Source of the DNA: Gammaproteobacteria bacterium
GTDB lineage: Bacteria; Pseudomonadota; Gammaproteobacteria; JACQPQ01
NCBI GenBank assembly: GCA_016207405.1
Contig: JACQPQ010000018.1
Location: 20,767-84,766 of the forward strand
Length of the DNA: 64,000 nt
Direction of reading: 5' to 3'
Shown here: positions 1 to 64,000 of the stretch, in pieces
How positions within the stretch are numbered: position 1 is the first letter of the stretch
Layout: every line of letters starts with the position of its first letter
Program-made: the position numbers and the translations under genes
Notes under the pieces: model-generated
The model's database searches: none
Told to the model about the DNA's origin: nothing
What the model saw: the letters and a program-made list of their open reading frames with translations, nothing else

Positions 1-891
1 AGCGAAATATCCGATCCCCCGCATACAATTACCAACAAAGACTCTATGCCTTGTAAAACGGAAGAATTTTCATAGACGACAGACAACGCTGCGCCACAGG
101 CGGGCTCTACCAAAATACGGTGGTCACGTGCAAAACGAAGACAGGCATGCACCGCCATTTTGTCAGAAACAATGCAAGGAAAGATGGGATGGCACTTACT
201 CCACCTGAAAGCCTCTTCCGCCACACATTTCACCCCCAACGTCGTCGCAAGCGTATGGATCTCAGAAAGCGCTACCGGTTTACCCGCATCCAACGCTGCC
301 TTATAAGAAGCGGCTCCTTCTGTTTCTACCGCAATGACGGGAATATCCTTCCATCCAAATTTTTCCAAGGCAGCGACAACCCCACACAATAAACCGCCTC
401 CTCCTACGGAAAGTACAACGCCCCCTGGTTTAAATCTTTCCTCTTTGACTTCTTCCATGAGGGTTTCATGCCCTGCCCAAATAATGGGATGATCAAAAGG
501 ATGGATGTATTGACACCCGGGTGCTTCCGCACGCGCTAATGCCTTCTCGTGCGCATCATCCCAAATATGTCCCGAAATGATAACTTCCGCACCTTCCATC
601 TTTAAACTTTTGAGAACGCCCTCTCCCGTCGCATCTGGAATAAAAATCGTGACTGGAATGCCTAGTTTTCGCCCTGCATAAGCAACGGCAAGTCCGGCAT
701 TTCCCCCACTTGCTGCAACAAATTCCCGTTTACCTTCTTTAGCAGCCTCTTGGCACAAACGCCCAATCCCCCTAATTTTAAAAGAGCCAGAAGGTTGCAA
801 AGCATCCATCTTGAGATAAATGGTCTTACCGCATCGCTGAGAAAGCGGTAAGGACTCCAGAAGCGGCGTTTTAATATGAAGCGGATGCACA
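1..891 (-). CDS. PLP-dependent serine/threonine dehydratase family enzyme. The 3' end runs off the window and the start is GTG.
   Basis: Reverse-strand translation gives ...KIRGIGRLCQEAAKEGKREFVAASGGNAGLAVAYAGRKLGIPVTIFIP...ARDHRILVEPACGAAL, the Trp-synthase-beta/PALP fold motifs. The frame stays open to position 1. The listed + ORF 120..392 is antisense to it. Confidence 0.6.
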
Positions 892-900
892 GAACAAAAA

Positions 901-2454
901 TTACTCTTTTTTGTCTTCCGAAAATTTAACGACCAAATAGAGCTGCCCTTCTCCTCTTTTAATTAAAAGGGCCAAGGGCTTGTCAGCAGGCGCCGCTTTT
1001 ACCAACTGGTTAAGATGTTCGCTATTTTTTACGATTGCGCGGTTAAATTCCAAAATAATATCGCCTTTTTTGAGCTCGGCATTCGCTGCAGGACTATTCG
1101 GCAGAACACCTTGAACAGAAACTCCGCCTTCTAAAATCTTAGCCGACGCACGCTCTTTTCCTGTCAAATCTTGAGTTTGAACGCCCAACCGATTGTGTTT
1201 GGGAAACACCTCTTCTTTCCCCTTCTCACGCATAGATGAAGCATATTCTGGAGGTAACTCTACAATGGCCACTCCAAAAACTTTCTTTTTGCCTTCGCGG
1301 ATCACTTCAATTTCAATTTTCGTTCCAGGCTTTGTCGGACCTACTAAATGGGGTAGATCAGAAGCATCCAGAATAATATGCGTATCATATCGGACAATCA
1401 CATCTCCAATTTTGAGACCCGCTTTATCTGCGGGGCTCCCCTCTACCACACTCGCCACCAAGGCGCCTTGTACCTCTTTTAAACCAAACGATTTAGCGAG
1501 ATCGGTTGTCATTTCTTGAAAGGCAACGCCCAACCATCCACGCAAAACACGCCCGGACTCTTTAAGTTGCTTGACTACTTCCATGGCGATATCGATGGGG
1601 ATTGCAAAAGAAACGCCCATATACCCCCCCGTTCGGCTTAAAATTTGGGCGTTCACCCCTACAACCTCTCCTTGTAAGTTGAATAAGGGGCCCCCTGAGT
1701 TACCCGGATTAATCGCAACATCGGTTTGAATAAACGGCACATAGCGTTCGGTTCGAAGACTTCTGCCTTTCGCGCTCACAATCCCTGCCGTTGCAGAACG
1801 TTCAAATCCAAAAGGGGAGCCAATCGCAAGCACCCAGTTCCCCACGGAAAGTTTTTCTGTACTCCCAATCTGAACAACGGGTAAATTCTGACCCTCTATT
1901 TTAAGAACCGCAATATCACTTTCTTCGTCTTTTCCAACGAGTTTGGCGGGTAATTCCCGATGGTCAACCAGTTTAACAATAATTTCTTTTGCGTTTCTAA
2001 CGACGTGCGCATTGGTCAGCACATAGCCTTCTTTTTCAATGATAAATCCAGAACCCAAGGAACGATGTTCGCGTTCTGGCCCAAAATCCCCCCCAAATTC
2101 CTCTCCAAAAAAACGTTTAAAAAACTCTTGGAAGGGGAGATCTTTCAAGTCTTCCGGTTGCAGAGATTTTTTTTCAGCCTCCTGAACCGTGCTGATATTC
2201 ACAACCGCCTCTCCATTTTGTTTCACCAACAGAGAAAAGTCCGGTAGCTTTTCTTGTTTTAACTCTGCAATGGTTGCTTCTAGGTTCTTTAAAACCTGCT
2301 TCACATCCTCAAGAGTTGATATTTCTTTGACTAATTTTGCGGGCTTTTCTATTTTCTCTGAGGTGCTGAGTGCATAGACCAAGAGGGGAACAACAGAAAT
2401 TCCCAGCAAACTCAGGACAAAAATGATTCTATTTTTTAAAATCCATGGAAACAT
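901..2454 (-). CDS. Periplasmic serine endoprotease of the DegP/DegQ (HtrA) family with two PDZ domains
   Basis: 517 aa with a signal peptide. Carries the trypsin-like GNSGGPL motif and two C-terminal PDZ-like segments. Confidence 0.9.
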   Translation of the reverse strand: MFPWILKNRIIFVLSLLGISVVPLLVYALSTSEKIEKPAKLVKEISTLEDVKQVLKNLEATIAELKQEKLPDFSLLVKQNGEAVVNISTVQEAEKKSLQPEDLKDLPFQEFFKRFFGEEFGGDFGPEREHRSLGSGFIIEKEGYVLTNAHVVRNAKEIIVKLVDHRELPAKLVGKDEESDIAVLKIEGQNLPVVQIGSTEKLSVGNWVLAIGSPFGFERSATAGIVSAKGRSLRTERYVPFIQTDVAINPGNSGGPLFNLQGEVVGVNAQILSRTGGYMGVSFAIPIDIAMEVVKQLKESGRVLRGWLGVAFQEMTTDLAKSFGLKEVQGALVASVVEGSPADKAGLKIGDVIVRYDTHIILDASDLPHLVGPTKPGTKIEIEVIREGKKKVFGVAIVELPPEYASSMREKGKEEVFPKHNRLGVQTQDLTGKERASAKILEGGVSVQGVLPNSPAANAELKKGDIILEFNRAIVKNSEHLNQLVKAAPADKPLALLIKRGEGQLYLVVKFSEDKKE

Positions 2455-2588
2455 GTCGGACCTCTTTTTTATATTGAAATAAGTTTTTAGATAAAACGAT
2501 TTTAGGATTTCAAGACAAAGATCACAACAGAAATTTTTTACGAAACAAAAATTGGGTGCGATTTATTTTTAGTGTAACATTCACCCTA

Positions 2589-3458
2589 ATGGCCATACTT
2601 GTCCACAAAAAAACAAAAGTCATTTGTCAGGGTATCACTGGCAAGCAAGGAACTTTCCATACTGAACAAGCCATTCAGTATGGAACGAATATGGTGGGAG
2701 GCGTTGTGCCTGGGAAGGGAGGGACACCCCATCTTGGATTGCCTGTTTTTGATACGGTTCATGAGGCCGTTGCCCAAACGGGTGCCGAAGTGAGCGTTAT
2801 TTATGTCCCCGCCCCTTTTTGTAAAGATTCCATTTTGGAAGCAGCCCATGCGGGTATTTCACTGATTGTATGTATCACAGAAGGCATTCCAACGCTCGAC
2901 ATGATTGACGTCAAGATAACACTCGACCGTTTAGGCGTTCACATGATTGGCCCTAATTGCCCAGGCGTTATTACCCCTGGCGAATGTAAAGTTGGGATTA
3001 TGCCAGGCTCCATTCATACCCCCGGTATTGTGGGGATTGTTTCTCGTTCAGGCACCTTGACTTACGAAGCCGTTTCGCAAACAACCCTCCTCGGATTAGG
3101 TCAGAGCACCTGCGTTGGAATTGGGGGAGATCCAATCCCAGGGTTGAACTTTATTGATGTCCTCACCCTCTTTCAAAACGATCCACAAACAAAAGTGATC
3201 CTAATGGTTGGGGAAATTGGAGGCACGGCCGAAGAAGCCGCCGCCGAACACATTCGCCAATATGTCACCAAGCCTGTAGTTGCTTATGTTGCCGGTGTTA
3301 CTGCTCCAAAAGGCAAACGCATGGGACATGCGGGCGCGATTATTGCAGGGGGCAGTGGGCGAGCCGAAGAAAAGTTTGCTGCCTTAGAACGAGTAGGGGT
3401 TCATACGGTCCGTTCACCCGCTGAAATCGGAAAACGCGTAAAGGCTGTGGCCCATTAG
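2589..3458 (+). CDS. sucD: Succinyl-CoA synthetase alpha subunit
   Basis: [21 protein letters not shown] CoA-binding N-terminus and the phospho-His loop MGHAGAII. About 290 aa from the ATG at 2589. The listed GTG start at 2556 is less likely. No sucC is adjacent. Confidence 0.8.
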
Positions 3459-3470
3459 CCAGCCATTTTT

Positions 3471-4460
3471 ATGCGATTTTCTCTAAAGTTTGCATTGAGT
3501 CTTATGGCTATCGCTTGCCTCTTTATGGCAGGAGGTGCTGCCTATTTTGTCCGTTTTTTGTTCCACCCCTTTCACACATCCGAAGAACATGAAATCGTTT
3601 ATAGCCTAGAACGAGGCGATTCTTTGCGAGATGTCGCGCATAATTTAACTCAAAACTATCACCTTCGTGCACCGTATTTTTTTATAGTGCTTGCTATGGT
3701 TAAAGGGGTTGCTCGAGATCTACAAGCAGGAGAGTATGCGTTTTCTTCTTCTATTTCTGCATCCTCTTTATTAAGTTTATTTGTAAAAGGAGAAGTCAAA
3801 CAACATCGCTTAACGCTCATTCCAGGATGGACTTTTCAAGAAGCACGGGAAGCCATTCGTCAAGCGCCTTTTTTGACTCATACTATAGAAAGCATAGAGG
3901 AGAAAACAAATATTCAAGAAGGGTTATTGTTCCCAGACACTTATTTTTTTACTAAAGGCACATCGGACCTGGAAGTCTTAAAAAAAGCGCATCATACTCT
4001 ACAAGTTCATTTGCAGAAATTTTGGGAGACACGTTCTCGTCTTGTCCCTTACCAAACACCGTATGAAGGATTGATTCTGGCTTCACTGGTAGAAAAAGAA
4101 ACGGCGCGAGACGACGAACGCGCTAAAATTGCAGGTGTTTTTATTCGTCGTTTAAAAAAGAATATGAAACTAGAGAGTGATCCCACCGTGATTTTTGGCT
4201 TGGGTGAGCGCTATAAAGGCGTCTTGTTGAAACGGGATCTTACCCATTCGTCGCCTTACAATACCTATCTTCACAATGGGTTGCCGCCCACACCTATTGC
4301 TTTGGTCTCTCTTGCGGCACTGCAAGCTGCGTTTTCTCCAGAGGACGGAACAGCTTTATATTTTGTTGCAAATAGAAAAGGGGGACATTATTTTTCGAAT
4401 ACGTGGCATGAGCACGACAAAGCCATAAGGCAGTATCGATGGAAAAAGGACGCTTCATAA
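3471..4460 (+). CDS. mltG: Endolytic murein transglycosylase MltG (YceG family)
   Basis: N-terminal TM helix and the YceG-like motifs LIPGWTFQE and ESDPTVIFGLG. Located upstream of tmk, as in other gammaproteobacteria. Confidence 0.85.
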   Translation: MRFSLKFALSLMAIACLFMAGGAAYFVRFLFHPFHTSEEHEIVYSLERGDSLRDVAHNLTQNYHLRAPYFFIVLAMVKGVARDLQAGEYAFSSSISASSLLSLFVKGEVKQHRLTLIPGWTFQEAREAIRQAPFLTHTIESIEEKTNIQEGLLFPDTYFFTKGTSDLEVLKKAHHTLQVHLQKFWETRSRLVPYQTPYEGLILASLVEKETARDDERAKIAGVFIRRLKKNMKLESDPTVIFGLGERYKGVLLKRDLTHSSPYNTYLHNGLPPTPIALVSLAALQAAFSPEDGTALYFVANRKGGHYFSNTWHEHDKAIRQYRWKKDAS

Positions 4461-5077
4461 CTATAGAGGGCATTGAGGGGGTGGGGAAAAGCACCCATAT
4501 TTCTTTCATTGCCAACACCTTAAGAGGGAAAGGCGTCCCCGTTTTAACGACGCGTGAACCCGGGGGAACACCTCTGGCCGCCCGCATTCGAGAGCTGGTG
4601 GTAAATAAATCAGAGGATCCGCCGTCAATCCAAGCAGAGCTATTGCTGATATTTGCTGCGCGCGCTGAGCACGTGATCAAAGTCATTCAACCTGCTCTCG
4701 CCAGAGGCGAATGGGTCATCTCTGACCGATTTACTGATTCCACTTATGTCTATCAAGGACAAGGCAGGGGGGTTCCAAAAGCGCTGATCTCAAAACTTGA
4801 AAATTTTGTTCAAGGGGCTTTACGTCCTGATTGGACGGTGTTATTTGATTTAGATCCTCGTATTGCGCTTGAACGAGCAGCCCTTCGTGGAAAGAGAGAC
4901 CGGTTTGAAGAAGAAGGCATTATTTTTTTTAGGCGCCTTCGAGCGAGTTACTTAAGACGTGCGCGAAGTTTTCCACAGCGATTCCGTATCGTCGATGCTA
5001 ACCGTCCTCTTGAATCTATCCAAAATGACTTGAAGACCATTCTCGATACGTTTTTAATTGAGAAGTCGCTAAACTAG
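4439..5077 (+). CDS. tmk: Thymidylate kinase
   Basis: MEKGRFITIEGIEGVGKST P-loop and a 212-aa Tmk-like length. Confidence 0.9.
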   Translation: MEKGRFITIEGIEGVGKSTHISFIANTLRGKGVPVLTTREPGGTPLAARIRELVVNKSEDPPSIQAELLLIFAARAEHVIKVIQPALARGEWVISDRFTDSTYVYQGQGRGVPKALISKLENFVQGALRPDWTVLFDLDPRIALERAALRGKRDRFEEEGIIFFRRLRASYLRRARSFPQRFRIVDANRPLESIQNDLKTILDTFLIEKSLN

Positions 5078-5173
5078 GTACGATCTGCCTGTTGATATTC
5101 ACTTTGCACTACCTAATGATAGTCTTGGTGAAACGAGGAGCGAAGAATCCTATTACAGAGAAAGGCAATAACT

Positions 5174-6721
5174 ATGAAATTTTTTAATACCGCGGGACCG
5201 ATGGTACCAGAAGATCACTACTGTATAGATCCCTTAGAAAGAATTAACAGAAAAGAAATTTTAAATCTTATTGATCAAAAAAAATATTTCGTCATGCACG
5301 CGCCCAGGCAGACAGGGAAGACGAGTTGTTTGTTGGCTTTGAGGAATTACTTGAACGCGAGTGGGAATTTTTATTGTGTTTATGTAAACGTTGAAGATGC
5401 GCAGGCTGCAAGAGAAGATGTGGAAAGGGGCATTAGAACCATATTGTCGAAAATGGAGGGGACAATCAGTATTAATAATTCAAACATTTATCCACTATTT
5501 CAATCCATTTATCTGGAATCAAATACCATACCCGCGCATAACGCCTTGGGACGGGTTTTTCAAAAATTTAGTTCTTCTTTAGATAAACCACTTGTTATTT
5601 TCTTTGATGAGATTGATTCATTGGTAGGAGACACCTTAATTTCAGTACTGAGGCAATTAAGAGGTAGTTATGAAAATCGCCCTAAAAACTTTCCCCAGTC
5701 CATCATTTTATGTGGGATACGTGATGTCAGGGATTACAGGATTCATTCGGATAAGGAAAAAGCAATCATAACCGGCGGAAGTGCCTTTAATATTAGATCA
5801 GAATCTTTGAGACTTGGCGATTTCAGTGAAGAAGAAACAAAGAAATTATATCTTGAACACACCAAGGAAACGGGGCAAATTTTCAATGAAGATGTGTTTC
5901 CATACGTTTTTAAATTAACCGAAGGCCAACCCTGGCTTGTCAACGCCCTGGCTTACGAGACCTGTTTCAAATTAGAAAAAGACCGATCAAAGCCCATCAC
6001 AAAGGAGCTCATAGAAGAGGCAAAAGAGAACATGATTTTGAGGCGGGATACCCATATCGATATTTTGATTGATAAGTTGAGTGAAGATAGAGTTAGACGA
6101 GTCATCGACCCAATACTTTGTTCGGATGAAGATTCGCCTGAATTAAATCCAAACGATGTTTCCTATGTTATAGATATGGGCTTGATAAAAAAGAAATTGG
6201 GAAAGTATGTTGTTTCAAATGCGATTTACAGAGAAATAATTCCTCGCGAACTTATACAAACAACGCAGTATTCTTTAGAACAAGACATCCTTTGGTATAC
6301 CGAAAACAACAAATTAAGAATGGACAAACTTCTTGAGCGTTTTCAAGAATTTTTCAGAGAGAATTCTGAGGCTTGGCTTGAGCGATTCGCCTACAAAGAA
6401 GCCGGGCCCCATTTACTCCTTATGGCCTTTTTGCAAAGGGTTTTAAATGGTGGCGGGCGGATATTTAGAGAATATGGTCTGGGAATGAAAAGGATGGACA
6501 TATTAGTTGAATATCACAATGAAAAATTCGCTTTGGAGTTAAAAATATTAAGAAACGAAAAGACAAAAGAAGAAGGACTCAAACAGTTAAAGATGTATAT
6601 GGATAAATCAGCTGCGAAAGACGGCCATCTGATAATCTTTAATAAAAGCAAAGAAATATCATGGGGACAAAAAATTTATAAAGAACAAGCAAGAGATAAT
6701 ATTACGATTTGGGGGATGTAA
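5174..6721 (+). CDS. Fusion of a predicted AAA-ATPase (PF09820-like) with a C-terminal PD-(D/E)XK nuclease (PDDEXK_9-like). Function unknown.
   Basis: Walker A HAPRQTGKTS, Walker B LVIFFDEIDS, and a C-terminal D...ELK nuclease motif (RMDILVEY...ALELKIL). AT-rich relative to its neighbours. Confidence 0.7.
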   Translation: MKFFNTAGPMVPEDHYCIDPLERINRKEILNLIDQKKYFVMHAPRQTGKTSCLLALRNYLNASGNFYCVYVNVEDAQAAREDVERGIRTILSKMEGTISINNSNIYPLFQSIYLESNTIPAHNALGRVFQKFSSSLDKPLVIFFDEIDSLVGDTLISVLRQLRGSYENRPKNFPQSIILCGIRDVRDYRIHSDKEKAIITGGSAFNIRSESLRLGDFSEEETKKLYLEHTKETGQIFNEDVFPYVFKLTEGQPWLVNALAYETCFKLEKDRSKPITKELIEEAKENMILRRDTHIDILIDKLSEDRVRRVIDPILCSDEDSPELNPNDVSYVIDMGLIKKKLGKYVVSNAIYREIIPRELIQTTQYSLEQDILWYTENNKLRMDKLLERFQEFFRENSEAWLERFAYKEAGPHLLLMAFLQRVLNGGGRIFREYGLGMKRMDILVEYHNEKFALELKILRNEKTKEEGLKQLKMYMDKSAAKDGHLIIFNKSKEISWGQKIYKEQARDNITIWGM

Positions 6722-6762
6722 AAATCTATTCGTGCACGATTTAAAAGTTTCGAAACTCAACT

Positions 6763-8025
6763 ATGAACACTTTATCCTCTTTAAAAGAATTTGATCTAGA
6801 CGTCTGGCAGGCGATCGAAGGCGAGGCCACGCGACAAGAGGAACACTTGGAACTGATAGCCTCTGAAAACTATACAAGCACTCGCGTACTGGAAGCGCAA
6901 GGCTCTGTATTGACTAATAAATATGCAGAAGGGTATCCCGGTAAACGATATTATGGTGGCTGCCAGTATGTTGACCAAGCGGAAGCCTTAGCTATTCTCC
7001 GTGCCAAACAACTTTTCCATGCGGACTACGCGAACGTTCAACCGCATTCAGGCTCGTCTGCTAACATGGCAGCTTACATGGCACTTATAAAGCCTGGAGA
7101 TCTCATTCTTGGAATGCAGCTCGCTTCTGGCGGGCACTTAACCCATGGGGCTAAAGTCAGCTTCTCAGGACTGTTATACAAGAGCGTTCAATATGGCGTT
7201 GATCTTGCTACAGGACTTATCGACTACGGTGAAGTAGAACGTCTGGCAAATGAGCATCGTCCAAAGCTCATCATGGCCGGATTTTCCGCTTATTCCAGAA
7301 CGGTAGACTGGCAAAAATTTCGGGACATTGCTGACCGGGTTAAAGCTTACCTCATTGTGGACATGGCGCATGTGGCGGGGCTTGTTGCGGCAGATTTGTA
7401 TCCCAGCCCCGTCTCTATTGCGGATGTCACAACGACTACTACGCACAAAACACTACGAGGCCCGCGAGGTGGCATGATTTTAGCTAAAGCGAACCCTGAA
7501 ATTGAGAAGAAATTAAACAGCATTATTTTCCCGGGGATCCAGGGAGGGCCGTTGATGCATGTGATTGCGGCAAAAGCCGTCGCTTTAAAAGAAGCAATGT
7601 CCCCTGAATTCAAAATTTATCAGCAGCAAGTCATTACCAATGCGAGAAAAATGGCAGCCGTGTTTATACAAAGAGGGTATCCGGTTTTATCGGGTGGTAC
7701 AGACAACCATTTATTTCTAGTGGACTTGAGAAGCAAACCGATTACAGGATTAGAAGCAGAAGAAGCTCTAGGCAAGGCTTATATTACGGTGAATAAAAAT
7801 GCCATCCCACAGGATCCGAGGCCGCCGACCATCACGAGTGGGATCCGGATAGGCACTCCTGCCATGACGACGCGAGGGATGAAAGAAGAGCATGCTGCCG
7901 AAGTAGCCCATTGGATGTGTGATGTGTGTGATGCGCCCAAGGACGCCGCATGTCTCGCTCGCACAAAAGAAAACGTTCTTTGTTTGTGTCGGCAGTTTCC
8001 GGTTTACCGCCCTGGCCCCCTCTGA
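6763..8025 (+). CDS. glyA: Serine hydroxymethyltransferase
   Basis: [10 protein letters not shown] motif and the PLP-lysine region [14 protein letters not shown]. 420 aa. Confidence 0.95.
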
Positions 8026-8026
8026 A

Positions 8027-9145
8027 ATGTTTACACCTCAAGAAAGTGCTTGGATGCAGGAAGCACTTCTTCTTGCAGAAAAAGGACTTTACACGACCCA
8101 TCCGAATCCACGGGTAGGCTGTCTCATTGTAAAAAATGGACGTGGGATCGGACGCGGATGGCATACGCGCGTGGGTGAGCCGCATGCGGAAGTTTTGGCC
8201 ATGCAGGAAGCAGGCGAGGAAGCGCGAGGCGGAACGGGGTATGTGACTTTAGAACCTTGCGCACACTTTGGGCATACCCCTCCTTGCGATGAAGCTTTGA
8301 TTTCCGCAGGACTTTCACGAGTGGTCGCGAGCACTCTGGATCCTTACTGGCAAGTTTCGGGCCGTGGGGTAAAACATCTGAAGCAGGCTGGAATTCAAGT
8401 GGATGTGGGCCTTTTACAAGAAAAAGCGCGCACTTTAAATAAAGGCTATTTTAAGCGACATACCCAAAAAGTGCCTTGGGTTACGTGCAAAATGGCTATG
8501 AGTTTAGACGGAAGAACGGCACTTGCGACAGGCGAAAGTAAATGGCTGACAGGCTCTGAAGTAAAACAAGCGGTTATGCACCTTCGCGCGCAATCCTCTG
8601 CCATTATAACGGGAGTTGGGACGGTTCTTCAGGATGATCCCTTCCTCACGGTGCGCGGTAAGGAAACAGAGTGCCAGCCTCTTCGGGTGGTTGTAGATTC
8701 TCACCTAAGAAGTTCTGAAGTGGCACACATTTTTAGTCAACCGCCCACCACTTTGATAGCAACGACTTCTCGAGATCTTAAAAAAACAGAGGCGTTTCAG
8801 GGGAGAGGGGTTAAAGTAGTGAGATTGCCTGCCAACTCCAAAGGCCAGGTTTCCTGTCGAAGTCTCTTGGAGTATCTTGCAACCACACAGGCGGTCAATG
8901 AAGTCTTATTAGAAGCAGGGCCTACACTTGCTGGATCTTTTCTTTCAGAGCGCTTGATCGATGAAATAGTCATTTTTATGGCACCCAAATTGCTAGGAAA
9001 TTCTGCGCAAGGCTTATTTCAATTGCCGTTTATTCAAAAATTAGAAGAGGCACTCCCTCTTCAGATCCTCCATATAAAACCTGTCGGATATGATTGGCAA
9101 ATTCACGTGAAACCTTGTTATAAAAATGAAGTACCCCCTCCCTGA
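8027..9145 (+). CDS. ribD: Bifunctional riboflavin biosynthesis deaminase/reductase
   Basis: Deaminase zinc motifs HAEVLA and PCAHFGHTPPC plus a C-terminal RibG reductase domain. The in-frame ATG at 8027, right after the glyA stop, is preferred over the overlapping 7919 start. Confidence 0.9.
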   Translation: MFTPQESAWMQEALLLAEKGLYTTHPNPRVGCLIVKNGRGIGRGWHTRVGEPHAEVLAMQEAGEEARGGTGYVTLEPCAHFGHTPPCDEALISAGLSRVVASTLDPYWQVSGRGVKHLKQAGIQVDVGLLQEKARTLNKGYFKRHTQKVPWVTCKMAMSLDGRTALATGESKWLTGSEVKQAVMHLRAQSSAIITGVGTVLQDDPFLTVRGKETECQPLRVVVDSHLRSSEVAHIFSQPPTTLIATTSRDLKKTEAFQGRGVKVVRLPANSKGQVSCRSLLEYLATTQAVNEVLLEAGPTLAGSFLSERLIDEIVIFMAPKLLGNSAQGLFQLPFIQKLEEALPLQILHIKPVGYDWQIHVKPCYKNEVPPP

Positions 9146-9158
9146 TGGGGGGCACGAT

Positions 9159-10238
9159 ATGTCCTTCTCTTCCATTATTCTTGCGCTTTCTGGGGGCGTG
9201 GATTCCGCGGTAGCTGCCTTGCTATTGAAGCAACAGGGGTTTCATGTGAGCGGTATCTTTATGAAAAACTGGGAAGAAGAGGACGAAGGTAAAGACTGTC
9301 CTTCTTCCGTCGATATTGCAGATGCCAAGGCAGTCTGTGACCGGTTAGATATTCCTTTCCATACCGTCAATTTCTCGCAAGATTATTGGAATCGAGTATT
9401 TGAACATTTTCTGTCAGAAGCGAGAAGGGGGCGAACGCCCAACCCGGACATTTTATGCAATCGAGAAATTAAATTTGGTGCTTTTCTGGATTACGCTCAC
9501 AGAATAGGGGCTGATTATATTGCGACAGGGCATTATGTACGAAGGACAGAAGGTACCATGCCCTGCCAACTCCTCATTGGAAGTGATCTAAAACAAGATC
9601 AGAGCTACTTTTTATACGCATTGAATCAATCGCAACTTAGCCACAGTGTTTTCCCCATCGGTGAACTCTGCAAAGACAAGGTACGTACGCTTGCAAAAGC
9701 TGCGGGATTTTCAAATTACAACCGCAAAGGGAGTACGGGCATTTGTTTTATCGGAGAACGCAGATTTAAGCCTTTTTTGAGTCGTTTTCTTGTTGGTGAA
9801 CACGGTGCAATAGAAACTCCAGAAGGGAAAATACTCGGTCGCCATGAGGGGCTTATGTTCTATACCATCGGTCAGCGCACGGGTTTAAAAATTGGAGGAC
9901 AAAAGGGCGGTGTGGAAGCGCCGTGGTATATCGTCCAGAAAGATCTTCCGCGTAATGTCTTGGTTGTCGTACAAGGGAACACCCATCCGCTCTTATTTAA
10001 ATCCTGTCTTTACACACAAGATATTCATTGGATTAAAGGGGAAGCCCCTCATTTTCCGCTTCGCTCGTCAGCCAAAATTCGTTACCGACAATCGGCAAGT
10101 GATTGTTGGGTTTTAAAAAACGATGTAGGTGGTGGCTATTCTGTGAAATTTGACAGTCCCCAGAGAGCGGTAACTCCTGGCCAGTCGGTTGTTTTCTATC
10201 AAAAAGAAGTCTGTTTAGGTGGGGGGATTATCGAGTAG
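9159..10238 (+). CDS. mnmA: tRNA-specific 2-thiouridylase
   Basis: PP-loop ALSGGVDSAV near the N-terminus. The ATG at 9159 follows the ribD stop. Confidence 0.9.
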   Translation: MSFSSIILALSGGVDSAVAALLLKQQGFHVSGIFMKNWEEEDEGKDCPSSVDIADAKAVCDRLDIPFHTVNFSQDYWNRVFEHFLSEARRGRTPNPDILCNREIKFGAFLDYAHRIGADYIATGHYVRRTEGTMPCQLLIGSDLKQDQSYFLYALNQSQLSHSVFPIGELCKDKVRTLAKAAGFSNYNRKGSTGICFIGERRFKPFLSRFLVGEHGAIETPEGKILGRHEGLMFYTIGQRTGLKIGGQKGGVEAPWYIVQKDLPRNVLVVVQGNTHPLLFKSCLYTQDIHWIKGEAPHFPLRSSAKIRYRQSASDCWVLKNDVGGGYSVKFDSPQRAVTPGQSVVFYQKEVCLGGGIIE

Positions 10239-10290
10239 TTCCTTTTTAACTTAAAGTTGTGCCAAGACTATGGCAGAATCATGCTTTACT

Positions 10291-10367
10291 GCGCCCGTAG
10301 CTCAGTTGGATAGAGTTCCTGGCTTCGAACCAGGCGGTCGGGGGTTCGAGTCCCTCCGGGCGCGCCA
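10291..10367 (+). tRNA. tRNA-Arg, anticodon TCG
   Basis: 77-nt cloverleaf GCGCCCG/.../CGGGCGC-G-CCA with anticodon loop CUUCGAA and T-loop GGTTCGAGTCC. Closely resembles E. coli tRNA-Arg. Confidence 0.85.
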
Positions 10368-10372
10368 GTTAA
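10322..10372 (+). repeat. attL, a 51-bp direct repeat comprising the 3' half of tRNA-Arg
   Basis: Identical to 16076..16126 (gcttcgaaccaggcggtcgggggttcgagtccctccgggcgcgccagttaa). Confidence 0.85.
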
Positions 10373-10380
10373 TCAAGGGG

Positions 10381-10869
10381 TTATACAACTTTCCGCAAAC
10401 CCATCTCAACCCCTTGCGGGACTTTTGCGGGAGCTACGTTCCGCAAAAGCTTGAGTACTGTGACTGTAGCGCTTTCCTTTTTCTCACACACTGCGTTTGC
10501 AGCACGAACTAAATTGGTTAATTCAGCTGCAGAATAGTGCGTGGTTATCCTCCCCGATCGATGCCCCAGTAAATCCTGTCGATCTTCAAAACTCACCCCT
10601 GCGGAACGCAAACGCCTCCCAAAGGTATGTTTCAGATCATGCACGCGAACGTCTATGCCAGCCAGTTTGCGCGCACGCTTCCAAGCTGAGTTGTTCATCT
10701 TGGTAACATAATGCCCTTTATAGGTAAAAACATATTCAGGATGCATCCCACGAACTTCTTCAAGCACCGATTTGGCAACACTGTTTAGCACTACCAATCG
10801 ATCCTCCCGGTTTTTGACAACATGAGCAGGGATCAAAAATACGCTCGTGTTTAACTCTGGTACAGACAC
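10381..10869 (-). pseudogene. Tyrosine recombinase/integrase remnant carrying only the C-terminal catalytic domain
   Basis: HDLKHTFGRRLRSAGVSFEDRQDLLGHRSGRITTHYSAAEL carries the R/HxxR/Y catalytic signature. Only about 160 aa remain and no N-terminal SAM/core-binding domain is recognisable upstream. Confidence 0.7.
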
Positions 10870-11274
10870 TTCCCACTCCCATCGTAGTTGACATACCTCT
10901 TAGAACACTGCGCAGTTACCTCTATCGACCAAAGTATCGATCCTTCTCGCGGCTACCGCGACGATTTTGAAATTGTAGTGGTTTACCGCTACCAGTACCA
11001 AACCATTTCTGTGTATGGCAAGCCTGGTACAAGCCACAATTTCAACGGCAAAACTTATGGTTGCGTGCTGTTTGAAGGCCACCCACTTGCCGCAGGTAGT
11101 GCTCCACGCGGTGCCAAAATGACTGAAGAACAGGCTACCGAGGTGTTCAATGCCTTGGTGAGTCTGTAAATCGGAAACAAGAGTATTTAAACCGTCATGT
11201 CCACGCATGACCTAGATTTGTAATGACCGTCACCACGTGGGTTTGGTGACACAGCCCTTTGAAAGGGGCAAAAG

Positions 11275-11910
11275 ATGAACAGTTTGCAATACAATGATGG
11301 CCTGCTCAATGCAGGTCGGACCCCGAAACTATTTTTGGTTCTCTCCAATGGAAATATCGTAAAGTTCCAGGGAGAAAACATCCCCGGCATCCTGGTCGTC
11401 AAATCCAGCAAATACCAAAAAAATGGCAAGTGGTCGAACACCACGTACCAACTGGAAATAGCTGATGGAGTTGGCGTCTGGGAAGCAACATCCCAAATGC
11501 ACCAAGGCTATTGGGATGCAATCGCTTCGTGGGAAGAAGCACAGGCGCACGTTATTGCACAAGGGGGCCACTTCGTTTCGGTGGAGGAAGTCAAACGAGT
11601 CGTTTTGGCTACGTGGGAAAAGGCCGCCGCTCGGTTTGATACCACAGCCGAAGCATTGGCGAAAATGACTGTGGCGCCAACGGAGCCAAAATCGTTTACC
11701 TTTGGAAGCCCAACCAACCGCGCCATCGAAAATGGCTATTGGGAATCCCCGAAGGAACACGATGGCGTGAGCTTCAAATTGGTTGATCCCACCAAAGGAT
11801 GGACAACGGGAAATGTGATCGCAGACAAACCTGGGATCGTGGTCACTAATGTAACGCATCGCTCAGGGATGCATGGAGGCTACTACACCATTCAGTATAT
11901 GGTTCAGTAG
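11275..11910 (+). CDS. Hypothetical island cargo protein with no recognisable domain
   Basis: 211-aa ORF followed by a hairpin and T-run at 11977..11995. Confidence 0.4.
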   Translation: MNSLQYNDGLLNAGRTPKLFLVLSNGNIVKFQGENIPGILVVKSSKYQKNGKWSNTTYQLEIADGVGVWEATSQMHQGYWDAIASWEEAQAHVIAQGGHFVSVEEVKRVVLATWEKAAARFDTTAEALAKMTVAPTEPKSFTFGSPTNRAIENGYWESPKEHDGVSFKLVDPTKGWTTGNVIADKPGIVVTNVTHRSGMHGGYYTIQYMVQ

Positions 11911-11976
11911 TCGTCCAACCGCACGGCTTTTGCCAACACCGACAATCTACAAGCAGCAATAAACGGTGTTAAACAG

Positions 11977-11995
11977 AGGCCCGCGGCCTTTTTAT
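11977..11995 (+). terminator. Putative rho-independent terminator
   Basis: aggcccgcggcct stem followed by ttttta. Confidence 0.4.
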
Positions 11996-12072
11996 TTGAG
12001 TCTCAAAAATAAACGGTCGATTATTTTTGAGTTATAATCGCTGCCTCAAGGGATAAAACCGAGACTGCTGAC

Positions 12073-12696
12073 ATGGACGAAACCACATCTCAAAAAACTA
12101 TTTCCTATCTGCGTGTTTCCACCATCGATCAAGATTTAGAAAAAAACAAAGCGGATATTCTGCATCTGGCGCACGAAAAACGTTTGGGTAAGGTTAAATT
12201 TGTGCAGGAAAAGATTTCGGGCGCCATCCCCTGGCGACAACGCAAGGTTGGCAAGGTGGTCAATCAACTCAAAAAGGGGGATGCATTGATTGTGAGTGAG
12301 CTTTCGCGCCTGGGTAGAAGCATGTTGGAATGCATGGAAATTCTTTCTATCGCCGCCCAAAAGGGTATTAGGGTTTATTCTGTCAAAGGTAACTGGCAAT
12401 TAGATGGCAGCATCCAAAGCAAAATCATCGCCATGGCCTTTAGTATGGCGGCGGAAATAGAGCGAGATCTGATCTCGAAACGCACGATTGAGGCCCTGCG
12501 CGCCAAAAAAGCCCAGGGCGTTACACTTGGCCGTCCTAAAGGCTCTGGCAGCAGCAAGCTCGACCCTGTTGCCCCTAAAATCCAAACAATGCTTAACAAG
12601 GGTGCAACCAAACGCGCCATTGCCAACCGTTTTAGCACCACGGAATCTAACCTGTATGTGTGGCTTAAGAAGCGGGAGGCCCTTGCAACAGCCTGA
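12073..12696 (+). CDS. Small serine recombinase of the resolvase/invertase family
   Basis: YLRVSTIDQ catalytic serine motif, the LSRLGRS motif and a C-terminal HTH. 207 aa. Confidence 0.85.
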   Translation: MDETTSQKTISYLRVSTIDQDLEKNKADILHLAHEKRLGKVKFVQEKISGAIPWRQRKVGKVVNQLKKGDALIVSELSRLGRSMLECMEILSIAAQKGIRVYSVKGNWQLDGSIQSKIIAMAFSMAAEIERDLISKRTIEALRAKKAQGVTLGRPKGSGSSKLDPVAPKIQTMLNKGATKRAIANRFSTTESNLYVWLKKREALATA

Positions 12697-13418
12697 TGAT
12701 TTCGGCCCTCTAATCCCCTGTATGCCTAGTGTTTGGTGGTTACAATTTGTTGCAAAACTTTACGTCCCAGTAACAGACAAGCGCCAAGCTTACGGCTATT
12801 ATCTAAACAATAGGATTTGGAATCGTCATGGCAGACCTAAAGCGCATCAAAAAATAAGGGCTTAGGCGTTAACAAAAAGTTGCCAAGTTTTACACAAATG
12901 TAACAGACAAACCCTAGAATCCGATGTACGCTTAAACTCACAAGGACAAAAACCCGTCAAGGCCGACCCGAAATCAAAATGCCATTTCAGGTGGATATAG
13001 AGATAGGCGAGTTTCGATAAAAACGAAGGTTTATTTTTGAGACTTTTAAGCACGTTTTTATCGGAGTTTTTCAAGGTGTAAAAAAACACAGTTTGAAAGA
13101 CAGGTTTACCCTTCCTCTTTATTCATTTTTTACCATCTTCTGAAATCTGTCTGTCACTATTCGTCTTTAGCCATTGGTTCGTAAAAAGCCATTAGGCGCA
13201 AGCGCATTTATACAAATGCTTTTGCATCTAGTGGTTTTCTCTTGAAGTTTATCTGATAAAAACTTCAAGCCATTTGGCTTCAGATCAGTTGTCATAATGA
13301 CGCTGCCTGTTGTCCAGATGGTTTGAAGTGAAGTCTAATTTCCCGTTTTTTTTTATTTTCCAATGGAGCCCTCTGCCGATGCAATACTCGGCTGGTTAAA
13401 AACCAAGGGGGAAACGGC

Positions 13419-14201
13419 ATGTTAACATTAGGCAATCTTTCTCTTAGTTCCAATGTTGCAATCGTTTTCGCTAAGGGCGAAAAACTCCGCGTAAGATTTA
13501 TGTGTTCCTGCGGAGAAGACCTTGCAACAGGGCAAGGCCAGTGGGGTAGTCAGGATTTGGTGTTTAAAAGACCCACTGTGGTTGTAGTCGAGGAATTGGG
13601 AGACTGGAGAGGCAAGTTGTCTTGCAAGCATCTTCGCTTTGCGAGAGCACTGCGTGAGGAAAGGCTAACCTCAGAGCTTTCGAATGCGGTATCTCCGTAT
13701 CCGAAGTTACGGACGGCTCTAAATCACGCAGGTGTACCGAAAATGGAGGTGCCGGGTGGCTTCAATCGTGCGTTGAAGTATGCGGACGAAATTCTCGTTC
13801 CTGATTACTCAACAACGTCTGGTTCATCCGGTTGGTTGGTCAAGAATTCTGAGGTGGGGAAGTATTTGAGAGGGTTACCCCCGCTAAAGGATTCTGGGGA
13901 GATAGGGCGCATTTGGGTTAACTTCGTTGGGTTCGTAAATACACCTGACGAGTGTTCAATCCGAGTTTGTTCCGAAGATCCGACTGGGCAGGAAGCACCC
14001 AGCTATTACGACTGGCCACGTGGCTGCTATATGTCGACCAACCACCAGATTTTTAGGGTGGAGTTCGATAAAAAAAGCCATCGCGTGAAGAAGATTTATA
14101 ATCAGACTCATGGCACCGAGCAGGGAGAGGTCTACTACAAGGTTCGCCCTGTAGGCAGATCGATATCTGTTGGCCAACGTCTGCCACGCGATTGCCGGTA
14201 G
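13419..14201 (+). CDS. Hypothetical protein with no recognisable domain, flanked by related palindromic sites
   Basis: 260-aa ORF with a GTG/ATG start. Confidence 0.35.
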   Translation: MLTLGNLSLSSNVAIVFAKGEKLRVRFMCSCGEDLATGQGQWGSQDLVFKRPTVVVVEELGDWRGKLSCKHLRFARALREERLTSELSNAVSPYPKLRTALNHAGVPKMEVPGGFNRALKYADEILVPDYSTTSGSSGWLVKNSEVGKYLRGLPPLKDSGEIGRIWVNFVGFVNTPDECSIRVCSEDPTGQEAPSYYDWPRGCYMSTNHQIFRVEFDKKSHRVKKIYNQTHGTEQGEVYYKVRPVGRSISVGQRLPRDCR

Positions 14202-14499
14202 CAAAACGCCCGCCCGGGGGTTAATCCGGGATGCCTTTTCAGGTTGTTATATGCTCGGCGTTTGTGGTGGAAACACTGCAGGCGCCTTTTATTTTTCAGT
14301 CTCCAAAATAAACCTTCTTTTTTACTTGAGACTTCCTGCCAGATTGAACAGAAGACAGGCGCGGCGGTACAAGTAGCCAAACATTTCCATTGACAGCTTT
14401 TCAGATCGCGGGGTAAGCTTGCTGGCAAGACTTAGTGGGACGACAGAAAATTTCTGGAATTAAAAACAAAATGAACGTCACTCTTGTTATCGGCGTCAC

Positions 14500-15225
14500 A
14501 TGCCATTAAAAAGCGAATTTTCAAGCATGCATAAGCCAAAGAAATCAGAGAACCCTAAGGTTACCCCCCTGACTTTTGAAGGTCTTGTTCACTCGATTCG
14601 TGCCATCCATGATGATCTGGCCGCTCAGGCTGATCGTGCCGTTAATATCAGCCTTACACTGCGGAACTGGTTGATTGGTTGTTACATCGCAGAGTATGAG
14701 TTGAATGGTGCCGATCGGGCCCATTATGGCGAGAAACTACTGCCGGAGCTTGCACACCAGCTTACCCAACTCAATGTCAGCAATTGCAACCGACGACAGT
14801 TGTATGATTACTTGAAGTTCTATCGTACCTATCCCCAAATAGTGCGGACGCTGTCGGCACAATTGAAACACTTGTCTCCCAAAACTATTCCCGCCGCCCT
14901 TGAAAAAGTGCCGACAGTGTCGGCACAATCTGGTCTACCACCGGAACGCCTCATCAGCTCCCTTTCCTATAGCATGTTTAAGTCTTTGGTAGAGATGGAT
15001 GACAACGTTAAACGAGCTTTCTACGAAATAGAATGCATTAAAGGCAATTGGTCCGTACGTGAACTTAAGAGGCAGATAGCTTCGCTCTACTTCGAGCGCT
15101 CTGGTTTGTCCTATGATAAGGTGAAATTGGCCAGGCTTGCTTGGGAGGGTACTGAAAAAGCAGAGGGCCAGGCCACGACTCAAGGTTTCCTGTCCGTTGT
15201 GAACTGTGGTGGGGTTGAAAACTAA
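14500..15225 (+). pseudogene. YhcG/DUF1016 family N-terminal domain only. The PD-(D/E)XK nuclease C-terminal domain is missing.
   Basis: AFYEIECIKGNWSVRELKRQIASLYFERSGLSYDK matches the DUF1016 N-terminal signature. The ORF ends without the nuclease half. Confidence 0.55.
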
Positions 15226-15403
15226 GTGATTGGCCTTTGGTGTCTGTCAGGGTTAGCGTTTTATTTTCCGCATCTATGGTTTGTACGCGGTAGTAGGCAC
15301 CTTTATGTAGCGGTTCGAAGGTGCGATTAGCGCGAATCATATCACCCACTTGGTAGCTGCTCACTTGTGCCTGTTGTGCTCGGGTAAGCCCTCGGTTAAC
15401 CAA
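15226..15403 (-). pseudogene. Fragment resembling the SH3-like domain of RecD/TraA-type helicases or relaxases
   Basis: LTRAQQAQVSSYQVGDMIRANRTFEPLHKGAYYRVQTID. The rest of the listed ORF is antisense to the YhcG fragment. Confidence 0.25.
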
Positions 15404-15440
15404 AATTGAGGTGTTGATTTCTTGATTAGACTTAAAGAGG

Positions 15441-15869
15441 GTGCATCAATCACATCCTAGGAATGAGCTAATTGCGAAAGTATTTTATGATACTGGTTTT
15501 ATTGAGAAGTGGGGTACAGGCACCACGAAAATGCTTACTCTGTGTAAGGAGCATAGGTTACCAGAACCGGAATTTTCGGAATATTCCGGCGGATTTTCCA
15601 TCCAATTTAAGTTTAAAGCCTCTTTGGGCGCCATTTCCCTAGCAATTAGAACTAAATCCCCTTTGAGTTCTAGGCAGTCTGACATCCTGCAGATCATTGG
15701 TAAGTATGGTAAAGCGAAGATGCAGTACATTTTGTCAGAGCTTAAAGATCCTCCAACCTCCAGGATGGTTTTAAAGGACCTAAATCATTTAAAGGAATTG
15801 GGTTTGATTGAGTTAGAAGGTAGTACAAAAGCAGCCTTATGGACTATTAAACCAAAAAATGCACCGTAA
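15441..15869 (+). pseudogene. C-terminal HATPase_c_4/wHTH fragment of a Schlafen/AlbA_2-type ATP-binding protein
   Basis: RNELIAKVFYDTGFIEKWGTGTTKMLTLCKEHRLPEPEFSEY matches the C-terminal domain of putative DNA-binding/RecG-like proteins. The N-terminal AlbA_2 part is absent. Confidence 0.5.
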
Positions 15870-16075
15870 TTTTTTATGCGAACTTTTTACGAACTTTATG
15901 CGAATCTTTTACGAACTTGTGGGCAACACCACATGCTGGTCACACTAAGACGCAAAAACCCTTGCGGGACTTTTGCGTATTTGGGTTATATGCCGTTATA
16001 GTTTGTTATGGGTTTGCAACGGGCGCCACACAAAATATATTGTTATTTATCAAGTTGTTAACTTTTACTTCTCTA

Positions 16076-16126
16076 GCTTCGAACCAGGCGGTCGGGGGTT
16101 CGAGTCCCTCCGGGCGCGCCAGTTAA
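16076..16126 (+). repeat. attR, the second copy of the 51-bp tRNA-Arg 3'-half repeat
   Basis: Exact duplicate of 10322..10372. Confidence 0.85.
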
Positions 16127-16166
16127 ACCAAAATAGAAAAAATGACTGGGCAGTGACCCTTCCCCC

Positions 16167-16427
16167 TTATTTTCGATAGACATCCCGTCGATGTCCAATT
16201 TTATAAATGACAATTTTTCCATTTTCTTCATCCAGTAGGCAGATAATTCTGTAGTCCCCTTGGCGTACTCGAAATTTTTCATCCCCTGCTAATTTTTCCG
16301 CAGATACGGTTTTAAGCCCATGGGATAAACCTCGAATTTTTTCTACAATTCTCTGAACATCTTTTTTAGGAAGCTTGTCTAATTCCTTAAACGCCGACCG
16401 CTTAAATAAAATTTCATATTTTTCCAT
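16167..16427 (-). CDS. Type II toxin of the RelE/ParE family
   Basis: 86 aa ending in YRIICLLDEENGKIVIYKIGHRRDVY. Confidence 0.8.
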   Translation of the reverse strand: MEKYEILFKRSAFKELDKLPKKDVQRIVEKIRGLSHGLKTVSAEKLAGDEKFRVRQGDYRIICLLDEENGKIVIYKIGHRRDVYRK

Positions 16428-16647
16428 GCGCTTTTAAATCCTTTAGAACGGCGGCAAATGCAAGTTCTGGTTCACAAGCACGTTCTTTAAAAATCGCCAA
16501 ATCCATTTCGTCTTCTCTTAAAGTTTGAATCAAAGATTCATTGACAATTTCAGAAATTGAATGGTTTGTTTCGACTGATTTAATTCGAAGCGCCTTATGG
16601 ATAACTGGTTCAATGTACACGGTAGTTCGTTTAGTTAATGCACTCAT
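16414..16647 (-). CDS. Putative antitoxin, small RHH/DinJ-like protein
   Basis: Overlaps the toxin start and is about 78 aa from the internal Met. Confidence 0.6.
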   Translation of the reverse strand: MSALTKRTTVYIEPVIHKALRIKSVETNHSISEIVNESLIQTLREDEMDLAIFKERACEPELAFAAVLKDLKAHGKI

Positions 16648-16907
16648 AGTATTCACCTCATACAAATTATAGCATCACAACATTATAACATCAAACTGCT
16701 TTAGACGAGAGTGCGGTGGGCTGTTGAACAGCAATTTCTACGGATTCATGACTTGACCACGGGGTCTAGCACGCTCACCATTCATTGGCTTTACAAAACT
16801 TTACAAAATTCTGTTTGCAGGGGATCAATCTATACACTTAAAATGGCAGCACCAGATTGGGGTTTCTCTTACCCTCATTCATTCAAAAACATGAAACTTC
16901 AGAAAAA

Positions 16908-18590
16908 ATGATAAACAAACTTTATTCCTTCATGAGCTTTGCAGTAGTTCTATTATTGCTTTCCATTTCTCTTTTGGCAGAACCCATTCCGTATGATCCG
17001 GATAAAGACTTCTCAAAAGGACAATTTGACCTGCAACAGTTCCTAGTAGAGTCTGAAAAACAAGTCACCGATCCAGAAATTTATCTAGCCTGCTGCAAAA
17101 ATTTTGACCAATTTACGACGTCCCTTGCAAATGAATTCACAGAAGAGAACCTAAAAACCTATTCCATGCAAGATTTGTTGAATCATGTGGTACGTCAAAT
17201 GGATCAAAAAGGGAGAATTTTAAGAGGAGGGAGTAAGTCCTTTATGCTTTCTTCTTTTTCAGGGCAGAAAAATAGAAAAAAACCTATCTACGACTGTGAT
17301 ATCTCTTGTGCCACTGCACAAGTAGTGCTTTTTAAACTTCAAAAAAAATTCCCACACTACCAAATACTCGATAATTTTCGGTTGATTGAAATTCCAGGGC
17401 ATATGGCCTGTGCCATTATAGACGGTAATCAAAAATACTATGCTGACTTGAATGGTGATTGGAATGATTTGAAGGAAGGCGAGGAAAGCAAGCTGGCATT
17501 CCAATCTCCTCCTGACTATTTAAAAGGATGCGATTTAAGCTCTTCTTATCATCCAGAACTGGATTCTGAAGAGGAGATAAAGTCCTGGCATTTTTCTCTT
17601 TTGGCTCTTCATTACTACCTTTTAGGGAACAATAGGGCTTGCCAAACATATTTGGATAAATCGTTTAGCGGTAAAAATGATATGGTTCAGACACTGGCAC
17701 TTCAAGCAGAACTTTTCTATGAAGAAGGAAAATATCTGGAAGCTATTGCAGTCTATGAAAAAATAGAATCCATCCTAGTGGGTGAAACCAATTACCCTCA
17801 TTGGGTTGACGCATTATGCAAAACAAAGCAACCCAAAAAAGTGCTTAAGCTTATCGAAGGGCTTCCAGTAGAGGTCCTCCATTCTCCAACTGCAAGTATT
17901 CCATGGTGCAAAGCACAAGCGTTCCACACTTTGAGTAGAAAGTACTATAAAAAGAAACAATTTAAAAATGGGTTGTCATTTGCCCAAAAAGCGCTTGAAT
18001 CTTACGAAGAAGCTTATCAGCAATATAACGACCCTTACTATTTAGAAATTAAAACGCTGAAAGAAAGTATAAAGGCAAAAGCCGAAGCAAAAGCCAGATT
18101 AGAAGGAGAAGAAAACACAGAGCAAGAAGCAGAAAAAGCCCTGCATCAGTTTGAAAGGCTATATCGATTGTATCAAAAGGGGGTAGCAAATATTGAGAGT
18201 GACCTAAATGATTCTATAGAAAACTATCTTTCTCAATACGTAGATCTCAATGAAATGAATGCCGGAAAAGAAACCGTTATTATTGAACATGAGCAATTTT
18301 TAAAAGAAATTAGCGCACGGATAGAAAAATCAAAGACATCCAAGAAAGCTAAGCAAAAATTGGCTTCTGCCCTTAAGGCATGTAATCTTTATACGAAATT
18401 TTTTAAGAAAATCAAATTCCCACAAGATGAGATTGTTTTTCTCCTAAAGCCCCTGTACCAATATCTTGCTAAAAATGCTGGCTTGCAAAGTGCCGAAGAT
18501 TTGAGCGATTTTAGTACTGGCCTGTTGGAAAAACGGGATGACAAGAGGCAAGAGCTTTTTGAAGTTTTAAAAGCAGCGGCGGAAAATTAG
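16908..18590 (+). CDS. Secreted TPR-like/coiled-coil protein of unknown function
   Basis: Signal peptide MINKLYSFMSFAVVLLLLSISLLA, a TPR-like region and a K/E-rich coiled-coil tail. The gene is AT-rich. Confidence 0.5.
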   Translation: MINKLYSFMSFAVVLLLLSISLLAEPIPYDPDKDFSKGQFDLQQFLVESEKQVTDPEIYLACCKNFDQFTTSLANEFTEENLKTYSMQDLLNHVVRQMDQKGRILRGGSKSFMLSSFSGQKNRKKPIYDCDISCATAQVVLFKLQKKFPHYQILDNFRLIEIPGHMACAIIDGNQKYYADLNGDWNDLKEGEESKLAFQSPPDYLKGCDLSSSYHPELDSEEEIKSWHFSLLALHYYLLGNNRACQTYLDKSFSGKNDMVQTLALQAELFYEEGKYLEAIAVYEKIESILVGETNYPHWVDALCKTKQPKKVLKLIEGLPVEVLHSPTASIPWCKAQAFHTLSRKYYKKKQFKNGLSFAQKALESYEEAYQQYNDPYYLEIKTLKESIKAKAEAKARLEGEENTEQEAEKALHQFERLYRLYQKGVANIESDLNDSIENYLSQYVDLNEMNAGKETVIIEHEQFLKEISARIEKSKTSKKAKQKLASALKACNLYTKFFKKIKFPQDEIVFLLKPLYQYLAKNAGLQSAEDLSDFSTGLLEKRDDKRQELFEVLKAAAEN

Positions 18591-18601
18591 AAACTTCGCA
18601 A

Positions 18602-19336
18602 TTAAGAACCCACTTCTTGTTTGAGTTGTTCTAATTCCTGCTCAAGCTCTTTGTCTTCCTGGGGATCTCCCTTGCCATCGGCAATGGCACTACGCCGCTT
18701 TTGTTGATAGGCATTTCGGATAAATAGGTAAGGATCTATCTGTTCATCGATCATTTTGTCTACGGTGAGGAGATCCGCTCGGGTTTTTGTAATATCTAAC
18801 GCAAAAAGAATATTTCGAGTCGTCGTTTCCAGATAAGGGTATGGGCCAAGAAATGAATCCAACAAAAAACCTGGCGCATCCACAAAATTACTAGGCCCCA
18901 AAAAAGGCATGATCAAGAAAGGAGGGTTTTGAATGCCCCAGACGCCGATCGTTTGACCAAAATCTTCTTGGTTTTTCTCTAACCCTAGTTTTGTTGCAAC
19001 ATCGAACAACCCCAAAATGCCCACCGTACTGTTGACGATAAAGCGCCCTGCATCCACCCCCGAACGCTTAAATTTACCCTGCAAAAAATCATGCACCGTA
19101 GTTTTAAGCCCCCCTAAATTAAAATAAAAATAAGTGATGCGGGTTTTAACGGGTTTTGGAGTGATTGTATCGTAGCCTTTTGCGATAGGGCGGGCGAGAG
19201 TTTTATCAAACACTCGATTGAAACGATAAATACCTCTGTTGACAGATTCAATCGGATCGTAATTGTTTTCCAGTGTGGCACAACCTGGAAGCAATAAAAC
19301 GCCTATTAAAAAGAAAGTCCTTTTCATCAATAGCAC
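18602..19336 (-). CDS. mlaA: MlaA/VacJ outer-membrane lipoprotein
   Basis: Lipobox LLLPGC and VacJ family motifs. Confidence 0.85.
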   Translation of the reverse strand: MLLMKRTFFLIGVLLLPGCATLENNYDPIESVNRGIYRFNRVFDKTLARPIAKGYDTITPKPVKTRITYFYFNLGGLKTTVHDFLQGKFKRSGVDAGRFIVNSTVGILGLFDVATKLGLEKNQEDFGQTIGVWGIQNPPFLIMPFLGPSNFVDAPGFLLDSFLGPYPYLETTTRNILFALDITKTRADLLTVDKMIDEQIDPYLFIRNAYQQKRRSAIADGKGDPQEDKELEQELEQLKQEVGS

Positions 19337-19354
19337 CTTAGGGGTGATGGACCC

Positions 19355-20071
19355 TTATGACACTTTTGTTCCTTCTGCCTGTCCACAGGTTACTCTCGCT
19401 AGTGCTCCTGGCTTTTGAATGTTAAACACTTGAATGGGCATGTTATGGTCCCGACAAAGGCATAAAGCAGGGAGGTCCATAACGCCTAATTCTCGTTGGA
19501 TGGCTTCCTGAAAGCTCACTTTTTTGTAAAGCTTGGCTTTTGTATCCTGTTTAGGATCTGCGGTATAAACGCCATCTACGTTGGTTGCTTTAAGGACAAT
19601 ATCCGCTTGGGTTTCTATGGCCCGCAAGCTTGCAGCGGAGTCCGTCGTAAAAAGAGGGTTCCCTGTTCCAGCCGCAAAAATGAGAACTTTACGTTTTGTT
19701 AAAACCTGAATGGCTTGCTGTCGATTATATTTTTCACAAACACCATCAAAAGGAATGGCTGACATGATCTGCGTTGGGATTTTGTGTTGTCCCAAAACAT
19801 CTTGTAAGGCGAGTGCATTGATAAGCGTTGCGAGCATCCCTATGTGATCGGCCGTAACCCGGTCAAGTCCTGTAATCGCTAACTTAGCTCCACGGAAAAA
19901 ATTCCCCCCTCCTATCACAATCCCAATTTGTACATTCAATTCAAAAATGTCATGGATTTCTTTTGCGATGCGGTGTAATACGTTTGAATCAATCCCAAAG
20001 CCATTTTTCCCCATTAAAGCTTCACCGCTCATTTTAAGCAGAATCCGCTTATAAATAGGGGACTTTGTCAT
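19355..20071 (-). CDS. pyrH: UMP kinase
   Basis: KRILLKMSGEAL N-terminus. 238 aa. Confidence 0.95.
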   Translation of the reverse strand: MTKSPIYKRILLKMSGEALMGKNGFGIDSNVLHRIAKEIHDIFELNVQIGIVIGGGNFFRGAKLAITGLDRVTADHIGMLATLINALALQDVLGQHKIPTQIMSAIPFDGVCEKYNRQQAIQVLTKRKVLIFAAGTGNPLFTTDSAASLRAIETQADIVLKATNVDGVYTADPKQDTKAKLYKKVSFQEAIQRELGVMDLPALCLCRDHNMPIQVFNIQKPGALARVTCGQAEGTKVS

Positions 20072-20907
20072 GTAAACTTTTCTCCTAGCTCATAGCGCAC
20101 AAATTGTATAACATGCGCTCCGCCTTCTTTGAGAATTTCCCCAACCGTTTTTGAAGGATCTTTCACGAACTCTTGTGTATTAAGACTAATATCATGGGTA
20201 AACTTTTTGAGTCGCCCTTGCAATATTTTTTGAAGAATGGCTGCGGGTTTTGACTCTTTTTCCACTTGTGCTTGTAATATTTTTTTTTCTTTTTCGAGGC
20301 GCTTTTCACTCACGTCTTCAGGATTTAAAACCTCAGGGTTGCAGGCAGCAATATGCATCGCAATATTGCTCCCAAGCATGGAAGAGCCCGCACTCAACCG
20401 TACCAGAACCCCTATTTTTTTACCATGAAGGTATGTGTAAATGGCTTCTCCTTCCCCTTGGGTTTTTATCAAAACACCTCGACGAATTTGGATGTTCTCA
20501 CCACAACGGAGAATGAGCTCCTGCCTTGCTTGTTCAACAGTATGAGTGCTCGCATTTTGTTCAACAGGCAAGTTCTTGAGTTGTTCGAGATCAGTGTGTG
20601 GATGAGATAACGCGGAGCGGGCAACCTTTTCACCAAAAGATTTGAAAGACGCCTCGTTTGCGACAAAATCGGTCTCGCAGTTAATTTCCAGCATAACGGC
20701 TTGATGAGGCGTTTGCTGAATAAAAATAGCACCTTCGGTCGCAATGCGGCCTGCTTTTTTGGCGGCTTTGATTTGACCGGTGCGACGCATCAGCTCTATG
20801 GCATGTTCCACATCGCCCGCGCTTTCCACGAGCGCTTGTTTGCACTCCATAAGGCCAGCGCCTGTTCGTTCACGAAGTTCTTTTACGAGAGTTGCTGTAA
20901 TTGGCAT
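20068..20907 (-). CDS. tsf: Elongation factor Ts
   Basis: TATLVKELRERTGAGLMECKQAL N-terminus. Confidence 0.95.
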   Translation of the reverse strand: MPITATLVKELRERTGAGLMECKQALVESAGDVEHAIELMRRTGQIKAAKKAGRIATEGAIFIQQTPHQAVMLEINCETDFVANEASFKSFGEKVARSALSHPHTDLEQLKNLPVEQNASTHTVEQARQELILRCGENIQIRRGVLIKTQGEGEAIYTYLHGKKIGVLVRLSAGSSMLGSNIAMHIAACNPEVLNPEDVSEKRLEKEKKILQAQVEKESKPAAILQKILQGRLKKFTHDISLNTQEFVKDPSKTVGEILKEGGAHVIQFVRYELGEKFT

Positions 20908-20910
20908 ATT

Positions 20911-21786
20911 TTAAGTTTCCGTTTTGTGAAGGAGTGAGTCACTTGCCTCTTGATTCAATTCGGGAGGAAGGGGCTCTTCCATTTCCACTTTTTGAGAAAC
21001 TGTTTTCTTACCTTTAGACGTTTTTTTGACCTTCGGAGGCAACTCAGGGTTGTCCTCGGCCGAAGTGCTTGCTTTCTCAAGCGCTGCCTCAATTTCTTTA
21101 AGATGAGCTTCCCGGGTTTCAAGGCAAGCATCTACCACCCCTTTAAGATAAAGTTCAATGGCCTGTGCGGCATCATCATTACCCGGAATAACATAATCCA
21201 CCCAGCTCGGATCGTTATTCGTATCCACAACCCCCACAATCGGCACCCCTAATTTCCTCGCTTCTTTGATGGCAATATGCTCGTGCCCTACATCGATGAC
21301 GAAGAGCGCATCAGGCAAAGTGGTCATATGACGGATCCCCCCCAAACTTCTATTTAATTTTTCCATTTCTCGCGTTAAATTTTGAACTTCTTTACGAGGG
21401 AGTTGTTCAAAAGTCCCCTCTTTACTCATGGTTTCAAGTTCTTCTAATCGCAGAATGGAATTACGAATGGTTTTATAGTTCGTCAGCATGCCGCCTAACC
21501 ACCGATAGTGGACATAGGGCATCCGTAAGCGTTCCGCATGCATCTTTACGAGTTCTCGTGCAGGACGCTTGGTTCCTACGAACAATATGTTCCCTTTTTT
21601 TTCGCAAATTCGTTTAAAAAAATGAATGGCGCGCTGATAAAGAGCGAGCGTTTCTTCTAGATTAATAATGTGGATGTGTTGATAAGTCCCATAAATGTAC
21701 GGCGCCATTTTTGGGTTCCAAAAGGAGGTTTTATGACCAAAGTGAACCCCCGCCTTAAGCATATCTCGCAAAGTGATATCTGACAT
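20911..21786 (-). CDS. rpsB: 30S ribosomal protein S2 with a roughly 50-aa charged C-terminal extension
   Basis: [20 protein letters not shown]-terminus. 291 aa. Confidence 0.95.
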
Positions 21787-21936
21787 ATTTTAAAAACTTA
21801 TAGAATTGGGTTAAGCCTCCACCTGCCCCATCTCTCCACTAAGACTTTTTACAGGTCTTAGCACCCAGAGAAATGTGTCGGCACGTGTGTGTTCTGTTAA
21901 AATGCGGTTTATACCACGAAACCTTATCATACAACA

Positions 21937-22689
21937 ATGAGCATTTCTCTAAAAACTCCAGAAGAAATACAAAAAATGCGAATAGCTGGCAAACTTGCCG
22001 CTCGCGTTTTAACCATGATAGAACCTTACGTAAAGGTAGGTATTACCACGAATTTACTCAATGAAATTTGCCACACCTATATTGTCCAAAACCAACATGC
22101 TATTCCAGCACCTTTAAATTACAGGGGGTTTCCAAAATCCATCTGCACTTCTGTGAATCACGTGGTGTGTCATGGGATCCCCGATGACAAACGTCTCCAG
22201 AATGGCGACATTATCAATATTGACGTGACCGTTTTAAAAGACGGCTATCATGGGGATACCAGTCGCATGTTTTTTGTAGGAACGCCTTCTCGCATCGCCC
22301 AAAAATTGGTTGAAGTTACTCAAGAATGTTTGAATTTGGGAATTCAAATCGTACGTCCAGGTACAACCTTAGGCGATATTGGCCATGTTATTCAAACCTA
22401 TGCAGAGCAAGAAGGGTTTTCAGTCGTCAGAGAATATTGCGGTCATGGCATTGGCAAAATGTTTCATGAAGCGCCTCAGGTTTTACACTATGGAAAAAAA
22501 GGGACTGGTCTTGTTTTACAGCCAGGCATGACTTTTACCATTGAGCCTATGGTCAACGCAAAAGGCCACGAAGTTATGCGTCTTTCAGATGGCTGGACTG
22601 TAGTAACGAAAGACCACAGCCTTTCCGCACAGTGGGAACACACCCTTTGTGTAACTAAAAAAGGGGTGGAAATTTTAACTAGTGAGTGA
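21937..22689 (+). CDS. map: Methionine aminopeptidase type I
   Basis: KTPEEIQKMRIAGKLAA N-terminus with metal-binding D/H/E residues. Confidence 0.95.
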   Translation: MSISLKTPEEIQKMRIAGKLAARVLTMIEPYVKVGITTNLLNEICHTYIVQNQHAIPAPLNYRGFPKSICTSVNHVVCHGIPDDKRLQNGDIINIDVTVLKDGYHGDTSRMFFVGTPSRIAQKLVEVTQECLNLGIQIVRPGTTLGDIGHVIQTYAEQEGFSVVREYCGHGIGKMFHEAPQVLHYGKKGTGLVLQPGMTFTIEPMVNAKGHEVMRLSDGWTVVTKDHSLSAQWEHTLCVTKKGVEILTSE

Positions 22690-22756
22690 TTACGATTACA
22701 GATTTTTAAAATTTATTTTGCAAGGGGGCGAGCAGTTGCGTTTGAGAAACAAAAGT

Positions 22757-25700
22757 TTATCTCGTGTGGGTTCTTTGTTTCCACAACGCATATACCGCTG
22801 GAATGACTATTAAAGCAAGAAGAGTGGCGCTTACCATTCCACCTACCATGGGGGCCGCAATGCGACGCATCACCTCAGAGCCGGTGCCGCTCCCCCACAT
22901 AATCGGCAAGAGCCCCATGATAATAGCAAATACAGTCATCATGATGGGACGTACGCGGAGCAAGGCACCCCGCATCACCGCCTCGTTCAGATCAGCTTCT
23001 GAAAATGGCTGGCCGCTTGCCTTTCGCTCAAGCGCAATCGCTTTGTGAGCGTGGTTAATATAGAGCACCATGATGACGCCAATCTCTGCCGCTACGCCCG
23101 ATAGCGCGATAAAGCCTACGGTTACCGCGACCGATAGGTTATAGTCAAGCCACCACAGTAGCCACACGCCCCCAACCGCAGCAAAGGGTACCGAAAGCAT
23201 CACAATCAGAGTTTCCGTCACGCGCATGAAGTTAAGAAATAGTAACAAGAAAATGATGAGAAGTGTGATCGGTATGACGATTTTCATTTTTGCAGCAGCA
23301 CGTTCCATATACTCAAACTGCCCGCTCCAGGTTATGTAGTACCCTGGTGGGAATTTTACCTTCTCCGTTACTGCTTTGCGCGCATCCGCCACATAGGATC
23401 CGATATCACGGTCTCGGATATCTACAAAAATATAGGCAGAAAGAAGTGCATTCTCGGTGCGGATGGCAGGTGCACCTTTGACTATCTTAACTTCGGCGAG
23501 TTGCCCCAGTGGGATCATCGCGCCATCCATGTTCGGGATGAGGACTTCACGAGCAATCGCTTGTAAATTCCCCCGCAACTCGCGCGGGTAGCGGACAATC
23601 ACACCAAAGCGTTCGCGCCCTTCTACTGTCGTTGTGACCATTTCACCACCCAATGCCGTAGAAACAACGTCTTGCAATTCACCTACACCTAGTCCATAGC
23701 GCGCCAGAGCCTCCCGATTCGGCTCAATATCAAGGTAAAAGCCGCCGGTAATACGCTCTGCAAAAACACTGGTTGTACCGGGGACTTGTTTTACAATCGC
23801 CTCAATATCGCGAGCCACGCGCTCTATCCCACCCAAATCTTTACCGAACACCTTAATGCCAATGGGAGTTCGGATCCCCGTTGCGAGCATGTCGAGGCGC
23901 GCCTTGATTGGCATGGTCCACGAATTAGCAATGCCTGGAAATTGCAACGCCTTGTCCATTTCTGAAATCAATTTACTTGTGGTCATGCCGTCGCGCCATG
24001 CTGTTTCCGGTTTGAGATTGATCACCGTCTCGAACATTTCGAGCGGTGCTGGATCCAGAGCCGTTTGCGCGCGCCCTGCTTTTCCATACACGGAAGCGAC
24101 TTCTGGAAAACTTTTTATGATCTTATTCTGCGTCTGCAAAACTTCCACCGCTTTGGTAATAGACATAGCCGGGAGCGATGCCGGCATGTAAAACAGAGTG
24201 CCCTCATTTAAGGTTGGCATAAACTCGGAGCCTAGTCGATGCGCGGGATAAATACTTAAGCCAAATACCACAAGGGCACCTACGAGAGTTGTTTTTTTCC
24301 AGTGCATGACGGTTGCGAGGACGGGGCGATAAATCCAGATCAAAAAGCGGTTCAGCGGATTTTTGTGTTCTGGCATGATTTTGCCGCGTATAAATAGCCC
24401 CATTAACACCGGAACCAGTGTGATAGACAAAAGAGCCGCACCAGCCATGGAAAAGGTCTTTGTAAAGGCAAGAGGGGCGAACAGTCGCCCTTCTTGCGCC
24501 TCCAGCGTGAACACGGGCAAGAATGACACGGTAATGATGAGTAATGAGAAAAACAATGCCGGACCGACTTCTTTGCATGCGGCTAACATGGCTTCAAGGC
24601 GCGAGCCTCCTTCTTTCAGCCGCTCCAGATGCTTGTGTGCGTTCTCAATCATCACAATCGCGGCGTCTACCATTGCGCCAATGGCAATCGCAATTCCACC
24701 GAGACTCATAATGTTGGAATTCATGCCGAGGACACGCATGGAAATGAAGGCGATAAGAATACCGATGGGCAACATCACGATGGCAACTAAAGCACTACGC
24801 ACATGCATTAAGAACACGATACACACCAGAGCAACGATAATACTTTCCTCAAGCAACGTGTTTTTTAGATTTTTGATAGCGCGGTAAATGAGTTCGGAAC
24901 GGTCATAAACCGTTTCGATCGTAACGCCTTCTGGCAAGCCAGACGCAATTTCAGAAATCTTAGCCTTGACGTTTTGAATGACCTTAAGTGCGTTCTCGCC
25001 ATACCGTGCCGTTACGATGCCGGATACCACTTCCCCTTCACCGTTTAACTCAGTAAGGCCTCGCCGCTCGTCTGGAACAAGCTCAACACGGGCAATATCG
25101 CGAATGAAGACCGGCGTACCCTGCTCTGCTTTGACGACGAGATCTTCGATATCGCCTATGCCTCGGAGATACCCTTTGCCGCGTACCATATACTCGGTTT
25201 CGGTCATTTCCAGTACACGCCCGCCCACATCACGGTTGGACTCGCGGATCACCTGTACCACCTTATTGAGTGGAATGTTATAGGCGCGGAGCTTCACCGG
25301 ATCCACCGCAACTTGGTATTGCTGCACAAAACCGCCGACGGAAGCGACTTCGGATACCCCCTCGGCTTTGGTGAGCTGATAACGTAGATACCAATCCTGG
25401 ATGGTACGCAATTCGGCGAGTGACTTGTTCACCCCGATGACTGCATACTGATAGACCCAACCCACCCCCGTCGCATCGGGTCCAATCTGCGGTGTAATGC
25501 CCCTGGGCAATTTACCAGCCGCGAAGTTAAGGTACTCAATGACACGAGAACGTGCCCAGTAGATGTCAGTGCCATCCTCGAAGATGACATACACAAAGGA
25601 AGCACCGAAAACCGAAAAGCCTCGTACCACCTTGGATTTCGGCACTGAAATCATACTCGTTGCCAGCGGATAGGTGACTTGATCTTCCACCACTTGTGGG

Positions 25701-25870
25701 GCTTGTCCGGGATATTCCGTAAAGACGATTACCTGCACATCCGACAAATCCGGCAAAGCATCCAGTGGGGTTTTGACGATGGCATAAATGCCTGTCAATG
25801 TGATGAGAATCGCGGTAAAAATCACCAGAAAACGGTTCTTTGCTGACCAGGTTATGATAGCGTTTAACAT
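22757..25870 (-). CDS. Heavy-metal efflux RND permease of the CzcA/CusA family
   Basis: More than 1000 aa with 12 TM helices. The NRFLV...ALPDLSDVQV N-terminus is typical of the HME-RND family. The start at 25870 overlaps the end of the adaptor gene. Confidence 0.9.
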   Translation of the reverse strand: MLNAIITWSAKNRFLVIFTAILITLTGIYAIVKTPLDALPDLSDVQVIVFTEYPGQAPQVVEDQVTYPLATSMISVPKSKVVRGFSVFGASFVYVIFEDGTDIYWARSRVIEYLNFAAGKLPRGITPQIGPDATGVGWVYQYAVIGVNKSLAELRTIQDWYLRYQLTKAEGVSEVASVGGFVQQYQVAVDPVKLRAYNIPLNKVVQVIRESNRDVGGRVLEMTETEYMVRGKGYLRGIGDIEDLVVKAEQGTPVFIRDIARVELVPDERRGLTELNGEGEVVSGIVTARYGENALKVIQNVKAKISEIASGLPEGVTIETVYDRSELIYRAIKNLKNTLLEESIIVALVCIVFLMHVRSALVAIVMLPIGILIAFISMRVLGMNSNIMSLGGIAIAIGAMVDAAIVMIENAHKHLERLKEGGSRLEAMLAACKEVGPALFFSLLIITVSFLPVFTLEAQEGRLFAPLAFTKTFSMAGAALLSITLVPVLMGLFIRGKIMPEHKNPLNRFLIWIYRPVLATVMHWKKTTLVGALVVFGLSIYPAHRLGSEFMPTLNEGTLFYMPASLPAMSITKAVEVLQTQNKIIKSFPEVASVYGKAGRAQTALDPAPLEMFETVINLKPETAWRDGMTTSKLISEMDKALQFPGIANSWTMPIKARLDMLATGIRTPIGIKVFGKDLGGIERVARDIEAIVKQVPGTTSVFAERITGGFYLDIEPNREALARYGLGVGELQDVVSTALGGEMVTTTVEGRERFGVIVRYPRELRGNLQAIAREVLIPNMDGAMIPLGQLAEVKIVKGAPAIRTENALLSAYIFVDIRDRDIGSYVADARKAVTEKVKFPPGYYITWSGQFEYMERAAAKMKIVIPITLLIIFLLLFLNFMRVTETLIVMLSVPFAAVGGVWLLWWLDYNLSVAVTVGFIALSGVAAEIGVIMVLYINHAHKAIALERKASGQPFSEADLNEAVMRGALLRVRPIMMTVFAIIMGLLPIMWGSGTGSEVMRRIAAPMVGGMVSATLLALIVIPAVYALWKQRTHTR

Positions 25871-25871
25871 A

Positions 25872-27146
25872 TCAGTGTTCTGAATGCCCCAGCCCACCGA
25901 GTGCTGCCTTAAGGTTGCTCTCTGCATCGATCAGAAAGTTAGCAGAGACAACCACTCGCTCTCCCTCGGCAACGCCATCCCTAATTTCTACAGTACTGTC
26001 GCTCCGCATACCCAATGTGACCGTGCGTACTCCGAAACGTCCTTCTGCCACTTGCACCAGTACGATTTGGCGCGTGCCGCTATCCAGAACTGCAGAAGTG
26101 GGTACAGTCAGCACCTTCTTCTTGTCAGCGACTGGGATCTCAACCTCGGCAAACATGGCAGGCTTGAGCAGGCCTTTTGGATTTGAGATCTCCAGTCGAA
26201 CAGGAACGGTACGGGTTGCCGAATTCAGAGTGGGATAAACATAAGTGATCTCCCCTTCTAGGAGTGTGTTGGGATAAGCCGTTACCTTCACCTTAGCCTT
26301 AGCCCCTGTCTTAACGAGCGCAATATCTTGTTCAAAGACGTCGGCTATCACCCATACGGTGGCAAGATCGGCTATCTGATATAGCATTTCGCCTGGCATG
26401 AAGCGCATTCCCTGTACGGCTTTTTTCTCCAGCACAATCCCAGAGACAGGGGCACGGAAGGTTAAGGTTCTCTGGGGCGTTTCAGATTGAGTCAGTCTCT
26501 TTACCTCTTCATCTGAAATATCCCAGTTCTTAAGGCGTAGCAGACTGGCCTCGGCGAGCGCCTGCATACTTTGCTGGGTACGGTCGTCCGCGTCTTTTAA
26601 CGATACAACACCTTGCGTAGCAATATGATATTCACGCTGCGCAGAAACGAGTTCCGGGCTATACACGTCGAATAATGCCTGCCCCTTAGCGACTAACTCC
26701 CCAGTCGTGTTCACATGCAATTTTTCTATCCATCCCTCAAACTTTGGAGCAATGGTGTAGAGCTTCCGCTCATTGGCTTCCACCCTACCAAAAGTACGTA
26801 CCGTTTTATCCAACACGCGCATCGCTACCTGTTCGGTTTTTACACCCAGTTTTTGCACTTTTTCAATGCTGATCTTGATTGAATGGCCGTTCGGTTGTGT
26901 ATCCTCTCCTTCATACACCGCCACATAATCCATACCCATTAAATCTTTCTTAGGCACGGGGGAAGTATCGGGCAAGCCCATAGAATTTCGGTAATATAAA
27001 ATTTTTCTGGCGGATCCTTTTTTCAGATCTCCTCCGTCTGGTGAGGAGATTTTCTCTTGCTTCTGACTTGTCCACCAATAGCCGATTCCTCCAGCCATAA
27101 GGGTTACGACGAGAACCCACAGCATCCTTTTCGTTACTTGCTTCAT
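25872..27146 (-). CDS. RND efflux periplasmic adaptor of the CzcB/CusB family
   Basis: Membrane-fusion-protein architecture, located upstream of the RND pump. Confidence 0.85.
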   Translation of the reverse strand: MKQVTKRMLWVLVVTLMAGGIGYWWTSQKQEKISSPDGGDLKKGSARKILYYRNSMGLPDTSPVPKKDLMGMDYVAVYEGEDTQPNGHSIKISIEKVQKLGVKTEQVAMRVLDKTVRTFGRVEANERKLYTIAPKFEGWIEKLHVNTTGELVAKGQALFDVYSPELVSAQREYHIATQGVVSLKDADDRTQQSMQALAEASLLRLKNWDISDEEVKRLTQSETPQRTLTFRAPVSGIVLEKKAVQGMRFMPGEMLYQIADLATVWVIADVFEQDIALVKTGAKAKVKVTAYPNTLLEGEITYVYPTLNSATRTVPVRLEISNPKGLLKPAMFAEVEIPVADKKKVLTVPTSAVLDSGTRQIVLVQVAEGRFGVRTVTLGMRSDSTVEIRDGVAEGERVVVSANFLIDAESNLKAALGGLGHSEH

Positions 27147-28471
27147 AGTAGGTCTTCTCCCACCAATCGTTCGATTTGGGCCAAACGCATCCGTGCCTCC
27201 GTCTGGGCTTTTAATATTTCCAGGTTAGCATTCAAGATTTGTCGTGCCGCATCCAATAATGTCGCAAAATCTACTTTGCCAGTCTGGTAACCGATCAATG
27301 CCGATTCAAAGGTGACCTTCGCTTGCGGCAACAAGCCGCTTGTACTCAGCAACTCCGTACGTTCTGCTGCAACAATACCAGACAAGTGTTCGGTTAAAAG
27401 AGACAGAACGCGATTGAGGGTCGCTTCCTTGCGCGCCTTAGCAGCGACTAGCATTGCCTCCGATTCACGCTCCTCAAACCGGCGTGTTTCGAGTTGCAAT
27501 GGAATATTGAGTTCGAACATCACACCCCATTCGCGCACGGCGGTGTCGACTTGGGTTGGAGAAACCCCCAACACAAAATCAGGGTAACGGTTTTTGTATA
27601 CGAGTTTTCGCTTTTTTTCACTTGCGTGAATTGCGGCTTCATCTATAAATAAATCTGGATTGTGTTCACGAATACGATTTTCGAGTGCAGTATAGTTTTC
27701 CAAACGAGCTGTTGCGGGGATGCTAGGTAAGCGTTCTGGTGTGGCAAGCGGGGAAGTTATTGGACGCGACAACAAAGCATTTAGGTGGGATACAACTTGT
27801 CGCTCTGTATTGTCTAGCTCGATAAGAGTGGTTTTTATAACTGTTTGTTCAACTTGCGCGCGCACCGCATCTTGTTGTGCGGCAAGTCCGTTGGCATAGC
27901 GTATCTCGGCAACTTTCTCCATTTGCACCATGAGATCAAGGAGGGAATGGGTAATTTTTTGGCTCTTCGCAACATAGTAATACTGTGCATAAGACGATTT
28001 GATTTGCGTAGATAATTCCGCCCAGGTGGTCGTGGTTCGTGCAAGCGCTTCGTCTGCCTCCGCCTCGGCGAGGCCACGCCTAAGGCCACGCTTACCAAAC
28101 CACGGTACACTTTGCATCAGCTGATAGCGGGTACTTCCCACTTCGGATGGCAGCAAACTCGTTCTTTTGTTTGTTTCCCGATTGCTAATATCCATTAACT
28201 CCGTACGGAATATTGGATCGGGTAGATTATCTGCTGGGGGAATGCGCGTTTTTGCGGCGTCCGCCTCATGTCGCATGGCTCTTAGTTCTGGATTATATTC
28301 TTGTGCATAGGCGAGAAGAGGAGCGAGTTCGGAACCTAACAATAGATCTTCAGTTTGGACGACTGATTCAGAAGGCGCATCAGGAGGATCATTTGTTTGT
28401 TTGGCCTGGCCAGTTGCCAAGGGTAGCGAGAGGATGAGGGCTAATATCCAAAGAAGCATACAAAAGTCCAT
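27143..28471 (-). CDS. Outer-membrane efflux protein of the CzcC/TolC family
   Basis: Signal peptide and two OEP repeats. First gene of the three-gene operon. Confidence 0.85.
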   Translation of the reverse strand: MDFCMLLWILALILSLPLATGQAKQTNDPPDAPSESVVQTEDLLLGSELAPLLAYAQEYNPELRAMRHEADAAKTRIPPADNLPDPIFRTELMDISNRETNKRTSLLPSEVGSTRYQLMQSVPWFGKRGLRRGLAEAEADEALARTTTTWAELSTQIKSSYAQYYYVAKSQKITHSLLDLMVQMEKVAEIRYANGLAAQQDAVRAQVEQTVIKTTLIELDNTERQVVSHLNALLSRPITSPLATPERLPSIPATARLENYTALENRIREHNPDLFIDEAAIHASEKKRKLVYKNRYPDFVLGVSPTQVDTAVREWGVMFELNIPLQLETRRFEERESEAMLVAAKARKEATLNRVLSLLTEHLSGIVAAERTELLSTSGLLPQAKVTFESALIGYQTGKVDFATLLDAARQILNANLEILKAQTEARMRLAQIERLVGEDLL

Positions 28472-28607
28472 TTTTTTCTAAGACCATTGTATCTATAGAA
28501 TGGGACGCTCGCAAAGGCCTCTTTTCCTTTTCATCTTTTTACCGCCATGTTAATGTCTATTTGCTTTATGGTGGGGAGCAACCCAAAAAATAACTTGGAG
28601 GAACTCA

Positions 28608-29075
28608 ATGCTTGTTCAAGAATGGCGAGAAGGTGATTATCTAGTTTCAACTGATCTGAAAAAATTGGATATTGCCTGTATTCACTTTGAACTGTCACAT
28701 AGTTACTGGGCAGAGAAAATTTCTAGACACTTAGTAGAAAAATCAATCCAAAATTCACTTTGTTTTGGAGCGTACCACGCTGCTTCCGGGACACTGGTTG
28801 GGTTTGGAAGAGTGGTTTCCGATTTTGCGACTTTTGCCTACCTGGGCGATGTTTTTGTACTTTCTGAACATCGAGGAAGGGGCATTTCTAAGTTTCTAAT
28901 GCAATGCATTATGAAACACCCAGAACTTCAGGGGCTTCGGCGCTTTTGCCTTGGCACCAAAGATGCACATACACTTTATCAGAGGTTTGGCTTTAAGGTG
29001 GTCAAAGAGCCGAATAACTGGATGGAAATTAACGTCGAAGATATTTATCTGCAAAAACCTTCTGTGCCAATGTAA
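28608..29075 (+). CDS. GNAT family N-acetyltransferase
   Basis: Acetyl-CoA motif region SEHRGRGISKFLM. 155 aa. Confidence 0.75.
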   Translation: MLVQEWREGDYLVSTDLKKLDIACIHFELSHSYWAEKISRHLVEKSIQNSLCFGAYHAASGTLVGFGRVVSDFATFAYLGDVFVLSEHRGRGISKFLMQCIMKHPELQGLRRFCLGTKDAHTLYQRFGFKVVKEPNNWMEINVEDIYLQKPSVPM

Positions 29076-29235
29076 CTGCTTCAATCCGAATGACAAGGGA
29101 GTCACTAATGGTGTGAGCAGTTACCAATAAAATAAAGTAAACTGCGGAATTTGGATGTTTTTACAACTTTTAAAGAACTCCATTGTGGAGTTCCTGTAGG
29201 TCAAGTTTCTTTTTTTATGAAGAAAGGAGTTACCT

Positions 29236-29961
29236 ATGCGTAACTTCTCTGTTTTTCTTATTGGAGGCATTTTTTGCCTCCTTTCGGTTTCTTATGCAGG
29301 TGAAAAAGAAAACCTGCAAAAAGCCATCGCTTCCTTGCTCAGGTGCGTCACCTTAAATGACGTCCGCGAAACTATCCTGGGGCTCAAGCCCTTATGGCAA
29401 GATTTTAGGGCTGAGCTGGAAGCTGTCAAAGCGCTCCCGCTCGACACGAGCGAGCAGCTGCAGGCTGCACAAAAGCGCTATGAGGCCGTGAAATTTTCAG
29501 TTACAAAACTGGAAACCCGCATATTGATTGCGGTGACCATCGCCGGATACGAAATAAACGAAAACCTGTTCTCTGCAGAAGAGAAAAAGGTTGCACTGAC
29601 CAAGCTTTTCCGGCTGGCGAACGACCTAGAAAAATTCCAGATAGGAGATCCGTGGACTAGTTTCACTCGCATCAAGGCGCCGCTCATCGGACTTAGGAAG
29701 GCGCACACCTCTGTGCACCAATATACTGCTTGGTTTTATATCCAGCGCCTAGAACAAGGCAACCAGCAGTTGATAACCTGGTGGGAACAAAACGGCAAGC
29801 CTGCCGAAGGACTTGAAAAACTCAAGTCCATCCAGCAGCAGCTGAAGGAGGCGGCACCTTGTGCAGAAAACACCGATCCACGGCAGCTAGAAGGGCTGCA
29901 CCTCCGACTCATGGTGTGGGATTGCGAGAGCACATATAGTCTTCCCGAAGGCCCTAATTAA
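29236..29961 (+). CDS. Hypothetical secreted protein
   Basis: Signal peptide; no recognisable domain. Confidence 0.4.
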   Translation: MRNFSVFLIGGIFCLLSVSYAGEKENLQKAIASLLRCVTLNDVRETILGLKPLWQDFRAELEAVKALPLDTSEQLQAAQKRYEAVKFSVTKLETRILIAVTIAGYEINENLFSAEEKKVALTKLFRLANDLEKFQIGDPWTSFTRIKAPLIGLRKAHTSVHQYTAWFYIQRLEQGNQQLITWWEQNGKPAEGLEKLKSIQQQLKEAAPCAENTDPRQLEGLHLRLMVWDCESTYSLPEGPN

Positions 29962-30005
29962 GCACCCACCAGGCGGAACCCATGGGTTCCGCCTAGTGAA
30001 CGAGC

Positions 30006-31388
30006 TTAATGCTGGACTATGTTCAGCTCGCGCCGCTTTTCTTCAAGCACTCTTAAAGCTGCCATAAGGGCAACAGGGTTAAGTGCTTTCGCATACCCTA
30101 TCATAAGAGTAAGCTCAGCCCTTTCACTCTCCACTGCGCGACGTTTTTCTTGCCACATTTCTGTGGCCGCATCCGCCGCTTTATTCCTTGAGAGATACTC
30201 AGTCGCCCAGCTGAGACTATACTTTTCACTCTCCTTTTGTTGTAGAGCTTTGACAGCCGATTGAATCATGGTGGCATCAGCCGTTTTTAGGCAATCCAAC
30301 ACTTGGATGGAAAGATTATAGTCTTCCTGTACCAACGCCAGCCGTTTTTCTCTCCACGCTTCTGTGGCCGCATCGAGGGAAGCCGCTTTATTCGTTGAGA
30401 GATCCCAGTTAAGACTATCTTCTTCGCGCTCTTGTTCACGCCTTTTCTCTTGTAGCGTGTTTATAGCTGTTCGCAACTCTTGGGGAACAGCTATTTTTAG
30501 ATACTCTAACGCGAATGTGCAGTCAAACTGCTCGTACTCTCCGAGCGCTTTCTCTTGCATCACTCGTAAAGCGATGCGGATAGCCATGGGATTGCTTTCT
30601 GCCAGCAGTTTCATCCCAGCGGGCGAAAGGGGAGCCTCGCTCCAGGTAACCTGCACACTGCCATCATGCGCATGTTCATTGTCCTGTTGAGCTCCAACGA
30701 TTTTAGGATCGTTGAAGTGGATATTCGCACCTGGATCAAGGATCCATATGGCATCGACAAGCCTTTGGGTATTGGCTTGATTGTAATTTGCAGCCCTGTA
30801 ATCCGTAGGATTACCATCTGTGCTAACCACAGGAAAGCTGCATCGAACCAATTGATATTCCTTGGGGCCCAAGCTGAGAGTGGGGCGAAAATCTAGAAAA
30901 ACATCTGGAAAAATATTTGGTTGCTGTTGTTCAGCCTGCTCCTTCTCGCAGGCTTCTTTCCGTAGCCCTTCGACAATAATGCCAAGTGACTTTTCTGTCT
31001 TTGGGCTTAAATTCCCTCTATAGATTATTTCATCAGCAACATCAAATCGGTCCATGCTGATCATTTTTTCAAAAAAACAGGTTACTTTGCCCGCCAGCGT
31101 ATCGGGGGCATTATAAGAAGCAAAGCACTGCGTTAGTGCTTTATCAATGCTGATGGGTTCTCGGCATTTTTCTTTTTCGGAAACGACAGGAATACCCCTC
31201 AGGATACGCGAGTGCTCTGTTCGTTCAATCGCGTCGACCTCCATGGCCCTTTCCCGTATGGCCTCTCGCTCAGGATGAGACCAGCGACCAGTGAGATCCG
31301 AGGGATCTTTTTCTGGACAACCACTTTGTGCCTGTGCACAAAACAGAGTGGCCCAAAATAGCAGTGCAGTAACAAAAGTAGGTTTCAT
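30006..31388 (-). CDS. Secreted protein with internal tandem repeats and no recognisable domain
   Basis: Signal peptide MKPTFVTALLFWATLFCAQA. C-terminal modules of about 45 aa, ...A(I/V)xxLQEKRRE...S(W/L)..., are repeated at both the DNA and protein level. Confidence 0.45.
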   Translation of the reverse strand: MKPTFVTALLFWATLFCAQAQSGCPEKDPSDLTGRWSHPEREAIRERAMEVDAIERTEHSRILRGIPVVSEKEKCREPISIDKALTQCFASYNAPDTLAGKVTCFFEKMISMDRFDVADEIIYRGNLSPKTEKSLGIIVEGLRKEACEKEQAEQQQPNIFPDVFLDFRPTLSLGPKEYQLVRCSFPVVSTDGNPTDYRAANYNQANTQRLVDAIWILDPGANIHFNDPKIVGAQQDNEHAHDGSVQVTWSEAPLSPAGMKLLAESNPMAIRIALRVMQEKALGEYEQFDCTFALEYLKIAVPQELRTAINTLQEKRREQEREEDSLNWDLSTNKAASLDAATEAWREKRLALVQEDYNLSIQVLDCLKTADATMIQSAVKALQQKESEKYSLSWATEYLSRNKAADAATEMWQEKRRAVESERAELTLMIGYAKALNPVALMAALRVLEEKRRELNIVQH

Positions 31389-31536
31389 AGAAACCTCCTT
31401 TCAACAACGGGTTGTACGGCGCTAGCAAGTACAACTTGAAATTAGGAAATAAATAAGTCATGACCACACGGTCATGAGATCAAACATTGGGGAATGGACA
31501 ATATAGAAAATTCTGCTGCAAAACAACCACGGCTAG

Positions 31537-31725
31537 TAAGGGCCTGTAAAAGAATAACTTTTCCTTTTTAGCATCCCATCTTGGGCCCATCTTTGAATGT
31601 TTTGTTCTTCAGAAAAGCGCTTACATAGAATAACTATGCGCGCGTTTTTCGTTGAACAAAACATTCAAATCTGGACCCAATTCTCTGCGCTAAAAAGGAA
31701 AAGTTATTCTTTTACAGGCCCTAAG
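31537..31725. repeat. MITE-like nested palindromic element, copy 1
   Basis: Perfect 34-bp terminal inverted repeats (agggcctgtaaaagaataacttttcctttttagc) and an inner palindrome. About 90% identical to 40104..40290. Confidence 0.8.
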
Positions 31726-32761
31726 CAATTGGCGCGAGCTTCTTTTTTATTATCTCTGCAACTTTCACGGGGAGGTCGGGATCGTAAGTCCAGTCAGCTA
31801 AAGCACTCTTATTGGCAAGTGGGTTGTTGGAAAAGAGTAAGAGATCACATCCGGCGTGTATCGCCTTGACCACTCTTTCTTCTAAGCTAAAATTCTGTGC
31901 GAGCGCACCCATTTGCAGATCATCTGCCACGACGAGCCCTCGAAATTGAAGGTCAGATTTAAGAAGGCGGGAAATAATGTTAGGAGATAAAGTAGCGGGG
32001 AGAAAAGGATCCCATTTTCTCATCATGACATGGCCTACCATGATGAGATCAGCCATTCCTTCTCCAATCAAGTTTTTGAAGGGTATCCATTCTTCAGGTT
32101 GAAAACTTTCTGTGATGTCGACAAGCCCTGCATGCGTATCCCCTCTCGCGAATCCCAGCCCTGGGAAGTGTTTTAAGGTCGTTAACACACCTGCTTGCTT
32201 ATGTGCCTTGATAAAGGCGCTTGCATAGCGCACAACTTGCTCGGGATTTTCTGAAAAGGAACGTTCATAAGCACCAATAGGACAGGATTCGTTTTTTAAG
32301 TCCACAACCGGAGCAAAATTAATGGTAATGCCAAATTCTTTTAGAGTTTTAGCCATTCGATAGTAAAGTTCATAGGCCTCTCGTTCGTCATACTGGCCTG
32401 AAACGTATTGGCAAGAGGGAAATTCCTCAAAACCACAGGCTTTATTCAACCTTTGTACTTTCCCTCCTTCTTGGTCAATGGCAATCCATAGATCAGGGTT
32501 TGCCTTTTTTAAAGCATGGGTGAGTTCCTTCAGTTGTTTGGGACTTTCAATGTTATAAGAAAACAAAATAACACCGCCGACGATGCCTGTTTTAATATGG
32601 TGAAGGACTGTTTTTACAGCACTGTCTGCAGGCGTTTGACCTGGGAACCCTATCATAAGACGTTTACCAGCTGATGAAAAATTGAGCATGTCTCCTTGCG
32701 CTTTTTTAGATCTGTGTCCTATAGTGTGAATAGATGTTAATCTTACCATCACCACTTTCAC
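31721..32761 (-). CDS. nagZ: Beta-N-acetylhexosaminidase, glycoside hydrolase family 3
   Basis: GH3 motifs and PG-recycling NagZ length. The stop codon lies inside the right TIR of the MITE-like element. Confidence 0.8.
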   Translation of the reverse strand: MKVVMVRLTSIHTIGHRSKKAQGDMLNFSSAGKRLMIGFPGQTPADSAVKTVLHHIKTGIVGGVILFSYNIESPKQLKELTHALKKANPDLWIAIDQEGGKVQRLNKACGFEEFPSCQYVSGQYDEREAYELYYRMAKTLKEFGITINFAPVVDLKNESCPIGAYERSFSENPEQVVRYASAFIKAHKQAGVLTTLKHFPGLGFARGDTHAGLVDITESFQPEEWIPFKNLIGEGMADLIMVGHVMMRKWDPFLPATLSPNIISRLLKSDLQFRGLVVADDLQMGALAQNFSLEERVVKAIHAGCDLLLFSNNPLANKSALADWTYDPDLPVKVAEIIKKKLAPIA

Positions 32762-32880
32762 TATGCTTCACTTCCCTATTCCCACTTATTTTGAGGCGAA
32801 ATTGACCTTCTAAACTAAAGTTGAGAGAATGCCATTTAGATTCGGAATTTAAAATCTATTAAGGAGAGGAGGGAACTCAA

Positions 32881-33189
32881 ATGTCCAAACTTTATAATAA
32901 AATTTTTGTTCTTACCGTCTTTGTGAGTGGAGCCGCTCTATTTCAACAAAACGCGTGGGCGCTTTCCTTTTTGAATTATTCTTTGGATTCTTTGTCCAAT
33001 CAGATCAGCCATCTTTATCGGGAGTTGGAAAAATTTGAACAAAAGTCGCTTATCCCTCCTCAGACTTCACGGTTTGGAGTAGACGCATTAACGCCAGAGC
33101 ATGCCCCAAACCTCATCGATACTTCAGAGGAAGAGTTTCCTGCTTTAGGCCAGAACTTGAGGGAGCAAGAGGGAGAACTTCCCTCGTAA
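32881..33189 (+). CDS. Small hypothetical secreted protein
   Basis: 102 aa with a signal peptide. Confidence 0.3.
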   Translation: MSKLYNKIFVLTVFVSGAALFQQNAWALSFLNYSLDSLSNQISHLYRELEKFEQKSLIPPQTSRFGVDALTPEHAPNLIDTSEEEFPALGQNLREQEGELPS

Positions 33190-33266
33190 CATTCGGCCCT
33201 TGTCTTTTTTGCCGGCCACGCTTGCGCTTAGGCCGGCCTACTTCACTCCCTTATCCCTTCTCCTCC

Positions 33267-34235
33267 TTAATATTCCCTTTCCGCCGCGAAATGCGCCAGG
33301 GTAGCGAGTGCTTCACGATAGAGAGTAGGCGGGAGGCTTTCTAAGGATTTTATGGCTTCTTCCATTTTATCCTTTGCAAGTTGTCGAATGTCTTTTATGA
33401 TCCCGTTTGTTTCAAGAATATTTTTGAGTTCCCCCAGTTGTTCAGGCGTTCTTTTAGACTGAAAAAACGTTTGAACCCACTTTTTTTGTGAAGCCTGGCT
33501 TCTTTGCAGAAGATAAATAAGTGGTAAAGTAAGTTTCCCGCCGGCAAGATCATCGCCTATATTTTTCCCGATATATTCTATAGAGCCGGTGAAATCAAGA
33601 AGGTCATCGATAATTTGAAAGGTCATCCCAACATTCAAGCCAAACTGGGCTAGTGTCGATTGGTGTGAAGATTGGGCATTTAAGGCGCCCAGCTCCGCAG
33701 AAGCTTCAAAGAGTTTGGCTGTCTTTCTCTGAATGATGTTGAGATATTGTTCTTCTGTGATGTTAAGGGAATGGCAGGTAGTCAGTTGTAAGACTTCTCC
33801 TTCTGAAATAGCATTCGTGGTATCCGATAAAATGGCCATGACGGGCATACTTCCCACTTGCACCATAAGCTGAAAAGCACGAGAGTATAAAAAATCCCCA
33901 ACGAGAACGCTCGCTTCGTTTCCCCAAAGCGCATTTGTTGTTTGATGTCCCCGCCTAAGCTCAGAATGGTCAACCACGTCATCATGCAATAAAGTGGCGG
34001 TGTGGATAAATTCAATCACGGCTGCGAGCGTCACATGCATCTCCGTAACCGGTCCAAAGCAACGGGCTGCAAGGAGCAGTAACAAAGGGCGGAGGCGTTT
34101 ACCGCCGCTTTCTATAATGTAATGTCCGATTTGGTTAATGAGGGGGACGTCTGATGAGAGGGGTTTCCCCAGTATAAGGTCGTCAACTGCTGCAAGTTCT
34201 GGACGTACTAACGCTCGAAGCGCATCTAAACTCAT
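33267..34235 (-). CDS. ispB: Octaprenyl-diphosphate synthase
   Basis: LLHDDVVDHSELRRG and FQIIDDLLDF DDxxD motifs. Confidence 0.9.
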   Translation of the reverse strand: MSLDALRALVRPELAAVDDLILGKPLSSDVPLINQIGHYIIESGGKRLRPLLLLLAARCFGPVTEMHVTLAAVIEFIHTATLLHDDVVDHSELRRGHQTTNALWGNEASVLVGDFLYSRAFQLMVQVGSMPVMAILSDTTNAISEGEVLQLTTCHSLNITEEQYLNIIQRKTAKLFEASAELGALNAQSSHQSTLAQFGLNVGMTFQIIDDLLDFTGSIEYIGKNIGDDLAGGKLTLPLIYLLQRSQASQKKWVQTFFQSKRTPEQLGELKNILETNGIIKDIRQLAKDKMEEAIKSLESLPPTLYREALATLAHFAAEREY

Positions 34236-34400
34236 GAAAATCTATTTTTGAGGGCTGATATTATCCCCATTCGTTTTATCAGAAATAGGATATAATTGAA
34301 CGGCTGGGTAGGAGGAGCGAGCCCCTGCTAAAAGCAAAAGAGTGTTTTTTTTTATCCGCATAATTATTCTCAAATTCTGTAAAAGGTAGGGATTGATAAC

Positions 34401-35603
34401 ATGGCACAAGATGTTTTAGCACTTATTAAAAGAGGTACGGAGGAAATTCTACCAGAATCCGAGCTTGCTCCGCTACTCAAGTCGGGTAAGTCTCTTTGCA
34501 TTAAAGTGGGGTTTGACCCAACCGCGCCTGATTTGCACTTAGGGCACACGGTGCTTCTTAATAAGATGAGGCATTTTCAAGACTGTGGGCATGAGGTAAT
34601 TTTTTTAATTGGGGATTTCACGGGCATGATTGGCGATCCCAGCGGGAAAAACAAAACTCGGCCTCCTCTAACCCAAGAAGAAGTTCAAAAAAATGCAGAA
34701 ACTTACCGGAAGCAAGTTTTTAAAATACTCATCCCAAAAAAAACAAAGGTCGTCTTGAATTCAGAGTGGATGTCTCGACTTTCTGCACGTGATCTGATTG
34801 AGCTTGCATCACGAGAAACGGTGGCGAGAATGTTGGAAAGGGATGATTTTTCCAAACGGTTTCATCAAGGGGAGCCTATTGCTATTCACGAGTTTTTATA
34901 TCCTTTATTGCAAGGCTATGATTCTATTGCCCTTCATTCAGATATTGAAATGGGAGGGACTGATCAAAAATTTAATATGCTGATGGGACGAACCCTGCAA
35001 AAACAAATGGGACAAACGCCCCAGGTTGTGATAACGGTGCCTCTTTTAGAAGGCTTGGATGGGGTGCAGAAGATGTCCAAATCACTCGGGAACACCGTAG
35101 CCATCAGAGATCCCCCTAAAGACATGTTTGGAAAGCTGATGTCCATTTCAGATCTCCTGATGTGGCGGTATTACGATCTCTTAAGCTTTCGGAGCACGTC
35201 TGAAATTGAAAAATTAAAAGTGGAGGTTGCTGCAGGCAAAAATCCACGAGACGTTAAGGCCGCTTTGGCGAAGGAGATTATAGAACGCTTCCATTCCCAG
35301 CAAGCCGCTTTGGAAGCTGAACAAGATTTTATTGCGCGGTTTAGGGAACATGCATTGCCACAGGATATTCCAGAACGTAAGATCTCAACTACAAAAGCGG
35401 AACTTTTGATTACGCATGTTTTAAAGGAAGGGGGGCTTGTCACGAGCACATCGGATGCAATCCGGATGATTCGACAAAAAGCGGTGCATATGGATGGGCA
35501 AATGGTGTCAGATCCAGCTTTAACGGTGCCCATGGGGTTGGCTCATGTTTATCAGGTGGGTAAGCGACGGGTTGCAAAAATAGAGATCGTTCGCTCTGTG
35601 TGA
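34401..35603 (+). CDS. tyrS: Tyrosine--tRNA ligase
   Basis: HLGH and KMSKS motifs with a C-terminal S4 domain. Confidence 0.95.
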
Positions 35604-36397
35604 AAATTGCTTTAGGGTTAGAGTATGCGGGCAGTTGTTATTTTGGATGGCAGTACCAAGTTGGAAAAGCCACGCTGCAAGATATCCTAGAGAAAGCTAT
35701 TGGGCGTGTAGCGGACGCACGCGTGAGAATTCCTGTATGGTGTGCAGGGCGGACAGACCGAGGCGTCCATGCCATCCACCAAATTATTCATTTTGAAACA
35801 GTAGCCAAACGAGATCGGGAAGCTTGGCGACTCGGTATCAACCGGTATCTCCCGCATGACATTCGAGTGCTATGGGCAAAAGAAGTTCCTGATCTTTTCC
35901 ATGCACGTTTTTCTGCCCGCAGCCGTTCATATAGATATATCATCGACAATCATGCCATTACGGGGGCACTGTTTGCGAAACGCTCCTATGGTTTTCGATA
36001 TCCCCTCAATGTTTCCAAAATGTTAGAAGCTGCAAAGATCTGGATAGGGCAACATGATTTTTCATCCTTTCGGGCAGCGGGGTGTCAGGCCAAGCATGCC
36101 GTACGCACGGTGTACACCTTTTCAGCTACCCGAAACGGGCATTGGATTATCTTAGAGGTAAAAGCAGATGGTTTTTTGTATCATATGGTTCGTAATATGG
36201 TGGGGGTTCTGATCCCCATAGGGCAAGGATCGAGGCCTGTAGAATGGGCAAAAGTTGTGTTGGATGCCAAAGACCGAAAACAAGCGGGATTGACTACATC
36301 GCCGCAGGGTCTTTATTTTTTAGGAGCGCACTATCCGGAGCATTTTGAAATCCCAACCACACTTCGAGAAACTCTTCCATGTCTATACTCCTCATGA
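35600..36397 (+). CDS. truA: tRNA pseudouridine(38-40) synthase
   Basis: GWQYQ and RTDRGVHA motifs. Confidence 0.9.
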
Positions 36398-36427
36398 ATG
36401 AAGAGGCTGCTTTTCTTCTAGAATTTT

Positions 36428-36835
36428 TTAACGTTTAAATTCCGGAAAAAGTTGTAGCCCTTGGTTTTGTTTTCTTTGAATTTCTTCTTGTGTGTGTTCC
36501 AGTGCAATAAAACGCTCTGGGGTAGCTGGGTGAGTCCCCAAAAATGTTTGGTTAATACTGTCTGGATGTTCTGCAGCCATTCGTCGCCAAAAATCAGCAG
36601 CGTGGTTAATTGGCAATCCGGCACGAGCCATAATATAAAGGCCTACATAGTCTGCCTCGGCTTCGAATTCTTTAGAGTAAACTCTGCCACCCACACTGCC
36701 AAATATCCCAGTATCAACGCCCGTACCGGCTTCTATGACAGCATCAACCAATCTTCCTAAGAAAACATTTCGCTTTTGTGCATCCAGGTGTTTCATTGTA
36801 TTGTGAGCCAATTCATGAGCGATCACGAGTGCCAA
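36428..36835 (-). pseudogene. M48-family zinc metallopeptidase, catalytic half only and probably N-terminally truncated
   Basis: HELAHNTMKH at residues 6-10 and an EAEADYVG third-ligand motif. The N-terminal roughly 130 aa found in M48 enzymes are absent. vapBC lies immediately upstream. Confidence 0.5.
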
Positions 36836-36862
36836 TTCATCATCATTCTCAGTAAAACGAAT

Positions 36863-37300
36863 TCAATTATTGACATTTTTTATAGGAGTTAATTCAATAA
36901 TTTTGATTAATTCGAGAGAGGAGTAAACAGGGATTTTTGTAGACTTGAAGTCTTTTCTGTTTCTGCTGACAATTGCTTGACAGCCAGCATGAGCAGCCGC
37001 TTGGTAAATAACCGCGTCTTCATAATCTGTCATTTTTGTGCTCAAAGCAGTCGCCAAGACGGTGCGGTTAATCGGGGAAACTTCCAACAATTCCAGTATT
37101 TTTTCAATCGCTTGATGTGCTTTTTTTGTGCCAATGACCTTGGTAGCTAAATAATGAATGGTTGTAATCGAAGAGGCTGAAACATAACCGTTCATCCGAC
37201 CCATCTCAACGAGTGAAAAGAGCTTTGCAGCAGGTTCTGAAAACGGTTCTCGATCAAGTAAGACATCGAGGATGATGTTGGTGTCAAATAAGATCTTCAA
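36863..37300 (-). CDS. vapC: PIN-domain VapC toxin
   Basis: MKILFDTNIILD N-terminus with an acidic PIN signature. Confidence 0.8.
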   Translation of the reverse strand: MKILFDTNIILDVLLDREPFSEPAAKLFSLVEMGRMNGYVSASSITTIHYLATKVIGTKKAHQAIEKILELLEVSPINRTVLATALSTKMTDYEDAVIYQAAAHAGCQAIVSRNRKDFKSTKIPVYSSLELIKIIELTPIKNVNN

Positions 37301-37545
37301 AGGTATTTTTTTTCTAAATGACGATGGTAATCTTCTTTGGCAACTCTAGCATGTCGAAGAGAACCTCGCAAAAATTGAACGATAGGGGTGTTCTCCGTCT
37401 TTTCTATCCTTTTGTTTTGGTCGAGTAAAGAAAAGTACTTGGCTACGAGTTGTGATACCGATTGGTGATGCTGCTGTGCATAACGTTTGGCTCGCTCGAT
37501 GAGTGTTTCATCTAAACGAAGCGTTAATTTTGTTTGTGTGTTCAT
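37297..37545 (-). CDS. vapB: VapB-type antitoxin
   Basis: 82 aa. Overlaps the vapC start by 4 nt (ATGA). Confidence 0.6.
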   Translation of the reverse strand: MNTQTKLTLRLDETLIERAKRYAQQHHQSVSQLVAKYFSLLDQNKRIEKTENTPIVQFLRGSLRHARVAKEDYHRHLEKKYL

Positions 37546-37652
37546 AAGCGGTAGAGTGACGTATAATTTTTAATTAATTATACGCTGTAATTTGTCCCAT
37601 TTTCAAGGCGCAAAAAGAGGCGCATAGTATGACCACGTAACTCTTTTCAGAT

Positions 37653-38252
37653 TTGCTTATGTCACCCCGTATCAAAATTTGTGGAATAACCCATGTTAAA
37701 GACGCCTTAAGTGCAGCAGCATTGGGTGCGGACGCCATTGGCCTTATTTTTTATCCTAAAAGCCCACGCTTTGTGACATTCGAGAAAGCTCGTGCGATTG
37801 TCCAGGCGCTGCCGCCTTTCCTGACTGTTGTTGGGGTAGTCGTTAATCCGACGACAGATGAACTGTTGCTTCTTCGAAAAGAGGTTCCTCTGGATCTTAT
37901 TCAGTTCCATGGAAATGAAACGTTAGAATTTTGTGAATCCTTGTCTTTCCCTTATCTGAAAGCATTTCGTGTTTCTACTCCGAATGAAGTCAACTTTTCA
38001 AAATGGGAAGAAAGTCATGCAAGAGGGTTGTTGATGGATATGGGGGATAGTGGCGAGAGTTATGTTAAATGCCGAAAGCCTTTGATTCTTGCAGGCGGTT
38101 TAACCCCTGAAACGGTCGGGATTGCCATCCAAAAGCTTAAGCCGAGTGCAGTGGATGTTTGCCGAGGGGTCGAAAGGGCGCCGGGCGTAAAGGACGAAAA
38201 AAAATTGCGCGCGTTTGTGAAAGCGGTGAAAATGGCTTCTGTTTTTACTTAA
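37653..38252 (+). CDS. trpF: N-(5'-phosphoribosyl)anthranilate isomerase
   Basis: KICGIT N-terminus and QFHGNE motif. Confidence 0.85.
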   Translation: MLMSPRIKICGITHVKDALSAAALGADAIGLIFYPKSPRFVTFEKARAIVQALPPFLTVVGVVVNPTTDELLLLRKEVPLDLIQFHGNETLEFCESLSFPYLKAFRVSTPNEVNFSKWEESHARGLLMDMGDSGESYVKCRKPLILAGGLTPETVGIAIQKLKPSAVDVCRGVERAPGVKDEKKLRAFVKAVKMASVFT

Positions 38253-38670
38253 CCCATTCCACCTTAACACGAAGCTCCCCTGCTGATTTTGCTAAAATCT
38301 TATCAATAGTTAAGCAAATCAGATTTTCTGTGTAACATACAGCAAGATGTAATGCATCCAACGTTCGTAAAGAAGTAGCGAAAGAAGCTATCCATTCACG
38401 TGCCTGGGTGTAATGCGGTTGCTCTAATAGTTTGAGGCAGTAATACTGCTTTTCAACGTGTGCCCGAAAAACGTTTATCAGAGCATGCGCAGAATCATTG
38501 GTGATCTCTTTCATGCGCATTTTTCGCGCAACAGCAGAACAGTATTCAACTTCTACTAATGGACTAATCACCGGATTTTTAATGCCGACAAGAATCTTTT
38601 CAACCTTCCTACTCAAAGGCTCTGGACAATAAAATGGGATAATAATAGATGTATCCAGATAATAACTCAA
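38245..38670 (-). CDS. PIN-domain toxin, VapC-like
   Basis: MSYYLDTSIIIPFY N-terminus. 141 aa. Confidence 0.75.
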   Translation of the reverse strand: MSYYLDTSIIIPFYCPEPLSRKVEKILVGIKNPVISPLVEVEYCSAVARKMRMKEITNDSAHALINVFRAHVEKQYYCLKLLEQPHYTQAREWIASFATSLRTLDALHLAVCYTENLICLTIDKILAKSAGELRVKVEWVK

Positions 38671-38912
38671 AACCTCGTCTCCTCTCGCTCCGAAGACAAG
38701 GCTTGGCTGAGCGTTCCTTTTATTTTAATGGTACTTCGAAAGTCTGCCATGCTAGGAAGGATGGATTCCAAATGATAAGGAATAAGGCGAGCGATAGGTT
38801 CATGTCTTCTTAGAATTAAAACTTCCTTACCATGCATTACACTATTTAATAGTTCATGCATATGAGCACGCATTTCTTTCACTTGAATGTGCATCATAGA
38901 ATTTTCTCTCAA
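38667..38912 (-). CDS. Phd/YefM-type antitoxin
   Basis: Overlaps the toxin start. IQVKEMRAHMHELLNSVMHGKEVLILRRHEPIARLIP matches the Phd/YefM fold pattern. Confidence 0.6.
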   Translation of the reverse strand: MRENSMMHIQVKEMRAHMHELLNSVMHGKEVLILRRHEPIARLIPYHLESILPSMADFRSTIKIKGTLSQALSSEREETRF

Positions 38913-38984
38913 ACGTACATATTAAGTGTACACCAAAAAAGCAGCGGATTCAAATGAAAATATTATTTTTTTTGTCATAGCGAT

Positions 38985-39011
38985 TTGACAATTCTGGGGG
39001 GGGGCTAATCT
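38985..39011 (+). promoter_or_regulatory. Putative sigma70 promoter (TTGACA, 15-nt spacer, TAATCT) whose spacer contains a G9 homopolymer tract
   Basis: ttgaca at 38985..38990, a G-run at 38996..39004 and taatct at 39006..39011. An AGGAGG RBS lies 8 nt before the ATG at 39033. Confidence 0.4.
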
Positions 39012-39032
39012 TTAAGTTAGGAGGATAAATTT

Positions 39033-40031
39033 ATGATGAAAAATAAAAGTGTAGGAAGTTACCTTTCAATTTTGTTTGCTTTGGGATTTATCGCAAGCGG
39101 TGTGGCGAGTGCGGCAGAAGTGGCAATGGAGGTTTTTAGCGAGGTCAGTGGGGGAGAGGAAGCGGCGCAGCCTTCGGGCCCACTCGTAAACATGATTGAC
39201 AGTCCTGAAAAGATAGGGATTGGTCTGCTTACAATGACTGATGCCACAGGTAGGGTAGATAATTGTACGGGCACAATGACAAGCATGGATGAGGCGACGA
39301 TGTTTTTTGTTTTAACCGCTGCGGACTGTGTCAAGCCTAGGAAAGGTAGTGTGAAATATAAAACTATTACCTTTCTGCTCCATAAAGGAAAACGTTCAAT
39401 AAAAGTAGATAAAATCGTCGTTCCTCCTGAGTGGAATAAAACTCATGAACTCAAATACAATTATGCACTCTTGCATCTTTCAATTACGCTAGAGGAATTA
39501 GTTCCTGATGCAAGTTATGGCTATGAAGGGGATTCGATGTTAGTAACTTATTCCATCTTGAAAGACAGAACGAGTGGGAAAGAACAAAATAAGACAGATC
39601 CATGGAGAAGTGGAGGGCCAGTTGAAGCGAGACTGTATGGATATCAGTGGGATAAGACATTCCATTCGTTAAAAACAAGCAAGATACCACACCCTTATTC
39701 TTGCCTTGGAGAACCATCCAGATGGAAGTTTTCGAATATTGACAGCTTTGCTTACTGGGAACTCGTTAAGCTCAAAGATGAGCAAGTCTGTCGCACGTTA
39801 GTAGATGCTCACTATGGGTTAGAGCAATTTATAAAAGGAGATAGCCCTTCTTTACGAGGAAGTCCAATGGTATTTGGTGCTCCTAATGGTATTCACCCCA
39901 ATATAGACACAGTCGTGGCGGCCATGCTTGTTTCGAAGAATTCGGAGATGAAGTCTATATTAGTCATCAACAACAAAATGCTTGGTCAATTTTGGAATTG
40001 GGCTAAACAGTTTCAAAAAAATAAGAAATAA
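39033..40031 (+). CDS. Secreted trypsin-like protein with a His-to-Asp substitution in the catalytic triad, a possible pseudo-protease
   Basis: Signal peptide. CTGTMTS...FVLTAADCV aligns to the CTGTLI..LTAAHC His box. NYALLHL aligns to DIALL. GDSPS aligns to the Ser box. Confidence 0.45.
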   Translation: MMKNKSVGSYLSILFALGFIASGVASAAEVAMEVFSEVSGGEEAAQPSGPLVNMIDSPEKIGIGLLTMTDATGRVDNCTGTMTSMDEATMFFVLTAADCVKPRKGSVKYKTITFLLHKGKRSIKVDKIVVPPEWNKTHELKYNYALLHLSITLEELVPDASYGYEGDSMLVTYSILKDRTSGKEQNKTDPWRSGGPVEARLYGYQWDKTFHSLKTSKIPHPYSCLGEPSRWKFSNIDSFAYWELVKLKDEQVCRTLVDAHYGLEQFIKGDSPSLRGSPMVFGAPNGIHPNIDTVVAAMLVSKNSEMKSILVINNKMLGQFWNWAKQFQKNKK

Positions 40032-40103
40032 GGACTATACCATCCCGTGCCAGAAAAGCCCCGGGAATCTTTTATCCGGGGCAGAGTTTCGTCTTGTCGG
40101 ATC

Positions 40104-40290
40104 TGAGGGCCTGTAAAAGAATAACTTTTCATCTTTAGCATCCCATCTTGGGCCCATCTTTGAACGTTTTGTCCTTCAGAAAAACGCTTACATAGAATAA
40201 CTATGCGCGCATTTTTCTTTGAACAAAACGTCCAAATCTGGACCCAATCTGGGCGCTAAAAAAAGAAAAGTTATTCTTTCACAGGCCCTA
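40104..40290. repeat. MITE-like nested palindromic element, copy 2
   Basis: Same TIRs and core as 31537..31725. Confidence 0.8.
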
Positions 40291-40376
40291 AGTGCTTATG
40301 CTTGATCCGACCTACAAAACTCCCGTGGGCTTGCCCATGGGAGTGCCCACTTTAGAGATCTCCTGTATACTTTTGC

Positions 40377-41579
40377 GTGATGAATTTCACTTCTCCTTAC
40401 AATCTGCCAGATGCGAGAGGACACTTTGGCCCTTACGGAGGGCGCTTTGTTGCGGAAACCCTGATGATACCCTTATTGGAACTTGAAAAAGCCTATGAAG
40501 AGGCATCACACAATCCTGCATTTTTGTCGGAACTTTCAGAGGAACTTCTCCATTTTGTAGGAAGACCCTCTCCGTTATATCTTGCAAAACGCTGGAGTAA
40601 AGCATTGGGGGGGGCAACCCTCTACCTCAAACGGGAAGACTTGAATCACACGGGTGCCCATAAAATTAACAATACGGTTGGACAAGCCTTGCTTGCGAAA
40701 AGGATGGGGAAAACACGCCTCATTGCAGAAACGGGGGCGGGGCAACATGGCGTTGCAACCGCTACGGTTGCTGCCAAATATGGATTTCAGTGTGTGGTCT
40801 ACATGGGTGTTAAGGATATGGCGCGCCAAGCTGTCAATGTCGAGCGGATGAAACTTTTAGGCGCAACTGTCCAACCGGTTCCGAGTGGCTCTCAAACTCT
40901 AAAAGATGCGCTAAATGAAGCGATGCGCGATTGGATCACCCATATCGACGATACGTTTTATGTGATCGGAAGCGTTGCAGGGCCTCATCCTTATCCTAAA
41001 ATGGTGCGAGATTTTCAGGCCGTCATTGGTAAAGAAACACGCCAGCAAATGATGGAACAAGCAGGGCGTTTGCCCGATAGTTTGGTCGCTTGTGTGGGCG
41101 GGGGTTCGAATGCCATTGGTCTTTTTTACCCCTTTTTGAATGAACCTTCTGTAACATGCTTTGGCGTAGAAGCTGCCGGGCACGGACTGAATACGGGGCA
41201 ACACAGTGCTTCTTTAGCCAAAGGGCGAGTGGGTGTTCTGCACGGCAATCGAACGTATCTTTTGCAGGATAGAGCGGGACAAATTCAAGAAGCGCATTCC
41301 ATTGCAGCCGGGTTAGATTATCCGGGCGTAGGGCCTGAACACGCTTGGCTAAAAGACTGTGGCAAAATTCGCACTGTGAGTGTAACCGATGAAGAAGCGA
41401 TATCGGCTTTTCATGAACTTGCATTACACGAAGGTATTCTGCCTGCATTAGAATCAAGCCATGCGTTAGCGTATGTCAAAAAAATAGCACCCACTTTCCC
41501 TAGCCATACCCTTATCGTCGTTAATCTTTCTGGACGGGGTGATAAAGACATTCATACTGTTTTATCTCAAACACAATGA
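40377..41579 (+). CDS. trpB: Tryptophan synthase beta chain
   Basis: [12 protein letters not shown]-lysine motif. Confidence 0.95.
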
Positions 41580-42382
41580 ACCGGATCACACATCGTTTTA
41601 AAGCGCTTAAAAGTCATGCGGAAAAAGCGCTTATTCCTTTTATAGCAGCTGGCGACAGGTGGGGAATAGAAGAAATGCCGCTCCTCTTGCAACACTGTGT
41701 TCGCGCGGGAGCAGATCTGCTGGAAATAGGCGTTCCTTTTTCCGATCCAATGGCGGATGGGCCTATTATTCAGGCCGCTTATGAGCGCGCATTGAAAAAA
41801 GGCGTTACTCTCGCAAACATCCTTCAGAGCATTGCCCGTTTTCGACAAGTGGATGCGATAACCCCCATTATTCTGATGAGCTATACTAACCCAATTGAAC
41901 AAATGGGCTATGGTGTCTTTGCAGAAAAAGCCCAAGCGGCTGGGGTGGATGGTTGCCTGGTTGTAGACTGCCCGTTTGAAGAAGGAGAGACTTTGCATAA
42001 AGCGCTCACAACGCATCAGATCGATCCTATCTTGCTTGTTTCTCCTACGACACCCGAACACAGAATAGAGCAAATTGCGGAAAGAGCGCGTGGCTTTTTG
42101 TATGGGGTTTCTTTGAAGGGCATTACAGGAGCGCATCATCTTGATGTTCAAGCGGTTACGGAAATGGTCCAAAAAATTCGTCGTTATAGCGAACTGCCTA
42201 TTGGTATTGGATTTGGTATTCACGATGCGAAAAGCGGAGCACTTGTGGCCAAAGTTGCCGATGCCGTTATTATAGGAAGTGCGTTCGTTAAAATCATGGA
42301 AAGTGGGACAGAAAATCGGGAACACATTCTGCAGCGTCTTCAAGATTTTCTGCATGAAATAAAGAATGCTATAACCCTATGA
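41576..42382 (+). CDS. trpA: Tryptophan synthase alpha chain
   Basis: TIM-barrel TrpA motifs. Overlaps the trpB stop. Confidence 0.95.
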
Positions 42383-43251
42383 GTTGGCTTAAAAAATTAT
42401 TACCTTCCATTGTTCGAAGGAGAACCGCAAGCAAGAAAGCAATCCCAGAGGGGATATGGTCAAAATGTCCGGCTTGTGATGCGTTTTTATATGCTTCGGA
42501 ACTCGAACGCAATCTTTATGTATGCCCTAAATGCCAGCACCATATTCGACTCCGTGCTAGGAAGCGCTTGGAAGGATTCTTGGATAGCGAACCTGAAGCA
42601 GTCGAAATCATCGACAAAATTACATCCACTGATTTTCTAAAATTCAAAGATACTAAAAAATACAAAGACAGACTTTCGGCCGCCCAAAAAGAAACAGGCG
42701 AAAAAGAGGCACTCATTGTCATGAAAGGGCGACTGAAAGGAAGTCCTGTCGTTGTCGCTTGTTTTGAGTTCGCTTTCATGGGGGGATCGATGGGAAGTGT
42801 TGTGGGAGAGCGATTTGTGCGTGCTGTAGATCTGGCTTTAGCCCAAAACATTCCTTTCATTTGTTTTGTAATGAGTGGGGGGGCTCGCATGCAAGAGGGA
42901 GTCGTTTCTCTTATGCAGATGGCTAAAACCAGTGCCGCGCTTGCGCGCCTCTCGGAACATGCCATTCCCTACATTTCTGTTTTAACCGATCCGACAACGG
43001 GAGGTGTTGCAGCGAGCCTCGCGATGCTGGGAGACATTATTATTGCAGAGCCTAATGCTTTGATCGGATTTGCAGGGCCCCGTGTGATTGAGCAAACCAT
43101 TCGAGAAAAACTACCCGATGGTTTTCAGCGGAGTGAATCGCTACTTCAGCATGGGAGCATCGATATGATCATAAATCGACGTGAGGTGAGGGATAAAATA
43201 GCGTCCATACTGGGTAAGCTCACGCCTTCTGTTTATACCCAATTAACTTGA
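42379..43251 (+). CDS. accD: Acetyl-CoA carboxylase carboxyltransferase beta subunit
   Basis: Zn-ribbon CPACDAFLY...CPKCQHH and a CT domain. Confidence 0.95.
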
Positions 43252-43419
43252 AGATCTGACTATGTTACCCCCTCCCCCGCTGGCGGGGGAGGGTTGGGGA
43301 GAGGGCTGAGGAATCGACGCATAATTTTTTAGAAAAACATTTTGTAACTATTCAGCATCTTAATCTGGATACCGCGGTCAAGCCGCGGTATGACGAAGAT
43401 CCGTCACCCCGCGGTTTAA

Positions 43420-43833
43420 CCGCGTGGTCCAGAAAATGGCTTTACCAAAGCGTTTAACTGGATGCCTCAGAATGTGCTGAATGGTTACAAAATTTATACG
43501 TGTCGTATGCAAATTGAAGAAGGTTTTCGAGATTTAAAGAGTTCGCAATATGGTTTTGGATTTGAAAAATCTCGAACAAAGCATATTGCTCGGATCCAAG
43601 TATTATTGTTGATTGCGATGCTTGCGGCTTTGTTCGCTTGGTTGACGGGATGGGTAGCCGAGCAGCGAGGTTTGCAATATAAGTTTCAGGCCAACTCCAT
43701 TAAGCACAAGAGGGTTTTATCGTTATTTTTCCTGGGATGCCGAGTCATCAGTAAAAGAATACACTTTTTGCTGGGGGAGCTCTTTGAAGGGCTTATTAAT
43801 ATTCAACTTAAATTAAGTGTTGTATGTGTTTGA
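43420..43833 (+). mobile_element. IS4-family DDE transposase 3' remnant, C-terminal roughly 135 codons only
   Basis: Y(2)R(3)E(6)K signature in YTCRMQIEEGFRDLK. There is no upstream catalytic DDE region. GC hairpins at 43270..43293, 43369..43391 and 43410..43424 precede it. Confidence 0.6.
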
Positions 43834-43881
43834 TTATGCTTTATTATGCGTCGATCACTCAGGGCCAAACCTTGACGTATC

Positions 43882-45150
43882 CTAAAAATCTGGGAAGTAA
43901 CGGCTAAGGCATTCTACGGTTTTTTGTAAAGCGCCACGATTCGATTCAATAATAGTGAAGCACCGTTCGCCTAACTCGGCCCGTTCATTGGGATGTTGCA
44001 TTAAATGGATGACGGTATTCGCTAACTCGTCTGCAGTGTGGACAACATGAAGGGCGTTCTCTGCGTCAAAACGTTCTACAATTTCTTTAAAATGATGGGT
44101 GTGGGGCCCTATTAAAATAGGGCGTTTCCACAGTGCAGGTTCCAAAATATTGTGCCCGCCTTTTGGAACGAGGCTTCCCCCCACAAACGCGATGTCGGAA
44201 ATTCCATACAGCAGCAGGAGATCGCCGATGGTATCTACGAGGAGAATGGATGTGCTTTCAGAAACATGAGGGGCATGGCTCCACTTTTCAACGGAAAAAT
44301 GATGCTGCTGACATAACTTTTCTACTGCAAGAAATCGTTCGGGATTACGGGGCGCTAAAAGCGCTAAGAGATTTGGCAAAACAAAACGTATGCGAGAAAA
44401 AGCTTCTAAGAGTTTTTCTTCTTCCCCTTCATGAGTGCTTGCCGCCATTAAAATAGGTCTTTCTGCAAAACGCCCTTTCAACGCCTTTGCTTGTTCGCCT
44501 ATGCTTCCAGGCAGAAAGCAGTCAAATTTTAAATTCCCCACGACAGAAATATGTTGGGATAAAACGCCTAACTTTAAAAACTTTTCTGCATCTTGTTTAT
44601 GCCGCGCCATAATATGTGTCACATTCTTAAGGATCGGTTTAAAAAAGTAACGCAAGGCGTAATATCGAGAAAAGGATTGTTCTGCCAGCCGTGCATTGAC
44701 AATAAAAAGAGGAATATGTCTCTGCTGTGCAAGGCAGATCATATTGGGCCAAAGCTCGGTTTCTAAAATAATGATTCGGTCGGGATTAACCTTTCTGAAA
44801 AACCTCCTAAGGAAGAAGGGTGCGTCATAAGGGAAGTAACTGTGGTAAACAGTTTTACCAAACAAATCACGAACACGGAGAGAGCCCGTCGGTGTCGTCG
44901 TCGTCATCAGAATAGGGTGCGATGGAAACTGTCTTTGGAGTTCTCGAACTAGAGGCGCCGCTGCATTGACTTCCCCCAGTGATACAGCATGTACCCAAAT
45001 GCTTTTCAAAAGGAACGGCACTCTACTAGAAAATCCAAGGCGTTCCAACAGCCGTTTTCTATAAGCGGGCAATGCCACGCTTTTCCACAGTAGACGAAGA
45101 AAAACAAAAGGAAGAAGAGAATAAACGAGGAGTGTGTAAAAACGCAGCAT
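43882..45150 (-). CDS. waaA: 3-deoxy-D-manno-octulosonic acid transferase
   Basis: VWVHAVSLGEVNAAAPLVREL KdtA motif. The Met at 45150 is preferred over 45198. Confidence 0.85.
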   Translation of the reverse strand: MLRFYTLLVYSLLPFVFLRLLWKSVALPAYRKRLLERLGFSSRVPFLLKSIWVHAVSLGEVNAAAPLVRELQRQFPSHPILMTTTTPTGSLRVRDLFGKTVYHSYFPYDAPFFLRRFFRKVNPDRIIILETELWPNMICLAQQRHIPLFIVNARLAEQSFSRYYALRYFFKPILKNVTHIMARHKQDAEKFLKLGVLSQHISVVGNLKFDCFLPGSIGEQAKALKGRFAERPILMAASTHEGEEEKLLEAFSRIRFVLPNLLALLAPRNPERFLAVEKLCQQHHFSVEKWSHAPHVSESTSILLVDTIGDLLLLYGISDIAFVGGSLVPKGGHNILEPALWKRPILIGPHTHHFKEIVERFDAENALHVVHTADELANTVIHLMQHPNERAELGERCFTIIESNRGALQKTVECLSRYFPDF

Positions 45151-45308
45151 TCCTTTTTGTAATAAGTTCATATTCTTATCTAGGGTGCGCTTGCGCACCC
45201 ATCAGTAATCACGAAGTTGGTTCGGATAATTCTTGCAAATATCTGTTGTTTTATATTGGTAATTCCTTTCTTACCCAACCATTCGATGGTTTTATCGTTG
45301 CCAGCTCC

Positions 45309-46460
45309 CTATGACCGTGGGACAAGGAGTGGGATGGGCTCCCAAGTGATGAAGGGTTTGAGCTGAGATTTTGCAGCTCCTAAGTCACTGTAATAAAGAC
45401 AGTCATAGACTTTTTCTTCTGTTAAATAATCCTGGTTGGCACGGTGAAGGGAGTCATACTTTGGAATGATCCCAATATTGTCTTCCGCAGACAGTCTGAG
45501 TCTGTAACTCTCAGCATCCAATAATGTAATGGGCATGGAAGCATGATATAGGGCGAGCCCCATGCGGATGGTTTCCACCATTCGAGAAGTAGCCCCAGCC
45601 GATAAATAAATAGACCAGTTTTTGTGTCCCTTTCTAATCCCTAAACTAATATGAGTCGTATTACCGCCTCTGCAAATTTCCCATGGGTGCCCACCCCCTC
45701 GCGCAGAAGCGTACCATTTTGCAAAAGCCTCACTGGATTGCAAAGGTAAATCAATGAGTCCTTCGTGACGTCCATCTGCTAATTGTTGATACATTTCAAG
45801 ACCTGTTTGGTCGGCGTTTACAGCGGTCTTTTTGCTATTTGCCAGGTAACAGATTTTGCAATAATCCAAATACTTTTCTAAAGTCATTTCTGGATGAAAT
45901 CCATCAAAACTCTCATCAAATGTTCGTTTCTCAGTAAGGTCGATAAACTTCGCTGTGGCCGCCTTTCCTAACTCCTGATCGGGTCGATATAGATCAGGCA
46001 CTTTTTTTAATATGACTGATCTCGAAATCTTGCCTTTGAGCAATTCGGGAGGGATCTGAGTGATTATTTGGCGATTGACTTGAACCCAGTCACCTTTGAG
46101 CTTATCCAGCTGTTTTTCAATTCGTGCAAGCGCCATTATCCAAGCTTTGGGAGAGGTATCATAATTTTGAAAACTGGAACGCTCTTCGGTTACCTGGCAA
46201 TCTGTTTTTTTCTGATATTGCAAATGGGCATAGCCACGATTGATCCAAACCGCATAATCCTCATCTCGGTAGTTAATAATCTTGATGTAATCCCATAACT
46301 TAGGGGTCTTTCCCGGAAGATAAAAATACCAATTCCGGTCAGAAATGTGCCACTCGTAGTAAATAGATTCAAGCCGTTTTTTGAGGGTTTTAAATGCACG
46401 ACTGAGCTTAGCAAGCTCACTTTTTTCTCGATCACTCACATCGTTCAAATTTTTTCTCAT
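45309..46460 (-). CDS. Hypothetical protein with no recognisable domain
   Basis: 383-aa ORF with moderate AT bias. A palindrome lies upstream at 46505..46543. Confidence 0.4.
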   Translation of the reverse strand: MRKNLNDVSDREKSELAKLSRAFKTLKKRLESIYYEWHISDRNWYFYLPGKTPKLWDYIKIINYRDEDYAVWINRGYAHLQYQKKTDCQVTEERSSFQNYDTSPKAWIMALARIEKQLDKLKGDWVQVNRQIITQIPPELLKGKISRSVILKKVPDLYRPDQELGKAATAKFIDLTEKRTFDESFDGFHPEMTLEKYLDYCKICYLANSKKTAVNADQTGLEMYQQLADGRHEGLIDLPLQSSEAFAKWYASARGGGHPWEICRGGNTTHISLGIRKGHKNWSIYLSAGATSRMVETIRMGLALYHASMPITLLDAESYRLRLSAEDNIGIIPKYDSLHRANQDYLTEEKVYDCLYYSDLGAAKSQLKPFITWEPIPLLVPRS

Positions 46461-46668
46461 ACGCTTTTATACCTGAATTTCCCATCAAATGTATATACTA
46501 GGAAGCAGAAATTCCCACGTCCATGTAGAGAGCGGGAATTTCTGTGGATCCTGAGTCGCGCGCCGTGACCACCCCTCTCGAATAAGCTTATAACACGGCG
46601 CTTGCACGGGATGACGCCTCGTATATTTTTAGATGTGTTGAATAGATATCATTATTTTTTGGGATCTC

Positions 46669-48237
46669 TTAAAAGAAAATAAGTATCGTCATGATCCCAA
46701 GCAAGCCCATACCCATTACGATCCCCACCATTTGATACCGAAAAAGCTGTTGCATGGCCTGATTCATTTTTCGGAGTTCTTCGGCCTCTTTTTCTAGGGA
46801 CGCACGAATACGCTGCTCATCTTCTAGAAATTTAATGAGGACAATCGGAAGACGCGCCATTTTATCCGTCCACAAAACGCTTTCGCGAGAAAGCAACTTA
46901 AACCACGTTTTAGGATGAAGGCGTCTCTTCATCCATTTTTCTAAATAAGGTTTGGCCGTAGACCAAAGGTCCAGTTCTGGATAAAGCTCTCTGCCAAGCC
47001 CTTCTATATTAAATAATGTTTTTTGTAGCAATATGAGTTGTGGCTGAATATTCATTTGAAACCGCCTCGCAGCTTGAAAGAGACCAAACAGTAATTGAGC
47101 AAATGAAATCTCTCCCAGCGGCTTTTCAAAAACAGGCTCAGAAAGAGTCCGAATTTCCGCCTCAAATTCCTCGACACGCGTATCCCGTGGAACCCACCCA
47201 CTTTCAATATGTAACTCGGCTACCCACCGATAATCCCGTCTAAAAAAAGCCAAAAAATTGGCTGCTAAGTAATGTTGATCTTCTGAAGACAAAGTCCCTA
47301 CGATTCCACAGTCCACCACCACATACTGAGGCGCTTCTCGATTTGTGAGAGAAACAAAAATATTCCCCGGGTGCATGTCCGCATGGAAAAAACAATCTCG
47401 AAATACCTGTGTAAAAAATATTTCGACGCCCTGTTCGGCAAGTTTTTTGATATTGACGCCTTTTTCTTTGAGCGTTTTGAGATCAGAAACTGGAACGCCA
47501 TACACGCGTTCCATCACCAATACATTTTTTTTAACTGCCGGCCAATGAACTTCAGGGACATACAGCAAAGGGGAATTCAAAAAATTTCTACGGAGAACAG
47601 AAGTATTTGCGGCTTCTGCAACGAGATCACATTCGTTCCCTATTGCCCGTTTAAACTCGGCTACCATTTCGCGAGGTCTAAAGCGACGAGCCTCTTTAGA
47701 ATATCGGCTTGCCCAAATCGCTAACACTTCTAATACCGCAATATCCCTTGCGATTTTTTTCTCCATGCCCGGACGCAATACCTTCACAACGACGTCCGCT
47801 CCCGTATGAAGACGAGCCGCGTGAACCTGCGCAACCGACGCAGACGCGAAAGGTTCTGGATGGAATTCTAAGAAAGCCTCTTCTAGACTTTGGTTTAAGG
47901 CTTGTTCAATGATCTCCCGCGCCTCGCTCCCTGGGAAAGGAGGAACCTTATCTTGTAACTTGGCTAGTTCGTCTGCAATTTCAGGTGGCAACAAATCTCG
48001 ACGTGTAGAAAGTACCTGCCCAAATTTAATAAAAATGGGGCCGAGTTCTTCCAAAGCCAACCGTATTCGAAGCCCCAGCGGACGACCATCCCTTCCCCTC
48101 CAATTCCAAGGGAACAGGTAATATATGAAACGAATGGGACGAAAGAGGTGAACGGCTAAAATGATTTCATCACAACCCTGACTCACCAAAACAAGGCTTA
48201 TTTGGAATAATCGAAAAATATGTACCAAATTTCTCAT
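46669..48237 (-). CDS. ubiB: Ubiquinone biosynthesis protein kinase UbiB (ABC1 family)
   Basis: LGPIFIKFGQVLSTRRDLLP motif. Confidence 0.9.
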   Translation of the reverse strand: MRNLVHIFRLFQISLVLVSQGCDEIILAVHLFRPIRFIYYLFPWNWRGRDGRPLGLRIRLALEELGPIFIKFGQVLSTRRDLLPPEIADELAKLQDKVPPFPGSEAREIIEQALNQSLEEAFLEFHPEPFASASVAQVHAARLHTGADVVVKVLRPGMEKKIARDIAVLEVLAIWASRYSKEARRFRPREMVAEFKRAIGNECDLVAEAANTSVLRRNFLNSPLLYVPEVHWPAVKKNVLVMERVYGVPVSDLKTLKEKGVNIKKLAEQGVEIFFTQVFRDCFFHADMHPGNIFVSLTNREAPQYVVVDCGIVGTLSSEDQHYLAANFLAFFRRDYRWVAELHIESGWVPRDTRVEEFEAEIRTLSEPVFEKPLGEISFAQLLFGLFQAARRFQMNIQPQLILLQKTLFNIEGLGRELYPELDLWSTAKPYLEKWMKRRLHPKTWFKLLSRESVLWTDKMARLPIVLIKFLEDEQRIRASLEKEAEELRKMNQAMQQLFRYQMVGIVMGMGLLGIMTILIFF

Positions 48238-48240
48238 GGC

Positions 48241-48849
48241 TTAAGAAATGAATGCTCTTTTTAACTGATCAATTTTAGACTCCAAATGCTCAAAATGGCT
48301 CTGCACGCTATCCACCTCATCATAAAAATATTCCAGCAAAGCGCGTGGCGGAAGGAGTAGCATTTCCTCTTGAATAAAATCGGTAAAATTCTCTCTTACC
48401 GCCAGAAGCCGATCCCCTGCCCATTTTTCTGCAGAACGCCCTCCCTCATACAGGGTGTGGGCCAGAATATCTCCAAACCACAAGGATAACTGTTCTTCCC
48501 AATCCGGTTCGAGGTGCTTAAAAAAAAGCTGTAGGGCCTCTGCAAATGTTATATCGCCTTCTAGATGGAGGTGGCGGGCGGCAAATAGGGGAGATCCCAT
48601 TGTGAGAAGACTATACAAAGAGCCTCGAATGGACAAATTGCCTTCTCCCTTATATTCTAAAAAAAGGCAGATCCCTTCTTTTGTGAACTGCATGAAAAAC
48701 GGAATTTGGACGCCTTCTATCTGAATGGCCACCACTTTCCCTAAAAAGGGTTCACGTGCTTCCTCACTATGCGGATCGAGTCGAATAAGATGATTGATTC
48801 CAGATTCAAGTTTAGGAAGTAGGAAAGGAATGATCGTGTTATAAAGCAT
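48241..48849 (-). CDS. ubiJ: Ubiquinone biosynthesis accessory factor UbiJ, SCP2-like
   Basis: Sits upstream of ubiB, as in ubiE-ubiJ-ubiB operons. INHLIRLDP motif. The start at the Met at 48849 is preferred. Confidence 0.65.
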   Translation of the reverse strand: MLYNTIIPFLLPKLESGINHLIRLDPHSEEAREPFLGKVVAIQIEGVQIPFFMQFTKEGICLFLEYKGEGNLSIRGSLYSLLTMGSPLFAARHLHLEGDITFAEALQLFFKHLEPDWEEQLSLWFGDILAHTLYEGGRSAEKWAGDRLLAVRENFTDFIQEEMLLLPPRALLEYFYDEVDSVQSHFEHLESKIDQLKRAFIS

Positions 48850-48906
48850 AATAGTAAATAAAGTATAAGAGTAATTTCTGTATATGACAAAAATAATGAA
48901 CATCCT

Positions 48907-49980
48907 ATGCTATTTCTGATTTCTTTTTTGATACTCATATTGGTTCTTTCGTTCTTATCTTCGCTTGCGGAAGGTGTGTTTTTAAGTATCACGCCCCCTT
49001 ACGTTTTGGCACTTGAAAAAAAAGGCCGTCGCGAGGGAACGTTGCTCCGCCATTTAAAACATAATGCTGGAAAACCTTTGGCTGCTATTTTAAGCCTGAA
49101 TACCATTGCAAATTCGGTGGGCTCTGCAGTCATCGGAGGGGAAGTGGTTCTCCGCTATGGCAGTACTTACCTCGGTGTTACTTCTGCGGTCCTTACGGTG
49201 CTCATTTTGGTCTTCTCTGAGATTATCCCTAAAACCATTGGAACGCTTTACTGGCGAAGGCTTGCTACTCCAGTGACGTATGGTCTTACTTATTTAATTG
49301 TTGTTCTCTACCCTTTTGTGATATTGGCTATCCTCATCACCCAAAAACTGTCCAAAAATAAACCCCTCCGTTCTTTTACACGAGAAGAGTTTGAAGCCTT
49401 TGCAGAGCTTGGTGCCAAAGAAGGGCAACTGAAGACTCAAGAATCCCGAATTGTCGCCAACTTGTTTCGTTTGAGCACTTCTACCTTAGAAGATGTTCTT
49501 ACACCGCGTACCGTTATATTCTCCGTTCCAGAACACATGACCGTTGGAGTTTTTTGTGCGCAGCACTCTGATGTTTCTTTTTCACGTATCCCTGTTTATC
49601 AAAAACACCGCGAGGATATTACAGGGTTTGTTTTACTCTCGGATATTTTATTGGCAGAAATACGGGACCAACATCACATCCCTCTTTCCGAGTTCAAACG
49701 AGAGCTAAAAGCTGTGCCCAGTTCGTTATTGCTCTCTCAGTTATTTGATTTTTTACTGCACTCTAAAGAGCATATGGTGCTTGTCGTCGATGAATATGGT
49801 GGAGTAGAAGGCATTGCGACCATGGAAGATTTGATCGAAACTTTGCTAGGATTTGAGATTGTCGATGAATCTGAAACCGTTCCTGATCTCCAGGCCCTAG
49901 CCAGAAAACGTGGTAAACTCCGCGCAAAACATTTAGGGATCTCACCCGGTAAGAAAGGAGAGAATGAAGAAGACAAATGA
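48907..49980 (+). CDS. CNNM/CorC-family transporter with DUF21, tandem CBS and CorC_HlyC domains
   Basis: TM-rich DUF21 N-terminus, two CBS motifs and a transporter-associated C-terminus. Confidence 0.85.
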   Translation: MLFLISFLILILVLSFLSSLAEGVFLSITPPYVLALEKKGRREGTLLRHLKHNAGKPLAAILSLNTIANSVGSAVIGGEVVLRYGSTYLGVTSAVLTVLILVFSEIIPKTIGTLYWRRLATPVTYGLTYLIVVLYPFVILAILITQKLSKNKPLRSFTREEFEAFAELGAKEGQLKTQESRIVANLFRLSTSTLEDVLTPRTVIFSVPEHMTVGVFCAQHSDVSFSRIPVYQKHREDITGFVLLSDILLAEIRDQHHIPLSEFKRELKAVPSSLLLSQLFDFLLHSKEHMVLVVDEYGGVEGIATMEDLIETLLGFEIVDESETVPDLQALARKRGKLRAKHLGISPGKKGENEEDK

Positions 49981-50293
49981 AGGCGTTAAATTACCAGGTG
50001 ATTTCAGGAGGGCAATGCCCATCAAAGCCTGGATCCATGATGTTCCTTTTGAAGAGGAAGCCAAAAAACAGCTCCTTCGCTTAAGCGATCTCCCTGCCTC
50101 TTTTGAATTATGAAAGGCAAACCAAAAAGCTCGGCGGTTAATTGAGGGGGCATCCTGTCGCAAGTAGCGTTAAAAATGCATCCTGCATTTTTAACTGAAA
50201 AATCACCGTCGCTCGGGAACGAAAAGCAAAGGTAGCAGAAAATACACAGTAAACCACCCTTCCCACCATTTTAGTGAGGCATTACGTCATGTT

Positions 50294-51007
50294 TTACACA
50301 TTCCACAAACACAATCCGCTTTCCGATTCGATTTTTTTCAAATACTTCGCATGGCGTTCGAGGTGTTCGGCTGTCGCCTTCAAAACCAGAAGCGGTTCTC
50401 TTTTAGTGAGGGGAATTGCCGCGATGGGTAAAATAGGGGCAAAGTGATCTCCTTCGAAATCCAAAGTCGCTTGGCCACGGGTCATTTTAAGATAGACTTC
50501 TGCTAGCAGCTTGGCGTCCAGGAGTGCACCATGGGCCGTCCGATGTTCAGCATCAATGCGATAACGCTTACATAAATGGTCTAAGGCATTTCTTTGTCCA
50601 GGGTGTTTTCGGCGAGCGAGTGCCAGGGTATCTAAGATCTGGCATAAGTTTTGGATTTTAGGAGAAATTGTGTTTATCAAACCCAATTCATAATTCAGAA
50701 AATTTAAGTCGAAGGAAGCATTGTGGATGATGAGCTCTGCTCTCTCAATAAATTTTAAGAACTCCTGGGCAATGGCTTCAAATTTGGGTTTGTCTCTCAA
50801 GAACGCTTCGGTGATCCCGTGCACTTTCAGAGCACCGGGATCAATACTCTGATCGGGACAAATGTAGGTATGAAAATATCGTTCGGTTATTTTACGGTTT
50901 ATGATTTCAACACAACCAATTTCGATAATGCGGGCACCTTTTTTGGGGTCAAGCCCCGTTGTTTCTGTATCCAGAACAATTTGTCTCATACTTGATTTTC
51001 CTATCAC
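50294..51007 (-). CDS. dnaQ: DNA polymerase III epsilon subunit, 3'-5' exonuclease
   Basis: Exo I motif VLDTETTGL. Confidence 0.9.
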
Positions 51008-51438
51008 AATTCATCTATAGCCTGTTTAGCTAGGGAGTCGGCGAGTTCGTTTTCCCGGATCCCCGCATGCCCCTTTATCCACTTCCATTCCACAGTATGC
51101 CGCGCGAGTTCCTGGTCGAGTTGCTGCCATAAGGCTATGTTCTTGACGGGTTTCTTATCGCGCGTTTTCCAGCCGTTTTTTTTCCATAAGTGTATCCATT
51201 CTGTGATCCCTTTTTTTACATACTGAGAATCCGTGAACAAAATGACATGACAAGAAGTTTTCAATGTCCGTAATCCCATGATGGGAGCCATGAGTTCCAT
51301 TTGATTGTTAGTGGTGTGTTGTTCTCTCCCTTTGAGGTGTTTTTCGCGCTTGGAATATCTCAGAATAACCCCCCATCCGCCAGGGCCTGGATTTCCTCTG
51401 CATGCACCGTCGGTAAACATTTCAATAAGAGGTTTCAT
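51004..51438 (-). CDS. rnhA: Ribonuclease HI
   Basis: [16 protein letters not shown] motif. Confidence 0.9.
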
Positions 51439-52175
51439 GTTCGGAGACCCGCTATTTTTTGAGCCATTTCAATTTTCCTATAAATTGGAATTAGCCTTTG
51501 AACGCGCTTTTTAGCCGAGAGGAGGAACCCTCCTCCAAGGTTCAATGAGGAGTATCGTTCAAGTTTTGAAAGAAACCAAAACTTTCCGAGAAGACTTGAA
51601 TTTTGAATAGGAGGAAGATAGAAAAAACTTTTAGTTTGAAATGCGCTAAAAGAGAGCAGTTTCAGCCACTCTTTCAGCGTATAAAGTGAAAAGAATCGTC
51701 CTTGCCAAGGGGGAGGAAGCCCAAGCCAATGCGCTACAAGGCGCCAGGAGCCCCATAGACTCCAAGGATTGAATCCACTCACAATGAGGGTGCCTTCTGG
51801 AACTAAAATGCGATGGGCTTCTTGTAAGACTTCATGAGGAGAGTCTACAAATTCAAGGCAATGGTGCAAAATAATGCACTCTACAGATTCTTCAGCAAGG
51901 GGGAGGGCGTACATATCTTTGTTCCAAATGATAAAGCCGGCAGGAGGGTGTGACCTAACTTGCGTTTTTGTAATGATAATCGGCTCAAAATTTGGCATGA
52001 CAGTAGCGAGGTACGGGATGAGAGTGGGATCTGGAACACACCCCACCCACACCAAAAAGCGGCCTCGAATGGGAGAGAGGACTGGGGAGAGGGCTGCACG
52101 TTCCTGTTGAAAAAAAACTTTCCCTAATGGCGACTCGGACCAAACTTTTAAGGTTTCAAAAGGATGAATGTCCAT
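51435..52175 (-). CDS. Class I SAM-dependent methyltransferase, YafS-like
   Basis: Position next to rnhA and a Rossmann MTase pattern. Confidence 0.65.
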
Positions 52176-52857
52176 TTACGTAGATAGTCGGATCTAAAAC
52201 TCCCGCTTCCAAAAAGCCTTTTTTACGAAGAGCACAGCTCGCGCACCGATCACAGGCTCTCCCTTTCTCATCTGCCTGGTAGCAAGAAACCGTTAAACTG
52301 TAATCTACCCCAAGTGCAATACCTTTTTGAATAATCTCTGCTTTTGTGAGATCTACGAGCGGCGCTTCAATATGAATGGGATGTCCTTGGCTCCCACATT
52401 TTGTTCCCAGTGCGGCCATCTTTTCAAAGGCATGAATAAAAGCAGGCCGGCAGTCAGGATATCCGGAATAATCGACGGCATTGGCGCCTATCCATATTGT
52501 AGAAGCCTCTAGGCTTTCTGCCCATGCCAAGGCAATCGAAAGGAATACAATGTTGCGTGCGGGCACATAGGTAATAGGGATTTCGTTTTGGTTTGTTCCG
52601 GAGTGCTCTGGAACTCTCCACGTTGCGTCTGTGAGGGCAGATCCTCCAAACTGACTGAGATCAAGTAAGAAAGTGCGATGGTTTTTTATGCCTAAGTGAT
52701 GGCAGATCTTTTGAGCAGCCGCACATTCAGAATAATGTCTTTGTCCATACTCGAAAGTAAGAGCATAGGGATCATATCCAGAACTGTGCGCGAGCGCCAA
52801 AGTGGTCGCAGAGTCCAATCCACCAGAGACTAAAATGATGGCTTTAAAGAGAATAAT
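52156..52857 (-). CDS. queC: 7-cyano-7-deazaguanine synthase. The 5' boundary is set at an in-frame ATT because no ATG/GTG/TTG precedes the PP-loop.
   Basis: [15 protein letters not shown]-loop and a C-terminal Zn Cys cluster CDRCASC. The first canonical start is the TTG at 52818, which would remove the SGG PP-loop. Confidence 0.75.
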
Positions 52858-53482
52858 CCGACCGGAGCTCTCGCTCTTGTTGTGTCAAACTGCTTTTAAA
52901 GGAAGGTTTGTTAAAAATCCTTTTCTGATAGGCCAAAATAGCCTTGGCGTGCTTAGGGAGTTCAATTCCAAAAGAAGGTAGCCTCCAAAAGAAAGGTGCT
53001 AAAAAGCAGTCTACCAGAGAAAATTCATCGCTGAAAAAATAGGGCTTTTCTGTAAAAGCGGGCGTCATGCTGAGGATGCTGTCCCCGAGCGCACGTCTAG
53101 CCTTTTGAGTTTGTGATTTTGTTCCTTCTTTTATTTTATTCACTAAACTAAACCAGTCACGTTCTATGCGATAAATCATTAAGCGAGACTTGGCTCTTAA
53201 AACGGGATAAACAGGGAGTAAAGGAGGATGCGGGAAACGTTCGTCCAAATACTCCATGATAATTTGGGGATGATAAAGAACCAGCTCTCTGTCGACGAGT
53301 ACGGGGAGGGTGTTATAAGGGCTTAATTCTTTAAGCTCTTTCGGCTTCTTTTCGCTTTCAATGGGGTTATTTTCATAAATGACGCATTTTTCTTCCAGAA
53401 CAATGCGGACTTGGTGACAGGACATGTCTTCTGGATCGGAGTAAAACACGATCATAGAGCGTTTGTTCATGAGTGCAGGCAT
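52844..53482 (-). CDS. sspA: Stringent starvation protein A-like GST-fold protein
   Basis: [21 protein letters not shown]-terminus. Confidence 0.8.
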
Positions 53483-53590
53483 TTTTTTATCCTTTTCTAT
53501 TATTATACGAAATCGTACAAACTTTGAGAGTTAAAAGCTATCTTCGCGGTAACATTTTTTGTAATCCCTCCCCACCATTGTAGTGAGGAA

Positions 53591-54973
53591 TTACTTCTTT
53601 TTTGCTGTTTCAATTGCTTTTTTCACGGCTTCCGGGGCGGTGCCTCCGATATGGCCTCGAGAGGCAACTGAACCTTCTACAGTTAAGTATGAAAAAATAT
53701 CTTTTTCAATCAAAGGAGACCACTCCCGGAGTACCCCAAGAGGCAAGTCCATAAAAGTTTTATGGTGTTTTATGCAATAGGCAATCAGTGTCCCTGTCAT
53801 TTCATGAGCTTCTCGAAACGGCAGGCCTTTTTTTACCAGATATTCTGCAAAATCGGTTGCGGTAGAAAAATTTTCTCCTGCCATAGCCTTCATCCGTGGA
53901 CGATTAAATTGGATGGCAGGGATGATCATGTTTAAGACGCGACTGCAAACTTCTACGGTATCAATAGTGTCAAAGAGCGCTTCTTTGTCTTCTTGGTTGT
54001 CTCGATTGTAAGCGAGTGGCTGAGCTTTCATAACGGTGAGGAGTGACATTAAGTGGCCATAGACACGCCCAGTTTTCCCGCGTATGAGTTCTAAGACATC
54101 GGGGTTCTTTTTTTGAGGCATTAGAGAGGAACCCGTACAGAAACGGTCAGGGAGCTCACAAAAACCATAAGGAGAAGAAGCCCATAAGAGCAGTTCCTCG
54201 GATATGCGTGAGAGATGCATCATAAATAGGCTACTCGCGGCAAGATATTCAATAATAAAATCTCGGTCACTCACCGCATCTAATGAATTTTGAGTGGGGC
54301 AATCAAAGCCGAGTTCTTGGGCGGTAAACGCTCGGTTAATGGGCAAACTAGTTCCCGCTAGCGCTCCCGAACCTAAAGGGCATTGATTTAACCGTTTTTT
54401 GCAGTCTATGAGGCGGTCAATGTCTCTGACAAGCATTTCGAACCATGCCATTAAGTGGTGGCCAAGAGTAATCGGCTGAGCAATGGTGAGGTGTGTAAAG
54501 CCAGGCATAAGAGTTTCTCGTTCCCGTTCGGCCACTTCCAGCAGGCTTTTTTGCAAGGATAAAAGATTTTTTAAACTCTTTTCGATGTGTTTCCTTAAGA
54601 ACAATTTTAAATCGGTTGCCACTTGGTCGTTTCGAGAGCGACCCATATGCAGTTTTTTTCCGAGAGGCCCGATTTTTTCTATCAGGCGAGTCTCTATATT
54701 CATGTGGACATCTTCTAAAGTTTGGGACCACTTAAACTTTCCGGTTTTAATGTCTTTTTGTATCGTTTTAAGGCCTTTTTGAATAGCCTTCCCTTCTTGG
54801 GGTAAGAGAAGCCCTTCTTTTTCCAGCATAGCCGCATGGGCAAGAGAGCCTTCAATATCACACTCATATAATCGTTTGTCATATGACACAGAAGCGGTAA
54901 ACTGTTCTACAGAATATTCCGTTTTTTCTGTAAAACGGCCTTTCCAAGGTTTGTAGTTTTTGGAAGTATTCAT
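53591..54973 (-). CDS. argH: Argininosuccinate lyase
   Basis: Fumarate-lyase signature GSSLMPQKKNPD. Confidence 0.95.
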   Translation of the reverse strand: MNTSKNYKPWKGRFTEKTEYSVEQFTASVSYDKRLYECDIEGSLAHAAMLEKEGLLLPQEGKAIQKGLKTIQKDIKTGKFKWSQTLEDVHMNIETRLIEKIGPLGKKLHMGRSRNDQVATDLKLFLRKHIEKSLKNLLSLQKSLLEVAERERETLMPGFTHLTIAQPITLGHHLMAWFEMLVRDIDRLIDCKKRLNQCPLGSGALAGTSLPINRAFTAQELGFDCPTQNSLDAVSDRDFIIEYLAASSLFMMHLSRISEELLLWASSPYGFCELPDRFCTGSSLMPQKKNPDVLELIRGKTGRVYGHLMSLLTVMKAQPLAYNRDNQEDKEALFDTIDTVEVCSRVLNMIIPAIQFNRPRMKAMAGENFSTATDFAEYLVKKGLPFREAHEMTGTLIAYCIKHHKTFMDLPLGVLREWSPLIEKDIFSYLTVEGSVASRGHIGGTAPEAVKKAIETAKKK

Positions 54974-54999
54974 AGGTCGTTACAATAATAACATCGCAT

Positions 55000-56097
55000 A
55001 TGACTAAGGAAAAATTTATGCAGAACAACAAGGAAGGGTCCTCTACGGAGCCAAAAATGGATACGGTGGCGACAGATCTTAAAACGGATGAACATCCCAC
55101 TCGCCTTCTTCAAAAAATAGAACTTCACCTTCTGGATAAAGACACCTTACCGGAAATCTTTATTTTCTTACTGCAGGAGTTGAAAACGTTTCTCAATATA
55201 GAGGTTATCAGCCTTGGACTTTTGGATTCAGAAGGCCTTATGAGAACCTTATTAAGGTGCTTCGATCACCCTGCTGAGTCATTCCCAAACCTAGTGTTTA
55301 TGGAAGATAAAGACATGCTTCTTTCAATACACAGCCATCCCTGGGAACCTTGCTTTACTACCTTTCTTGGAAAAGAATACACGCTCTTTGCCAGTAGAGA
55401 GAATTCTGAAGAAGGCAGCATTATGATGCTGCCACTTATCCGACGTCAGTCGATTATTGGCACGCTTAATTTAGGAAGTTACCATCCCCATCCTTTTGAC
55501 CGCATGTTCTCTACGGATTTTATAGAGCGACTGACTCGCATGATCTCGGTTTGTCTTGGCGAAGCCACTTCCCGTGGGCAGGTCAAGTGGTTGTGTCTTA
55601 CCGATCATCTAACAGGCATTTACAATCGACGGTGTTTTGAACTGAGATTACAGGAGGAAATCTCTAAAGCAAAACGCCGTAAAACTCATCTTTCATGTGC
55701 GTTTTTGGACATTGACCATTTCAAACTTATCAATGACCGTTTTGGTCATGGGATAGGGGATAAAGTTCTTCAGCATGTCGTAGGGCTTATTCGCGGAGAA
55801 CTCCGGCAGAGTGATTTTTTTGCGCGGTATGGGGGAGATGAGTTTACACTCCTTTTGCCAGAAACCTCCTCTGGCCATGCTTTTTTAGTTGCCGAAAGAA
55901 TTCGGGAAAAAGTGGCGACGACCGTCTTACCTTTTGAGGTATTGCCGTCTATGACGCTTTCAGCCGGTATAACAACTTTTGCTCCGTTAAGTTCCTCCCC
56001 ACCGCCACTTCCCGAACAACTCGTCCAACAAGCTGACGAGGCGCTTTATGCGGCTAAGGCTGTTGGAAGAAATCGAGTGATGAACTATACCCTTTGA
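55000..56097 (+). CDS. Diguanylate cyclase with a GGDEF domain and an N-terminal GAF-like sensor
   Basis: RYGGDEF active-site motif. Confidence 0.85.
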   Translation: MTKEKFMQNNKEGSSTEPKMDTVATDLKTDEHPTRLLQKIELHLLDKDTLPEIFIFLLQELKTFLNIEVISLGLLDSEGLMRTLLRCFDHPAESFPNLVFMEDKDMLLSIHSHPWEPCFTTFLGKEYTLFASRENSEEGSIMMLPLIRRQSIIGTLNLGSYHPHPFDRMFSTDFIERLTRMISVCLGEATSRGQVKWLCLTDHLTGIYNRRCFELRLQEEISKAKRRKTHLSCAFLDIDHFKLINDRFGHGIGDKVLQHVVGLIRGELRQSDFFARYGGDEFTLLLPETSSGHAFLVAERIREKVATTVLPFEVLPSMTLSAGITTFAPLSSSPPPLPEQLVQQADEALYAAKAVGRNRVMNYTL

Positions 56098-56161
56098 ATT
56101 TGAGAATGAGTAGGGTGGGCACGTTTTTTGTGCCCACTCGTTACTGCCGTTATTTTTATGT

Positions 56162-57103
56162 TCAGTTAAAAGACCGATTATAGGCTACCTTTTCTTCTGT
56201 TCCTGTTCGACTCACAAAAATCCAAAAGGTTTCATCGGTATCGAGATCTCCAATTTTAAGTTGGAATATCCAATACTTTTCTAGAAGTTCACTTCCAAAG
56301 GGAGAATCCATAGCTTGTGAAGGGGTTAAAAGTTCTAAAATGGTCGAAGTTTTATTTAGGATCGACTGTAATTTTTTTGGAGAACGTCCTATTCGGGTGA
56401 ATAAGGCTCTTTTCCCATTATCTTCATAGAGATTGCGAAGCGCTATTGGCAAAGCCGTTTCAAAAAGAATAGATGCAGCGTAGCTCTCTTCTTGCTCTTT
56501 TACTTCTGCTTCAGAAATATTCACCGTTATGTTTGGAAGGCTAAAATCTATAAACGCATCATTTGAATGGAAGTTCAGATTCAAGTCCAAACTTGAAAAA
56601 GCCTTTTGCTGTGCTAAGGCGTGCAAGGGAGATACTTTGGATTGTAGGCAGGTATAGTACTGAAGTACCCTGTAATTTTTATCAACAAGAGAGACAGGAA
56701 GTGTGTCATCAAAGTCTCCATCAGCCAACTCTTCTACAATGAGATCACCGCGTCCATTCCCGTTCATATCCTTTAAAACACGAATATGCTCTCTCGTTTT
56801 TTCTTGGGTTGGTTTTTTTTCTACCCTCTTTAGGGCCTGCTTGCCTAGTTGATATGCGATGAAAGGATTGGAGTTGGTCTTATTAGTCAATTTTTTTTCG
56901 GAATTTAAGCCAAATACAAACTGGATATTATCGACAGAACAACTCCATTTTTCTTCTAACCTTAGATCTGATAATTCTGGGGATCTCGATTTTTGAAATA
57001 GTATTCTTAACTCCTCGTTCTTTGGGAGCTCTGCGAGTGCGAAACTGGTCAGTGATTGGGTGACTAAACATCCTATGATTGCCATTTTCTTATGCATAAA
57101 CAT
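56162..57103 (-). CDS. Hypothetical secreted protein
   Basis: Signal peptide. The gene is AT-rich and has no recognisable domain. Confidence 0.4.
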   Translation of the reverse strand: MFMHKKMAIIGCLVTQSLTSFALAELPKNEELRILFQKSRSPELSDLRLEEKWSCSVDNIQFVFGLNSEKKLTNKTNSNPFIAYQLGKQALKRVEKKPTQEKTREHIRVLKDMNGNGRGDLIVEELADGDFDDTLPVSLVDKNYRVLQYYTCLQSKVSPLHALAQQKAFSSLDLNLNFHSNDAFIDFSLPNITVNISEAEVKEQEESYAASILFETALPIALRNLYEDNGKRALFTRIGRSPKKLQSILNKTSTILELLTPSQAMDSPFGSELLEKYWIFQLKIGDLDTDETFWIFVSRTGTEEKVAYNRSFN

Positions 57104-57265
57104 ACAAACAAACTCCTTATTAGAAATGATAGTGAGTGCCGCCTTCCGTGATTTAAGTCTCTCTTTTTTTGAAGAGAGTCCTCATATTCCGCTTGAGTAT
57201 AAGCGGCGAATTCTATGGAAAATGGACGGGGAGTGCAACAAGTTTATAAGAACTTTTGAAAAAAT

Positions 57266-57298
57266 AACTGTACAATATAGTACCAATTTAGTACAGTT
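57266..57298 (+). promoter_or_regulatory. Palindromic candidate operator for the Rrf2 regulator
   Basis: aactgtacaatatagtaccaatttagtacagtt has three GTAC half-sites immediately upstream of the regulator ORF. Confidence 0.35.
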
Positions 57299-57309
57299 AA
57301 CTTCATCTT

Positions 57310-57723
57310 ATGCTGCGCTTGAGCAAATTAGCCGACTATGCCTTTATGGTGGTGACCCACATGGTTTTTTGTTACCCAAAAAATTGTGACTCTCAGGCCA
57401 TTGCAAGAGACACCTCGCTTCCTTTACCCACCGTAAGAAAGGTACTCAAAAAGTTGGTCAATAAAGGGGTGTTAGTTTCTTTTCGTGGAATTCGGGGGGG
57501 ATATGCCTTAGCCAAAGAGCCACAGAGCATTTCCATTCTGGATGTTATTAATGCCATAGAAGGACCCTGGGGCATCACAGAGTGCAGTGTTGGAAAAGAT
57601 TTGTGTAAGTTAGAGCGCTCTTGTCAGGTTCGTGGCAGCTGGCAACGGTTACATCAAACCTTTTATCAGTCGCTCGCAGAAGTGTCTGTGGGTGAATTCT
57701 GTGTTCAGAATAAGCGATTATGA
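57310..57723 (+). CDS. iscR: Rrf2-family transcriptional regulator, IscR-like
   Basis: N-terminal w[12 protein letters not shown] and a position heading the suf operon. Confidence 0.8.
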
Positions 57724-59168
57724 GCGTTAATTCCCCCTCTCTCACGCAACTCATCACTTCCGATTATCCCCATGGCTTTGTTACGGACGTTGAAGAAAAC
57801 ACCTTCCCGCCCGGTTTGAATGAAGAGGTCATTCGGAAAATTTCTTCGGAAAAAGAGGAACCTCTATTTATGCTGGAATGGCGACTTGCCGCCTATCGGT
57901 ACTGGGTAACGTGTGAGACGCCACAGTGGGCGAATGTGCAATTTCCGCCAATAGATTATCAGTCCATTATCTATTATTCAGCCCCCAAAATGCTCAAAAA
58001 AGGGCCCAAAAATCTACAGGAAGTAGACCCAGAAATTCTAAAAACGTATCAAAAATTGGGGATCTCTTTACAAGAACAGGAAAAACTTTCCGGAGTCGCG
58101 GTGGATGCGGTTTTTGATAGTGTGTCGGTTGCGACCACGTTTAAAGAGAAACTCGCAGAAGCCGGCGTTATTTTTTGTTCTTTTTCAGAAGCCTTAAAAC
58201 GTTACCCTGAACTCGTTCAAAAATATTTTGGGACAGTGGTTCCTTATCGAGATAACTTTTTTGCGGCATTGAATTCAGCGGTTTTTAGCGATGGATCGTT
58301 TTGTTATGTTCCAAAAGGGGTGCGTTGCCCAATGGAACTGTCCACTTATTTTAGAATCAATGCAGCAAATACAGGTCAGTTCGAACGGACCCTCATTGTT
58401 GCCGAAGAAGGAAGTACGGTCAGTTATTTAGAAGGATGTACGGCTCCCATTCGGGACACGAATCAATTGCATGCCGCAGTGGTTGAACTGGTTGCGCTCG
58501 ACAATGCAGAGATTAAATATTCAACCGTACAAAATTGGTATCCGGGGGATAAAAATGGTAAGGGTGGGATCTATAATTTCGTAACGAAGCGAGGGATGTG
58601 TAAAGGTCGAAATGCAAAAATTTCTTGGACTCAAATTGAAACGGGCTCGGCGATTACTTGGAAATATCCGAGTGTTGTGCTGCGAGGGGACCACTCCATT
58701 GGAGAATTTTACTCCGTAGCCTTGACAAACCATCATCAACAAGCAGATACCGGAACAAAAATGATCCACCTGGGCAAAAATACTCGGAGTGTGATTCTAT
58801 CGAAAGGACTTTCCGCTGGGCAGGGTAAAAACACCTATCGTGGGTTAGTTAAAATGGCGCCAGGTGCTTCTTTTGGACGAAATTATACGCGGTGTGATTC
58901 CTTATTGCTGGGAAGCCGAGCGAAAGCCTATACCTACCCTTCTATAGAAGTGAAAAACAAAACGGCTTGTGTTGAGCATGAAGCCAGCACCTCCAAAATA
59001 GGAGATGAACAATTATTTTACTGTCGAGCGAGAGGTATAGGGGAAGAAGCGGCGGTTTCCATGATAGTCAACGGTTTTTGTAAAGATATCTTTCGGAAAT
59101 TACCTATGGAATTTGCCGTAGAGGCTCAAAAACTGATGGAGGTTAGCTTAGAAGGATGTGTGGGTTAA
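57720..59168 (+). CDS. sufB: Fe-S cluster assembly protein SufB
   Basis: 482 aa with SufB/SufD fold motifs. Confidence 0.95.
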
Positions 59169-59181
59169 AAATGAGAATACC

Positions 59182-59928
59182 ATGTTAACCATTCAAAATT
59201 TACAGAGCAGCATTCAGGGCATAGAAATTCTGAAAGGCATTGATTTAACGGTCAAGCCGGGTGAAGTACATGTCATTATGGGCCCCAATGGATCGGGTAA
59301 AAGTACACTGGCGCAGACTTTGGCGGGGCGAGAAGACATCCTTGTGACAAACGGGAGTGTCCAGTTTTTAGGGCAAAATTTATTGGCTTTGTCTCCTGAA
59401 GCGCGTGCACAAGCCGGGTTGTTTCTGGCTTTTCAGTATCCTGTTGAAATACCAGGGGTGAGTACGCTGTTGTTTTTGAAAACCGCTTTAAATAGTCTTC
59501 GCAAGGCGCGTGGGGAACCTGAGCTCGATGCCCTTGAGTTTTTGAATAATATCCAAGAAAAAGTTCGACAAGTTAAAATGGATGAACGTTTTTTACAGCG
59601 CTCTTTAAATGAAGGATTTTCGGGGGGGGAAAAAAAGCGGAGTGAAATTCTACAAATGCTCGTTTTAGATCCTAAATTCGCCATACTGGATGAAACCGAT
59701 TCCGGCTTGGATATTGATGCGTTAAAAGTTGTTGCAGAAGGGGTGAACAGCCTCAGGAAACCCGATAGAGCCATTCTCGTCGTGACGCACTATCTTCGGT
59801 TGTTGGAGGTTATGGTTCCGGATATTGTCCACATATTATGGGACGGGCGTATTATTAAGTCTGGCGATAAAACGCTCGCCAGGGAGCTTGAGCAACGGGG
59901 TTACGAGTGGTTAACAGAAAAGGCATAA
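59182..59928 (+). CDS. sufC: Fe-S cluster assembly ATPase SufC
   Basis: Walker A GPNGSGKST and ABC signature LSGGEKKR. Confidence 0.9.
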   Translation: MLTIQNLQSSIQGIEILKGIDLTVKPGEVHVIMGPNGSGKSTLAQTLAGREDILVTNGSVQFLGQNLLALSPEARAQAGLFLAFQYPVEIPGVSTLLFLKTALNSLRKARGEPELDALEFLNNIQEKVRQVKMDERFLQRSLNEGFSGGEKKRSEILQMLVLDPKFAILDETDSGLDIDALKVVAEGVNSLRKPDRAILVVTHYLRLLEVMVPDIVHILWDGRIIKSGDKTLARELEQRGYEWLTEKA

Positions 59929-60971
59929 TGCCTTATTACAAAGACAGTACGGTCGTTGTATTTGTCAATGGCGCTTGGAAGAAGCTTTCTAAAAAAAATG
60001 GGAGTTTCACCAATCACGGTGTAAATATTCAGTGCCTTCGAGAGTGGAAAGACAGAGCTCAAAAACCTTTCCTTCGTTATTTTGATCGGCTGGCTAACAA
60101 ACAAGATCTCGCTCTTGTAAATGGCGGGTGTGGAATTTTTTTGCCTGCTTGTCATAAGGCGACTGCCCCTATTCATCTATTCTTTTATAGCGAAGGGGAG
60201 TCCGTCACGTATTATCCAAGAGTACTCGTCATTGCAGAGGAAAAAAGCCAGGTAACCCTTGTAGAACATTATGTCGGAGGAGCATCCAAAGGGAGTGTTG
60301 TGCATGGCGTGAGCGAAATTTATGTTGGGAAGGGGGCACGGGTTGCCCATACCCAGCTCTTTTATGAAGAGAGCCGTACCGTGCAGTCATCAAGTGTTTG
60401 GGCGAAACAAGACGAAGACAGCCAGTTTACCTCTTTTGTGCTATCCATGGGGGGCGAGCGGACGAAGCAAGAACTCACCGTGAACTTATCCTCTCCCGGC
60501 GCAACCTGTACTCTGAATGGTCTTTACCTCGTGGGGGCGTGTGAGGAGGCTTGTCATCACACCAAAATCGAACATAATGCACCTTTTTGCGAAAGCAAAG
60601 AAGTTTACCGAGGCGTGGTGGGTAAACATGGGAAGGCGAATTTTAATGGAAAGATTGTCGTAGAGGAGGGCGCTATTAAGAGTCGTGCTTCTCTCGTCAA
60701 TAAAAACCTTATGCTGTGTGAGGAAAGTGAAATAAATACAAAGCCTGAGTTAGAAATTTATAATGATGACGTCGTGTGTACACATGGGGCAACGGTTGGG
60801 CAACTCGATGAACAAGCTCTTTTTTATTTTCGAAGTAGAGGAATAGAACCCCAGCAGGCTAAGAAATTATTGGTCTCCGCTTTTGTGAATGAAGAAATGA
60901 AGCATATTCCTGCTCCCATTCTTCCCCTGATAGAAAAAAAGAAAGAAAACTTTTTTGAAATTGGAACTTAA
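59928..60971 (+). CDS. sufD: Fe-S cluster assembly protein SufD
   Basis: Paralogue of SufB. The start at the TAATG overlap with sufC is preferred. Confidence 0.85.
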   Translation: MPYYKDSTVVVFVNGAWKKLSKKNGSFTNHGVNIQCLREWKDRAQKPFLRYFDRLANKQDLALVNGGCGIFLPACHKATAPIHLFFYSEGESVTYYPRVLVIAEEKSQVTLVEHYVGGASKGSVVHGVSEIYVGKGARVAHTQLFYEESRTVQSSSVWAKQDEDSQFTSFVLSMGGERTKQELTVNLSSPGATCTLNGLYLVGACEEACHHTKIEHNAPFCESKEVYRGVVGKHGKANFNGKIVVEEGAIKSRASLVNKNLMLCEESEINTKPELEIYNDDVVCTHGATVGQLDEQALFYFRSRGIEPQQAKKLLVSAFVNEEMKHIPAPILPLIEKKKENFFEIGT

Positions 60972-62210
60972 ATGGCATCCTCAATATTTCCTATAACAAC
61001 CATAAGACAGGATTTTCCTATTTTGCACAAACCAGTGCATGGGAAGCCCTTAATATATCTTGATAATGCAGCAACGACTCAAAAGCCTAAAAAGGTTATC
61101 GAAGCACTGGTCGCCTTTTACGAGCAAAGCAATGCGAATATTCATCGGGGTGTTCATGCTTTAAGCGAATGTTCTACCCAAAAATACGAAGCTGCCCGTG
61201 AAAAGGTTCGTGCTTGGGTCCATGCAAAGTCTACGGATGAAATCATTTTTACAAAAGGCACAACGGAAGCACTTAATTTAGTGGCCGAGAGTTGGGCTCG
61301 GCCCCAGTTACACAAGGGCGATGAAATTTTGCTAACAGAAATGGAACACCATTCCAATATTGTGCCCTGGCAGTTTGTTTGTCAGAAAACAGGGGCCGTA
61401 TTAAAAGTAGTCCCTGTGAATAATCAGGGTGAATTGGTGTGGGAAGAGTTTTTAAAGCGCCTGGGCAGACGCACTAAAATTGTAGCGGTGACCCACGTCT
61501 CCAATACCTTGGGAACGGTAAATCCTATCGCTTCTATTGTAAAAAAAGCGAAAGAAGTGGGAGCGGTAGTGGTGGTAGATGGCGCACAGGCCGTAGCCCA
61601 TATTCCCGTGGATGTACAAACGTTAGGGTGCGATTTTTATGCGTTTTCAGGCCACAAGATGTATGGTCCAACCGGGATCGGCGTTTTATATGGAAAGGCA
61701 GAGCATTTAGAGCGTATGGAACCCTATCAAGGAGGGGGGGATATGATTCGGTCTGTCACCTTTGATAAAACAGAATATGCGCCGCCGCCATTTAAATTTG
61801 AAGCAGGGACTCCCCCGATCTCCGGCGCCGTTGCTTTAGGTGCTGCTATGGAAACTCTTTCCCAGATTGGGTTAGAGGCGATCGCATCCCATGAGCACTC
61901 TTTGTTAGACTATGCTACCCAAAAGTTGAGAGAAGAGAAGGGACTCTCGATTATTGGGCAAGCAAAAGAAAAGGGCGGCATTATTTCTTTTGTGTGTGAG
62001 GGAGTGCATCCTCATGATATCGGTACGCTTCTCGATGAGGAGGGCATTGCCATTCGTGCAGGGCACCATTGTACCATGCCACTCATGAAACGTTTGGGTG
62101 TTCCAGGCACAGCGCGCATTTCCTTTGCCTTGTATAACACAAAAGAAGAAATCGATGCGTTAGTGGAAGGGCTTCATAAAGTAAGAAAAGTATTTTCAAT
62201 TCCGTCATGA
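60972..62210 (+). CDS. sufS: Cysteine desulfurase
   Basis: PLP-Lys SGHKMYGPTG and active-Cys RAGHHC motifs. Confidence 0.95.
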   Translation: MASSIFPITTIRQDFPILHKPVHGKPLIYLDNAATTQKPKKVIEALVAFYEQSNANIHRGVHALSECSTQKYEAAREKVRAWVHAKSTDEIIFTKGTTEALNLVAESWARPQLHKGDEILLTEMEHHSNIVPWQFVCQKTGAVLKVVPVNNQGELVWEEFLKRLGRRTKIVAVTHVSNTLGTVNPIASIVKKAKEVGAVVVVDGAQAVAHIPVDVQTLGCDFYAFSGHKMYGPTGIGVLYGKAEHLERMEPYQGGGDMIRSVTFDKTEYAPPPFKFEAGTPPISGAVALGAAMETLSQIGLEAIASHEHSLLDYATQKLREEKGLSIIGQAKEKGGIISFVCEGVHPHDIGTLLDEEGIAIRAGHHCTMPLMKRLGVPGTARISFALYNTKEEIDALVEGLHKVRKVFSIPS

Positions 62211-62680
62211 ATATTGAAATTCCCGAACTCTATCAGGAAGTGATTCTAGGGCACGGGAAGAATCCTAGAAATCAGAGGCGACTCAATCCCTGCACCCATA
62301 CCTACGAAGGATTTAACCCCCTGTGTGGGGACCGTGTGACCGTCTATTTGGTTGTCGAACAAGACATTATTCAAGACATTAGTTTTGAAGGTGCAGGGTG
62401 TGTGATCTCCATGGCCTCTGCTTCCTTAATGACAGAGCTTTTGAAAGGAAAAAAACTCGCTTGGGCGAAGGAAGTTTTGAAATCTTTTTATCACAGTGTG
62501 ACCCAAGATTTTGAGAGTCTTTCAAAAGAAGAAAAAGAGGCGCTCGGTGAAAAACTGTTGATGTTGGGAAACGTTCAAAAATATCCCATGCGGGTAAAAT
62601 GCGCCACGTTGGTTTGGCATGCCGTAGAGGAGGCCTTAGGTTTTAAACAAAATGAGGAGAACCCTTATGCAACATTCTAA
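62207..62680 (+). CDS. sufU: NifU/IscU-like SufU-type sulfur acceptor/scaffold
   Basis: Conserved Cys residues in NPLCGD, GAGCVIS and one further position. Confidence 0.75.
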   Translation: MNIEIPELYQEVILGHGKNPRNQRRLNPCTHTYEGFNPLCGDRVTVYLVVEQDIIQDISFEGAGCVISMASASLMTELLKGKKLAWAKEVLKSFYHSVTQDFESLSKEEKEALGEKLLMLGNVQKYPMRVKCATLVWHAVEEALGFKQNEENPYATF

Positions 62681-63011
62681 CCCTATTCAAATATCCCCTG
62701 CCGCGGAAAAGCATATTCAAAAGCAAATTGCAAAAGAGGGGGGCGGCAAAAATTTAAGAGTATCCGTTGAGAAAGGCGGATGTTCTGGGCTTTCTTATGT
62801 TCTAGGGCTCGTGGAAAAACAAGAAGCGGGGGACTTGGTTTTCCCGTTAGAATCTGGATTTTCTGTTTTTGTAGAGCCCACAAGTTACACGTACTTAAAG
62901 GGTATGCAGATTGATTTTGTGAAGAAGGGGTTTAATGGGCAATTGGTGTTTGTGAACCCAAATGTTAAAAAGACCTGTGGGTGCGGGGAAAGTTTTAGTG
63001 TTGAGGAATAA
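62667..63011 (+). CDS. HesB/IscA-family Fe-S carrier, SufA-like
   Basis: C-terminal CGCGESF motif. Confidence 0.8.
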   Translation: MQHSNPIQISPAAEKHIQKQIAKEGGGKNLRVSVEKGGCSGLSYVLGLVEKQEAGDLVFPLESGFSVFVEPTSYTYLKGMQIDFVKKGFNGQLVFVNPNVKKTCGCGESFSVEE

Positions 63012-63017
63012 GTTTAA

Positions 63018-63554
63018 GTGACTGAACGCGAGCCAATTGCATTAAAGCGTGATTGTGAAGTTCGGATCATTCCTTTAGGCACATTAGTGACTTTAAAAAA
63101 AGGAATGAATGTCATTGTCACGCAGTCCTTAGGGGGTAGTTTCACCATAGAAGCAGAAGGCAGTCTATTTCGCGTTGACAACCAGGATGCGGATGCTTTG
63201 GGGAAAGAACCGGTACAAACGCCTTCGTCACAGGATTGTGAGTTGACTGTTGAGGGGATCTTAGAGCACTTAAAGACTTGTTATGATCCCGAAATCCCCG
63301 TCAATATTGTTGATTTAGGCTTGATTTATAGTTGCGAACTCATTCCTTGTCCGGAAGGTAGCGTAAGAGTTGTTATCGTGATGACATTAACGGCTCCTGG
63401 ATGTGGGATGGGGCCTGTATTAGTAGAGGAAATTGAAAGAAAAGTAAAAAATATCTCCGGTGTCCAGGAAGTAACCGTCCAGTTGGTTTTTGAACCACCC
63501 TGGGACCAGAGCCGGCTTTCTGAGGTTGCTAAAATTCAATTGGGGCTTTGCTAA
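63018..63554 (+). CDS. DUF59/MIP18-family Fe-S assembly protein, SufT-like
   Basis: DUF59 core DPEIPVNIVDLGLIY. Confidence 0.7.
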   Translation: MTEREPIALKRDCEVRIIPLGTLVTLKKGMNVIVTQSLGGSFTIEAEGSLFRVDNQDADALGKEPVQTPSSQDCELTVEGILEHLKTCYDPEIPVNIVDLGLIYSCELIPCPEGSVRVVIVMTLTAPGCGMGPVLVEEIERKVKNISGVQEVTVQLVFEPPWDQSRLSEVAKIQLGLC

Positions 63555-63560
63555 GGGCAG

Positions 63561-64000
63561 TGCTCCACGTTAATGACATTAAACATTACTTTTCGAATCT
63601 TCAACAAACGATTTGTTTAGCCCTAGAAAAAGTAGAGTGTGAAAAAACCTTCCAAAAATTTCCATGGCAGCATACTGGAATTGTTCGAGGAGAAGGGCGG
63701 ACTGCTGTACTAGAAGGGGGAAAATGTATTGAAAAGGGAGGCGTAAATGTTTCCCATGTTTTTGGAGACGCTCTTCCCCCATCTTCTACCGAAGGACTGC
63801 GAAGGCCGACTGGAGATCAGGCATTTCAAGCACTCGGTATTTCGCTTATTCTTCATCCAGAAAATCCCTATGTCCCAACGGTGCACATGAACTTACGTTT
63901 TTTTAAGGAGGAGAATTCTGATTCTCCCCTGTGGTGGTTTGGAGGAGGGATGGATTTAACGCCCTGTTATGGGTTTGAGGAGGATGCTCGGCATTGGCAT
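63561..64000 (+). CDS. hemF: Oxygen-dependent coproporphyrinogen-III oxidase. GTG start; the 3' end runs off the window.
   Basis: NPYVPTVHMNLRFF...WWFGGGMDLTPCYGFEEDARHWH matches the HemF signature. Confidence 0.8.

Follow-up and report, generated by a model that had tools for sequence, protein, structure and literature searches.

What does a solitary gene for an ATPase joined to a nuclease do between tmk and glyA in a gammaproteobacterial genome? Such a gene is found at positions 5174..6721 of the window, i.e., the whole stretch of 64,000 nucleotides of contig JACQPQ010000018.1 that was analysed. It lies on the plus strand, as do all of the features described below. It is an intact open reading frame of 515 amino acids with an ATG start, exactly where a preliminary description had placed it. 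The features of its protein are beyond chance, given that full-length homologues number in the thousands and reach E-values as low as 1e-290. The neighbouring genes were described as mltG-tmk and glyA-ribD, and Pfam agrees: YceG/MltG and Tmk precede the gene, and SHMT/GlyA and RibD follow it. The protein had been regarded as having no assigned function, which was borne out: a literature search on PF14516, its Pfam family, retrieved no paper, and the name “AAA_35” gave only unrelated accession-number matches. A plausible answer, to which we would give about an even chance, is that this self-contained gene was acquired horizontally and encodes a putative ATP-gated nuclease that serves in conflict or defence.

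Domain Architecture

Pfam, the homologues, the invariant residues, and a structure model indicate an AAA_35-type AAA+ ATPase, a lid, a winged helix, and a PD-(D/E)XK nuclease along the open reading frame. More than 80 residues are invariant in the family (117 homologues), and the window copy retains every one of them. The AAA+ core comprises aa 36–215 (5279..5818). Its Walker A motif, or P-loop, APRQTGKT (aa 43–50, 5300..5323), is invariant from A43 through T50, and its Walker B motif, VIFFDE (aa 141–146, 5594..5611), has the form hhhhDE with D145 and E146 invariant. Both motifs sit on a five-stranded core, with a helical lid and then a winged helix after it, which is the arrangement of an AAA+ protein. 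The lid (aa 219–290, 5828..6043), delimited by alignment and model, carries an invariant GQPW motif. The winged-helix unit (aa 293–347, 6050..6214) consists of three helices and a beta-hairpin in the model, and a linker extends from it to aa 380. The protein also has a conserved N-terminal FFNTAGP motif. A conserved loop at aa 181–210 (5714..5803), G-x-RDVRDYR...ITGGSAFN, contains the invariant residues G181, R183, Y188, G201, G202, F205, and N206. This loop is disordered in the monomer model, with a pLDDT below 50, and may become ordered only in an oligomer or a ligand-bound state.

The nuclease domain, of the restriction-endonuclease fold, occupies aa 381–515 (6314..6718). Its predicted catalytic residues lie within 6470..6544, namely E433 (6470–6472), D442 (6497–6499), and E455-L-K457 (6536–6544), and they are invariant in the 117 sequences together with Q471 and Y475. 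In the model, the core runs alpha-beta-beta-beta-alpha-beta, D442 opens beta2, and E455 and K457 lie on beta3. This placement is canonical for the PD-(D/E)XK superfamily, and clan-level Pfam matches agree with it. The domain appears to have the complete catalytic set, and DNA cleavage is predicted. The Walker A, Walker B, and D...ELK motifs of the preliminary description were thus all recovered, and profiles and model support the fusion of a predicted AAA+ ATPase with a predicted PD-(D/E)XK nuclease that it had proposed.

The nearest structures to the ATPase are 2qen and 2fna, two uncharacterised archaeal ATPase_2 proteins. They are followed by the oligomerising switches NLR, CED-4, MalT, Avs3, ORC/Cdc6, TnsC, and MuB. 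With its core, lid, and winged helix, the ATPase is predicted to be an AAA+ switch module of the ATPase_2/ORC/STAND kind. The nuclease fold comes nearest to those of restriction and defence enzymes, McrC, Cap4, Can2, Shedu, and HamA among them, and also matches NucS, Hjc, Bax1, and Cas4. By sequence, the PDB contained no match for the whole protein or for a profile of its C-terminus. No repeat sensor domain (TPR, LRR, WD40) was seen in the Pfam results or in the model of the 515-aa protein.

The family assignment had to be revised. The protein had been called PF09820-like, but this family scores 15.9 bits, below its threshold of 26.1 bits, whereas AAA_35 (PF14516) matches aa 40–354 with 37.7 bits (E 1.4e-9) against a gathering threshold of 27 bits. 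Most homologues carry a precomputed PF14516 assignment. The suggested likeness to PDDEXK_9 (PF08011) survived in part: the C-termini of 11 of 30 homologues gave weak matches (best E 1e-5), but that of the window protein gave none. PDDEXK_9 is thus no more than a weak relative. Membership in DUF1703, which combines PF09820 AAA-ATPase_like with PF08011, was rejected on both of these grounds. DUF1703 genes, which have no known function, have expanded into sets of paralogues, spread by horizontal transfer, and undergone intragenic recombination with one another (PMC6387759; PMC3424549). The window family resembles them in all three respects. The PADLOC models, proposed earlier as a comparison, did not recognise the protein: version 2.0.0, including PDC-S01, PDC-S27, Avs, RdrA, Shedu, and McrBC, returned 0 families at E ≤ 1. 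NCBIfam gave no match either.

The Insertion Site

In a related contig (L089), tmk and glyA are only 8 bp apart. The window therefore holds an insert of 1.69 kb that contains this gene alone. Sequence comparison thus supports a horizontally acquired single-gene insertion, as initially suggested. The accompanying remark named holB or other core genes as frequent successors of tmk; in this lineage, tmk is followed by glyA and not by holB. Both borders of the insert are non-coding and absent from L089: 96 nt lie between the tmk stop codon and the start of the open reading frame (5078..5173), and 41 nt precede the glyA start codon (6722..6762). At the locus of the closest homologue, homology begins at 5161 and stops at 6723, and the 5' border is not conserved. 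The gene shares no conserved non-coding flanks with its closest relatives. A promoter-like site at 5092–5120 in the 5' border is no better than chance, no terminator was found at the borders, and Rfam detected no RNA element in them. They contain no convincing terminal inverted repeats and no target duplication. The borders resemble each other in a stretch that contains ACGAT, but this is too short to carry weight. A transposon or insertion sequence was rejected, since the insert lacks a transposase or integrase, terminal inverted repeats, and a target-site duplication, and no mobility gene recurs among the neighbours of the homologues.

The AT-richness noted earlier is real. The GC content of the gene is 0.371, compared with 0.467 for the flanks, and falls in the lowest 0.3% of stretches of equal length. 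The deficit is mostly at codon positions 1 and 2, and the GC3 of 0.372 lies within the host range of 0.34–0.47. For this reason, composition alone is weak evidence for a foreign origin, and low GC was downgraded as proof of it.

Distribution and Genomic Neighbourhoods

The architecture is fixed in about 813 clusters at 50% identity from many bacterial phyla and methanogens. Between members from many phyla, and as far out as the methanogens, identity stays at about 50%. The distribution is patchy and crosses domains, which indicates horizontal transfer; the survey shows that the family passes from phylum to phylum and from one domain to the other with no partner gene. The two closest homologues (84% and 71% identity) occur in unrelated contexts, and some genomes hold several copies, both dispersed and in tandem. 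The family is rare on plasmids. No match was found in 50,697 phage records or in IMG/VR, and BFVD returned only generic AAA+ folds with a TM-score of at most 0.40.

A sample of 87 loci was counted, of which about 85 were used for the analysis of neighbours, with 242 flanking proteins. Among these proteins there is no recurrent partner gene or conserved operon. Within a scan, no family occurs more than four times, and the defence genes are only scattered. The only mildly recurrent neighbour is AAA_14-DUF4143, the PDC-S01 of PADLOC (6 of 242). Several copies do have defence genes close by. A clear defence island surrounds a copy on a Pseudanabaena plasmid, McrBC is close to a copy in a Wallbacteria MAG, toxin-antitoxin genes lie beside some copies, and a PDC-S27 gene adjoins the closest homologue. 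In a relative of the host, a PDC-S01 gene is inserted beside mltG-tmk. Many other copies adjoin ATP synthase, isoprenoid or riboflavin genes, alanine dehydrogenase, or efflux genes. The defence setting anticipated for the homologues was thus found in part: some contexts are defence-associated, but many copies stand beside housekeeping operons, and no systematic association with defence islands is seen in the sampled loci (242 neighbours). The contexts as a whole are non-conserved, and the domain assignments hold at the fold level.

Variable Modules and Tandem Arrays

Two parts of the otherwise conserved protein vary strongly. Column entropy is highest at aa 91–140 (5444..5593), between Walker A and Walker B, where it reaches 2.1–2.8 bits, compared with less than 1 for the motifs. 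This hypervariable insert forms three helices in the model (pLDDT 96–97) and is the low-identity segment in tandem mosaics. It may be a first specificity module. Its mean net charge of −2.2 leaves an ORC-type basic DNA-binding element unsupported. Further entropy peaks, at aa 311–330, 341–350, and 361–380, mark the winged helix and linker, a candidate second module. Among tandem paralogues, this block is swapped independently of aa 91–140. In a Desulfarcum array, copy a carries HV1 and WH1, copy b HV2 and WH1, and copy c HV1 and WH2 (locus L007). Judged by their sequences, the tandem arrays are mosaics in which the two variable modules have been recombined. Every region tested gave either a dN/dS below 1 or saturated synonymous sites. 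On this basis, positive selection on the variable block was rejected; with dN/dS below 1 there is no sign of recent positive selection.

Comparison with Known Systems

A close counterpart is the PADLOC candidate PDC-S27, a DUF234-type protein with an ATPase_2 (PF01637) AAA+ module and a PD-(D/E)XK C-terminus, represented by 2qen (PAB2304) and 2fna (SSO1545). It has the same order of parts as the window protein: AAA+ core, lid, winged helix, and restriction-endonuclease-fold domain. Remote profile homology to a PDC-S27-type ATPase_2 protein extends over Walker A, Walker B, an ILCG strand, and a G-x-PW motif (E 2e-4), and in hhalign, the GQPW motif of the window protein aligns with the GG-x-PW motif of that protein. 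Both families are solitary, horizontally spread, and present in Bacteria and Archaea. They are nevertheless different sequence families, and the window protein has no PADLOC or ATPase_2 Pfam match at E ≤ 1. The window family has features of its own in the FFNTAGP motif, the hypervariable insert, and the RDVRDYR...GGSAFN loop. The PADLOC candidate PDC-S01 (AAA_14 with DUF4143, COG1373-type) likewise joins a solitary ATPase to a domain of the PD-(D/E)XK superfamily (PMC12988326). It occurs very widely and, as noted above, is the commonest neighbour of the window family, but it has a different ATPase family, and apart from the E-x-K strand no sequence relation was detected (hhalign probability 7%). 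Single representatives of PDC-S01 and PDC-S27 were included in one test of E. coli B with T7, T5, and T4, and neither was one of the four candidates that protected (10.1101/2024.09.26.614923).

McrBC, a type IV restriction system, follows the same logic, in which an oligomerising AAA+ NTPase (McrB) is coupled to a restriction-fold PD-(D/E)XK nuclease (McrC). It differs in that it consists of two proteins, its McrB is an AAA_5 GTPase whose N-terminal domain reads modified DNA, and it has no sequence relation to the window family. Avs/STAND sensors (SeAvs3, 8dgc) and NLR-type switches provide the model of activation driven by oligomerisation that is used below. Avs proteins, however, are 1000–2000 aa long and carry effectors at the N-terminus and large TPR sensor domains at the C-terminus, whereas the window protein has 515 aa, a C-terminal nuclease, no repeat sensor, and no match to the PADLOC Avs models.

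Possible Functions

The reading as a conflict or defence nuclease can be given a mechanism. The ATPase would act as a nucleotide-dependent assembly switch and not as a translocase. The two variable modules, aa 91–140 and the winged helix with its linker, would recognise a cue derived from an invader, either foreign nucleic acid or protein. ATP-dependent oligomerisation could then order the conserved loop and join the nuclease domains, so that DNA is cut. Tandem arrays that reshuffle the modules may widen the range of cues recognised. The fold and motifs, the nearest structures, the empty site, the unrelated contexts and taxa of the homologues, the fixed architecture, the variable modules, the defence neighbours, and the remote homology to a PDC-S27-type protein speak for such a role. 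The negative PADLOC and NCBIfam results, the housekeeping contexts, the sister candidates whose single representatives did not protect in one test, and dN/dS below 1 speak against it. So do the acidic hypervariable block and the lack of a recognisable sensor repeat domain.

Other readings explain some of the same observations. The gene could be a selfish, homing-like nuclease gene. Its ATPase and winged helix would find a site in the chromosome and its nuclease would cleave the allele that lacks the gene, whereupon repair would copy the gene in, so that it persists for its own benefit and not for that of the host. This would fit the clean single-gene insertion with no mobility gene, inverted repeats, or duplication, the homology of close relatives that is confined to the open reading frame, and the multiple dispersed and tandem copies in some genomes. 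The insertion sites are heterogeneous and often beside essential operons, where deletion is risky, and the variable modules could retarget the nuclease. However, homing needs homologous flanks, and those of close relatives are entirely different. Strong purifying selection, with the many invariant residues and the identity kept across phyla, is unlike the decay cycle of typical homing endonuclease genes. Phages, in which free-standing homing genes do well, yielded no member of the family, and we know of no homing endonuclease with an AAA+ module, which also counts against this reading. We regard it as unlikely.

A non-conflict cellular role is quite improbable in our estimate. The gene would then encode an accessory ATPase-nuclease of DNA repair, replication restart, or chromatin type, ORC/Cdc6-like or NucS-like, kept by some lineages for DNA metabolism. 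The resemblance of the ATPase, with its winged helix, to ORC/Cdc6 and to AAA+ proteins of the clamp-loader type, the nuclease matches to NucS, Hjc, Bax1, and Cas4, the strong purifying selection, and the housekeeping genes that often adjoin family copies would suit this role. Against it stand the absence of the gene from the same locus in a related genome, the patchy cross-domain distribution that indicates horizontal transfer, the paralogue arrays with shuffled variable modules, and the lack of conserved neighbours or an operon. TnsA is a PD-(D/E)XK nuclease, and the protein could also be imagined as a remnant or accessory of a transposon-type machine, with a TnsC/MuB-like target-selecting ATPase and a TnsA-like nuclease. 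This is very improbable. ATPase_2 and STAND proteins are better structural matches, the insert holds the gene alone and has no terminal inverted repeats or target duplications, and no transposase or integrase recurs among the 242 neighbours. In the 87 sampled loci, no family member was seen inside an element with a DDE transposase and defined ends, which likewise argues against it.

The conflict or defence reading can be taken further by analogy, although the result is doubtful. The family may consist of uncatalogued single-protein immune receptor-nucleases whose specificity comes from two exchangeable modules, the helical insert and the winged helix with its linker. Tandem arrays would then be a small germline repertoire diversified by recombination, and the gene may in addition favour its own integration next to essential operons. 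Such module swapping would be comparable to the shuffling of target-recognition domains in type I restriction specificity subunits, here within an ATP-gated nuclease.

Significance

Few candidate immune genes of bacteria and archaea are as abundant as the solitary genes that join an ATPase to a PD-(D/E)XK domain (PDC-S01, PDC-S27, DUF1703), none of which has a demonstrated mechanism. The window family is a further large branch of this class, found in both domains, and it escapes the PADLOC 2.0.0 defence catalogue. At tmk-glyA, one and the same locus can be compared in nature with the gene and without it, in an unusually clean way, and natural module-swapped paralogues could serve directly for mapping the determinants of specificity. 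Should the family prove to be defensive, the immune repertoire would gain a compact ATP-gated nuclease, and the sister families would become easier to explain. If it is selfish, it would show how a nuclease gene can spread without mobility genes.

Insertion between tmk and glyA

The gene under study occupies positions 5174–6721 of the forward strand, opens with ATG and encodes 515 aa. Its neighbours were assigned by Pfam as a DegP-like protease, SucD, YceG/MltG and Tmk upstream and SHMT/GlyA, RibD and MnmA downstream, followed by a tRNA-Arg and a truncated integrase, which confirms the reported placement between mltG-tmk and glyA-ribD. The gene is also more AT-rich than its flanks, as had been described (GC 0.371 vs 0.467; the bottom 0.3% among windows of equal length). 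The deficit lies chiefly in codon positions 1 and 2, and since GC3 (0.372) is within the host range, composition alone is a weak sign of foreign origin. At the 5' end of ribD (7919–8060), the longest ORF has a GTG start at window position 7919 and shares about 100 nt with glyA; as the deaminase domain does not begin before residue 41, translation probably starts at a later codon.

The sequences most closely related to Tmk are from poorly sampled metagenomes. In L089, a contig of a host relative whose Tmk and GlyA are 75% and 84% identical to those of the window at the protein level, mltG-tmk is followed after 8 bp by glyA. DNA homology joins L089 53–1627 to window 3519–5066 and L089 1640–2047 to window 6762–7169, and from this break it follows that the window holds about 1.69 kb (5078–6762) missing from L089. 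In the insert the ORF is preceded by a leader of 96 nt and followed by a trailer of 41 nt; at the borders, searches for inverted repeats, a target duplication, a terminator and Rfam elements were negative. Homology to the closest family member at the DNA level (77.6%) is confined to 5161–6723, essentially the ORF alone, and the two most similar homologues, at 84% and 71% identity, occupy unrelated contexts in other organisms. A gain in the window's lineage explains these sequences more parsimoniously than a precise deletion in L089. The gene was acquired horizontally, as a single gene, and the insertion proposed in the preliminary description stands. In another host relative (L088, Tmk 65% identical), a MazE-PIN pair and an AAA_14-DUF4143 gene of the PADLOC candidate type PDC-S01 lie just upstream of mltG-tmk (4958–8630); thus, in a related lineage, a different solitary ATPase–nuclease gene has entered the same chromosomal neighbourhood.

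Next to tRNA-Arg(TCG) (10291–10367), on its downstream side, lies a small integrative island in decay (10291–18600). This island was rejected as the carrier of the ATPase–nuclease gene because glyA-ribD-mnmA lie between them. It contains a truncated tyrosine integrase (10381–10869, reverse strand; positions 52–168 of the 172 of the Phage_integrase model), a serine recombinase (12073–12696) and unassigned ORFs, and past it the core genes mlaA, pyrH, tsf, rpsB and map resume. In ORF 14500–15225, DUF1016_N is the sole domain, and the PADLOC candidate PDC-S02 is matched (E 5e-46) along the N-terminal half of its models. The ORF resembles what truncation would leave of a further solitary candidate defence gene of the PD-(D/E)XK type. 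ORF 15441–15869 (142 aa) matches only the C-terminal part of HATPase_c_4 and is apparently a piece of a gene of the AlbA_2/Schlafen type; a gene of this kind also adjoins the 71% homologue (locus L002). The second low-GC patch of the window (15800–18590, GC at most 0.385) holds a 577-aa ORF (16857–18590) whose N-terminus resembles a signal peptide and whose body is helical and repeat-like, and for which Pfam and PADLOC gave no match; the roughly 1 kb upstream contains no ORF of at least 120 aa.

Domain architecture

The only Pfam model above its curated cutoff is AAA_35 (PF14516; 37.7 bits vs 27, aa 40–354). PF09820 (15.9 vs 26.1), PDDEXK_3 (19.7 vs 22) and Tox-REase-9 all remain under theirs, and the former naming of the family as PF09820/PDDEXK_9-like is therefore wrong. 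Set against defence models, the protein found no match in PADLOC, and none among NCBIfam profiles. In alignments of 28 and 117 homologues, Walker A (A43–T50), Walker B (D145, E146), a GQPW motif and the nuclease residues E433, D442, E455, K457, Q471 and Y475 are invariant, and an RDVRDYR...GGSAFN segment is largely so. The AlphaFold model built from the 117-sequence alignment (mean pLDDT 83.9) comprises an AAA+ core (aa 36–215), a helical lid (aa 219–290), a winged helix (aa 293–347) and a C-terminal alpha-beta-beta-beta-alpha-beta unit, with D442 at the start of beta2 and E455 and K457 on beta3. When homologue C-termini were scanned singly, 21 of 30 matched PDDEXK_3 and 11 of 30 PDDEXK_9, and nearly all remaining weak matches fell in the same clan. 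An intact ATPase-switch fold and an intact predicted nuclease are combined in one chain. The motif invariance, the model and the clan-level matches establish the fusion as real; the original observation holds, and its interpretation is supported in part, for fusion and insertion, with the Pfam family wrong.

Distribution and genomic neighbourhoods

At least 8000 database proteins match the ATPase–nuclease protein, and when 1.84 billion cluster representatives were searched exhaustively, 813 clusters reached E ≤ 1e-30. Nearly all full-length members measure 500–560 aa and align along the entire query even at identities as low as about 34%, which indicates that the architecture is fixed across the family. 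Copies of about 50% identity occur in reference genomes of Desulfobacterota, Acidobacteriota, Latescibacterota, Chloroflexota, Bacteroidota (Prevotella, Bacteroides), Spirochaetia, Firmicutes, Verrucomicrobiota and Gammaproteobacteria and of the archaeal Methanothrix and Methanospirillaceae. Searches of 50,697 phage records and of IMG/VR did not find the family, and viral structure libraries returned generic AAA+ folds only. Plasmid carriage is rare (16/72,556), mostly on large cyanobacterial replicons.

Neighbours at positions ±1 and ±2 were surveyed in about 85 loci (242 proteins, crude ORF picker). The most frequent Pfam family at ±1 occurs three times; at ±2 it is AAA_14 with DUF4143, corresponding to PDC-S01 (four occurrences, and two more at ±1). 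The other defence-type families, AAA_5 (McrB-like ATPase), DpdF, type II REase, AbiEii and MkoA, have one or two matches each. The family has no partner gene. The copy on a Pseudanabaena plasmid lies in a clear defence island, with a DUF1156/helicase pair, a ubiquitin-like E1/E2 cassette, ImmA/IrrE, cas6, a PIN toxin and cas1/cas2. The closest homologue is adjoined by PDC-S01 and PDC-S27 genes, L002 carries an AlbA_2 gene and an MNT-HEPN pair, and a copy in a Wallbacteria MAG (L005) has McrBC nearby and a GIY-YIG ORF directly downstream. Other copies lie directly 3' of an F1Fo ATP synthase operon, beside ribF/uppS/dxr, between two haemagglutinin genes or in a carbohydrate-utilisation cluster. 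Examined for defence islands, the homologues are thus positive at some loci and beside housekeeping or metabolic genes at others: the defence association is present, not systematic. The GIY-YIG ORF of L005 (114 aa, 11548–11892) begins 3 nt past the stop codon of the family gene, and McrBC and a Tag glycosylase gene lie upstream of it; this pairing was seen at one place only, the same locus in two assemblies (L005, L006).

Tandem copies and module shuffling

Two or more copies lie within 10 kb in 12 of 87 loci. In a triple array of Ca. Desulfarcum epimagneticum (copies a, b and c) and in a Competibacteraceae pair, the spacers are near-identical within each genome and the genes have a mosaic structure, with some segments 97–100% identical and others 58–70%. 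The low-identity segments are the winged-helix/linker region and aa 91–140, the family's single strongly hypervariable block (entropy 2.1–2.8 bits). In Desulfarcum, copies a and c are identical over aa 91–140 (pN 0) and b has diverged (pN 0.27, pS 0.90); the winged-helix block is common to a and b (pN 0.024), with c diverged (pN 0.25). Codon analysis gave dN/dS below 1 everywhere, which speaks against recent positive selection as the source of the variation and, together with the block sharing, identifies it as recombination of old alleles. The family has two recombining variable modules. Paralogues of the DUF1703 sister family, the PF09820 + PF08011 proteins, have been reported to undergo intragenic recombination (PMC6387759).

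The Desulfarcum spacers (L007, 8180–13400) are about 120 nt long and carry, from the stop codon, a GAGTTT run at roughly 6–9-nt spacing and then a hairpin rich in GC; after the last copy the repeat part is present as well. This element might act as a terminator, as a binding site or as a substrate for recombination. In the Competibacteraceae MAG (L004, 11579–13480), a GC-rich palindromic element lies 3' of each copy and, at the second, is duplicated along with the gene's last codons (...GGGGGATGTGA), which suggests recombination at the 3' end. In L027 (8363–9941), a copy in two reading frames (query aa 2–252 and 251–515) lies directly upstream of an intact one; the two resemble a tandem pair with one member turned into a pseudogene by a frameshift. 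One database protein (P0241, 993 aa) has two family-matching stretches, probably because two tandem copies were read through or fused.

Relation to known systems and possible function

The gene is one of the solitary ATPase plus PD-(D/E)XK genes, a known but unvalidated kind. PDC-S01 and PDC-S27 originate from a guilt-by-embedding screen with 145 untested candidates (10.1101/2024.01.29.577857). Both have been described as fusions of an ATPase domain with a PD-(D/E)XK member and are among the most prevalent candidates, above all in Archaea (PMC12988326). In an assay in E. coli B with the phages T7, T5 and T4, which included a single representative of each, four candidates protected, and neither of these two was one of them (10.1101/2024.09.26.614923). 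In profile comparisons, a PDC-S27-type protein matched the present family with E 2e-4 over 217 ATPase columns, whereas a DUF4143 protein gave no meaningful match. This match and the PADLOC 2.0.0 miss define a separate family of PDC-S27 architecture that PADLOC 2.0.0 does not detect.

The chances are about even that the protein is a conflict or defence nuclease. The ATPase would then be an assembly switch of the ATPase_2/STAND/ORC type, and the variable modules would recognise a foreign cue, DNA or protein; direct DNA binding by the hypervariable block is disfavoured because the block is acidic. ATP-dependent oligomerisation may order the conserved loop at aa 181–210, disordered in the monomer, and pair the nuclease domains to cut DNA. 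A selfish, homing-like gene is an unlikely explanation, and a cellular role in DNA metabolism is a somewhat fainter prospect still. No transposase or integrase recurred among the 242 neighbours, and an accessory function in transposition is highly improbable. The clean empty-site comparison and the natural module-swapped paralogues make experiments straightforward.

Follow-up and report, generated by a model that had tools for sequence, protein, structure and literature searches.

According to ARAGORN, the window (the whole stretch of 64 kb of DNA that was analysed) contains a single tRNA gene, coding for a tRNA-Arg with the anticodon TCG and located between positions 10291 and 10367 on the plus strand. 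The gene is intact, with an Rfam score of 66.8 bits (RF00005, gathering score 29), and constitutes the integration target of the island described here. Its 3' part lies within the attL core (10322..10372, plus strand), of which a perfect 51-bp copy, the attR core, is found at 16076..16126 on the same strand. The repeat search also returned a longer version (54 nt, 10319-10372 and 16073-16126), with G at 10321 and A at 16075 as the sole mismatch. Of the perfect repeat, 46 nt belong to the tRNA, beginning with the final base on the 5' side of the anticodon stem and ending with the CCA, and 5 nt are downstream sequence. The DNA upstream of 16073 presents no similarity to the 5' half of the tRNA, and searches of the window with 25-mers and blastn-short found the repeat exactly twice and no additional fragment of it, with 0.00 matches expected in shuffled sequences. 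These searches confirmed the perfect repeat and its identity as the 3' half of a tRNA, both described in an earlier note on this DNA, and the distal copy is a displaced partial copy rather than a second full tRNA gene. The two copies start 5,754 bp apart and enclose 5,703 bp (10373-16075). Independent Logan assemblies of two runs match the window at 100% identity, and their contigs break inside the repeat, as a genuine 51-bp duplication would lead one to expect at k=31.

Integrase remnant and attachment sites

A remnant of a tyrosine integrase, identified by Pfam and tblastn and corresponding to approximately 170 C-terminal residues (10381..10902, minus strand), is located 9 nt from the repeat and reads toward the tRNA. 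The open reading frame itself encodes 162 amino acids (10381-10869), as the fragment of roughly 160 residues reported earlier had indicated, and matches positions 52-168 of 172 of the Pfam Phage_integrase model; the homology extends to 10899. The remnant lacks the N-terminal ~200 amino acids and with them the box I arginine; longer relatives used as tblastn queries were covered only from their residues ~100-115 onward. Homology to full-length relatives begins abruptly at 10899 ('EVCQLRWEWE'), just after a stop codon and otherwise unrelated DNA, and the homology search found no N-terminal piece anywhere in the window. The truncation is therefore due to a rearrangement and not to a frameshift. 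The family is large (3,242 matches), and a relative of the full-length type, with ~355 amino acids, is present in contig L091. At the canonical arginine position of box II these proteins carry a lysine, within the motif HDLKHT (112 of the closest 120 homologues) or within HD[IC]KHT or HDLKHS (three more).

The only two copies of a 22-nt motif in the 64 kb (0 expected) are placed just inside the ends of the island, one at each end, in direct orientation and represent candidate arm-type sites of the integrase. The P'-arm copy, AACCCCTTGCGGGACTTTTGCG (10408..10429, plus strand), is located 36 nt inside attL, overlapping the 3' end of the integrase gene. The P-arm copy, AAACCCTTGCGGGACTTTTGCG (15956..15977, plus strand), is located 98 nt inside attR and is identical to the former at 21 of 22 positions. 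The unrelated contigs L091 and L094 encode integrases 63-70% identical to the remnant, and ARAGORN detected no full tRNA next to them. In both contigs we found a contiguous attP-like region composed of the arm motif GGGACTTTTGCG, the 3' half of a tRNA-Arg and a second related arm motif, which is exact in one contig and degenerate in the other. In L091, GGGACTTTTGCG occurs on either side of the tRNA-Arg half; L094 has GGGGATTTTGCGGGG as its distal copy and a degenerate copy on the integrase side. The distal copy lies ~100 nt from the core in both. Joining the attR-side and attL-side sequences of the window reproduces this layout. Parts that are contiguous in L091 and L094 are thus split between the two ends of the island, which is what integration of a circular element predicts. 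The P arm, core and P' arm rebuilt in this way support the interpretation of the repeat as an attL/attR scar, proposed previously. The attP-like arrangements sit inside the L091 and L094 contigs, one of which measures 638 kb, and this location, a point against the integration model, is not fully explained.

Serine recombinase and other cargo

A small serine recombinase of 207 amino acids is encoded on the plus strand at 12073..12696. It is intact, with a full-length Pfam Resolvase domain (match of the 1e-28 class) carrying the catalytic-serine motif YLRVSTIDQ and a C-terminal helix-turn-helix. It scores 182.8 bits with the NCBIfam Mpi-family model, below the cut-off of 272, and is labelled 'DNA invertase' in PHROG. 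Homologues that are ~70% identical are spread across phyla. This protein is not the enzyme behind the tRNA-flanked insertion.

Three copies of a resolvase/invertase-type site, overlooked in the earlier note, accompany the gene. Site A (11999..12031, plus strand) shows dyad symmetry, CTCAAAAATAAACG-GT-CGATTATTTTTGAG, is centred 57 nt ahead of the start codon of the recombinase gene and is followed by a TATAAT hexamer. Four homologous recombinase genes likewise have the core AAACG-NN-CG upstream of them. Site B (13018..13044, minus strand) is inverted relative to the two others and has the minus-strand core AAACC-TT-CGTTT. Site C (14298..14330, plus strand, core AAACC-TT-CTTTT) is oriented as site A. 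Between B and C lies a conserved gene encoding 260 amino acids (ORF260, 13419..14201, plus strand), with its terminator hairpin at 14257-14286, ahead of site C. This segment may be invertible.

A second conserved gene, encoding 211 amino acids (ORF211, 11275..11910, plus strand), appears to be full length, since its 413 cluster representatives, most of ~205-250 amino acids, are aligned end to end; a terminator-like hairpin follows it at 11975-11991. Neither ORF211 nor ORF260 matched any family in Pfam, NCBIfam, PHROGs or PADLOC. The remaining genes are fragments. The YhcG/DUF1016 gene (14500..15225, plus strand) retains only its N-terminal domain (Pfam DUF1016_N alone; positions 9-178 of 351 of PADLOC PDC-S02) and lacks the PD-(D/E)xK nuclease domain; full-length YhcG queries were covered by tblastn over residues 11-162 of 346 and 37-211 of 385, and no further. 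The reading frame at 15065..15403 (minus strand) contains ~60 residues of the 2B domain of a conjugative relaxase TraI, with homology at ~15205-15388 (Pfam TraI_2B; TIGR02760 positions 669-730 of 1960). The third fragment is the C-terminal part of an AlbA_2/HATPase_c_4-type protein (15441..15869, plus strand; Pfam HATPase_c_4 positions 35-88 of 89, phrog_12156 positions 343-484 of 485). The contents announced from the sequence, an intact serine recombinase, two domain-less open reading frames and several gene fragments, were thus recovered with Pfam, NCBIfam, PHROG and PADLOC, the fragments being three in number.

Origin of the island

The ~5.7-kb island is very probably an integrated tRNA-Arg element that was inserted by its own integrase and later gutted by rearrangement. 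A circular integrative element would have carried an attP made of the P arm, a ~51-bp copy of the 3' part of tRNA-Arg(TCG) and the P' arm, with a lambda-like integrase gene reading toward it. The tyrosine integrase of the element would have recombined this attP with the chromosomal tRNA-Arg gene, with a crossover 3' of 10321, regenerating an intact tRNA at attL beside the integrase gene (10291-10372) and leaving the displaced 3' piece at attR (16076-16126). The anatomy of the locus and the comparison with other contigs show these steps up to the formation of attL and attR. Later, or partly earlier, rearrangements would have removed the 5' ~55% of the integrase gene at a clean breakpoint near 10900 and cut three cargo genes to fragments, leaving intact the resolvase/invertase-type serine recombinase with its sites and the two conserved genes without family. 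We infer that the island can no longer excise itself and is at best a cis-mobilisable relic. A comparison of GC content, which the earlier note had called for, does not set the island apart (46.3%, with 44.7 ± 1.9% in equal-sized windows). No tRNA-Arg was found next to mnmA in the closest genomes searched (60% MnmA identity, no synteny). The perfect 51-mers, set against the heavy gene loss, point either to fast, rearrangement-driven decay or to mosaic parts older than the integration.

A local duplication or a pseudo-tRNA, arising without site-specific integration, would account for the existence of a partial tRNA copy and for nothing beyond it. It fails to explain the integrase remnant adjoining the tRNA, the symmetrically positioned arm motifs, the attP layout matching that of homologous integrases in other genomes and the typical mobile-element cargo of the interior; this explanation, already disfavoured, is extremely improbable. 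Integration by the element's own integrase leaves room for one modification, concerning the 'immobile' part alone: a full-length paralogous integrase, with or without Xis, provided from elsewhere in the genome or by an incoming element, might excise and move the relic. The perfect 51-bp cores and arm motifs conserved at 21 of 22 positions, despite four truncated genes, are in line with this idea, as is the size of the integrase family and its specific association with tRNA-Arg cores. Nevertheless, the window encodes no second integrase of the family and the assembled contigs contain no attP/attB junction, k=31 unitigs being unable to resolve a 51-bp repeat, and we regard such mobility in trans as quite unlikely.

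The interior may be a composite: it is a serious possibility, if short of an even chance, that a transposon-derived module (site A, the resolvase, site B, ORF260, site C and perhaps ORF211) was a secondary insertion into the original element, and that this insertion, or a linked deletion, destroyed the 5' half of the integrase gene. In this case the recombinase would represent an orphan resolvase of the TnpR/TniR type, now without function, and its res cores would be relics. Its closest annotated homologues (61-69% identity) are found divergently adjoining a Tn3-family transposase in Thiothrix pTunz1, near such a transposase in Aureispira pAUEb, and upstream of TniA/TniB-like genes in a Megaera plasmid and in L102, which has 201-nt terminal inverted repeats. 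The core AAACG-NN-CG is located 101-119 nt ahead of these homologues but only 57 nt ahead of the recombinase gene in the window, suggesting a truncated res, and the homologous integrase gene of L094 is interrupted by a different serine-recombinase element, about five codons from the breakpoint of the window. However, the window contains no transposase and no Tn3-family or Tn5053-type terminal inverted repeats, the recombinase gene is intact, with 1.1 kb of other sequence between it and the integrase breakpoint, and an inverted pair matching at 93% neatly around one gene is unexpected of relic res sites. This pair (27 nt, 93% complementarity, 1,253 nt between the arms) might instead be a working inversion switch of the Hin, Gin or Mpi kind, run by the adjacent recombinase, in which a 1.25-kb segment with ORF260 and its terminator flips and read-through expression is on (assembled orientation) or off, site A serving for autoregulation only. 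The site core occurs three times in 64 kb with 0.3 expected, sites B and C share the central dinucleotide TT (GT in A), and the best curated family of the recombinase is the Mpi 'master DNA invertase', in agreement with its PHROG label. The same core, AAACG-TT-CGT, is contained in the published Mpi repeat, ARACGTTCGTN (PMC8375218). Moreover, a distant genome (L085) encodes an ORF260 homologue (56% identity) that lies within perfect 93-nt inverted repeats 1,229 nt apart, beside a serine recombinase itself located within 100-nt inverted repeats, a structure present in two assemblies. On the other side, the window shows a single orientation, as do two Logan assemblies reading through site B; the Mpi model score is under its cut-off; likeness to the Mpi consensus is by itself not significant (11 matches with at most one mismatch, 5.9 expected); four other ORF260 homologues (L095, L096, L088, L089) have no recombinase nearby; and the L085 recombinase is of the large serine type, 24% identical to that of the window. 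We therefore consider a functional switch rather unlikely. Despite its recombinase-plus-repeats module, the island is of an ordinary kind.

Comparison with known systems

The recombinase resembles Tn3/Tn5053-family resolvases (TnpR/TniR) through its identity of 61-69% to plasmid genes located beside or near Tn3-family transposase or TniA/TniB-like genes, and through the shared dyad core upstream of its gene. It differs from them by the absence of a transposase and of transposon ends in the window, by the shorter distance from core to start codon, and by two extra site copies (1.0 and 2.3 kb downstream), of which one is inverted. As in Hin/Gin/Cin and the Bacteroides Mpi systems, a small serine recombinase adjoins a segment between inverted copies of a dyad site, whose core resembles the Mpi repeat; unlike in these switches, the segment holds a whole gene and its terminator in place of a promoter or of alternative gene ends, and its inversion is only predicted. 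A partial integrase beside a tRNA-Arg att repeat also recalls the SSV-type archaeal integrases, whose gene is split by integration into a tRNA. This possibility was rejected: the end of the integrase gene that adjoins att is the intact 3' end, and the truncated 5' end is found 530 bp into the island, so that the gene was not split by integration.

The island also resembles tRNA-targeting islands and prophages with tyrosine integrases and a lambda/P4/HP1-type attP of core plus arm sites, through the insertion into the 3' part of a tRNA restored by the copy of the element, the direct repeat at the far end, the integrase gene beside att and reading toward it, and the repeated motifs that flank the core in the reconstructed attP. 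The island departs from them in that its integrase is a 3' remnant of a family with lysine at the canonical box II arginine, and in that it retains no excisionase gene and no replication, conjugation or phage genes. CIMEs are att-flanked, cis-mobilisable relics devoid of their own recombination module, described for the ICESt-type elements of Streptococcus thermophilus. Unlike for CIMEs, no cognate helper element is known for the island, and its mobilisation is hypothetical; like them, it retains two intact att sites around DNA without a functional integrase.

The tRNA-Arg target and the reconstructed attachment site

This is a textbook case of an integrative island inserted at a tRNA gene and since deprived of its own integrase, and as such it is of a known kind. 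Its target, tRNA-Arg(TCG), is the sole tRNA gene of the window and is intact at positions 10291-10367 (+) (ARAGORN; Rfam, 66.8 bits). A repeat search of the window returned a pair of 54-nt sequences with one mismatch (10319-10372 and 16073-16126), within which a 51-mer is perfect (10322-10372 and 16076-16126). Beginning with the last base of the 5' strand of the anticodon stem, the repeat comprises the anticodon TCG (10325-10327) and extends to the CCA end and 5 nt further. The window contains exactly two copies, versus 0.00 expected by shuffling (25-mer search with three mismatches; blastn-short). The earlier note had taken the 51-bp repeat as the 3' part of the tRNA located at the distal boundary, as opposed to part of a second full tRNA gene. 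This was confirmed, as the repeat is perfect and limited to two copies, the window bears a single tRNA gene, and no similarity to a tRNA 5' half was found upstream of the distal copy. Tandem islands were also considered and rejected, since no third tRNA fragment is present in the window. The only mismatch (10321 versus 16075) would fit a crossover 3' of that position.

A 22-nt motif, AACCCCTTGCGGGACTTTTGCG, lies 36 nt inside attL (10408-10429, P' arm) and recurs in the same orientation, with 21 of 22 identical positions, 98 nt inside attR (15956-15977, P arm); no third copy was found in the 64 kb. Integrases 63-70% identical to the remnant of the window are encoded on contigs of two unrelated organisms, L091 and L094. 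In both, a tRNA-Arg 3' half nearly identical to the core of the window comes after the int stop codon, and ARAGORN detected no complete tRNA at these halves. On either side of this half, L091 has GGGACTTTTGCG; in L094 the distal arm copy is GGGGATTTTGCGGGG and the copy on the int side is degenerate. The distal arm copy is located approximately 100 nt from the core in both contigs. When the core of the window was joined to its attR-side sequence on one side and to its attL-side sequence on the other, the product aligned colinearly with the contiguous L091 and L094 regions. Judged from this alignment, both island ends derive from one putative attP (P arm, core and P' arm), which integration would split into attL (tRNA 5' part, core, P') and attR (P, core, downstream flank). 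The attL/attR scar recognised earlier is thus supported by the intact tRNA at one end, the 51-bp repeat, the adjoining integrase remnant and the colinear rebuilt attP. The attP of the window, rebuilt from its two ends, can be checked against the contiguous attP regions of homologous integrases, and an att core with a candidate arm motif (GGGACTTTTGCG) is now defined for a large uncharacterised integrase family of more than 3,000 members.

In L091 (8400-8650) and L094 (8560-8780), the uninterrupted attP-like regions, each a tRNA-Arg 3' half between two arm motifs, adjoin integrase genes and belong to assembled contigs, one of them 638 kb long; neither region contains a full tRNA. Candidate readings are unintegrated elements, elements nested within larger ones, or relics.

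The integrase remnant

The tyrosine integrase adjoins the att core as a non-functional remnant. Its ORF (10381-10869, -) encodes 162 aa and covers positions 52-168 of the 172 of Pfam Phage_integrase. By tblastn in the window, homology to longer relatives runs from 10899 down to approximately 10405 and includes only the residues of these relatives from ~100-115 onward. The in-frame start of the remnant, 'EVCQLRWEWEV', directly follows a TAA codon and unrelated sequence. This start falls shortly after the position of the box I motif 'TGCRE', so that the box I arginine is lost together with all residues before it. The L091 relative, when read through, amounts to ~355 aa with arm-binding-like and core-binding domains, so that approximately 200 N-terminal residues are absent from the integrase of the window. 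It therefore survives as a C-terminal fragment, as had been noticed from the sequence alone. The 3' end of the gene is intact, 9 nt from the repeat and reading toward the tRNA; this orientation toward att is the lambda-like arrangement.

Other explanations of the present state of the gene were weighed. A complete but frameshifted integrase was rejected, since tblastn revealed no N-terminal homology in any frame or elsewhere in the window. In a split of the SSV type the gene is divided by integration itself; this model was rejected because the truncated end is inside the island. A decay mutation was suspected in the lysine that replaces the canonical arginine of box II (HxxR), a substitution unusual among tyrosine recombinases. 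The motif concerned, HDLKHT (10630-10650), is however found in 112 of the 120 closest homologues (P0008-P0127), and three more have lysine in a variant motif (HDIKHT, HDCKHT or HDLKHS). The lysine is common to nearly all of them and is thus the family norm, not a lesion.

The homologous integrases of L094 (5797-8489) and L091 (7356-8444) are inactivated in the same stretch of ~10 codons after box I. In L094 a large-serine-recombinase element of ~1.9 kb is inserted between VNTG and CRE, within about five codons of the breakpoint of the window's integrase, and in L091 an in-frame TAA follows EVC, the point at which the integrase of the window is likewise truncated. This agreement may reflect a target hot spot or be coincidental.

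Cargo, composition and distribution of the island

The island interior comprises 5,703 bp (10373-16075). In agreement with the contents listed in the earlier note, it holds an intact serine recombinase gene (12073-12696, 207 aa), two conserved ORFs without family, and gene fragments. For ORF211 (11275-11910), 413 relatives of similar length were counted at cluster level, and it belongs to no named family; ORF260 (13419-14201, +) is treated below. Only the N-terminal domain is left of a YhcG/DUF1016 gene, TraI is cut down to ~60 aa of its 2B domain, and a protein with HATPase_c_4 retains its last ~140 aa only. No excisionase, replication, conjugation or phage genes are present in the interior. 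This absence and the reduction of three cargo genes to fragments justify the term 'decayed'. The island had been called probably immobile and eroding: the truncated genes bear out the erosion, whereas immobility is an inference only, as the att cores and arm motifs are perfect and excision in trans would be possible.

The GC content, the comparison of which had been proposed as a check, does not set the island apart from the backbone (46.3% versus 44.7 ± 1.9% in equal-sized windows); a distinct composition is a supportive, not a required, feature of tRNA-integrated islands. An MnmA scan of genome contigs yielded no closer relatives above 60% identity, and none of 14 relatives has a tRNA-Arg near mnmA. 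Exact-protein look-ups in Logan returned only 100%-identical unitigs, which end within the repeat. Megablast searches with the island matched no plasmid or phage, tblastn gave no match for ORF260 among plasmids or for ORF211 among plasmids and phages, and neither of these ORFs nor the recombinase was found in viral contigs. ORF211 was also compared with the ORF preceding the ORF260 homologues in locus L088, to which it is unrelated.

The truncated DUF1016 ORF contains, at 14835-14933, a pair of direct and inverted repeats of 26-27 nt (AAATAGTGCGGACGCTGTCGGCAC... / GTGCCGACAGTGTCGGCAC) alongside a terminator-like hairpin on the minus strand. Directly outside attR lie a ParE-type toxin gene (16167-16427, -), an RHH antitoxin gene (16414-16665, -) and then a TPR-like ORF of 577 aa. 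The GC content from 16167 to 18590 is 37-39%, versus a window mean of 44.7%, and this stretch, for which no boundary was found, may have been acquired earlier at this tRNA locus.

The serine recombinase, its candidate sites and ORF260

The serine recombinase has a full-length Resolvase domain, a YLRVSTIDQ motif with the catalytic serine, and a C-terminal HTH. It scores 182.8 bits against the Mpi-family model NF009949, below the cut-off of 272 and thus outside the Mpi equivalog; its PHROG label is 'DNA invertase'. The nearest annotated relatives (61-69% identical) are carried on plasmids, with Tn3-family transposases or TniA/TniB-like genes next to them or nearby. In a Hahellaceae MAG (JACKOB010000003.1, L102 3239-8474) we observed a 5.2-kb element whose 201-nt terminal inverted repeats (98%) hold reiterated ~21-nt motifs. 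It encodes a recombinase with 70% identity, a 548-aa protein without Pfam match and an AAA_22 ATPase, and looks like a Tn5053/Tn7-like transposon.

The insertion between the tRNA repeats was not made by the recombinase, which is original cargo or else what remains of a later-entered transposon, which in that case may have caused the truncation of the integrase. Units of the Tn3/Tn5053 type combine a transposase gene with terminal inverted repeats, as do those of the relatives, whereas neither a transposase ORF or family match nor terminal inverted repeats were found in the island (10373-16075). The crossover core upstream of the recombinase gene, AAACG-GT-CG, is as in resolvases of such transposons, and the recombinase and its sites are of the resolvase/invertase kind.

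These sites, missing from the earlier note's otherwise accurate list of contents, are ~32-nt dyad-symmetric sequences with the core AGTCTCAAAAATAAAC, present in exactly three copies in the window versus 0.3 expected. Site A (11999-12031, +) is centred 57 nt upstream of the start codon of the recombinase, just before a TATAAT hexamer. Sites B (13018-13044, -) and C (14298-14330, +) form a 27-nt inverted repeat, 93% complementary, whose arms are 1,253 nt apart; ORF260 lies between them together with its terminator-like hairpin. The central bases are AAACC-TT-C in B and C and AAACG-GT-C in A, which lacks the central TT. Four homologous recombinase genes from different phyla are likewise preceded by an AAACG-NN-CG dyad core, at a distance of 101-119 nt versus 57 nt in the window. 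The consensus of the Mpi repeats is ARACGTTCGTN (PMC8375218). The core matches it, a ten-base match that alone is not statistically significant in the window. The recombinase may be able to invert the B-C segment with ORF260; the window and two Logan unitigs crossing site B all show a single orientation.

The ORF260 family is very rare and has no recognisable fold. A homologue with 56% identity is found in L085 (JGI Ga0117905_1002207, 7910-11012; also L086), flanked by 93-nt inverted repeats that are perfect and separated by 1,229 nt, a pair also present in a second assembly. Beside it lies a large serine recombinase of 522 aa, only 24% identical to that of the window, which is bracketed by perfect 100-nt inverted repeats and abuts a tRNA-Gln; a CAGCC(A) core occurs at all three boundaries. 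The three-site layout is thus the same as in the window, although the recombinase is unrelated and the genome distant and CPR-like. This recurrence suggests that ORF260 might be a dedicated partner of serine recombinases, for example a directionality or accessory factor, or phase-variable cargo travelling with them. The association is suggestive only, as no recombinase was found near other ORF260 homologues. We consider it rather unlikely that A, the recombinase gene, the inverted B, ORF260 and C constitute a functional module in which the recombinase flips or excises the ORF260 segment. The ORF260 family, in its repeat-bracketed setting beside serine recombinases, is nonetheless a candidate for testing.

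The island itself, one more case of decay after integration at a tRNA gene, here in an uncultured gammaproteobacterium (MAG), is of little weight and low interest, compared with a moderate interest for the possible inversion module. With intact att sites and no functional recombinase of its own, the island resembles a CIME, an att-flanked cis-mobilisable relic devoid of its own recombination module, and the small serine recombinase, with inverted sites sharing an identical central dinucleotide around a segment, is reminiscent of the Hin, Gin and Mpi switches.

Follow-up and report, generated by a model that had tools for sequence, protein, structure and literature searches.

The recombinase Mpi of Bacteroides fragilis (family model NF009949), a small serine recombinase working on simple inverted repeats, inverts numerous short promoter segments dispersed across the genome (PMC5903667), and the consensus of its inverted repeats has been given as ARACGTTCGTN (quoted second-hand in PMC8375218). 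The invertases Hin, Gin, Cin, and Pin (sites hix and gix) pair a local small serine recombinase with a segment between two inverted sites, each made of A-tract-rich half-sites round an asymmetric 2-bp centre that sets orientation. A Fis-bound enhancer in cis is the defining feature of Hin/Gin-type systems, and productive serine recombinase sites need the same centre dinucleotide read in the same sense. Resolvase modules of the Tn3 family have, next to a Tn3-type transposase gene, a res region of several subsites (~100-120 bp) upstream of the resolvase gene, which a cointegrate carries as direct repeats. The res region of Tn3 is 114 bp long and takes three dimers (PMC2602789). Sin and beta (resH and six) belong to the small serine recombinases too; their sites are simpler, with two parts, and the systems depend on a second subsite together with an architectural protein. 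The beta recombinase carries out both resolution and inversion, a precedent for a resolvase-type enzyme that inverts.

Here, we report an analysis of a 64-kb stretch of DNA (64,000 nucleotides; the window) from a gammaproteobacterial metagenome-assembled genome, in which two of three candidate crossover sites near a recombinase gene bracket a 260-aa open reading frame (ORF260). The kind of system is already known, the locus being probably an Mpi-like, local whole-gene module. With roughly even confidence, we read it as a local DNA-inversion switch, in which an orphan enzyme of resolvase lineage would serve as a local invertase flipping ORF260, with site A as an operator. Unlike the Mpi system, which is the best named match, it has one 1.3-kb whole-gene segment beside the recombinase and no other site within the 64-kb window, its host is not a member of the Bacteroidota, and its half-sites have greater length and an outer part of their own (TTTTKGAG). 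It shares the layout and site structure described above for Hin, Gin, Cin, and Pin but differs from them in distant sequence (Gin, 48.7 bits), in sites of ~36 rather than 26 bp, and in a third, palindromic site at the recombinase promoter. In contrast to Tn3 and gamma-delta, the window holds neither a transposase nor a multi-subsite region, the paired sites are inverted rather than direct, and similarity to the resolvases is low (36-38 bits). Sin and beta are also distant in sequence (Sin/Bin3, 44 bits), and the window has nothing comparable to their architectural protein and second subsite except a half-site at 13053-13065. The features of the locus are as follows.

11975..11998, + strand: intrinsic terminator of ORF211 (211 aa), stem 11975-11991, then a T-run; immediately left of site A
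11999..12034, unstranded: site A, AGTCTCAAAAATAAACG-GT-CGATTATTTTTGAGTTA, centre 12016-12017; proposed operator or orphan crossover site
12073..12696, + strand: small serine recombinase gene, 207 aa, Mpi-like, transposon-resolvase lineage (PF00239, 8e-29)
13009..13044, unstranded: site B, outer half GAGTTTCGATAAAAACG, centre AA (+ strand) 13026-13027, inner half GGTTTATTTTTGAGACT; candidate left crossover site
13028..14314, unstranded: proposed invertible segment, 1,287 bp between the centres of B and C, holding leader, ORF260, and terminator
13053..13065, + strand: extra half-site copy CGTTTTTATCGGA (1 mismatch), just within the segment
13337..13418, + strand: 5' leader preceding ORF260, conserved at 82% nucleotide identity in L086 (a locus with an ORF260 homologue)
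13419..14201, + strand: ORF260, 260-aa protein, cargo of the segment
14257..14296, + strand: strong intrinsic terminator of ORF260, 13-bp stem (14257-14286), then TTTTATTTTT; within the segment, at the right-hand end
14298..14333, unstranded: site C, AGTCTCCAAAATAAACC-TT-CTTTTTTACTTGAGACT, centre 14315-14316; candidate right crossover site

The recombinase and its relatives

The PF00239 domain (8e-29) covers residues 10-150 of the recombinase, and the YLRVSTxxQ motif and the arginines of SRLGRS were invariant in a 21-sequence alignment (Y12, R14, S16, Q20, R79, and R82). A Pfam search gave no separate helix-turn-helix match; alignments to Gin, Sin, and Tn3 resolvase chains reach query residues 195-203, taking in their DNA-binding domains. 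The reading frame and catalytic residues are intact, although neighbouring genes of the island are truncated (an integrase, DUF1016, and HATPase_c_4). The match to NF009949 was full length at 182.8 bits, with the scores for Gin, Sin/Bin3, and the Tn3/gamma-delta resolvases all far below it, and relatives, Tn3-linked ones included, scored 174-189 bits against the same model. Since 182.8 bits lies under the 272-bit cut-off, the recombinase family is, by sequence, a sister of Mpi and not Mpi proper (not an equivalog).

Relatives at 65-72% identity are spread over many phyla, where they serve Tn3-type or rve/AAA-type transposons as resolvases. At 23 related loci, the resolvase gene stands head-to-head with a Tn3-type transposase gene (PF01526 plus DUF4158), and the conserved space between them holds a palindrome beside the transposase gene, then half-site elements and a TATAAT-like box, an arrangement with the logic of Tn3 res. 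The family palindrome, AAAACG-NN-CGTTTT, was found as 68 distinct sites at related loci, ~80-140 nt (mostly ~112-118 nt) upstream of the start codon. A tblastn search of the window with the proteins neighbouring these relatives returned no transposase or transposase remnant. The original prediction had likened the sites to res, a comparison that is not supported, as the canonical multi-subsite res region is absent from the window and only the single dimer site A lies upstream of the gene. Neither the recombinase nor ORF260 had relatives in viral contigs.

The closest relative (P0002, 78% identity) lies at locus L003, and these two loci are the only ones known for the subfamily. At L003, two inverted sites 572 bp apart surround a 154-aa frame (ORF154) and a terminator; the site centres match (AC and GT on the + strand), the left site (s1) has the hybrid make-up of site B, and the right site (s2) resembles site A (~24/30 identical by eye, with centre GT in both). 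ORF154 starts 32 nt past the site centre, which places its promoter necessarily outside the segment. Membership of ORF154 in the ORF260 family was rejected, with BLASTP, hhalign, and a deep profile giving an 18-residue resemblance only. The other family loci carry one site within 8 kb on each side (a possible second was seen solely at locus L051), and several sites per locus are therefore special to the window and L003. Five substitutions are common to the window protein and P0002, at positions invariant in 18-19 of the 19 other relatives; all five fall at residues 169-187, in the C-terminal DNA-binding part, which agrees with the longer, distinct outer half-site of the two (TTTTKGAG).

Candidate crossover sites

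The three imperfect palindromes predicted near the recombinase gene are all present at or near the positions first given for them. The 16-nt half-site AGTCTCAAAAATAAAC (at most 1 mismatch) has three copies in 64 kb, at 11999 (+), 13029 (-), and 14298 (+), with no further copy anywhere in the window, and 100 dinucleotide-preserving shuffles produced 0 matches (0 expected versus 3 observed). Comparison of the three inner half-sites shows no more than 1 difference in 16 nt, whereas the DNA around them is unrelated. The alignment of the sites that had been proposed resolved half-sites and 2-bp centres at all three, each site being ~36 bp long, with a 2-bp centre between two half-sites of 14-17 nt and an inner core of AAACG-NN-CGwTT. 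A half-site matrix, built from A, B, and C themselves and then used to score them, gave 30-37 bits for these sites and 13.5 bits for the next best window position. This gap and the lack of another copy in 64 kb did not bear out the alternative of common AT-rich, terminator-like hairpins; the T-runs at the left sides of A and C are there because each site directly follows an intrinsic terminator. A scan of metagenome contigs for the B-type site TCGATAAAAACGNNSGTTTRTTT gave 0 matches. Because their inner core matches the palindrome conserved upstream of recombinase-family genes, the three sites very probably belong to this recombinase. The Mpi consensus, in its second-hand form, fits the family core AAACG-NN-CGTTT, and the inner cores of site A (AAACGGTCGA) and site B (AAACGAAGGT) fit it in part.

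Site A is a near-perfect palindrome, its centre 57 nt from the recombinase start codon (12073), and a TATAAT hexamer (12033-12038) abuts it 35 nt upstream of that codon. It is in direct orientation to site C, with a different centre (GT versus TT), and a matrix scan of the 64-kb window, including the region upstream of ORF211, found no partner for it. ORF211 is unrelated to ORF260, and its homologues lie in ordinary chromosomal surroundings without a recombinase. Site A is most likely an operator through which the recombinase would repress its own gene.

Sites B and C had been described as related sequences bracketing the 260-aa frame, with no orientation given; they are indeed related, and they are inverted. 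Their arms (13018-13044 and 14298-14324) match at 25/27 positions, against 21/27 for the best inverted 27-mer across 100 shuffles of the 5.7-kb island. A distance of 1,289 bp separates their centres, starting 330 bp past the end of the recombinase gene, and both centres are TT when read in the same sense (B is AA on the + strand). As the centres of B and C agree and that of A differs, B and C fit productive pairing and A does not. The proposed "invertible or excisable" cassette thus kept its first half, which the geometry fits; excision is not supported, because B and C do not form direct repeats and A, though direct to C, has another centre and no partner. An 11-bp inverted repeat noted at B (cgataaaaacg, 13015-13025; cgtttttatcg, 13053-13063) is real and consists of the B outer half-site and the extra copy CGTTTTTATCGGA. 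The B outer half CGTTTTTATCGAA recurs unchanged at L003, in the outer half of s1, and is also a family-wide element near the start codons of relatives. In site C, the outer 6 nt of both halves are perfectly symmetric (GTCTC...GAGAC). Outer and inner halves are poorly matched (7/17 in B and 11/17 in C), a point against the switch reading. Sites B and C were also considered as the ends of an insertion element and rejected as such: their flanks (GATAGGCG and TCCTGCCA) show no target-site duplication, and the window holds no second copy.

The ORF260 segment and the proposed switch

The leader of ORF260 is 82% identical to that of L086, compared with 66% nucleotide identity over the whole aligned stretch (mostly coding), and contains a small hairpin preserved by compensatory changes. 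An Rfam scan returned only tRNA above threshold. The ORF260 terminator is kept in L086, and nucleotide homology between the two ends at the left edge of site C, which is the terminator end. A matrix scan of the loci with ORF260 homologues (L084-L090) found 0 of these sites, a point against the switch reading, and ORF260 is therefore not generally tied to this type of site.

Public Logan contigs show the orientation of the window and no other: L001, L002, and L083 (runs SRR12113385 and SRR12113390) match it at 100% identity, each reading across B or C. This counts against inversion, though weakly, because assemblies would lose minor variants. Promoter-like matches upstream of B are no commoner than in shuffles, a point against the switch reading that leaves its on/off logic conjectural. 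Inversion of the segment in silico predicts the junctions GATAGGCGAGTTTCGATAAAAACGAAGGTTTATTTTGGAGACTGAAAAATAAAAGGCGCCTGCAGTG (left) and CGATAAAAACGTGCTTAAAAGTCTCAAAAATAAACCTTCTTTTTTACTTGAGACTTCCTGCC (right) and creates no new frame of at least 60 aa and no gene fusion across them. A further point against is that the family's usual job is the resolution of direct repeats with accessory sites, and kinship with Mpi is the one ground on which inversion activity would be expected.

From these features we infer recombinase binding, the position of crossover, actual inversion, and a promoter outside the segment. The 207-aa recombinase would bind the ~36-bp sites as dimers, on two half-sites of 14-17 nt around a 2-bp crossover centre, and recombination of B with C (inverted, with TT as their common asymmetric centre) would turn round the 1,287-bp segment with leader, ORF260, and terminator. 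In the present orientation, ORF260 is co-directional with the recombinase gene and could be read from upstream of B; after the flip it would be reversed, predicting on/off phase variation. Site A (a palindrome with centre GT and no partner) overlaps the recombinase promoter region and would act as the self-repression operator. The enzyme stems from the transposon-resolvase family, its transposase and multi-part res having been lost in the window lineage.

Alternative readings and implications

The decay of the island means that the module could be a relic: the sites would be real sites of a resolvase-lineage enzyme, B-C a frozen past rearrangement with no inversion now, and the enzyme, if active, would bind only A, as its own repressor. 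We consider this unlikely but a serious alternative, consistent with the truncated integrase, DUF1016, and HATPase_c_4 genes, the single orientation in three contigs from two runs, the degenerate outer halves of B and C, and the lack of a partner for A, and set against inner half-sites differing by at most 1 of 16 nt amid unrelated DNA, an intact recombinase frame, and the recurrence of the two-site module at L003 with other cargo. Tn3-type transposon resolvases repress their own promoters by binding res, and with that precedent the protein might be solely a DNA-binding regulator, with A, B, and C repressing its gene and bracketing or insulating ORF260 and with no strand exchange. The TATAAT hexamer next to A, 35 nt before the start codon, and the half-site elements beside start codons in relatives would suit such operators; yet the catalytic residues are all conserved, and the matched asymmetric centres (B/C and L003 s1/s2) would be purposeless for a pure repressor, making this improbable.

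We give very little weight to a cassette platform, in which the recombinase would capture or rearrange units of frame, terminator, and site, like an integron with a serine recombinase. That layout does occur three times (ORF211-terminator-A, ORF260-terminator-C, and ORF154-terminator-s2), the cargo genes are mutually unrelated, with homologues mostly in Patescibacteria-like contigs, and the nucleotide homology shared by the window and L086 ends where C begins; but insertion of a circle would leave direct, not inverted, repeats, the ORF260 homologues at L084-L090 lack these sites, the homology edge is the terminator end and so the natural end of a transcription unit, and the subfamily is known from two loci only. 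A similarly long shot is that the window and L003 form a small lineage in which a former transposon resolvase flips, and perhaps exchanges, unrelated cassettes from a Patescibacteria-like gene pool. That the sites are chance matches or ordinary AT-rich terminator hairpins with no tie to the recombinase is barely credible: A and C are AT-rich and directly follow terminators, but this reading is contradicted by the shuffle statistics (0 matches in 100 shuffles versus 3 observed, and 25/27 versus a best of 21/27) and by comparative data, namely the core shared with the family's conserved site and the homologous sites at L003, as well as by the lack of a further copy in 64 kb.

If the inversion switch works, it would be an Mpi-like local whole-gene flipping module outside the Bacteroidota, and its defined half-sites, 2-bp centre, and separate operator would suit biochemical work on a serine recombinase branch that is poorly characterised. 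It would tie the Mpi invertases to widespread, conserved transposon resolvases (65-72% identity, in phyla including Patescibacteria, Chlamydiota, and Rickettsiales) and would suggest how loss of accessory sites could turn a resolvase into an invertase. The ORF260 family would then be phase variable and, as such, probably costly or exposed to selection.

The tRNA islet and sites A, B and C

A 54-nt stretch (10319-10372) that includes the 3' part of a tRNA-Arg(tcg) gene is repeated with 98% identity 5.75 kb downstream (16073-16126). The module thus lies within an islet of 5.75 kb, whose insertion point is the tRNA gene, in a window of 44.7% G+C from a metagenome-assembled genome labelled Gammaproteobacteria. 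The islet is decayed and bounded by the 54-nt repeats; ORF211, the serine recombinase gene and ORF260 are placed between its gene fragments, all on the plus strand.

Features of the islet
10291-10367, tRNA-Arg(tcg) gene
10381-10869, minus strand, truncated tyrosine integrase (C-terminal 162 residues alone left)
11275-11910, plus strand, ORF211 (211 aa, no assigned function)
11999-12034, site A, AGTCTCAAAAATAAACG-GT-CGATTATTTTTGAGTTA
12073-12696, plus strand, serine recombinase gene
13044-13009, minus-strand reading, site B, AGTCTCAAAAATAAACC-TT-CGTTTTTATCGAAACTC
13419-14201, plus strand, ORF260 (260 aa, no assigned function)
14298-14333, site C, AGTCTCCAAAATAAACC-TT-CTTTTTTACTTGAGACT
14500-15225, DUF1016_N fragment, matching PADLOC candidate system PDC-S02
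15441-15869, HATPase_c_4 fragment

Inward of the right-hand repeat by ~150 nt are four tandem 11-nt units (TTTATGCGAAC, TTTTTACGAAC, TTTATGCGAAT, and CTTTTACGAAC; 15873-15916), candidates for arm-type integrase sites or iterons. Inside the DUF1016_N fragment is an imperfect repeat, both direct and inverted (14835-14933; 27 nt, 85%), which corresponds to 33 residues inserted by comparison with the DUF1016 protein of L003 (the contig encoding the recombinase's closest relative). Just beyond the islet (16167-16665, minus strand) are a ParE-like toxin gene (86 aa, PF05016) and an 83-aa ORF that overlaps it upstream and is likely the antitoxin.

The three related sites originally predicted at the recombinase gene are real. 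The 16-nt half-site AGTCTCAAAAATAAAC (≤1 mismatch) was found at 11999 (+), 13029 (-), and 14298 (+), with no further copies in the rest of the 64-kb window and no matches in 100 dinucleotide-preserving shuffles. Half-site boundaries were read against the site consensus of the recombinase family, giving two half-sites of 14-17 nt each around a 2-bp centre. With a half-site scoring matrix, A, B, and C reached 30-37 bits and the rest of the window ≤13.5 bits; trained on the three sites themselves, the matrix demonstrates solely the absence of further copies.

Sites B and C are inverted and have their centre dinucleotide in common; 13018-13044 and 14298-14324 form an inverted repeat matching at 25 of 27 positions (best inverted 27-mer in 100 islet shuffles, 21/27). 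Site A is nearly perfectly symmetric, with a centre unlike that of B and C. One intrinsic terminator lies directly before A and another before C. The 11-bp inverted repeat noted earlier at B is explained by an extra half-site copy, CGTTTTTATCGGA, at 13053-13065. The inner 7 nt of the half-sites (CGTTTRT) agree with the recombinase family, and the outer part is a conserved TTTTKGAG that is variable in relatives; the outer half of B is a family-type element, CGTTTTTATCGAA. Very probably, A, B, and C are the cognate sites of the recombinase.

The recombinase and its relatives

The protein's catalytic domain is of resolvase type (PF00239, 8e-29), with all catalytic residues retained. Among named families, the Mpi master DNA invertase of Bacteroides fragilis comes closest (NF009949; full length, 182.8 bits, curated cut-off 272), and structure matches were far weaker (Gin, 48.7 bits; Sin/Bin3, 44; Tn3/gamma-delta resolvase, 36-38). 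Relatives number in the thousands in the protein database, with 66-78% identity among the matches listed, where P0002 (78%) is the sole close relative. Five substitutions common to P0002 and the window protein (E169K, E171Q/H, N176K, F182A, and Y187F), all in the C-terminal DNA-binding part and at positions invariant in 18-19 of 19 other relatives, would fit a changed or extended site preference.

A scan using one genome per species yielded 411 matches, and 79 loci (65-72% identity, most bacterial phyla) were retained from Pseudomonadota, Bacteroidota, Acidobacteriota, Chloroflexota, Planctomycetota, Chlamydiota, Rickettsiales, a Levyibacteriota genome, and others. The recombinase gene was head-to-head with a ~996-aa protein (Tn3 transposase DDE domain plus DUF4158) at 23 loci and followed by a ~555-aa rve-type transposase at 26; a ~322-aa AAA_22 ATPase, usually the next gene after the latter, was present at 22. 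Both layouts together occurred at none of the 79 loci and neither at 31. The relatives score as the window protein does against the Mpi model (174-189 bits). The most fitting description of the family is therefore an Mpi-like sister group that usually serves as transposon resolvase. Among the papers listed by our literature search, none names Mpi alongside both Tn3 and the Tn3 res site.

With the conserved Tyr12 codon as anchor, alignment of the DNA preceding the relatives' genes shows a family palindrome, TAAAAACG-NN-CGTTT(T/A)TA, consistently ~118 nt ahead of the start codon (68 distinct sites), followed by a GAAAAnCAtTGAtA-like stretch, a TATAAT-like box, and an element GGTTTT(C/T)AT(C/T)GAA ~35-50 nt from the start codon. 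At Tn3-type loci the palindrome adjoins the start codon of the transposase gene. Multi-part res regions are laid out in this way, that of Tn3 being comparable (114 bp, three dimers; PMC2602789), and the palindrome core matches ARACGTTCGTN, the inverted-repeat consensus quoted for Mpi-controlled segments in PMC8375218. Within 8 kb either side, no second palindrome copy was found in related loci, L051 being a possible exception. In contrast, the window has no multi-part region: A stands alone near the start codon as a single dimer site (centre 57 nt away) abutting a TATAAT hexamer (12033-12038), and the proposed likeness to classical res is not supported. Neither a transposase gene nor a remnant of one was found in the window.

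A parallel locus and the cargo

P0002 is encoded on L003, a 4.2-kb contig with two sites of its own.

Sites on L003
Centre 24-25, s1, TTCGATAAAAACG-AC-CGTTTGTTTTATAG
Centre 596-597, s2, CTCCAAAATAAATG-GT-CGTTTGTTTTGGAG

These are inverted, with centres that agree after one is reverse-complemented, and the segment between them consists of a 154-aa ORF (ORF154) and its terminator. Like B, s1 is a hybrid (family-type outer half, subfamily-type inner half); s2, upstream of a DUF1016-recombinase gene pair, is identical to A at ~24 of 30 positions and has the same GT centre. ORF154 starts 32 nt past the s1 centre, leaving no promoter room inside the segment, so its transcription would have to enter through s1. 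Homology between ORF154 and ORF260 was not established, and the cargo differs. Two independent loci with like site logic and unlike cargo are the strongest argument for a functional arrangement.

ORF260 homologues occur mainly in low-G+C, Patescibacteria-like contigs, and none of their loci has the window's site type. Nucleotide homology to L086, whose homologue is 68% identical in protein, spans 13337-14298 and stops at the terminator just before C; ORF260, its leader, and the terminator therefore make up a unit that occurs independently of the sites. The leader (13337-13418) is 82% identical to L086, versus 66% over the whole, mostly coding, aligned stretch, and six homologues preserve, with compensatory changes, a small hairpin located 15-25 nt before the ribosome-binding site. 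Homologues of ORF211 are likewise mostly on low-G+C contigs and include some from named Patescibacteria (Minisyncoccus and Kaiserbacteria; ≤43% identity). Such Patescibacteria-type kin of both ORFs are odd for a gammaproteobacterial genome.

On both L084 and L085, perfect 93-nt inverted repeats enclose an ORF260 homologue (56% identity), and a 522-aa large serine recombinase is encoded next to it.

Features of L084 (JGI Ga0117905_1002207)
5910-5984, tRNA-Gln, adjoining the large serine recombinase unit
5979-6078 and 7503-7602, perfect 100-nt inverted repeats enclosing the large serine recombinase gene
7597-7689 and 8919-9011, 93-nt inverted repeats

In this region (5874-9011) the ORF260 homologue has 55% G+C and the contig 39%. 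The arrangement of repeat pieces on L084 suggests past or ongoing inversions, and both loci offer a suggestive second link between the ORF260 family and a recombinase plus inverted-repeat setting.

The proposed inversion switch

The B-C pair has exact inversion-switch geometry, repeated in the closest relative; of the cassette originally predicted to be invertible or excisable, inversion fits this geometry and excision is not supported. In the mechanism that we infer, from binding and crossover position to inversion itself, recombinase dimers would bind B and C, and strand exchange at the common 2-bp centre would flip the intervening 1,287 bp, in which ORF260 is preceded by a 390-nt leader and a strong terminator occupies the right end. 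ORF260 would at present be readable from upstream of B, through a putative promoter outside the segment, and would face away after the flip; promoter-like matches at 12774-12802 and 12891-12920 were no commoner than in shuffles. With its different centre and for want of a partner, site A would have no productive exchange with either B or C. Since it abuts the TATAAT hexamer, A would most simply be an operator for recombinase self-repression; resolvases usually self-repress at res.

A serious rival, because the islet is decayed, is that the module is a relic no longer inverting. Three Logan contigs from two runs (L001, 10343-14127; L002, 11289-13341; L083, ~13416-15951 by gene coordinates) match the window at 100% identity and run unbroken across B or C; as such assemblies drop minor variants, this shows no more than that the flipped form is not abundant. 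Our verdict is a probable local serine-invertase switch of an Mpi-like transposon-resolvase lineage, a new member of a kind already known, and its value lies mainly in the clean site architecture and the link from resolvase to invertase.

Follow-up and report, generated by a model that had tools for sequence, protein, structure and literature searches.

The nagZ reading frame in the DNA analysed here stops at the very edge of a long palindrome, which raises the questions of what this palindrome is, how it came to lie there and what it has done to the gene. All coordinates refer to the window, that is, the whole 64-kb stretch of DNA that was analysed. The palindrome occupies 182 bp at positions 31540-31721 (copy A) and is flanked by TAA on both sides. 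Its outer arms (31539-31572 and 31689-31722) each measure 34 nt and are 100% complementary, while the inner arms (31581-31616 and 31645-31680) span 36 nt and are 81% complementary; the nested palindrome of roughly 185 bp with 34-bp perfect terminal inverted repeats described in the initial annotation was thus recovered almost exactly. The same annotation had envisaged a strongly structured transcript, and the predicted folds were indeed very stable for either strand, at -103.7 kcal/mol for the plus strand (z = -18 relative to shuffles) and -109.9 kcal/mol for the minus strand (z = -16). The conserved core of the element reads GGGCC...GGCCC, and position 31721 is the only base of the nagZ stop codon that falls within it.

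A 25-nt end pattern matched four times in the window, compared with 0.00 matches expected from 100 shuffles. The second copy of the element (copy B), at 40107-40288, has 168 of its 182 bases in common with copy A (92% identity), and these two are the only copies visible in the source organism, for which the 64-kb window was available. Copy A is located between nagZ and a 460-aa ORF, both on the minus strand; copy B is found 88 nt upstream of the start of trpB, with a trypsin-like ORF on its other side. The 60-nt flanks of the two copies agree at only 9/60 and 17/60 positions, which is chance level; since these flanks are unrelated, a segmental duplication, named at the outset as the outcome that would speak against a mobile element, is excluded. 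Both the ends and the duplication are perfect in copy A, whereas copy B has mismatched ends and a degenerate duplication (TGA|TAA). The only ORFs inside the element, of 43 and 90 aa, lack their ATG in other lineages and were rejected as genes for want of conservation. The features of the two copies and of the nagZ 3′ region are as follows.

31537-31539, no strand assigned: left target-site duplication of copy A, TAA, present on both sides of the element
31540-31572, no strand assigned: left terminal inverted repeat of copy A, the first 21 nt of which, GGGCCTGTAAAAGAATAACTT, are the family-wide end
31573-31688, minus strand: interior of copy A, forming an imperfect hairpin whose internal loops are conserved; minus is the better-folding ("bottom") strand
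31689-31721, no strand assigned: right terminal inverted repeat of copy A, placed by the inverted-repeat match and the end pattern
31722-31724, no strand assigned: right target-site duplication of copy A, TAA, present on both sides
31721-31723, minus strand: nagZ stop codon TAG, placed by the ORF end and the empty-site reconstruction
31721-32761, minus strand: nagZ, identified by PF00933 (E 1e-60), homologue alignment and solved NagZ chains
31458-31477, minus strand: terminator-like hairpin with a T-rich tail, called by consensus scan only
40104-40106, no strand assigned: left flank of copy B, TGA, a degenerate duplication, from flank comparison
40107-40288, no strand assigned: copy B of the MITE, 182 bp with imperfect ends, 92% identical to copy A
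40289-40291, no strand assigned: right flank of copy B, TAA, from flank comparison

Relatives, target site and transposase partners

Relatives of the element were sought by scanning 185,579 species-representative genomes with the query GGGCCTGTNAAAGAATAACTT. This returned 45 loci, nearly all from Chloroflexota (Anaerolineae) MAGs, together with one Nitrospinota MAG; all-against-all BLASTN among these genome loci found no long shared elements. The 21-nt end was present in at least 120 metagenome loci, and the ends are nearly invariant across phyla. A distant BLASTN search of PLSDB plasmids gave no match, IMG/VR viral contigs matched neither the end sequence nor the end combined with an interior motif, and a literature search with the end sequence as text returned only unrelated primer matches. 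When ends were paired, with up to five mismatches allowed in the opposite end, they enclosed elements of 75-78, 108-123, 144-164, 176-182, 267 and 320 bp. Unpaired ends at three loci (L037, L010 and L031) have no adjoining transposase and are diverged or solo ends. One type, represented by L130, was encountered at least six times in related metagenome samples, on different contigs. In metagenome loci such as L050, L063, L065, L080, L096, L102, L108-L112, L119 and L122 the repeat lies about 75 nt from the contig end, as it does in many of the matches, and a single assembly pair (JAANMX01 and JAANMY01) accounts for dozens of metagenome matches. Some organisms carry the repeat in high copy number, and short-read assemblies break at it.

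Identical 3-nt flanks were found for 22 of 48 non-redundant elements and were mostly TTA or TAA. This set also included TAT|TAT and TAC|TAC, which are not palindromic and therefore cannot be extensions of the inverted repeat. Reading outward from 179 non-redundant ends, the flank has C at -4 (65%), T at -3 (88%), A or T at -2 (46% each) and A at -1 (89%), and a G follows the duplication in 18 of the 22 reconstructed targets. This flank composition and the trailing G define the target as C|TWA|G, with the central TWA duplicated; the duplication of copy A has the context gTAAg. At L009 (~401-485) one MITE abuts another, and at L090 (2026-2110) a 78-bp MITE abuts a full-length insertion sequence, with the TTA/TAA between the neighbours being shared in each case. 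An element end plus its duplication recreates a CTWAG-like target, and tandem insertion may in this way be favoured.

Insertion sequences carrying the same ends around a transposase gene connect the palindrome to a known family. Full-length insertion sequences of this kind are 1.3-1.5 kb long. The one at L064 459-1877 measures 1419 bp and has perfect ends of 24 nt (GGGCCTGTAAAAGAATAACTTCCC) flanked by TAA|TAA; its ORFs match PF07592 (DDE_Tnp_ISAZ013) with E values of 1e-40 and 3e-58, and its ends are identical to the 21-nt end of copy A. By TBLASTN, an L064-type transposase was found beside the end sequence in L058, L088, L090, L095, L105, L136 and L154, and the same ends surround the transposase gene in L064, L090, L136 and L154. 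The intact 407-aa ORF of L154 scored 570 bits against NF033519 ("ISAzo13 family transposase", cutoff 200) and matched PF07592 with an E value of 8e-136; all eight transposase-bearing loci are of the ISAzo13 type. Unlike the single ORF of L154, the transposase in most full-length copies (L058, L064, L088, L090, L105 and L136) breaks near residue 105 and occupies two frames. At this junction in L064, the motif G-AAAAAAA-G lies at 1465-1473 (minus strand), just before the stop of the first ORF, and the second frame is -1, a configuration that suggests programmed -1 frameshifting in the split transposases.

Inverted repeats, a target-site duplication, small size without coding capacity, occurrence in multiple contexts and ends shared with autonomous elements are all found for the 182-bp palindrome, and we consider it highly probable that it is a MITE and a non-autonomous relative of ISAzo13-family insertion sequences. 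The MITE proposed in the initial annotation has accordingly gained a 3-bp duplication, relatives and transposase-bearing partners in addition to its inverted repeats and the absence of a conserved ORF. Its 21-nt ends are identical to those of the full-length elements of the family defined by NF033519 and PF07592, but it lacks a transposase, measures 182 bp rather than 1.3-1.5 kb, and has an interior that bears no relation to the sub-terminal regions of the recovered full-length copies. Both ISAzo13 and the eukaryotic Zator superfamily make 3-bp duplications (PMC10045372), as does the element in the window, and the 33-bp inverted repeats and TAA or TTA duplications of amphioxus Zator-1 (PMC12905397) have their counterparts in its ~33-bp inverted repeats and TAA/TTA duplications.

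The shared ends and the length of the duplication point to mobilisation by an ISAzo13 transposase. In the proposed mechanism, such a DDE transposase, supplied in trans, would recognise the conserved ends of ~21-24 bp and insert the element at a site resembling C|TWA|G, the central 3 bp of which would be duplicated. The target of copy A would have been a TAA, read as TTA on the coding strand, that overlapped the penultimate nagZ codon upstream of the probable terminator; copy B would have inserted between the trypsin-like gene and trpB. A TBLASTN search with the L064 protein found no transposase of the ISAzo13 type in the 64-kb window. Because of this, and because the duplication and ends of copy B have decayed, both copies are most likely stranded relics; the simplest reading is that they differ in age or came from different source lineages. 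A partner transposase may lie elsewhere in the same genome.

No MITE derived from ISAzo13 was found to be described in the searchable literature, and to our knowledge ISAzo13 is among the least studied families of insertion sequences. The present findings tie widespread short palindromic repeats of Chloroflexota, Nitrospinota and a deep gammaproteobacterial MAG to this family, and define the ends of the family and its target, C|TWA|G, of which 3 bp are duplicated, in parallel with the eukaryotic Zator transposons. They should be of moderate interest, mainly to specialists in insertion sequences and MITEs and to those concerned with annotation.

The 3′ end of nagZ

The product of nagZ is a GH3 beta-N-acetylhexosaminidase; the corresponding database protein (P0001) has 322 aa and would start at 32689. 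Its TAG stop codon had been read as the last three nucleotides of the right terminal inverted repeat. The stop does lie at the end of the element, but it straddles the junction, consisting of two bases of the right duplication (31722-31723, within the TAA at 31722-31724) and the outermost G of the element (31721). With copy A and one copy of the duplication excised, the predicted empty site in nagZ reads ...GGCTAGTAAGCAATTGG... and the coding tail becomes ...CCA ATT GCT TAC TAG, or APIAY*. On this reconstructed tail, NagZ before the insertion would have been one residue longer, ending in Tyr, and the insertion would have cost the protein one codon. The duplication and the first G of the element would together have made the new in-frame TAG, with the terminal Tyr as the only loss, and the insertion would have been nearly neutral.

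NagZ is also about 20-30 C-terminal residues shorter than all aligned homologues, the missing region having the consensus G..S...I..SY.RI..LK, and solved NagZ chains likewise run further past the aligned region. Translation of three frames beyond the element revealed no recognisable remnant of the missing C-terminal helix. With the duplication intact, the insertion is not what caused this shortening. The earlier proposal that the insertion truncated or re-terminated nagZ therefore holds for the new stop and the loss of one Tyr, but not for the missing ~20-30 residues. The closest NagZ relative (P0002, 56% identity) is encoded on a contig, L166, that has a full-length C-terminus and no element; it was rejected as a true empty site because the locus is not syntenic.

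A consensus scan identified a terminator-like hairpin on the nagZ strand at 31477-31458, about 60 nt beyond the insertion. As this is probably the terminator native to nagZ, the element is placed between it and the end of the coding sequence. The element itself was considered as an intrinsic terminator and rejected, as it was not called by the terminator scan and no T-run follows the hairpin. What is certain is that a very stable hairpin of ~185 nt now lies in the nagZ 3′ region. The better-folding strand of copy A is the nagZ sense strand, which makes transcription of this copy as a structured RNA plausible; the nagZ transcript probably carries the hairpin, and the processing or stability of the nagZ mRNA may be affected.

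A TWA target may be expected to coincide often with stop codons, and in L009, L014, L019, L030, L042 and L064 the target coincides with the native stop of an ORF (100-982 codons). The insertions at L064 456-458 and in L009, L014, L019 and L042 fall exactly on the native stops of long ORFs, where the duplicated TAA/TAG keeps the gene terminated. In L030 (2980-2989) the insertion lies immediately after the 3′ end of a tRNA. Read inward, the element end supplies a stop in all three frames, as TAA/TAG at the junction, as TAA in GGC CTG TAA and as TAA in GGG CCT GTA AAA GAA TAA. For annotation, repeats of this kind are often located exactly on stop codons and can supply them, present stops in all three frames and break metagenome assemblies.

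Strand asymmetry of the fold and rival origins

Elements of about 180 bp form a sub-family whose fold differs between strands. Full-length relatives of this size are found in a Nitrospinota MAG (L004/L048, 71% identity over the whole length), in L053 and in a group comprising L130, L156, L085, L065, L145 and L163; the hairpin was compared across four divergent lineages, namely the window, L004/L048, L053 and the L130 group. For the bottom strand, corresponding to the minus strand of the window, the consensus fold has 72 pairs with 94% of cells paired, compared with 37-54% when the partners were slid by 1-3 columns. Compensatory double changes are present in 28 of the 72 pairs, a level reached by 0 of 500 shuffles. 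The energy of the consensus fold is -99.5 kcal/mol for the bottom strand and -63.3 kcal/mol for the top strand, and the bottom strand folds better in each of six members. Its advantage amounts to 6-38 kcal/mol when RNA parameters are used and to 3.5-11 kcal/mol under DNA parameters. In an orientation-blind self-alignment ignoring wobble, mismatch cells of the top strand comprised 29 A·C versus 6 G·T, an A·C on top being a G·U on the bottom, and almost all remaining top-strand mismatches were pyrimidine·pyrimidine. Two bottom-strand modules with tandem G·A pairs are conserved (CAGAUUU opposite AAAGAUG), and 75% of the unpaired, non-apical bases of this strand are purines. In other sub-families of MITEs that share these ends, the asymmetry is slight. 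The asymmetry between the arms is itself not universal in the ~180-bp sub-family, since a 139-bp, nearly symmetric variant at L163 428-566 has the ATCYCATCTT loop version in both arms.

A purely parasitic element moved as double-stranded DNA by cut-and-paste would not be expected to have this asymmetric fold and these conserved internal loops. It is conceivable, if rather unlikely, that the ~180-bp form carries a strand-specific functional fold, as RNA or single-stranded DNA, under purifying selection across phyla, and that the ISAzo13-type ends serve merely for mobility. The compensated pairs in four divergent lineages, the same favoured strand in every member with either set of parameters, the bias of the top-strand mismatches and the conserved G·A modules all fit such a function, as does the slight asymmetry of other sub-families with the same ends. 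However, only four independent lineages contribute, so that the conserved mismatches may be inherited founder sequence, and DNA-level processes can also yield compensatory changes in palindromes. The orientation of the favoured strand relative to flanking genes is mixed, roughly three sense and five antisense, so that read-through of this strand is not consistent; read-through transcription was for this reason rejected as the cause of the asymmetry. Rfam 15 contained nothing relevant, either in a gathering-score scan of the whole window or in a permissive scan of 31400-31850, apart from spurious matches to miRNA-hairpin models from plants and animals, which at 18-50 bits fell far short of the gathering scores (53-211). 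A promoter scan found no conserved promoter in the element; a weak promoter-like match inside copy B is absent from other lineages. With these points in the balance, the sub-family can be put forward only tentatively as a mobile, structured nucleic-acid module whose same-strand fold, with G·U pairs and two tandem G·A motifs, has been kept across Gammaproteobacteria, Nitrospinota and other lineages. Should this be so, ISAzo13 ends might, with a similarly low probability, enclose not filler but a hairpin that functions as RNA or as single-stranded DNA, for instance in transposition of the element itself or by acting on host transcripts. A functional strand-specific fold would mean that a structured RNA or single-stranded DNA module has been spread across phyla by a DDE transposon.

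MITEs that form long RNA hairpins when co-transcribed are familiar from the Correia/NEMIS elements of Neisseria and the ERIC/IRU elements of enterobacteria. Elements of the Correia/ERIC type are 100-200 bp long, have inverted repeats and are located in intergenic regions or 3′-UTRs, where some affect mRNA processing depending on their orientation. Correia elements have a TA duplication, IHF sites and promoters, and the Correia and ERIC families are each confined to one genus or family. The element described here resembles them in size, inverted repeats, intergenic or 3′-UTR position and long hairpin. It differs from Correia elements in duplicating TWA and in showing no conserved promoter, and from both Correia and ERIC in having no sequence similarity to them and in belonging to a family that spans phyla. 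In kind it belongs with ordinary bacterial MITEs such as Correia, ERIC and Nezha, from which it is set apart by its ISAzo13 parentage, by the 3-bp TWA duplication in CTWAG and by ends that are near-invariant across phyla.

A very improbable alternative to ISAzo13 parentage is that the MITE was moved by another transposase family, either IS5/PIF-Harbinger, with TWA duplications, or IS630/Tc1-mariner, with TA. Tourist/PIF-Harbinger MITEs and IS5 elements of the IS1031/IS427 group share with the window element 3-bp TWA/TNA duplications and G-rich GGGCC/GAGCC ends, and its TWA duplications together with the GGGCCTGT... ends do recall Tourist/PIF-type MITEs; in addition, the N-terminus of the L154 transposase weakly matches NF033545 (IS630), at 41 bits against a cutoff of 100. 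However, all full-length elements with these ends encode proteins of the ISAzo13 family, which differs from the IS5/DDE_Tnp_1 transposase. An IS5/PIF-Harbinger-type MITE was rejected since no IS5 or Harbinger transposase, nor one of IS630, is present at the eight transposase-bearing loci, and an IS630/Tc1-mariner-type MITE, for example a Correia-like one, since the duplications, including TAT|TAT and TAC|TAC, are 3 bp and not the 2-bp TA. Finally, a segmental duplication or an immobile host palindrome (a terminator or REP-like sequence), which just two copies in 64 kb and the location of copy A where a terminator is expected might have suggested, is refuted by the same ends and target duplications in many unrelated contexts and phyla, some with a transposase, and is further opposed by the unrelated flanks of the two copies, by the missing T-run with a separate terminator-like hairpin ~60 nt on, and by a length of 182 bp, far larger than REP elements.

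Host and genomic neighbourhood

Ribosomal protein S2 encoded in the window has at most ~67% identity to any other S2 in the database, and its named top matches are from Gammaproteobacteria. A t44 RNA (RF00127, the rpsB leader; 71.7 bits) at 21810-21909 on the minus strand, upstream of rpsB-tsf-pyrH, fits a gammaproteobacterial host. The distance of NagZ and S2 from their homologues, taken together with t44, thus places the host in a deep, uncultured gammaproteobacterial lineage. A contig of 8.7 kb from another sample, reached by protein look-up, falls for the most part within the region covered by the window.

Several neighbouring regions have features of their own. The 460-aa ORF downstream of copy A (30006-31388, minus strand) has no Pfam match and, by eye, a signal-peptide-like hydrophobic N-terminus; it contains an internal repeat with a spacing of 201 nt, 43 nt of which are 79% identical (30131-30173 and 30332-30374). 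In the trp cluster (37653-42382), trpF (37653-38252) is parted from trpB (40377-41579) and trpA (41576-42382), and the gap between trpF and trpB contains a PIN/Phd toxin-antitoxin pair (38245-38912, minus strand), a trypsin-like secreted protein (39033-40031) and copy B. This cluster appears to have collected mobile DNA. Elsewhere in the window, a tRNA-Arg(TCG) gene lies at 10291-10367 and its 3′ 54 nt are repeated with 98% identity at 16073-16126. Between the repeats are a truncated tyrosine-integrase ORF (10384-10869, minus strand), a serine resolvase (12073-12696) and a DUF1016 protein (14500-15225), and the region 10291-16126 as a whole resembles what is left of an island that had integrated at the tRNA, complete with attL and attR.

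Follow-up and report, generated by a model that had tools for sequence, protein, structure and literature searches.

A G9 run between the promoter-like boxes of an orphan secreted pseudo-protease gene in an uncultured gammaproteobacterium: a candidate length-sensitive spacer

Results

Genomic setting of the 332-residue gene

The window, by which we mean the whole 64,000-nucleotide stretch analysed here, carries the gene order truA, a block with an M48-like fragment and a PIN_3/DUF6364 toxin-antitoxin (TA) module, trpF, a second block composed of VapC-Phd on the minus strand, a gene for a 332-residue protein and a palindromic repeat, and then trpB, trpA and accD. The gap between trpF and trpB measures 2127 nt, while at 73 related loci its median is 5 nt and its maximum 1085 nt, and therefore the TA module, the 332-residue gene and the repeat represent a lineage-specific 2.1-kb insertion. 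The GC content of the inserted block is slightly lower, at 0.415. The truA-trpF-trpB operon (36397-40380) is broken twice, each time by a block with a TA module, the truA-trpF gap being 1261 nt where 55 relatives have a median of 23 nt. The vapC stop and the 3' end of trpF share 8 nt.

The downstream boundary of the inserted block is a MITE-like palindromic repeat (40103-40292) located between the pseudo-protease gene and trpB. This element of ~190 nt has a second copy at 31539-31725 (92% identical), and its 70-nt arms are 79% complementary, with an RNA fold of -87 kcal/mol (z = -11.7). The copy at 40103-40292 holds a promoter-like TTGTCC-18-TAGAAT (40169-40198) that points to trpB. Elsewhere in the window, a tRNA gene followed by integrase-like and serine-recombinase-like ORFs (10291-12696) may represent an integrated element, accD has a fragment of an IS4-like transposase after it (43462-43833), and a t44 RNA (Rfam RF00127) lies upstream of rpsB (21810-21909).

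A secreted protein with a trypsin-like barrel and a replaced triad

The orphan gene (39033-40031, plus strand) encodes a Sec-type signal peptide, MMKNKSVGSYLSILFALGFIASGVASA/AE, followed by a trypsin-like N-terminal barrel. The signal peptide with its ASA/AE cleavage motif was read by eye from the translation. The Pfam Trypsin family matches weakly over residues 78-156 (E=3e-4), and a profile alignment to thrombin places TAADC opposite TAAHC and YNYALL opposite RDIALL. His57 is thus exchanged for Asp and Asp102 for Asn, the candidate segment for Ser195 reads RGSP, and the catalytic triad His57-Asp102-Ser195 of an active S1 protease is not found. With the S1 (trypsin/chymotrypsin) proteases the protein shares the vLTAAxC and xxALLxL contexts, the Pfam match and a signal peptide; in contrast to them, it has other residues in place of His57 and Asp102, a C-terminal half that cannot be recognised and a family of only two sequences. 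Judged from these motifs, "secreted pseudo-protease" appears to be a fair label for the product. An AlphaFold model (pLDDT 36.6) was unusable.

Among 5.8e9 clusters the protein matches only itself, and an exhaustive HMMER search of 1.84 billion representatives returned one true relative, P0009, plus one distant genuine trypsin. P0009 (301 residues, 29-35% identity, from run SRR22388016) is encoded at positions 28-933 of the metagenome contig L083, and its motifs, TAASC and YNYAFL, correspond to His57 exchanged for Ser and Asp102 for Asn. This contig starts 27 nt before the ATG, with GAGAGGGGGAATTTAAAGGAG, so that the promoter itself is cut off. Those 27 nt contain only GAGAGGGGG, a short G5 run abutting an A/T-rich -10-like segment, which neither supports nor refutes a conserved run. 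Both family members adjoin TA modules, Phd/VapC in the window and HEPN/MNT on L083. A further Phd/VapC module, 72% identical to that of the window, is found in the same sample as P0009 on a contig (L085) that also breaks in the upstream region.

The divergent Phd/VapC operon and the extent of its regulatory DNA

On the minus strand, the intergenic region is preceded by a Phd/YefM antitoxin gene (38667-38897; Pfam PhdYeFM, 1.2e-6, just below the cut-off) and a PIN-domain VapC toxin gene (38245-38670; Pfam PIN, 9.4e-15), the stop and start codons of which overlap. The promoter of this operon, on the minus strand, is formed by TTGAAT (38953-38948), 17 nt and TACACT (38930-38925), spanning 38925-38953 and scoring 13.3 in the position weight matrix (PWM) scan, and it is overlapped by the operator-like palindrome GTACACTTAATATGTAC (38915-38931). 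An antitoxin, an overlapping PIN toxin and a palindromic operator at its own promoter are the features of a type II TA module. An unrelated metagenome contig (L084, 2481-2520) carries TTGAAC-17-TACACT and an identical palindrome with a VapC that is 74% identical. There the TA module sits after pth, which ends right at the -35 box, and the similarity to the window stops at this point. From this comparison we place the boundary of the TA cassette right at the TA -35 box. Because the TA promoter and operator are conserved and the similarity ends at the -35 box, the region with TTGACA and the G9 run is not TA regulatory DNA, and the remaining 79 nt, which include it, belong to the pseudo-protease gene.

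The intergenic region between the antitoxin gene and the 332-residue gene spans 135 nt (38898-39032). Since the TA genes are on the opposite strand, the 332-residue gene needs its own promoter within this region.

Geometry of the promoter-like site and of the poly-G run

An earlier sequence-only reading of the window had described, upstream of the pseudo-protease gene, the arrangement TTGACA / 15 nt / TAATCT / AGGAGG / ATG with a G9 tract inside the spacer, and direct reading of the sequence agrees with it in every element and coordinate. The -35 hexamer TTGACA (38985-38990, plus strand) equals the consensus at 6/6 positions and lies outside the conserved TA promoter. The spacer ATTCTGGGGGGGGGC (38991-39005) comprises ATTCT, the G9 homopolymer at its centre (38996-39004) and a C, its last base, at 39005, corresponding to position -13. 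The -10 candidate TAATCT (39006-39011) agrees with the consensus at 3/6 positions and keeps the three most conserved ones (T1, A2, T6). A second candidate, AATCTT (39007-39012), overlaps the first, has a 16-nt spacer at G9 and contains both A-11 and T-7.

A Shine-Dalgarno sequence, AGGAGG (39019-39024), is located 8 nt 5' of the ATG at 39033, and the run is placed 21 nt before this Shine-Dalgarno/ATG unit. An in-frame TAG at 39018-39020, upstream of this ATG, leaves no room for an N-terminal extension, and therefore the G9 run is non-coding; the same stop together with AGGAGG 8 nt before the ATG fixes the start codon. A second ATG follows directly at 39036. Counting the usual 6-8 nt past the -10 box, transcription is predicted to start at ~39016-39019. 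The predicted start would fall on the Shine-Dalgarno site, which would then occupy the very 5' end of the mRNA, with a leader of only ~14-18 nt. A stretch with 19 A/T among its 21 nt (38959-38979, including T8 at 38966-38973) precedes the -35 box at roughly -60 to -40 and resembles an UP element in composition. An A/T-rich -60/-40 region is typical of sigma70-preferred promoters (PMC3141248).

The -35 box is also overlapped by a perfect 6-8-6 inverted repeat, TTGTCA-TAGCGATT-TGACAA (38972-38991). Its position would allow a repressor bound there to cover the pseudo-protease promoter, but finding a repeat of such a size in a 120-nt region is near chance. Two further ideas about the run itself were rejected. 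As an RNA element it has a fold z of -0.7 and no Rfam family match, and a sigma32-like site on the minus strand, using the C9 (CTTAAA ... CCCCAGAA), has by eye a spacing of ~11 nt, which is too short, and lacks the AT of CCCCAT.

Promoter score as a function of run length

The site was scored with a PWM that approximates the hexamer frequencies and the spacer preferences of E. coli. With this matrix TTGACA at 38985 anchors all top plus-strand candidates within 38900-39040. Changing the run length in silico gives scores of 8.6 (G8), 10.6 (G9), 12.7 (G10), 14.2 (G11), 12.9 (G12) and 10.9 (G13). The arithmetic of the earlier proposal, in which a gain of two G residues leads from the present 15 nt to an optimal spacer, therefore holds, with 17 nt reached at G11. 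Its description of the spacer as sub-optimal is correct for TAATCT, but it missed the AATCTT register, which at G9 scores nearly the same with 16 nt (10.4 versus 10.6). The existence of this alternative register softens the notion that the promoter is off at 15 nt; through it, the G9 promoter might already have a low, constant activity.

A separate scan of the whole window on both strands, with a slightly different spacer normalisation, found only 46 sites that reach a score of 11.5. Intergenic DNA, which makes up 13.5% of the sequence, holds 13 of these 46 (~2-fold enrichment), and both TA promoters are among them; the score thus carries some information in this genome. On the model, the promoter as assembled with G9 lies below the 11.5 level, while versions with G10 to G12 would rank with the best sites of the window. 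Read from the sequence, TTGACA-G9-TAATCT appears to be the only credible sigma70-like promoter on the plus strand of the 135-nt region. The assignment of the site to the pseudo-protease gene is favoured by these sole consensus-like plus-strand boxes and by the location of the TA promoter elsewhere, and is weakened by a -10 element that agrees with the consensus at only three positions and by the presence of two registers. On balance we consider it probable that the site is the real promoter of the 332-residue gene.

Run length in other assemblies

A look-up of the exact 332-residue protein retrieved only two other contigs, both short Logan contigs, which are 100% identical to the window over 1.2 kb and hence probably sample the same population. 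One of them (L001, from SRR12113385) spans the run and reads G9, which shows that the run is not an artefact of one assembly; the other (L002, from SRR12113401) begins only 8 nt past it. At the other end both contigs stop at 40163, a position in the repeated element, which accounts for this end. The window and L001, the two assemblies in which the run is complete, agree on G9 and thus show no length polymorphism. The break at the start of L002 was considered as a sign of heterogeneity in the run and rejected, since the branching of a k=31 graph would be expected within the run itself and not 8 nt past it, and since coverage was evidently low.

No orthologous promoter was found in the genome, metagenome, viral contig or plasmid collections, a variable-gap DNA pattern of the promoter had no match in metagenome contigs, and the TA genes with their intergenic DNA had no plasmid match. 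Each tested protein of the window among MBI4356519-27 is alone in its own 90% cluster, and the closest TrpB among 185,579 species representatives is 74% identical, so that there is no close relative for comparison. The 18-mer TTGACAATTCTGGGGGGG gave six matches in IMG/VR, which fall into four unrelated contexts with no similarity beyond the query, about the number expected by chance according to our own estimate, and were discarded. Through the same search a phage promoter surfaced on three IMG/VR contigs (L087, at ~11229, L089 and L090) that reads TTGACA-ATTCTGGGGGGGTCTGT-TACACT. Its 17-nt spacer contains G7, and the 11 nt that precede this G7 are identical to those preceding the run of the window. 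This likeness is probably a coincidence.

Chance expectation and repeat content of the window

How unusual is a G9 run at this place? When the window was shuffled 100 times with its dinucleotides preserved, 23 shuffles had at least one G9 (mean 0.34); G8 matches number 4 compared to 1.64 expected (p ~0.11), and TTGACA-N14-19-TAnnnT is observed 3 times compared to 3.5 expected. Taken singly, the run and the boxes are at chance level. Only their combination, a run exactly in the spacer and before the Shine-Dalgarno sequence and ATG of a divergent gene that needs its own promoter, exceeds simple chance, and this combination was defined post hoc. A G9 between good boxes can arise at about chance frequency, and therefore the geometry by itself is not evidence for a contingency locus.

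The window contains nine G/C runs of at least 7 nt, and the numbers of such runs are near the shuffle expectation. The G9 run is the longest and the only intergenic one. The other eight sit in housekeeping genes, namely a 517-residue ORF (two runs), rpsB, trpB (G8), accD, an IscR-like gene, sufC (G8) and sufS, which indicates that the genome tolerates such runs. The G8 of trpB (40607-40614) provides codons for LGGA, that of sufC (59622-59629) is part of a G8A7 sequence in the ABC signature SGGEKK (59622-59636), and tsf contains a T9 (20280-20288). G7 runs are located at 42877, 57494 and 61734. Multi-copy simple sequence repeats (SSRs) are absent from the 64-kb window, and so is the signature of contingency loci, an enrichment of SSRs at the promoters and 5' ends of envelope genes. 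At the level of the genome, the expectation that came with the idea of a contingency locus was thus not borne out in the window.

Discussion

Comparison with known phase-variable promoters

In Bordetella pertussis, a poly-C run lies between the activator site and the -10 box of fim2 and fim3. The window promoter resembles these and opc in that a homopolymer of the promoter region would tune the transcription of an exported or surface protein in graded steps; it differs in that the run is cleanly placed between intact -35 and -10 hexamers and that no activator site is evident. In opc of Neisseria meningitidis, the poly-C run encompasses the -35 region (PMC7864442). The closest counterparts are found in porA of N. 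meningitidis, where a poly-G run separates the -35 and -10 elements (van der Ende et al. 1995, as cited in PMC5084427 and PMC7864442), and in tp0126 of Treponema pallidum, where a poly-G run occupies the same position and transcription is best at 17 nt (PMC7864442). As in porA, the G homopolymer forms most of a sigma70-type spacer, the product is exported, and the maximum is expected at 17 nt with less output from shorter spacers. With tp0126 the site shares the poly-G position and, by prediction, the 17-nt optimum, and the regulated proteins are signal-peptide-bearing envelope proteins there.

The differences are equally clear. For porA, length variation and its effect on expression have been demonstrated experimentally, whereas here the case is built on sequence geometry; the porA genome is rich in SSR contingency loci, whereas the window has none; and a porin is replaced by an orphan pseudo-protease in an uncultured environmental gammaproteobacterium. 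In T. pallidum, the tp0126 and tpr runs vary by fragment-length analysis and change the output of GFP reporters, and the tprL poly-G run is mostly 9 nt long, with a range of 7-11 within isolates (PMC7864442). In tprE/G/J, runs of at most 8 are permissive (PMC7864442), which is opposite in direction to the prediction for the window promoter. Finally, the divergent fimbrial promoters of hifA and hifB in Haemophilus influenzae contain TA repeats (van Ham et al. 1993, as cited in PMC5084427). In both cases two genes diverge from an intergenic region that has a repeat in a promoter spacer, but one dinucleotide repeat governs two overlapping promoters in hifA/hifB, whereas the TA promoter of the window is separate (38925-38953) and would be unaffected by the G run.

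A run that may set promoter strength

We hypothesize that the gene for the secreted trypsin-fold pseudo-protease, which is monocistronic and was inserted horizontally, has a sigma70-type promoter in which the G9 run forms the spacer. A consensus -35 box and an A/T-rich upstream region would be combined with a weak -10 element (TAATCT or AATCTT) at 15 or 16 nt, which would make the promoter weak as assembled. Slipped-strand gain of one or two G residues at replication would bring the spacing to 16-17 nt and raise transcription, while loss of a G would shut the promoter further. In this way the run would set expression heritably yet reversibly, as a mutational rheostat of the porA/tp0126 type. 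This hypothesis presumes that RNA polymerase uses the site, that slippage of the run is frequent enough to be useful, that expression depends on run length and that the run is under selection.

The earlier claim of a phase-variation switch is favoured by the geometry, the predicted signal peptide and the match to porA and tp0126, and is opposed by the lack of a contingency-locus pattern in the window. Nine uninterrupted G residues reach the length at which slippage is expected (at least 7-8 nt), and the product would be a secreted or surface protein according to the signal peptide predicted from the translation. However, the source is an environmental metagenome-assembled genome and not one of the host-restricted pathogens in which such switches are typical. 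That changes in run length measurably modulate promoter output in natural populations has, in our estimate, a chance only a little under even. That the run is a selected contingency switch and not an incidental mutable run seems to us unlikely.

The most serious alternative is that the homopolymer is incidental, a run that arose by chance or grew by mutation upstream of a recently acquired, fast-evolving orphan. The promoter would then be fixed and weak, or the gene largely silent or decaying, and the run would undergo background slippage that the cell does not use. This agrees with the 23% of shuffles that contain a G9 and the modest excess of G8 (4 versus 1.64), with the long runs in trpB, sufC, accD, rpsB and tsf that cause no apparent harm, with the absence of other SSR loci in the window, and with the repetition of G9 in both assemblies that span it. 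An orphan pseudo-enzyme on an inserted block with a GC content of 0.415, and a homologue without a long pure run in its 27 visible nt, point the same way. It is at odds with the precise placement of the run, which has a 6/6 -35 box on one side and the best available -10 element of the sole candidate promoter on the other, and with its being the longest and the only intergenic G/C run of at least 7 nt. Moreover, if the promoter is real, a spacer with G9 is sensitive to length by physics alone, and the strong Shine-Dalgarno site, the intact ORF and the intact signal peptide argue against a dead gene. We give the incidental explanation a substantial chance, below one half, and regard it as about as likely as the switch reading.

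A promoter of the sigmaS (stress or stationary-phase) type, on which the RpoS holoenzyme would have little need of a well-spaced -35 box and physiology instead of run length would set expression, is considerably less credible, and we consider it improbable. According to PMC3141248, the traits of sigmaS-preferred promoters include a C at -13 or TNGC, an A/T-rich discriminator and a -35-like element nearer than 17 nt. The segment GGGC-TAATCT-TTAAGTT indeed has C at -13 and GC at -14/-13, which fits TNGC, its discriminator has one G/C in 7, and the -35-like element is nearer than 17 nt. The same source, however, describes sigmaS-preferred promoters as being without a conserved -35 box and without an A/T-rich -60/-40 region, whereas the site has a 6/6 -35 box and 19/21 A/T at -60/-40. 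In addition, TAATCT departs from CTATACT at the two central positions, and rpoS is not present in the 64-kb window.

Could the TTGACA/G9 region instead regulate the divergent Phd/VapC operon, through a TTGTCA-18-AATAAT site and a TTGTCA-N8-TGACAA operator? The minus strand offers a match at 10/12 positions, TTGTCA (38991-38986)-18-AATAAT (38967-38962), and the 6-8-6 palindrome at 38972-38991 overlaps the -35 box. We consider this very improbable, since the better promoter TTGAAT-17-TACACT (13.3) adjoins the antitoxin start, the TA promoter and its GTACAC...GTAC palindrome are kept in L084, where pth ends at the -35 box and nothing farther upstream is needed, and the presence of a perfect 6-nt inverted repeat in 120 nt is close to what chance predicts (~0.3 by our own estimate). 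The L084 comparison led us to reject TTGTCA-18-AATAAT as a TA promoter.

Dark-cycle chemistry is known to create artefactual poly-G. A sequencing or assembly artefact, such as two-colour Illumina poly-G or a mis-joined contig, is nevertheless scarcely credible: although L002 starts 8 nt past the run, the G9 is found in the interior of an 85-kb contig, with unique sequence to its left and right, and L001, which comes from a different sequencing run, repeats it without a single base change. The DNA around it is coherent as the intergenic region of two real genes. A G count that is off by one is possible, and G10 would give 16/17-nt spacing and change the predicted state.

Implications

The reading of the run as a promoter-spacer tract of the porA/tp0126 type is plausible but unproven, and would add at most a new case of a well-known mechanism. 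In its broadest form, the hypothesis is that an uncultured gammaproteobacterium, free-living or protist-associated, uses a porA-like poly-G switch for a lineage-specific secreted pseudo-protease on a TA-linked insertion that splits truA-trpF-trpBA, and that transcripts reading through from this switch might also affect trpBA-accD farther downstream; we regard this combined proposal as speculative and improbable.

If the run proves invariant, the locus would be a reminder of caution, showing a chance-frequency G9 between good boxes in a genome that carries G8 inside essential genes. If the run varies, homopolymer-based transcriptional phase variation, known from a small number of host-adapted pathogens, would gain an example beyond them, and it would become easier to learn when the cell makes an orphan secreted pseudo-protease that is otherwise uninterpretable. 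Should the switch reading be true, contingency behaviour would extend beyond host-restricted pathogens, and to a non-catalytic effector with a protease fold.
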